From the NCBI GenBank assembly GCA_043754515.1, contig JAYUUO010000028.1, positions 1 through 18,396 on the forward strand: DNA of 18,396 nt. Reading direction: 5' to 3'. This stretch comes from Armatimonadota bacterium (GTDB lineage Bacteria; Armatimonadota; Armatimonadia; Armatimonadales; Armatimonadaceae). Shown in pieces: positions 1-18,396 of this stretch; the first letter of the stretch is position 1, and every line of letters begins with the position of its first letter. The notes under the pieces are model-generated. The model was not told where the DNA came from and did no database searches. It worked only from the letters and a program-made list of their open reading frames with translations. Both the position numbers and the translations under genes were made by a program.

Positions 1-168
1 GGTCGAGGTGCAACCACAGGAGGTGGCGACGTGGGAAACGTAGAGCGGCTTGTCCGATAGGTTAACGACACGCACAGTGCCGGTCACGCGTTTACCCTCA
101 GGGACTCTCGCCGCTTCCCAGATCCTGCCACTTCTGATACAGCGCGAGGGTGAGGTCGCGTGCGCCAT
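1..168 (-). CDS. DUF1573-type domain protein, partial (runs off the left edge); start uncertain (ATG 168 or GTG 87)
   Basis: Not in the ORF track. Manual translation gives ...RVPEGKRVTGTVRVVNLSDKPLYVSHVATSCGCTST, matching the DUF1573 pattern N-x-(S/G)-x-x-P-L-x-(I/V)-x-x-V-x-x-S-C-G-C-T. GAGG lies 8 nt before GTG 87. Confidence 0.65.
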   Translation of the reverse strand, partial: MAHATSPSRCIRSGRIWEAARVPEGKRVTGTVRVVNLSDKPLYVSHVATSCGCTST

Positions 169-442
169 CCGCGGTCAGCGACGTGTCGTGCAGGTAGGCG
201 TAAGCGTATGCTAAGAGTCTCCCCCGAGTCAGATCGAGCGCACGCTCGCACGCGGCATCGCCACGCCGCTTCGCGTCGTCCGCTTTCCCCAGTTCCCCAC
301 GTTCCCGGTGCGCCGTCTCACACTTCCAGAAGCGGCGCATCTCGGTCACCAGGCCTGCGCACTCAGTCGCCTTGTTCGGGCCTGTGCCACACCCAGGGGA
401 AGAAGAGTCGGGATGGTTCGTCGCAGATTGCATCGGGTTCAT
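98..442 (-). CDS. Hypothetical protein whose C-terminal part resembles ECF sigma-70 region 2; possibly a truncated sigma factor
   Basis: RBS-like AGGAACAGGA just upstream of the ATG. RGRLLAYAYAYLHDTSLTADGARDLTLALYQKW resembles ECF region 2 (L-x-x-YA-x-x-x-L-x-D-x-x-x-AED-x-x-Q-x-x-F-L-x-L-W). No region 4 before the stop. Confidence 0.45.
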   Translation of the reverse strand: MNPMQSATNHPDSSSPGCGTGPNKATECAGLVTEMRRFWKCETAHRERGELGKADDAKRRGDAACERALDLTRGRLLAYAYAYLHDTSLTADGARDLTLALYQKWQDLGSGESP

Positions 443-515
443 AATATCCTGTTCCTAAGCGAGTAGATGTCGCGCAAATCGGCATTCATCGGTCGTTTAT
501 AGGGAGAGTTGTCAC

Positions 516-581
516 GGGCACGCCGCCCCAGTCGGTAAAACTTGGTGAAAAAACTTTCGGGGTATGATGGGCGGCGTGCCC
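516..581. repeat. 13-bp perfect inverted repeat around a 40-bp AT-richer spacer
   Basis: GGGCACGCCGCCC (516-528) and GGGCGGCGTGCCC (569-581) are exact reverse complements. Confidence 0.85.
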
Positions 582-1033
582 ACCCGGAGAGACAGCATTA
601 TTCGTGCTGTTCGCTTGTTACCCATCCGGGGACGAAATCTGATGCGAAAAAATCTTTTTGGTCAGATACTATTACGAGACAGATTGCGCGATATAGAACG
701 CAATTCACAACCCTAAGACACTGTTTTCGTTGCAATAATTCAATTTTTTCGTTAGTCTCGCCTTAATTCCAAGGGTCATTCTGATCCACACCGGGTGGCA
801 ATCGCAACGCGGAGCATGGTATTATATATACGTAATCGCGTTGGAGTTCGCTAGAAGAGGGAACGAGGCGTGAGATGTATGGCGACCGCGTAGCTCAGAA
901 GGGTCATATGACGGTCGTTTTTTGTTGCCTGCTTTTCATGCGCCTTGCGGTTCTTGGTGACAAGCTGGTCTCCTCACCGGCGTTTGCTCTCGCGTGTCGG
1001 GAGCGGCTTCCATCCCTCGCGGGTTGTGCGCTA

Positions 1034-1603
1034 CTAACCGAGTCTGAACAGGCACATCTCCTCCACGGTCGGTCGGGTCACGCGGACCACACCGACCGCT
1101 TCTAGCCCGCACTTGATCGGCATACCCCAGTCCGCAGTGTGCGTCACCGCCTGTGCCAGCTCCCGTGCCGACAGATTCAGCGCGAGCGTACAGTGGGGCA
1201 CCCAGCCGCGCGGCGTGTAGTGGGGCGATACCGCCGAGCAGTGTTGCGAAGCCAGCCGGTCGTGCCGCGCGTGCAGGTCGAGTAACTCCCTGGTGACTGT
1301 CGGCATCAGAAACAGCGTGTGGCGACTCCCGCCAAAGAACCCGATGCTGAAGAACGAGACTTCTAACGGTTCGATGCCGGAGGCGAACTCTTGTAGCGCG
1401 GGTATATAATCGGACAGGCGCAGGTCATGGCACCCCGCAAGCGTGATGTGCGGCCGCCAGCCCGCGTCCGGCATTTCGGATGAGATCCCCGCCCCCGCGA
1501 TCCGCGCCCATATGTTGCGGACGGTAGCGGTGGTATCCTCGTCGAAGTAGAGGCACACCGCGCCGCTGTCAATTGTTCGGGGAGTATATCCGTCTGTGCT
1601 CAT
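1034..1603 (-). CDS. 2H phosphoesterase (2'-5' RNA ligase superfamily) protein
   Basis: Two HxT motifs, WRPHITLA and WVPHCTLA, about 85 aa apart in a 189-aa protein. Confidence 0.88.
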   Translation of the reverse strand: MSTDGYTPRTIDSGAVCLYFDEDTTATVRNIWARIAGAGISSEMPDAGWRPHITLAGCHDLRLSDYIPALQEFASGIEPLEVSFFSIGFFGGSRHTLFLMPTVTRELLDLHARHDRLASQHCSAVSPHYTPRGWVPHCTLALNLSARELAQAVTHTADWGMPIKCGLEAVGVVRVTRPTVEEMCLFRLG

Positions 1604-1807
1604 TAAAAGGATAGTTAGCCGCCCTTCTCCCCTTCTCCTTGTCTCGGGAACGACTGCGCGTTCGTATAGCCCCCAATCGAGAGCCGGGGCGATGTTCTCG
1701 TTCCCCTCACGTTTGGCTCACGCGGGGCATATACGCTGTGCGTGATCTTGAAACATCGCTCTAGCCGCCCCGGACTGCCGAGACGGCGCGAAGGGAATCT
1801 ATACATC

Positions 1808-4243
1808 GTGACGCAACCTAAACTCCCTGTCCTCCTCGCCGTTGCGGGGGTTGCCTGCCTGATCGCAACGCCGCCCGCAAATGCGTGGAAGCCCGTAACC
1901 CACGCTTATCTCGCGCAACTCGCGCTCGACGATGCCCTCGACAATGGGGGCAAGGTGACCATCTACGCCGTGGACTACGCCTCCGGGCAGATCCTCAAGG
2001 ACGCCAGTGGCAAGAAGAAGGTCATTGGGACATATCAGTGCGATAATGGTCTGCTCGCCGCCATCCGCCAGAACCGCCGTCAATACATGGCGGGCGTCTG
2101 CGGCCCCGACGCGTTCCCCGACATCGCCACCGGCCAACTCCTCATCCACCCGGCGGGCGGCGACGGCAACTACGGGGGGAAAGTGAATGATCGCGATGTG
2201 GATCTGCACGGCCCCGGCCCCGACCCGTGGATGCGCTTCCTGTACGATCAATCGTTCAAAGGAGGCAAGTACACCACCGACGCGAACAAGGCGTTCACGA
2301 TGGGGTTCCTCGCGCACGCGGCGGGCGACATGTTCGCGCACACCTATATCAATAACTACGCGGGCGGTGAGTTCAACTTCCACTACACCGAGAATGGACA
2401 GCCGCGCCTTTCCGGGAACGCCGTGCGTCACTTCATTATGGAGGGCTACATCGGCGAGCGGACGCCGGAGTTCCGGTACCGCGACGACTACAACATCTCG
2501 CTCGACAACGGCGTTTCGTCGTTCGTATACGACACGATGGTCAGAAACGCGCCCGGCAGCATTCTAGCCCAGGCGAACCTGCTCTCCGGCGACGACAAAA
2601 ATAAGTCGCTCCCTTACCTGATGGCATCTCTGCGGCAAACGCTCGACGACCGCATCACCGCGTACTATAAAATGGGGGACGTGGCGCAGAAAGCCTATTC
2701 AGTGTCGCACCCGCTCTGGATCACGTACCAGGAGGGGTGGCGCAGAGATATTGACGAGGGGATGACAGCGTTCCCGGAGTTCAGCCGCACGCTCGCGCAA
2801 CCGATCTTCTTTTTCCCGCGCGACCAGACCGCGAACATGGACGGCAAGGGTGGCGTGAAAGAGATAATCGGTGCCTACTACAGCGACCACCTGCGCTACA
2901 TGCTCGGCGAGCCGCATTGGGTCGCGGCGGCTACCGATATGGTAGCAGCGGTGACGAAAGACGTTCTGGACGCGCTCGGGATCACGTTGCTTCGGGATCT
3001 GATCGCGACGATCAAGAAGGACGCCGCCGACTTCCTGTGCGAGTCGGCGTTCGGAATGAGCTACGACGAGTGCAAGCACTACCTGACCGACCCGACCACG
3101 CTCTTCGACGGCGTTCTGAACAGCGCGGTGCAAAACGGCGCGGCGATCAACCGGGGCGCGATGGACACGCAACTTCACCTCCAGCCGGGCGGCAAGTTCG
3201 GCTACTTCGATGTCGAGCAGTTCCCGGCGGCATACAACACGGTGACGATGATCAAGCTCTCGCTCCTGCCGCCCGGCGAACTGCGGCGGCTGATGACCGA
3301 CCTGAACGGCGGCGAGGCGGTGTCGGTTCCGGCGGATCAGGGCGTCGCCGACAACATCGTGATGGGCTACACCAAGTCACTCGACGCCGCGAACCAATGG
3401 AAGGCGAACGCGCCGCGCATGTTGCTCGCTCGCAACGGCGTCTTCTACCGCAGTATCTTCATGGCGTTCCCCGGCGAGGCACCATACCCGAGCGTCACGA
3501 ATCTGAGCGTCGTGTCGAATCAGGCGAGCGGCGACCCGACATTCACGGCGAGTTTCGGCGTGGATAGAAGCGACCCGTTCGGGACCGAAGTCGGCACGGA
3601 CGCGGTGCTGGACGGCGATAACGTCGCGGTGCCACTGGACGCCGACTTCGTGGCGTTGCCGGGCGGCGCGACAACGGCGACGTTTCGCGGGCAGTTGCCC
3701 GGCGTGACACGCCCGACGGTGCTACACATCATCGCCACGAACGGCAACCGCGCCGAGGCCACGATAACGGTGAACCCCGCGAAGCTCGCGGGCTTGTTTG
3801 TGAACCGGACCGGCGGCTACTCGGGCGGCGGGGCGCAGTACACATACACGCAACCGAAGGACGTCTCCATCGCAGTCGGACTGGACGCGAACGCGCCTCT
3901 GGGCGGCGCGACAGTGACCCTTAATTCGGCGCAACCGAGCCTGCTGCCTGTCCCCGCGAACGTGGTGGTCGGGAACGACACGGCGACCGCGACGTTCAAG
4001 CCGGTGTTCGCCGAAGCCGCGCCGATGGATGCGACGGTAGCAGTGACGGCGACATACAACGGCGTTTCAAAGACGATCACGTTTAAAAAGGGCGGCGGCG
4101 GCGCGAGCATGACGGTGATGACGCAACTGCTACCGGAGTCATACGCGCAATCGGCGCGGATGCGCCCATCGGTCGCCCAGCGTAATCTGCGCGACACGCG
4201 GGGCAACAGCGCGATGACGGGCCTACGCGGGGTTCGGCAGTAG
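1808..4243 (+). CDS. Secreted zinc-dependent phospholipase C / S1-P1 nuclease superfamily protein with C-terminal beta-sandwich repeats
   Basis: Probable GTG start at 1808 after AAGGGA. Signal peptide ends ANA, followed by W-K-P-V-T-H (mature N-terminal Trp and His are zinc ligands in this family). Motifs GPDAFPD, GFLAHAAGDMFAH and RHFIMEG. Two Ig-like repeats with ATATF in the C-terminal ~240 aa. Confidence 0.8.
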   Translation: MTQPKLPVLLAVAGVACLIATPPANAWKPVTHAYLAQLALDDALDNGGKVTIYAVDYASGQILKDASGKKKVIGTYQCDNGLLAAIRQNRRQYMAGVCGPDAFPDIATGQLLIHPAGGDGNYGGKVNDRDVDLHGPGPDPWMRFLYDQSFKGGKYTTDANKAFTMGFLAHAAGDMFAHTYINNYAGGEFNFHYTENGQPRLSGNAVRHFIMEGYIGERTPEFRYRDDYNISLDNGVSSFVYDTMVRNAPGSILAQANLLSGDDKNKSLPYLMASLRQTLDDRITAYYKMGDVAQKAYSVSHPLWITYQEGWRRDIDEGMTAFPEFSRTLAQPIFFFPRDQTANMDGKGGVKEIIGAYYSDHLRYMLGEPHWVAAATDMVAAVTKDVLDALGITLLRDLIATIKKDAADFLCESAFGMSYDECKHYLTDPTTLFDGVLNSAVQNGAAINRGAMDTQLHLQPGGKFGYFDVEQFPAAYNTVTMIKLSLLPPGELRRLMTDLNGGEAVSVPADQGVADNIVMGYTKSLDAANQWKANAPRMLLARNGVFYRSIFMAFPGEAPYPSVTNLSVVSNQASGDPTFTASFGVDRSDPFGTEVGTDAVLDGDNVAVPLDADFVALPGGATTATFRGQLPGVTRPTVLHIIATNGNRAEATITVNPAKLAGLFVNRTGGYSGGGAQYTYTQPKDVSIAVGLDANAPLGGATVTLNSAQPSLLPVPANVVVGNDTATATFKPVFAEAAPMDATVAVTATYNGVSKTITFKKGGGGASMTVMTQLLPESYAQSARMRPSVAQRNLRDTRGNSAMTGLRGVRQ

Positions 4244-4258
4244 GCTTGTTCGCGATCA

Positions 4259-4293
4259 CGCCGGGGCGCGGGTAATGCCCGCGCGCCCCGGCG
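4259..4293. terminator. GC-rich hairpin between convergent genes, probable bidirectional terminator
   Basis: CGCCGGGGCGCGGG-TAATG-CCCGCGCGCCCCGGCG, between the stops at 4243 (+) and 4304 (-). No clear U-tract. Confidence 0.65.
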
Positions 4294-4303
4294 ATAGTTC
4301 TCC

Positions 4304-5764
4304 TTACAACTCGCGCTCGACCTTTACCACGACTCCCTGTATGCACACCCCCTCCGTCACAAGGATAGGCGCGTAAAGCGGGTTCTCACTAGACAGGAAG
4401 CGGTGGTCACCGGTCTCGGTCAGTCGCTTCACTACGGGACCGACCCCAGGTACCATCGCGACCACGATCTGCCCTACCCGCGCCGTCTCCTGGCGGCGAA
4501 CCAATAGCAGGTCGCCCTCCACAATCCCCGCGCCGATCATGCTATCGCCGATAACGCGGAGCAGAAAGTCAGCCCCGGTCGGCGGCGGGATTATCTCACG
4601 TTCCTCCGCATCGCCTTCTTCGGATGAGGATCGGATACCGTCCCCGGCGGCGACAACGCCCAGGATGGGCAGGAACACCGCGCCCGATCCGCCGATGTAC
4701 GCACGTTCCTCTCCCAAGCCGCCGATCCCCGTCAACCGTCGCAGAAGCCGCTCCTCGGGATCGTCCGGTAGCGGCTCGGCCGGAGCCGGTATAGGCTCGC
4801 TCACTCCCTGACCGGTGTAGTACTTGCGATTGAAGGCGTACACGGTCTTTTTCGGTCGGTTACCAGCCTGTAACATGCCGAACCCGGTAAGTTCCGCGCT
4901 GATCTGGTCGCACTTCGCGATCAGGATCGCCTCGGCGGTCATGGGGCGAACCGGGCTACCGAATTCGAGATCGTCGTGATGGGCCAGGATCGCATGCATG
5001 AGGGCCCGGCTCATTTCGCCCGGCATCCCATATTCTTTACACAACCATGTCAGATGGTTCGCACCGATGAAGATATGACCGAGCATATCCCCCGAGTTTG
5101 TGTATTCCCCCTGCTTCCAGACACATTGCTCTATCTCCCAAAGTTTGCCGAAGTCGTGTAGCAGCGCGGCGGTCACGAGCAGATCAGGATCCAGCAGTCC
5201 CGGATGCTGAACTATCTCGCGCACCGCGCTGTTCGCTACCTGAATAGAGTGACAGAGTAGTCCACCCCGGTAGGCGTGGTGTTTCTTTTTCGCGGCGGTC
5301 GCGTCAAGATACGCCTTTCGAAATTTCCCGTCAGAGCCGACCGTTTCGTCCAGAAGGCGCGCCAGGTTCGGCTGGCGCACCAACCCGATCAGACGGTCGA
5401 GGTTGCGCACCCAACCCGCGTGCTCCGGAGGGAGCGGCTTGACGAAAAAATCTTCGTTAGGCAGACCGTCTCCGAATGGATTCACCCCATCCACGGTTAC
5501 CTCCCCGCCGTATTTGCTTTCGCCCGGCGTCACCAGGCCAGAGATGCGCATCACAGGCGGACAGGATTCCCCGATTTCGCACACCAGCGACGCTTGCTCA
5601 GCGGACGGAGTCCACATCTTCGCCATGCGCGCCCCCGTCCGGTCGTAGACCTCCATCGTCAACTTCGGCCGCGTCGGATGGTTCGGGTCGTACGACACGT
5701 CCCGGATCGCCACCGGCTCATCCGTCACCCGCCCGCCGTTCGCGCCCCAATCAATAATCGCCAT
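4304..5764 (-). CDS. YhaM-like OB-fold + HD 3'-5' exonuclease fused to a LexA/UmuD-type S24 self-cleaving peptidase domain
   Basis: OB fold: KLTMEVYDRTGARMAKMW. YhaM motifs: AAKKKHHAYRGGLLCHS, AALLHDFGK, GHIFIG, HAILAHH-x-x-LEFGSPVRPMTAEA and D286. S24: LPILGVVAAG (A373-G374), LRVIGDSM (S408), VVKRL (K446), SENPLYAPI, IQGVVV. RBS GGGGAGGGGAAAGGGG upstream. Confidence 0.9.
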   Translation of the reverse strand: MAIIDWGANGGRVTDEPVAIRDVSYDPNHPTRPKLTMEVYDRTGARMAKMWTPSAEQASLVCEIGESCPPVMRISGLVTPGESKYGGEVTVDGVNPFGDGLPNEDFFVKPLPPEHAGWVRNLDRLIGLVRQPNLARLLDETVGSDGKFRKAYLDATAAKKKHHAYRGGLLCHSIQVANSAVREIVQHPGLLDPDLLVTAALLHDFGKLWEIEQCVWKQGEYTNSGDMLGHIFIGANHLTWLCKEYGMPGEMSRALMHAILAHHDDLEFGSPVRPMTAEAILIAKCDQISAELTGFGMLQAGNRPKKTVYAFNRKYYTGQGVSEPIPAPAEPLPDDPEERLLRRLTGIGGLGEERAYIGGSGAVFLPILGVVAAGDGIRSSSEEGDAEEREIIPPPTGADFLLRVIGDSMIGAGIVEGDLLLVRRQETARVGQIVVAMVPGVGPVVKRLTETGDHRFLSSENPLYAPILVTEGVCIQGVVVKVEREL

Positions 5765-5788
5765 CTGTAAACCCCTTTCCCCTCCCCG

Positions 5789-6100
5789 TTATGCGTCGCA
5801 CCGGCGCAGGTGGCGGATGTACTTCGGGTTGCGGTACGTGGTGACGAGCACGCCGTCCCCGGCGACCACAACCACGGTGCCGTCCGTCTTCCGCACCGTC
5901 TCATCGCTCCAGGCGGTGCCCATTTGGCGTTGCGCCCGCGCCAACTGCTTACGCCCCAGGAAGAAAACGCGGTCGTCGCCCTGGTAGAAGCACTGCCCCC
6001 AGCGCAAAGCGAGCGCGATCCGATCATCGGGAATCAGCCGTTGACGCTGACGCTCCGTGAAATGGCCCGTTTTGATCCCAACCGGTGTCGAAGTGTACAT
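5789..6100 (-). CDS. Small basic DUF4258-like (RelE/BrnT-type fold) protein, putative ribonuclease toxin
   Basis: GHFTERQRQRLIPDDRIALALRWG matches the H-x-x-x-R-x-x-Q-R-x-I...G N-terminal pattern. The C-terminus VVVVAGDGVLVTTYR is typical. G/A-rich RBS upstream; 24-nt gap to the next gene. Confidence 0.7.
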   Translation of the reverse strand: MYTSTPVGIKTGHFTERQRQRLIPDDRIALALRWGQCFYQGDDRVFFLGRKQLARAQRQMGTAWSDETVRKTDGTVVVVAGDGVLVTTYRNPKYIRHLRRCDA

Positions 6101-6206
6101 GCTTTTTCCCCCCGCGAGTTCGTGCTAAAGGAGCAGTCACGGGGCGCGGCGGGCAACCGGTAAAAACGGGCTGGGATATTTTTGGGGGCGGCTGTCTCGC
6201 GGGAGG

Positions 6207-7157
6207 TTAGAGTGTGGCCAGTCGTACCAGAGGCAGGAGGCGCGCGACGTCGGCGGGGAGCAGGACGCCGGACGTCAGCGACAGGGCGTTCGCGGCGGCG
6301 CAGGCGGTGCCGTATACCGCTGCGTCGGGCACGGACTTGCCCTGCTCGACCAGCGCGTAGAGCGCGCCCGCCGCGAGCGAGTCGCCCGAGCCGATGGGGT
6401 TCACGACGTCCACGGCGGGCGAACCGATGCGCCAGCGGACGGGCGATTCGCGCCCCCCGAGTAGCGAGCCGTCCTTGCCCAACGATACTAATGCCCACTC
6501 GGCACCCGCCTCCAGCAGGGCGTTTACGGCGACCCGCGCGTCGGCGAGCGGGTCACCCGACAGCGCGAAGCCCAGCGTCGCCGCCGCCTCCTCGCGGTTC
6601 GGCTTTACCAGAAAGGGCTGCTCTGCTAGCGCGGCACGGAGCGGCCCTTTCTGCGCGTCCACCAGCACATGGACGCCGCGATCCCGCCCGCGCGCCACGA
6701 ACTCCGCGTAGAAATCATCCGGTGCGCCCGGCGTCAGCGACCCGCTACACGCGATGGCGCGGGCATGCGGTAGATGCGTGTCGGCGGCGCGACGAATGCT
6801 CGTCAGCACCGCTTCGGAGAGCGGCTTAGCCTCCTCAACCAGCTCCGTGGTCGGGGTGCCGTCCGCGAACAGGAGCGTGGAGCAGGTGCGCGTCGCCGCG
6901 TGTTCGCCCGCGTCTATCGCGTCGCCGTAAACCCCCTCGCGGGCGAGTTCGCCCGCGACGTATCGCCCGGAGTCGCCGCCAACCGGATGGATGAGGCGGG
7001 CGTTCGCGCCGAGCGTGGTCAGGACCCGCGCGACATTAACCACCTTCCCGGACGCCGTCACCACGGCCTCGAAGGCGCGGTTGACGCCGCCGAGTTGGAA
7101 GCAGGCGAAGCGCAGGGTGCGCTGGACAGTGGGGGTTAAGCCGACGCAGAGTATCAT
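6207..7157 (-). CDS. PfkB-family hexose-phosphate kinase (1-phosphofructokinase / LacC-like)
   Basis: Probable start MILCVGLTPTVQRTL (ATG 7157). Motifs SGKVVNVAR, CSGSL, VLVDAQ, LVKPNREEA, VSLGKDG and NPIGSGDSLAAG (PfkB signature). Confidence 0.9.
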   Translation of the reverse strand: MILCVGLTPTVQRTLRFACFQLGGVNRAFEAVVTASGKVVNVARVLTTLGANARLIHPVGGDSGRYVAGELAREGVYGDAIDAGEHAATRTCSTLLFADGTPTTELVEEAKPLSEAVLTSIRRAADTHLPHARAIACSGSLTPGAPDDFYAEFVARGRDRGVHVLVDAQKGPLRAALAEQPFLVKPNREEAAATLGFALSGDPLADARVAVNALLEAGAEWALVSLGKDGSLLGGRESPVRWRIGSPAVDVVNPIGSGDSLAAGALYALVEQGKSVPDAAVYGTACAAANALSLTSGVLLPADVARLLPLVRLATL

Positions 7158-7222
7158 GGCCGTTACGATTCGCCAGAATAGAGCGGGTGTCCTGCTTGGC
7201 GCGACACGCGACCGACCCGCTG

Positions 7223-8692
7223 TCACCCGAACTTGGGCGGCGTGCGCGGGGGGAATGGCGGCGTCAGCGTGTCCGCCGCGTGTCGCACCGCGTTGCGCCC
7301 CTCGCGCTTGGCTTTATACATCGCCCTGTCCGCATCTCCGATGAGCGAAGCGGGGAGCGCGGTGTCGCGCCGGAGTGTCGCGACCCCGATGCTCGCGGTG
7401 ATCGCGCGGTTGGTGTCGGGCAAAGCCTCCACGGCGCGGCGTGCCCCCTCGCCCCATTCCAGGGCGGCGTCCTCGTCCGTGTCGGGCAATATCACCGCGA
7501 ACTCCTCCCCGCCGTATCGGGCGCAGATCGCGTCCGGGGGTGTCGCGCCCAGTAGCGCGGCCGCAACCTGTCGCAAGACGCTGTCGCCCGCAAGGTGTCC
7601 GAACGCATCGTTGTACTGTTTGAAGTAGTCTACGTCGAGCAGGACTAGCGAGAGCGTACCGCCGTGCTCCCGCGCCCGCGTGAAGACGTCAGCGAGCCGG
7701 TCCTGAAACGCGCGGCGGTTGCAAAGCCCCGTCAATACGTCCATGGCCGCCAACTGTTGTAGATGCCGGTTCGTCTCCCCGAGCCGGTTCTGTTGCAGGG
7801 CGAGGCGGAGCGTGGAATTATTGAGCCGCGTGCCCTGCTCTTCGATGTCGTGCCGGGAGATGTGTAGCGTGGAAAGGTCGTGCGCGATGCCGAGGTACTG
7901 CGTGACCCGCCCCGTTTCGGGGTCGCGGGCGAAAACGGTGTCGCGGGAGGAGAAATGGTGGTACGCGCCGTCGGCGCGGCGCAGGCGGTACTCCATCTCG
8001 CATACAACATCGTCGGCGGAATCAAGTATCGTTTTAATGTGCGCGTCCACCCGCTGCATATCGTCGGGGTGGATGATCCGCTCGAACAATGACTCCCCCA
8101 TCAGAGCGATCTCGCTCGGAGTATAGCCTAATAGGGCGGGCGTCTCCCGGCTCGCGAAGATGTTTCGCCTGGTCAGCGCGTCCATCACGTAGACCACGCC
8201 TGGCGTCGCCGTCAGCACCCGATCCACGAAGCGTTGCCGCTCCCGAAGCACGACCTCGGTCTGTTTGCGCTCCGTAATGTCGAACATGCTCGCGCGGCTT
8301 GCCACATGCTCGCCGCCGACAACCGTCTCGCTGAGAAGGACTTCGAGTCGCGTGCCATCCTTGCGCATCAGGCGGAACTCGGCGTCGCGAAGAATGCCGG
8401 TGCGCCGGAACCGGGCGCGATTTTCCCGATATGTTTCGCGCGATTCCGGCGCGACAAGGTCAGAGAAGCGGAGCACGCCCACTACCGCGTCACGGGTGTA
8501 GCCGAGCCAGCGGAGCGCGGTGTTATTGATGCGCAGGAACAGCCCGTCCGCGTCCAGCGAGTGGTAGCCGCAGGGGGCATTGTTGTACACCTCGAATATC
8601 TCGTCGGCGGATAGTGCGAAATCCAGGGCGGCGGAAAAATCGCAGGACGTCTGGTGGCGTAATCCGGGGTCGGCAGGTAAAGTGGCGTCCAT
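7223..8692 (-). CDS. PAS-PAS-GGDEF diguanylate cyclase
   Basis: Two PAS/PAC domains (YNNAPCGYHSLD...MFDITERKQ; IHPDD...EYRLRRADG). GGDEF domain with DVLTGLCNRR, DVDYFKQYNDAFGHLAGD, RYGGEEF, TASIGVA and ADRAMYKAK. Confidence 0.93.
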   Translation of the reverse strand: MDATLPADPGLRHQTSCDFSAALDFALSADEIFEVYNNAPCGYHSLDADGLFLRINNTALRWLGYTRDAVVGVLRFSDLVAPESRETYRENRARFRRTGILRDAEFRLMRKDGTRLEVLLSETVVGGEHVASRASMFDITERKQTEVVLRERQRFVDRVLTATPGVVYVMDALTRRNIFASRETPALLGYTPSEIALMGESLFERIIHPDDMQRVDAHIKTILDSADDVVCEMEYRLRRADGAYHHFSSRDTVFARDPETGRVTQYLGIAHDLSTLHISRHDIEEQGTRLNNSTLRLALQQNRLGETNRHLQQLAAMDVLTGLCNRRAFQDRLADVFTRAREHGGTLSLVLLDVDYFKQYNDAFGHLAGDSVLRQVAAALLGATPPDAICARYGGEEFAVILPDTDEDAALEWGEGARRAVEALPDTNRAITASIGVATLRRDTALPASLIGDADRAMYKAKREGRNAVRHAADTLTPPFPPRTPPKFG

Positions 8693-8720
8693 GAGGGGGT
8701 TTCTTCCGCCTTAACATGGT

Positions 8721-8736
8721 TGCAATTTGCGTGCCA
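8721..8736 (-). promoter_or_regulatory. Sigma-54 (-24/-12) promoter of the diguanylate cyclase
   Basis: The minus strand reads TGGCAC-GCAAA-TTGCA, a full match to TGGCAC-N5-TTGCW, ending 28 nt upstream of ATG 8692. Confidence 0.8.
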
Positions 8737-8741
8737 GTCGG

Positions 8742-8757
8742 TGTGAAAAATATCACG
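8742..8757. promoter_or_regulatory. CRP/FNR-family-like binding site
   Basis: TGTGA-AAAATA-TCACG has one mismatch to TGTGA-N6-TCACA and lies 5 bp from the sigma-54 -24 element. Confidence 0.5.
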
Positions 8758-8814
8758 CCAGAACCGTGACACAAAACAGGCGCGGGCTTCGTCAAAGGAA
8801 GTAGGAATATCGCC

Positions 8815-8919
8815 ATGCACTCCCGCCCTCTCTCGCTCGCCCCACGCTACGGACTTTGGCTCGCCTGGCTCGCAGCTGCGGCCGGCATCCTCGCGGCGAT
8901 GCGCTTCACCATGCTGTGA
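8815..8919 (+). CDS. Small single-pass membrane peptide (34 aa)
   Basis: Not in the ORF track. MHSRPLSLAPRYGLWLAWLAAAAGILAAMRFTML* with RBS AGGAAGTAGGA upstream. It fills the gap between two minus-strand genes and has one hydrophobic helix. Confidence 0.55.
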   Translation: MHSRPLSLAPRYGLWLAWLAAAAGILAAMRFTML

Positions 8920-8952
8920 GGCGACCGAGTGGCGACAACAGGAGACACGCTG

Positions 8953-9678
8953 CTAATGAACTGGCCTCGCGGTGGCCGGCCTCACGGACAGGTAGTACGC
9001 GACGAACGGCTCCTTCCACGTCTCCGGGATGGCACCGGTTCCCACCTCGCCGATGACCGACGAGCCGTCGGCGAAGGTCAATCCGACAACTCGTTTCGCG
9101 GCGGCACTACGCGGGAGTGGTACCGCGCGCTCCAGTCCGACCGCCGAACCGTTCGCCCGCCTCCATCCCAGTTTCGCCAACAACGTCGGGGGAGTGCCGC
9201 TGGTTTGTGGTAAACGAACTGTAACCGAGGCGGCGAGCATGGAGCCGCTAGCGTCGGTGACGACGAAACTAATCGGCTTGTTGTGAACGAGGATCACGGA
9301 CCGACGGCTGACCACGGTGACGGCGGGACCACCTTCGTCGCCGAAGACGGCGCGCTCGATCATCACCATGTAGGCCGCTTTGCGCGGCGCGACATCGAGG
9401 AGGGCGACCAGTGCCTTGACTACCGTGAGACCGTCCCGCGTGCCGAGCACTCGTAGCGCGTGCTTCTCCTCGGGGTCAACGCCGACCCGCGCGACGCCGA
9501 GCGGGAGTGACTGCGCGTTCAGTGAAGCGGCCACCACACCTGGCTCGGCGTACCGGAGCGGAATCGTCTCGCGGTACTTGGGCGCGAACGCGGGCGCGGC
9601 GGGTGCCTGACGCGGTGCGGCATCCGCCATCGGCGCGCACAAAACGGTACAAGCCAGTAGAAGCGAGAGACGTGTCAT
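8953..9678 (-). CDS. Secreted protein with a secretin N-domain (NolW-like) repeat
   Basis: Probable start MTRLSLLLACTVLCAPMADA (signal peptide). IPLRYAEP...VGVDPEEKHALRVLGTRDGLTVVKALVALLDVAPR matches the NolW-like pattern. The longer ORF-track start (9972) overlaps the divergent gene. Confidence 0.65.
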   Translation of the reverse strand: MTRLSLLLACTVLCAPMADAAPRQAPAAPAFAPKYRETIPLRYAEPGVVAASLNAQSLPLGVARVGVDPEEKHALRVLGTRDGLTVVKALVALLDVAPRKAAYMVMIERAVFGDEGGPAVTVVSRRSVILVHNKPISFVVTDASGSMLAASVTVRLPQTSGTPPTLLAKLGWRRANGSAVGLERAVPLPRSAAAKRVVGLTFADGSSVIGEVGTGAIPETWKEPFVAYYLSVRPATARPVH

Positions 9679-9806
9679 GGCTCCCGTTTCACCAGATACG
9701 AGGCACATTCCTTTTTCTCGTCCCGCGTCACTCGGAGGGATTGGCGCGGGACGAGAAAAAGGACGTTGGTAAGACAGGGGCTGATGAATTGCGATAAAAC
9801 AGACGC

Positions 9807-10814
9807 ATGAACTTTCCCGACCTACACCGGCACCTCGGCGGCGCGACGCATCCGAGGATACTGTGGGGCTACATCGAAAAGCACGGGCGTGACACGAAGG
9901 TCGCGACGGCTTTGCGCGCGCGGTTCGGCGGCTATGACGGCTTCGCGCGGGAGTTCTCGCGACCGTTCGCAAACCTCGCCGACTACCTGACCGTGCATCA
10001 CCTCGTCGAATCGTTACAGGCCGCCGATGTGCCCTACTTCGCGACGCGGGCGGTGCGCGGCGCGGCGGTGTTCGAGAGCATTGACTACCTGGAGATCCGT
10101 TTCAACCCGTACAAACGCACGCCGGACGGGTTGCTGACCGCCGACCGGCTCGCGCTGATGCGCGACGTCAGCGCGCAGGTGATCCGCGCCGGTCGCGCCA
10201 CCGAGTTTCCCATCGCGTCATCTTACATCTTGTGCATGGATCGCGGCTTCACCGTGGCGATGAACCGCGCGATTGTGCACCTAGCCGCCTCACTCCCCGA
10301 GGTACGTGCCGTGGATCTCGCGGGGCCGTATCAGGACGGCGGTCCTTCGTGGGACGAATGGCGCGAACTATTCGCGGAGGCGAAGTCGCTCGGCTTGCGT
10401 ACCACGGCGCACATGGCGGAGTCGGAGCCGGACGACGTTCACCCAGAACTATTCCCCCATCTCGACCGGATCGGGCACGGCATACAGATCGCGCTCCGCC
10501 ACCCGCACCTGCTACCGGAACTTGCGGAGCGGGGCATCTGCCTGGAGGTTTGCCCGACGACCTATCTGCGCACCAACACGATCCGCGACCTGACCGAACT
10601 TCGCCCCGTGTTCGCGCGGTGCGAAGCGGCGGGCGTTCCGGTGAGTATCGCGACCGACAACCCGGCACTGCACGGCGACTCCGGACGGATCGTCGGGCAG
10701 TACGAGATCCTGGTGCGTGCCGAGGTGATCCACTTTAATGACATATTGCGCTACGCCGAAGTCGGCTACCGGCACGCGTTCGGGGCGGCGGGCGGGGTGG
10801 GGAACGGGCGATGA
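9807..10814 (+). CDS. Adenosine deaminase family metallo-deaminase
   Basis: Motifs DLHRHLGG, YLEIRFNP, AVDLAG, TTAHMAE, RIGHG, LEVCPT and ATDNP. Confidence 0.88.
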   Translation: MNFPDLHRHLGGATHPRILWGYIEKHGRDTKVATALRARFGGYDGFAREFSRPFANLADYLTVHHLVESLQAADVPYFATRAVRGAAVFESIDYLEIRFNPYKRTPDGLLTADRLALMRDVSAQVIRAGRATEFPIASSYILCMDRGFTVAMNRAIVHLAASLPEVRAVDLAGPYQDGGPSWDEWRELFAEAKSLGLRTTAHMAESEPDDVHPELFPHLDRIGHGIQIALRHPHLLPELAERGICLEVCPTTYLRTNTIRDLTELRPVFARCEAAGVPVSIATDNPALHGDSGRIVGQYEILVRAEVIHFNDILRYAEVGYRHAFGAAGGVGNGR

Positions 10815-11431
10815 CGCGCCTCGGCGTTTTCGGCGGCTCGTTCGACCCGGTGCATGTCGGGCATCTGCGCCTCGCCGAAGAAGCGCGGGAAGCGTTCGCG
10901 CTCGACCGGGTGCTTTTCATCCCGACGTGGGTGTCACCGTTCAAAACGGGGCGCGCGACGACTCCGCCCGCCCACCGCTTAGAAATGGCGCGGCTGGCGA
11001 CGCGAGACAATGACGCGTTCGCTGTTTCGGCGATAGAATGTGTCCGGGAAGGCGCGAGCTACACGGTGGAAACTCTACGCGCGTTGCGCCGGGAGCATCC
11101 AGGCGCGGAGCTATGGTTTCTGACCGGCACGGACGCCCTCGCGGGTCTGCCGCGCTGGCGCGAGCCGGAGGCGGTTTTGGAACTCGCCCGGTTCGGGGTG
11201 GCCACGCGGGCAGGCACGACGGTGGAGGCCGCGCGGGAGAGTCTGGCGCATCTTCCTGGAAACTGGCGTGAGCGAATCGCGTTTTTTCCTATGACGAACG
11301 TTGACATATCATCCACCGACCTTCGGGCGCGGCTACGGGAAGGGCGTTCCGTACGCTACCTGTTGCCGGGGGATGTAGAAGCATATATTGCGGCGCGCGG
11401 ACTGTACGAGCCGGACGCGCCGCGGGAGTAG
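10811..11431 (+). CDS. nadD: Nicotinate-nucleotide adenylyltransferase
   Basis: Motifs GVFGGSFDPVHVGH, SPFK, RLEM, SYTVETL, FLTGTDA, W-R-E-P, DISSTDLR and VEAYI-x-x-x-GLY. Next to rsfS; ATGA overlap with the upstream gene. Confidence 0.95.
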   Translation: MTRLGVFGGSFDPVHVGHLRLAEEAREAFALDRVLFIPTWVSPFKTGRATTPPAHRLEMARLATRDNDAFAVSAIECVREGASYTVETLRALRREHPGAELWFLTGTDALAGLPRWREPEAVLELARFGVATRAGTTVEAARESLAHLPGNWRERIAFFPMTNVDISSTDLRARLREGRSVRYLLPGDVEAYIAARGLYEPDAPRE

Positions 11432-11435
11432 ATAT

Positions 11436-12110
11436 TTGGCGAAGAAGATACAACTGCCTGCCGGTGAGAAGGCGCAACTATTGATGGATGCCGTGGAAGA
11501 TCGGCTCGCCGTGGAGCCGGTCCTGCTCAACCTGACCGACAAGGCACTGATGTTCGATTATGTGCTAGTTTGCGCGGGCAACTCGGACACACACGTCCGC
11601 GCGATCACGAACGGCGTGCTGGAACGCACCGACGAGGAGAACCTCGCCCCGCCGCGCGTGTCGGGTCAGGGTATCGGCGAGTGGGTGCTGATGGACTTCG
11701 GCGACGTCATCTTGCACATCATGAGCGAGGAGGCGCGGGAGCGGTACAAGCTGGAGACGTTCTGGTCTACCGCGCAGCCGAAAGGCGCGCTACCGCCGAT
11801 GCCGAGCGAGTTGTACGCAGGCGCGACGATCACCGACGCGGGCTTCGACGATTCGGACGACGACCTTGATGAGGAAGAGGACGGCGACGAACTGACCGAG
11901 GAGGAGCTTGACGCCCTGGATATTGACGACGAAGACCCAGACGACGTATCGTTCTTCGGCGGCGCGGATCGCGCGGTCGAGCCGGTCGTCGAGCCGGACG
12001 ACCTGCCTAAATCGCCCGACGAGCCGGACACCGATGACCATGCGAAGGCGGCGGATGGATCGGGCGTGAACAGCGGCGGGGTTCATGCCGCCGCGAAGGG
12101 CGACGTGTAA
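11436..12110 (+). CDS. rsfS: Ribosome silencing factor RsfS (Iojap/YbeB) with long acidic C-terminal extension
   Basis: TTG start at 11436 after GGGAG. Motifs FDYVLVCAGNSDTHVRAI, WVLMDFGDVILHIM and RERYKLETFW. Conserved nadD-rsfS order. Confidence 0.9.
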   Translation: MAKKIQLPAGEKAQLLMDAVEDRLAVEPVLLNLTDKALMFDYVLVCAGNSDTHVRAITNGVLERTDEENLAPPRVSGQGIGEWVLMDFGDVILHIMSEEARERYKLETFWSTAQPKGALPPMPSELYAGATITDAGFDDSDDDLDEEEDGDELTEEELDALDIDDEDPDDVSFFGGADRAVEPVVEPDDLPKSPDEPDTDDHAKAADGSGVNSGGVHAAAKGDV

Positions 12111-12115
12111 GCACC

Positions 12116-13204
12116 ATGGATAACGCCCCCGTTAACCCCGCTACCGTTCCCGGCACCGAGGGGAGGACGGGGGCTACCGCTACGACCGCCACCAGTGCCG
12201 TGACTTGCCCCACATGCGGCGCGGCGTCTCCGATCGGTCAGCGGTTCTGTGGTGCTTGTGGCGCGCCGCTCGGCCCGCCCTCGCCGCCCTCCAAGCCTCC
12301 GCCGGGGCAACCGACGACGAACGCGAGCGGGAACGTGGTGGCGAGACAGCCGCCGTTGACGCTCGTTTCAACGACTCAACCGCAGACCCGTCCCGCGAGT
12401 AACGTGGGCATCGGGGGGAGGGACGTTCGCGCGGGGATGCCGATTGTGAACTCCGCCCCACTCATGGGCACGGGCGCGGCGCAGAACGCGCGGGAGCGGG
12501 ACCGCCTCCTGACACTCGTCAATGTTCAGCGAATGCGCGGGCAACTCGAAGAGGCGCGCAAAACCGTCGAGTCCGCGCTCGCGCTCTCCGAGGGAATGCC
12601 GAACAAGGACGTCGCGCCCGTACACGAATTACGCGGCGACCTGCTCCAATCCGTAGGGCGGTGGGAGGAGGCGCAGACGGCGTTCGAGCAGGCGCATCTC
12701 CTCGACCCGGAGCGAGTGGGAGCGGAGAAGAAGTTCGCCGAGGCGACGCTCCGTATCGCGGAGGCAAAAGCCATCGCGTCCGGGTCGCGCCTCGGGATGG
12801 GCGGCGGGTTCGGTCAGCGGGATCGGCGAACGGAGACCAAGCCGGGGGTCGCGCTGATCGCTTCGCTTTTCGTGCCCGGCTTCGGGCAACTCGTCAACGG
12901 CGAGCCGGTCAAGGCCGGTATATGCCTGGGCGTGTTCTTGCTCACCCTGATCGCGCTGAGACTTTCTCCCGACAGCCGGATCTTATTCGCGCGGGTGCGC
13001 GTGTTCATCTCGCCGACGGACGACAAGGCGGCCGCGCTCGCCAGTGCCGCCTTGCCCCCACTCCTGATCGTGCTACTGATCCTGATGGGGCTGACGTGGG
13101 CATACTCGCTGTTCGACGCCGCCGCGTCCGGCGGGGCGAAAGCCACGGGAGGCGGGACGGGTGCCGTGCCGCCCGCCGGGGATCGCTCCGGCTGGGAAGT
13201 TTAG
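12116..13204 (+). CDS. Zinc-ribbon / TPR / TM2-like membrane protein
   Basis: CPTCG...FCGACGAPL zinc ribbon; TPR-like helices (HELRGDLLQSVGRWEEAQTAFEQAHLLDP); KPGVALIASLFVPGFGQLVNG-x-x-x-K followed by TM helices. Confidence 0.8.
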   Translation: MDNAPVNPATVPGTEGRTGATATTATSAVTCPTCGAASPIGQRFCGACGAPLGPPSPPSKPPPGQPTTNASGNVVARQPPLTLVSTTQPQTRPASNVGIGGRDVRAGMPIVNSAPLMGTGAAQNARERDRLLTLVNVQRMRGQLEEARKTVESALALSEGMPNKDVAPVHELRGDLLQSVGRWEEAQTAFEQAHLLDPERVGAEKKFAEATLRIAEAKAIASGSRLGMGGGFGQRDRRTETKPGVALIASLFVPGFGQLVNGEPVKAGICLGVFLLTLIALRLSPDSRILFARVRVFISPTDDKAAALASAALPPLLIVLLILMGLTWAYSLFDAAASGGAKATGGGTGAVPPAGDRSGWEV

Positions 13205-13217
13205 CCCGTTAAGTCGC

Positions 13218-14018
13218 ATGTCTACCCCTAGTAACTTGCCGGGCCTCCTTGCAAGCGATGCCGGCGTGTTGCGCCAGACGCGCGGCTTCGCGTTGGCTGG
13301 GCTAGTGTTGGGCGGACTTGCGTTCTGCATCACTCTGCTCATTATCGTAGCCGTCGTCATCGCGGCGACCAAATCAGCATCCTCGAAAGAAGGCAAAGGT
13401 ACTACGCAGGACTTCTCCTTTCGGAACATCGGCGGTTTGGCGCGCGCGCAAATCGAGCAGAACACGGTCTACTCTCCCGTGAACTACAGCGACCCCGTTT
13501 TGAATGGGCAACGCGCCGTGTTTCTGAACGGCACCGTGAATAACCTGACGGCGCACAATGTGATATCGCAACTACTGTACCTGAATGCGAGGAACCCACG
13601 GTTACCGATTAACCTGTATATTACGAGCTACGGAGGGGACAGCGACAGCGCGTTCGCGCTCCTGGACACGATGCGGATGATCGCCGCGCCAGTAAATGTC
13701 TGGTCATTGGGCGGGTGTGAGTCCTCCGGCGCGATGATATTAGTGGGCGCGACCGGCAAGCGATACGCGACGCCGAGTAGCGTGATCATGATTCACGCGA
13801 ACAGCGAGCAGAGCAAAGCCGGGGATGACAAAGGCTACGACGATTACGACCTGGATCGCGTCCATCTTTTGTGGCACTCCCGCTCACACATCCCCGCGAA
13901 GTGGTTCCCGCTAACGGGTAATAAGGAGTACTACATGACGCCTAAGGAAGCGTTGGGGTACGGCGTCATAGACGCGGTGAAATTCGGCACCGGGGCGGCT
14001 TACGCGTCGAAGCCGTAG
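13218..14018 (+). CDS. ClpP-family protease with N-terminal transmembrane anchor (atypical ClpP paralog)
   Basis: Motifs RAVFLNGTV, VISQLLYL, INLYITSYGG, LLDTM, GGCESSGAMIL (Ser), IMIH (His) and KEYYMTPKEALGYGVID. A hydrophobic helix FALAGLVLGGLAFCITLLIIVAVVIAA precedes the domain. ATG 13218 is 13 nt after the upstream stop. Confidence 0.85.
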   Translation: MSTPSNLPGLLASDAGVLRQTRGFALAGLVLGGLAFCITLLIIVAVVIAATKSASSKEGKGTTQDFSFRNIGGLARAQIEQNTVYSPVNYSDPVLNGQRAVFLNGTVNNLTAHNVISQLLYLNARNPRLPINLYITSYGGDSDSAFALLDTMRMIAAPVNVWSLGGCESSGAMILVGATGKRYATPSSVIMIHANSEQSKAGDDKGYDDYDLDRVHLLWHSRSHIPAKWFPLTGNKEYYMTPKEALGYGVIDAVKFGTGAAYASKP

Positions 14019-14079
14019 CGGGTGCCCGATGACAATTCCGCCGTTACGGATGGTCTGCTGACGGTTTCAAAGGGATAAT

Positions 14080-14952
14080 ATGCCGAGCAATCGGGATGAA
14101 GTGATAGCATGTCGGCCCTCCGACTTCGAAAAATATGTCGCTGGCATGGACGATGTCAACGCGGTTGACGAGCGGGGGCAGACTCTTCTGCTTCACGCCG
14201 TCGCGAACAACGACCTGATGAAAGTGCGTTTCCTTATCAAGGCCGGTGCCGACATTGATCACCAGGACGAAGCCAGCGCGCAAACCCCTTTAATGGGCGC
14301 GGTGCAGGAACGTAATCTGGGTGTCTTTAAACTCCTGCTCAAGAGCGGTGCCGATTTATATCTAAGCGGCATGAATGGGGATGACGTTCTGTATCACCTT
14401 CACCAGATGGAAGAATCGGAGTTCAAATCCGAGGTCATCCGACTGACTGACGACTGCGAAAAGCGATTCAAGAATATCGGGGTAGAGTACATCACCGGGG
14501 ACGTGGTGAGACAGCGGCTGGCCGAGTGCGTCCCGGTTTGCCTGAGCCGGTTCCGATCCTACATCACGGAGACGTTGCCCGAACAGGTAATTTACGACGC
14601 GAAAACGGATTCCGAGACCACGTACAGGCGTATTACGGAGGATGATCTGCTACGGGAAGTCTTTCAAGGCGGTAAGTTGCGTGAGCATGTGTCGCTGTAC
14701 GTGCACGGCATCGAGAAGGCGCATACGGTCCTAAGGGCGGACCTTTCCGACACTTTCATGAACACGACGGACGTCCAGTACAGGAATAAGCTTCAACTTC
14801 CGAACGTGCCGTTTAGCCATGATTTACCGATGCCGCCGTCCGACTGGATAGTGAGTCACGCGGGAGTGACCGGGGCGAAAGCCGAAGGGGATATTGACTG
14901 GATAGCTAGTCTGAGAAAGAACAGCAAGTTCAGCCTTTCGCGTCTCGTCTGA
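14080..14952 (+). CDS. Ankyrin-repeat protein with uncharacterised C-terminal domain
   Basis: Ankyrin-type repeats DVNAVDERGQTLLLHAV, LIKAGADIDHQD, QTPLMGAV and LLKSGAD. AAAGGGA upstream. Confidence 0.8.
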   Translation: MPSNRDEVIACRPSDFEKYVAGMDDVNAVDERGQTLLLHAVANNDLMKVRFLIKAGADIDHQDEASAQTPLMGAVQERNLGVFKLLLKSGADLYLSGMNGDDVLYHLHQMEESEFKSEVIRLTDDCEKRFKNIGVEYITGDVVRQRLAECVPVCLSRFRSYITETLPEQVIYDAKTDSETTYRRITEDDLLREVFQGGKLREHVSLYVHGIEKAHTVLRADLSDTFMNTTDVQYRNKLQLPNVPFSHDLPMPPSDWIVSHAGVTGAKAEGDIDWIASLRKNSKFSLSRLV

Positions 14953-15049
14953 TGATAACCGCCCGTCGGATGTGCGCGGAAAGAGGCTTTGGCAGGGCCA
15001 CGTATTGCCGCGTGCACAAAGAGGACAGGCCACCGCCGCTTCAGGTCCA

Positions 15050-15071
15050 GCCCGCGCGGCGAGGCGCGGGC
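15050..15071. terminator. Hairpin between convergent genes
   Basis: GCCCGCGC-GGCGAG-GCGCGGGC: 8-bp perfect stem, no U-tract. Confidence 0.4.
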
Positions 15072-15104
15072 CGAATCCCCTGACCGAGATCACGTTCCTC
15101 TACC

Positions 15105-16106
15105 CTAATTCATCTTCACCGGCACCCCGCCTTGCGCCCCCGAACGCCAGGCGGCTTCCGTTAGTTCTATCGTCCGCAGACCGCAGATAGGCGGCGCGGC
15201 GGGCGCGGGCTGCTCCCCACGGATCGTGCGAACCCAGTCCTCGTCAATGTTGCGCGACGGCGGGAGGTTCGCGCCGTCAATCGTGGTGCGCGTGTTCTTC
15301 TCGTCAATCACTTCCAGCCGACCGTTGCGGTACAGGAACGCGCCGCGCTCGCACCAGATCGTGATGTCCTCGTGCCAGCCGACCACGGTATCCCCGACCA
15401 CGGTGATCGTGCCGTGTGCCCCGTTCGTCGCCGTGAATGCCACCGCCGAGTTCTGATCCACCGACGTTTCCCGGTTGTCAATGAATGCAGAGACGGACGC
15501 GACCGTCAGTCCCGTCGTCCACAAAATGATGTCGAGCAGATGCGACCCGGAATCGTTTAGCTGACCGCCGCCCGACAGCGCGGGGTCCTGACGCCATGTC
15601 CCGGCGGTGCTTTTTTTCCATGATTGGGTCTGTAGTGCCGAAACGAACGTCACCGGGCCAAGTTCGCCGGACGCGATCCGGTCCCGGATATAAACGAACT
15701 GCCCCTGTGCGTGCCGCTGATACGCCAGAGCGAACACCTTGGGATACGTCTCTATACGCGCCAGTAGCGCGTGCGCATCCCCGACCCGGCATACGAACGG
15801 CTTCTCGCACAGTATGTGCTTTCCGGCGTCCATAACCGCGTTCGCCTGCTCGAAATGGAGCGTGTGAGGCGTGTTGATCTGCACCGCGTCCACGTCGGCG
15901 CGGGCGAGTAGCTCCGCCTGCGTGCAACTGACCGCTCCGGCTAGGTAGTCGGGGAACTGCTTGCGGCACCGCTCGATGGCGTCTGGCGCAGTATCACACA
16001 GGGCAGTGACGGACACGCCTGGGATGTGCTGTAACTGGTTCAAGTGATGACGGGCGATCCCGCCGCAACCGATCAGGCCGATACGAACCGGCATGGCATC
16101 CGACAT
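15105..16106 (-). CDS. Gfo/Idh/MocA family NAD(P)-dependent oxidoreductase
   Basis: Start MSDAMPVRIGLIGCGGIA with RBS GAAGGAG. Motifs NTPHTLH, GKHILCEKP and SGGGQLNDSGSHLLD. Confidence 0.93.
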   Translation of the reverse strand: MSDAMPVRIGLIGCGGIARHHLNQLQHIPGVSVTALCDTAPDAIERCRKQFPDYLAGAVSCTQAELLARADVDAVQINTPHTLHFEQANAVMDAGKHILCEKPFVCRVGDAHALLARIETYPKVFALAYQRHAQGQFVYIRDRIASGELGPVTFVSALQTQSWKKSTAGTWRQDPALSGGGQLNDSGSHLLDIILWTTGLTVASVSAFIDNRETSVDQNSAVAFTATNGAHGTITVVGDTVVGWHEDITIWCERGAFLYRNGRLEVIDEKNTRTTIDGANLPPSRNIDEDWVRTIRGEQPAPAAPPICGLRTIELTEAAWRSGAQGGVPVKMN

Positions 16107-16129
16107 AATTGTTCTGGCTCCTTCGCGTG

Positions 16130-16159
16130 CCCACGGATTAAAACCGTGGGAGTGGCTAC
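16130..16159 (-). repeat. REP-like palindrome with GTAG foot
   Basis: The minus strand reads GTAG-CCACT-CCCACGG-TTTTAAT-CCGTGGG, a 7-bp perfect stem close to a GTAG tetranucleotide. Confidence 0.5.
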
Positions 16160-16296
16160 ATATACGGTTCGGCACAGGCGGGGTAGAACTCCTGCATAGA
16201 CGCGATAAAACCGGGTAGGTGGTCGCGCGGGGGGGACGGGGAACGCAGGAAGCCCTTGGCGGCATTGGTGTCACCGACTGAAATCGAACGCATCTC

Positions 16297-16944
16297 ATGT
16301 GTAAACCAGAAAACATTTACGAAGCTTCTTTCGCGCGGCTCGTTCTTGGCGCGTCGCCCGCCGCGCGTGGCGAAGCCGAAGCGCGTCTGCGGGAGCGGAT
16401 GTCGCCCGCGCGCCCGTACCACAACGCAGCTCATATCGAGGCTGTTCTAGACCGCGTATACGTTTGGACGGGCGGCGAACCACCCGCCGCGCTGGTCGCC
16501 GCCGCGCTATACCATGACGCGATTTACGATCCGACCCGACATGACAACGAGGCGGAGAGCGCGGCGCTCTGTCTTTTGGAACTAGCGTCACTCGGTGTCC
16601 CTGGCTCGATAGCGGAACGCGCCGCCGCGCTGATCGCGGTCACCGCGCGGCACGAGCCGGATGGCGCGGACGCCGACGCACTCGCTTTGTGCGACGCCGA
16701 CCTGTGGATTCTGGGTAGCGACCCGACGATGTACTCCGCGTATGTCGCCGCGATCCGCGCCGAGTACGCGCACGTTTCGGAAGACGCGTGGCGCACGGGC
16801 CGGGCACGGGTGCTCGAACACTTCTTGGAGCGAGAACGAATCTATCATGGCGGATTCTACGGCGCGGACGCTCGCGAAGCGCAAGCCCGCGCCAATTTAG
16901 CCAACGAAGTCGCCTCCCTCAAGCCGGACGGAACACGCGAATAA
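16297..16944 (+). CDS. Predicted metal-dependent phosphohydrolase, HD superfamily (COG4339-like)
   Basis: Motifs RPYHNAAHI, AALYHDAIYDP-x-x-x-DNEAESA, LCDADLWILG, AIRAEYAHV and GR-x-x-VL-x-x-FL-x-R-x-x-IY. Confidence 0.88.
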   Translation: MCKPENIYEASFARLVLGASPAARGEAEARLRERMSPARPYHNAAHIEAVLDRVYVWTGGEPPAALVAAALYHDAIYDPTRHDNEAESAALCLLELASLGVPGSIAERAAALIAVTARHEPDGADADALALCDADLWILGSDPTMYSAYVAAIRAEYAHVSEDAWRTGRARVLEHFLERERIYHGGFYGADAREAQARANLANEVASLKPDGTRE

Positions 16945-17014
16945 GACGCATGGCTCCGCGCCTAATACCACGACTTGGGGCGAGTACGTTGGGGTACGCC
17001 CTGCGGTTTGGCCG

Positions 17015-17596
17015 TCAGAAATCCTTGTGGAAATACTTCGACTTCACCACGGCGTAATAGTCCGCGTCGGCCAGAAACACCGCGAGGTAGCCGTTCAGGG
17101 AGCCGCGATTACAACCGTCCTCCCGGTCGCGGTCTTCTTGCCCGGTGTCTTCCCAACGGCAGGCGGGACAAATGTCATAAAACGAATCCTCCCGCATCGT
17201 CTTGAAGCCACTGCAGTCGCACGGGACCAGATCCTCGACGTCGCCTGACACCCGACAATATTGACCGAGGACGGAATACAAGAGGCTGGCGATGTACTGG
17301 TTCTTGACGCCTCTGAACTTGCCCGTATGGATAGTCAGCAGAGCGGCATTCGATACGTTCAGGCAGGCGGATGAGACACTTTCGGGCGCGGCGACACTGG
17401 GCGGATTTGTACGCGCGGAGTGTCCCGCGTCCTCTTCGTACTCATCCGTATCAATGAGGTTCCAGTCGAGAAGTATGTCGCGCTTTTCGTCGTCGGTGAG
17501 CACGGACCAGGCGGCGGTCGCGATCCGTGGCAACGCCGCCTCGCGGCTGATGGGTTCGTGTCGATCCTCAGACATTGTCGGTCTTTTCGGCTTCAT
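17015..17596 (-). CDS. CPCC-family cysteine-rich domain protein
   Basis: PCDCSGFKTM...YDICPACRWEDTG...GCNRGSL resembles the Cys_rich_CPCC pattern (CPCCG-x-x-T...IC-x-x-C-x-WEDDG...N-x-x-SL). Confidence 0.7.
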   Translation of the reverse strand: MKPKRPTMSEDRHEPISREAALPRIATAAWSVLTDDEKRDILLDWNLIDTDEYEEDAGHSARTNPPSVAAPESVSSACLNVSNAALLTIHTGKFRGVKNQYIASLLYSVLGQYCRVSGDVEDLVPCDCSGFKTMREDSFYDICPACRWEDTGQEDRDREDGCNRGSLNGYLAVFLADADYYAVVKSKYFHKDF

Positions 17597-17605
17597 CGCG
17601 GTACT

Positions 17606-18145
17606 TTACCCACCGACCGGGTCGAAGTCCAAACCTGTCAGACCCGCGTCAGTGACGAAATCCCGAAATGCGTCCGAGCAATATACGATACTGTCATACC
17701 CCGAGGGGCAAAACACGGGGCAGTTTACGATCGCTTCTTGTTTAAAGAATGGCGCCTTGATTGACCCGCGTACGGTGAGTAGTTTCGGTGTCGAGAACTT
17801 TGTTTTCTCCTCATCTAGACAGGCGATCACGGGCGGTTTGAGGATGTGCCACTCTTCGTCCGAGACTCTCGCCACGATGGATTGGAAGCTACCCGGGAAA
17901 CGCCCCACTAGCAATGATTTCGACCGGACATTCGCGAGCAGAAACCCGGTGATGAAACTCATAAAATCGCCTCGCTCCAATCGGTCGCATGCATAACCAA
18001 CAACCTCCGGGCATTCGTTGAGGGCGATGAGCCCCTTCGAGGCGTTCAGGAGTTGCCCGAATAAGAGACATTTCTCTCTGTCACTGTAGCTTCTATCTAG
18101 AGCGAAGCTACTGTAGTCGTTGCTGGAACTTATTTTGTAAACCAT
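17606..18145 (-). CDS. Imm11/DUF1629-like immunity protein
   Basis: Pattern GDF...LL-x-N...IACLDEEKTKF...I-x-x-P-x-F...VF...VYCSDAFRDFV-x-x-AGLTGLDF. Low GC: 25/60 G+C in bases 18061-18120. Confidence 0.65.
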   Translation of the reverse strand: MVYKISSSNDYSSFALDRSYSDREKCLLFGQLLNASKGLIALNECPEVVGYACDRLERGDFMSFITGFLLANVRSKSLLVGRFPGSFQSIVARVSDEEWHILKPPVIACLDEEKTKFSTPKLLTVRGSIKAPFFKQEAIVNCPVFCPSGYDSIVYCSDAFRDFVTDAGLTGLDFDPVGG

Positions 18146-18286
18146 AATGTCGCGATCATTTAGATGTCACTTTGTGGGCGAGCTTCCCGCACTCACGGTC
18201 GTGGGGGCGTCGGTTCCCCCGGATGCAGTTCGCGAGCGGGGAACCCTCCCGGTGATTACGTCATCGGTAGCTTAAAAATCGGCGGC

Positions 18287-18316
18287 TTGCCATCCTCGCG
18301 ACAAACCGCGTACAAT
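18287..18316 (+). promoter_or_regulatory. Sigma-70-type promoter of kdsB
   Basis: TTGCCA (18287-18292), 18-nt spacer, TACAAT (18311-18316), 17 nt before ATG 18334. Confidence 0.6.
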
Positions 18317-18333
18317 TCCCTTACCGAATGCCT

Positions 18334-18396
18334 ATGTCCCCAACCGCCGCCGTTATTATACCCGCTCGCCTCGCCGCTACCCGCCTTCCGAACAAG
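18334..18396 (+). CDS. kdsB: 3-deoxy-manno-octulosonate cytidylyltransferase, partial (runs off the right edge)
   Basis: Not in the ORF track. MSPTAAVIIPARLAATRLPNK matches the IIPAR-x-x-STRLP-x-K N-terminus of CMP-KDO synthetase. Only 21 codons are visible; an alternative ATG is at 18328. Confidence 0.75.
   Translation, partial: MSPTAAVIIPARLAATRLPNK

Follow-up and report, generated by a model that had tools for sequence, protein, structure and literature searches.

A YhaM-type exonuclease joined to a LexA-type autopeptidase in Armatimonadota, and its possible control by RecA

The locus and its fusion protein

The window, by which we mean the whole stretch of 18,396 nucleotides analysed here, carries on its minus strand a gene for a 486-aa protein that is confirmed to consist of a complete YhaM enzyme, with its OB fold and its HD nuclease, followed, after a flexible linker, by an S24 domain of the LexA type (Table 1). 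A small DUF4258-like gene lies just upstream and is probably co-transcribed with it. Elsewhere in the window, a gene at positions 1742-4243 (+) converges on the fusion gene; its product, 833 aa long and probably secreted, weakly matches zinc phospholipase C (E 0.0014). At the contig end (17015-18145, minus strand), genes of the Imm11-like and CPCC cysteine-rich kinds point to a stretch of polymorphic-toxin immunity.

Table 1. Features of the fusion gene and of its upstream neighbour in the window
Feature	Position	Strand	Description or basis
DUF4258-like gene, 103 aa	5789..6100	-	24 bp before the fusion start; TM 0.79 to a DUF4258 cluster; no Pfam match
YhaM-S24 fusion gene	4304..5764	-	486 aa, 52.7 kDa; predicted products of 40.7 kDa (residues 1-373) and 12.0 kDa
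OB fold, residues 1-104, with W51 and Y85	5453..5764	-	AF2 model, fold matches, alignment
YhaM HD nuclease core, residues 109-323	4796..5440	-	metal ligands H172, H203, D204, H262, H263, D286
Pro/acidic linker, residues 324-361	4682..4795	-	low model confidence, poorly conserved, variable length
LexA-type S24 domain, residues 362-486	4307..4681	-	Pfam, LexA alignment, fold match
Predicted scissile bond A373-G374	4643..4648	-	alignment to LexA, conservation
S408 nucleophile	4541..4543	-	conserved in 84/84
K446 general base	4427..4429	-	conserved in 82/84

Pfam finds both halves above its cut-offs, with HD at residues 171-290 (E 1.8e-12) and Peptidase_S24 at residues 366-480 (E 8.6e-23), and neither LexA_DNA_bind nor any HTH family is among the five matches obtained at E<=0.1. 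The full S24 domain without a winged HTH, as described in an earlier note made from the sequence alone, is thus upheld. This note had also assigned H172, H203, D204, D286, A373, G374, S408 and K446 to their right positions, with the right spacings of 35 and 38 residues; its complete YhaM module is indeed complete, but reaches about residue 323, rather than 317, by alignment with B. subtilis YhaM (9h3f).

The AF2 model of the protein, built from a 28-row alignment, has a mean pLDDT of 86, with low values only at residues 321-334, 348-359 and 379-383. In this model, residues 109-323 match residues 103-314 of B. subtilis YhaM (9h3f; Z 27.9, rmsd 2.2, 209 aligned, 29% identity), residues 364-486 match the C-terminal fragment of LexA (1jhc; Z 14.9) and residues 1-104 match the OB folds of PolC, RecG and RPA (Z 9.6-9.8); Foldseek agrees with this three-part assignment. 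The OB family PF01336 itself is found in 17 of 28 distant fusions and not in the window protein. The six metal ligands of Table 1 align with those of B. subtilis YhaM (as listed in PMC12107432), and W51 and Y85 correspond to its W51 and Y76, the two positions being aromatic in 81/84 and 79/84, respectively, of the fusions described below. On the S24 side, the HMMER alignment to E. coli LexA pairs L365-P366...A373-G374 with L76-P77...A84-G85, and the predicted cut would leave a Val-Ala-Ala C-terminus on the nuclease fragment. A predicted complex between the nuclease (1-320) and the tail (335-486) scored 0.01, which is evidence neither way.

The NCBIfam models all recognise parts of the protein and all score it below their cut-offs. 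The YhaM equivalog PRK13480 matches residues 31-296 (E 7.7e-29) with 100.7 bits against the 460 required, the fusion being 486 aa long vs about 314 aa for the equivalog. LexA (TIGR00498) is matched over profile positions 80-201 only, with 83.2 bits for a cut-off of 110.95. UmuD reaches 56.8 bits for a cut-off of 110; 361 residues precede the S24 domain, and umuC is not among the flanking genes scanned with Pfam.

The host genome is a metagenome-derived assembly of 5.13 Mb in 313 contigs, which leaves room for the view that the fusion is a misassembly, or else a recent chance fusion with a vestigial tail. We consider this extremely improbable. The linker region, where misassembly had been feared, is bridged by single contigs from two other, independent studies (X5, 4359-5002; X6, 4483-4823); it has no cover in a third non-source run (X10), and a fourth run, possibly the source itself, spans everything. 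Misassembly is rejected on the strength of these contigs and of 84 distinct, conserved fusions with pairwise identities down to 25%, and two ESM Atlas clusters with the HD+S24 combination speak against it as well.

Conservation, distribution and phylogeny of the family

The family was assembled from 100 records carrying both domains, from which 6 N-terminally partial ones and 10 duplicates were removed, so that 84 distinct full-length fusions were left, window protein included. Their pairwise identity ranges from 25 to 99%, with a median of 34%. Across this set, H172, H203, D204, H230, H262, D286 and S408 are invariant (84/84), H263 is kept in 78, K446 in 82 and the Ala-Gly pair A373-G374 in 81, while a typical S24 column is far looser, with a median top-residue count of 43/84. 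The linker varies about twofold, the distance from D286 to A373 being 63-128 aa. The architecture put forward in the earlier note is therefore real and conserved, with the catalytic dyad and the scissile bond under strong constraint, and both halves are intact, co-inherited and under constraint. The two ESM Atlas clusters have 51 and 61 members, and Armatimonadota is their commonest taxon.

The exceptions are informative. Ala-Gly is lost in P0138, and it is lost together with a Lys-to-Arg change in L128 and P0131; because the two changes coincide there, the cleavage site and the general base appear to act as one unit. All three of these fusions keep the nine His/Asp nuclease positions checked, although the nucleases of L128 and P0131 share just 70% identity, and all three sit on long branches of the S24 tree.

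Among the 150 profile matches listed, with whole-profile coverage, the fusion is found in at least 28 of 401 genomes of the phylum (29 genes); 394 weaker matches lie beyond these 150. Still among the matches listed, 22 of the 53 genomes of the window's order have the fusion, 7 have a tail-less YhaM and 24 lack both; one genus has the fusion in 6 of 18 genomes, several of its non-carriers being near-complete, and six further carriers are spread over three other families. No second YhaM was found in the window's genome, which has a LexA of the ordinary kind besides the fusion, as well as RecA and ClpX (clpX above cut-off); across the order, S24 matches above cut-off are present in 61/61 genomes.

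In the nuclease tree (FastTree, 145 rows, with outgroups that are matches to the fusion profile and not a full sample), all 83 fusion rows fall in one clade with a support of 100. The same clade holds eight tail-less YhaMs, nested at four places and keeping the same nine His/Asp residues, and monophyly of the fusions alone is rejected (67 rows, p-AU 4.5e-5). On the simplest reading of this tree, the tail was gained once and then lost at least four times. The same subclades come out of the S24 tree (130 columns), but it does not join them into one fusion clade (3 changes), would still be compatible with a single origin and names no donor for the tail; nor was an adjacent lexA-like gene, as a source of the fusion, found within 3 kb of 20 tail-less YhaMs. 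The window protein groups with genome G374, from another family, and with genome G242, apart from its two congeners (p-AU 0.001, for a grouping chosen after the first tree was seen). Since it stands apart from these congeners, and since the two that were checked have different genes after pfkB, the fusion is an accessory, patchy gene that has probably moved horizontally.

Beyond the genomes of the phylum, the 45 loci from viral contigs were all HD-only, with 0 fusions, and a metagenome scan gave 12 loci with S24-only matches and no fusion. A pattern scan of genome contigs yielded no fusion among the best 80 of 600 stretches, which is uninformative on range, and longer proteins searched with the S24 part gave 0/426 scoring candidates, which is weak evidence. 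Within the searches made, the family is confined to a little-studied phylum, in which it is accessory. A prophage location was rejected, as the viral contigs contained no fusion and the window genes scanned included no phage family. One tail-less YhaM of the fusion clade does lie in a prophage-like stretch with an HTH repressor and an NrS-1-type primase domain (L199:352-8000, genome G053). Tail-less YhaMs of five other families (L149, L151, L152, L154, L163) adjoin an ECF sigma factor gene, accompanied in L149 and L151 by a LonB-like protease.

Expression signals and genomic neighbourhood

Within the 150 bp upstream of 8 of 28 related fusion loci, an SOS-box-like site of the Gram-positive type can be found (GAAC-N4-GTTC, <=1 mismatch). 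Dinucleotide shuffles gave a mean of 1.9 loci with a box and reached 8 in 0/100 cases, and tail-less YhaM loci had it in 0/25. These figures have to be read with the number of tests in mind: three patterns and a matrix were tried with three window sizes, of which only the <=1-mismatch consensus and the matrix mean were clear of the shuffles, and an initial run of the matrix, with the threshold set to 10 bits, was not significant (2/28 loci vs 0.94 in shuffles). The eight box-bearing loci represent about five independent lineages. At the window locus itself, no SOS box was found upstream of either the fusion or the DUF4258-like gene, whether with the consensus or with a matrix from the order's lexA promoters, and no sigma-70 promoter-like site was found in 4100-6400. 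The idea that the fusion is a post-translational SOS output rather than a transcriptional one was thus drawn too sharply for the related loci, even though it agrees with the boxless locus studied here. Upstream of lexA in the window's family, CAAAC-N4-GTTTG-like palindromes recur (L164-L193; L188 in its own genome) and resemble a variant Gram-positive SOS box. Genomes of the sister family f2 have two to three full LexA-like paralogues each.

The neighbours of the fusion vary from locus to locus, so that a conserved operon was rejected. Around the 28 other fusion loci, all 140 genes called by a simple script at distances of up to 3 kb (102 + 38) were compared with Pfam. Seven of these loci have a defence gene: BrxC; BrxL with a CBASS cyclase; BamHI-, ScaI- and Eco57I-type enzymes; and HsdR_N twice. 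At 18 tail-less YhaM loci outside the clade (71/72 genes scanned), none had BREX, CBASS or restriction genes; an AbiEii-like ATPase was present at one and a PD-(D/E)XK nuclease at two. We read these neighbours as a tendency of the fusion to land in islands and not as proof of defence, considering that kin are non-independent and that several contigs are short. No defence gene is present among the window genes scanned, and PADLOC 2.0 (2023 library; 25 chosen proteins) returned weak Cas3-HD matches (E 3e-8, 1e-7) and nothing for the upstream gene. The link to phage made in the earlier note would draw on a minority of neighbourhoods (7/28) and not on the window, which has no such neighbour among the genes scanned.

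Near 4 of the 28 other fusions there is a DUF4258-like homologue, as there is, in one genus, directly upstream of tail-less members. The gene is directly upstream in G242 and at three tail-less loci of genus g6, and a few kb away in G386, G371 and G184 (loci L116:4319-4594; L119:689-961; L122, L123; L107-L109, L140, L141). Another recurring set is a three-gene cluster beside 4/28 fusion loci from three families, made of a sigma-70/ECF-like gene, an unknown gene of 218-251 aa and a UvrD helicase of 1160-1201 aa (L112:4878-9944, L119:1081-5983, L136:727-5700, L137:1638-6521), in which the UvrD genes carry IrrE/M78 in three cases and PD-(D/E)XK in three. In genus g13, the fusion is followed immediately downstream by one macrodomain gene or two in four genomes (L118, L120, L121, L125), two of which also have an HsdR_N-domain gene.

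A probable RecA-sensing tail and its known relatives

S24 domains dock onto the RecA-ssDNA filament, in its groove, and cut their own Ala-Gly bond. Going by its sequence, the fusion very probably cleaves itself and, if it does, RecA would probably stimulate the reaction. In E. coli, F203 of RecA enters a LexA pocket made of V79, V82, F111, L113, V146 and V153 (bioRxiv 10.1101/2023.10.30.564768). The window protein keeps hydrophobic residues at five of these six positions (L368, V371, F400, L402, V435), the V153 equivalent being P443, and the host RecA retains its L2-loop Phe. A second contact is formed in E. coli by LexA D150-E152, which face the basic K232/R243/K245 of RecA (PMC9926225). The corresponding loop is devoid of Asp/Glu in the window protein and altogether in 27 of 51 members of its subclade (window protein included), in 1 of 33 other fusions and in 0 of 70 LexAs. 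RecA stimulation thus seems likely for the family and, owing to this loop, somewhat less sure for the window member.

The loss of the acidic patch, together with the precedent of IrvR, a RecA-independent LexA-like protein (PMC7101444), would suit a tail that cleaves itself constitutively, or on another cue, and simply sets the half-life of the enzyme. We regard such a RecA-independent timer as improbable. Five of the six hydrophobic F203-pocket positions are retained, one or more acidic residues remain in the patch in 32/33 fusions from the other subclades, and the cleavage-site loop of the window's subclade is more acidic (a mean of 5.4 Asp/Glu vs 2.9-3.2 in LexAs) and may compensate for what the patch has lost; single charged contacts, moreover, matter little in E. 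coli (bioRxiv 10.1101/2023.10.30.564768).

Enzymes of the YhaM family are Mn2+-dependent hexameric rings that trim 3' ends of single-stranded DNA and RNA. The reading that we favour, with a probability of roughly 0.43, is that the tail senses RecA filaments and ends this activity, through cleavage and removal by ClpXP. The full-length protein would be an active nuclease. When RecA polymerises on ssDNA, be it after damage or on DNA that comes in with a plasmid, a phage or transformation, the attached tail would be cleaved at A373-G374, exposing ...VAA-COOH; ClpXP would then remove the ...VAA-ended nuclease fragment, 3' ends would be handed from trimming to recombination, and the enzyme would re-accumulate only once the filaments are gone. 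The degradation signal of E. coli LexA is a terminal Val-Ala-Ala, and the nuclease fragment would end in xAA in 80 of the 84 fusions, a conservation that is no independent evidence for a degron, since the geometry of the cleavage site also demands xAA. In LexA, IrvR and HdiR, cleavage exposes a C-degron and ClpXP removes the N-terminal fragment (PMC7101444 and PMC10584840). The YhaM structure paper describes 3' exonuclease rings that prefer ssDNA and postulates a release factor, yet to be identified, by which the ring is brought to a halt (PMC12107432).

As between ending the activity and starting it, we lean towards the former. The uncleaved enzyme looks active, because the three fusions without Ala-Gly keep their nine His/Asp residues even with L128 and P0131 diverged to 70%. 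The free enzyme, for its part, seems tolerated, in view of the intact tail-less descendants and of the phylum's other YhaMs, which are tail-less too, so that no restraining cap would be needed. Enzymes with a permanent cap and enzymes with none thus both seem to work and to be tolerated, contrary to what would be expected if the cap restrained a lethal nuclease. The variable linker, the five retained F203-pocket positions, the host L2 Phe and the presence of clpX in the host were also counted in favour of shutdown. The earlier note had left open whether cleavage activates, relocalises or destroys the nuclease; destruction fits better, and release from an inhibitory cap fits less well, given that capped and tail-less relatives keep their active sites. 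Against shutdown, the SOS-box-like sites upstream of 8/28 loci and the LexA control of B. subtilis yhaM suggest that the enzyme is of use in the SOS state, and activation would explain this no less simply; the window protein has no Asp/Glu in its RecA-contact loop and a Pro at the V153 equivalent, and a yhaM deletion in B. subtilis is not damage-sensitive (PMC12107432). SOS induction would nevertheless be compatible with shutdown as well, if the enzyme is made during SOS and survives only after the RecA filaments have vanished.

The logic of umuD is that of SOS induction plus cleavage. By analogy, dimerising S24 tails could cross-link YhaM or hold it poorly active, and RecA-stimulated cleavage would set an active nuclease free under SOS or upon infection, where it might act as a defence effector. 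This is less likely on balance, but a serious rival, and it accounts for a good part of the context: the SOS-box-like sites at 8/28 fusion loci against 0/25 tail-less ones, the presence of defence genes no more than 3 kb away at 7/28 fusion loci, compared with 0/18 YhaM loci outside the clade, and the cluster of sigma-like, unknown and UvrD-PD-(D/E)XK genes, mostly with IrrE, beside 4/28. B. subtilis yhaM is, in addition, controlled by LexA, and its overproduction condenses the chromosome (PMC12107432). However, the active sites of uncleavable variants are intact, and the tail has been lost on at least four occasions; the boxes come down to about five lineages, were found with several patterns and window sizes, and are absent from the window locus; 21 of the 28 loci, like the window, have no defence gene within 3 kb; and the viral loci (0 fusions in 45) and the weak Cas3-HD hits of PADLOC do not speak for a defence effector. 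The S24 domain could also serve mainly to dock the nuclease on RecA-coated ssDNA, or to dimerise it, with cleavage merely releasing it and changing its activity little. The three fusions that keep an S24 shell without a cleavage site would agree with such a targeting or assembly module, but the complete cleavage apparatus of 81/84 fusions makes it a doubtful explanation, and the three exceptions, on their long S24 branches, may be remnants of tails that are being lost.

Returning to shutdown by RecA-triggered cleavage, it can be placed in a broader proposal, to which we give somewhat less than even odds: LexA-type tails would be a portable post-translational SOS module carried on DNA-processing enzymes, of which this family would be the cleanest case, a YhaM ring trimming ssDNA until RecA loads, then cutting its own tail and being destroyed (or unleashed), as a single-chain "release factor" and an SOS output that bypasses transcription. 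If true, this would widen what the RecA filament controls directly, in a small single-chain system, and would give a concrete answer to what stops a YhaM ring from destroying incoming ssDNA, a question raised in PMC12107432. Natural controls exist in the uncleavable, tail-less and acid-patch-less relatives, and a RecA-gated degradation or activation tag could serve as an engineering part.

The enzyme-autopeptidase fusion is conserved and apparently undescribed. In line with the earlier note, which did not recognise it as a characterised protein, a full-text literature search, whose coverage left out most subscription papers, found no description of it and no paper joining YhaM with peptidase S24, and public databases hold it under automatic names only. 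With YhaM/Cbf1 (9h3f, PMC12107432; Cbf1/YhaM entry 9o7t), it shares the OB and HD domains, the H...HD...HH...D ligands, the OB aromatics and the whole-chain fold. It differs in its extension of about 165 aa with a complete S24 domain, its score below the equivalog cut-off and its accessory, patchy occurrence; the coupling of B. subtilis YhaM to SOS (PMC12107432) goes through LexA repression of the gene and not through the protein. Characterised S24 proteins are mostly repressors (PMC7101444). Like LexA, lambda CI, IrvR and HdiR (PF00717), the fusion has a C-terminal Ser-Lys domain, an Ala-Gly 35 residues before the Ser, five of the six hydrophobic F203-pocket positions and the xAA end, but its N-terminal partner is an enzyme in place of a DNA-binding domain, an ordinary LexA is encoded separately by the host, and the acidic patch is missing in 27/51 of the window's subclade, this protein among them. 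UmuD is the S24 protein that acts as a polymerase accessory, and the control proposed here for the fusion, that of a DNA-processing activity by RecA-stimulated S24 self-cleavage, resembles that of UmuD and Pol V. In UmuD, what works after cleavage is the S24 fragment, and another protein serves as the catalytic subunit, whereas in the fusion a single chain carries both parts and the enzyme would be its N-terminal product. A second LexA-tailed enzyme is encoded in a cultured organism, Desulfosarcina alkanivorans PL12 (L074:3850-6375), as a UvrD-HSDR_N-S24 protein with intact Ala-Gly, Ser and Lys motifs; its enzyme is unrelated to YhaM, and no characterisation was found for it either. By its sequence, the fusion would work like YhaM and like a LexA-type autopeptidase, yet it belongs neither to the YhaM equivalog nor to LexA or UmuD.
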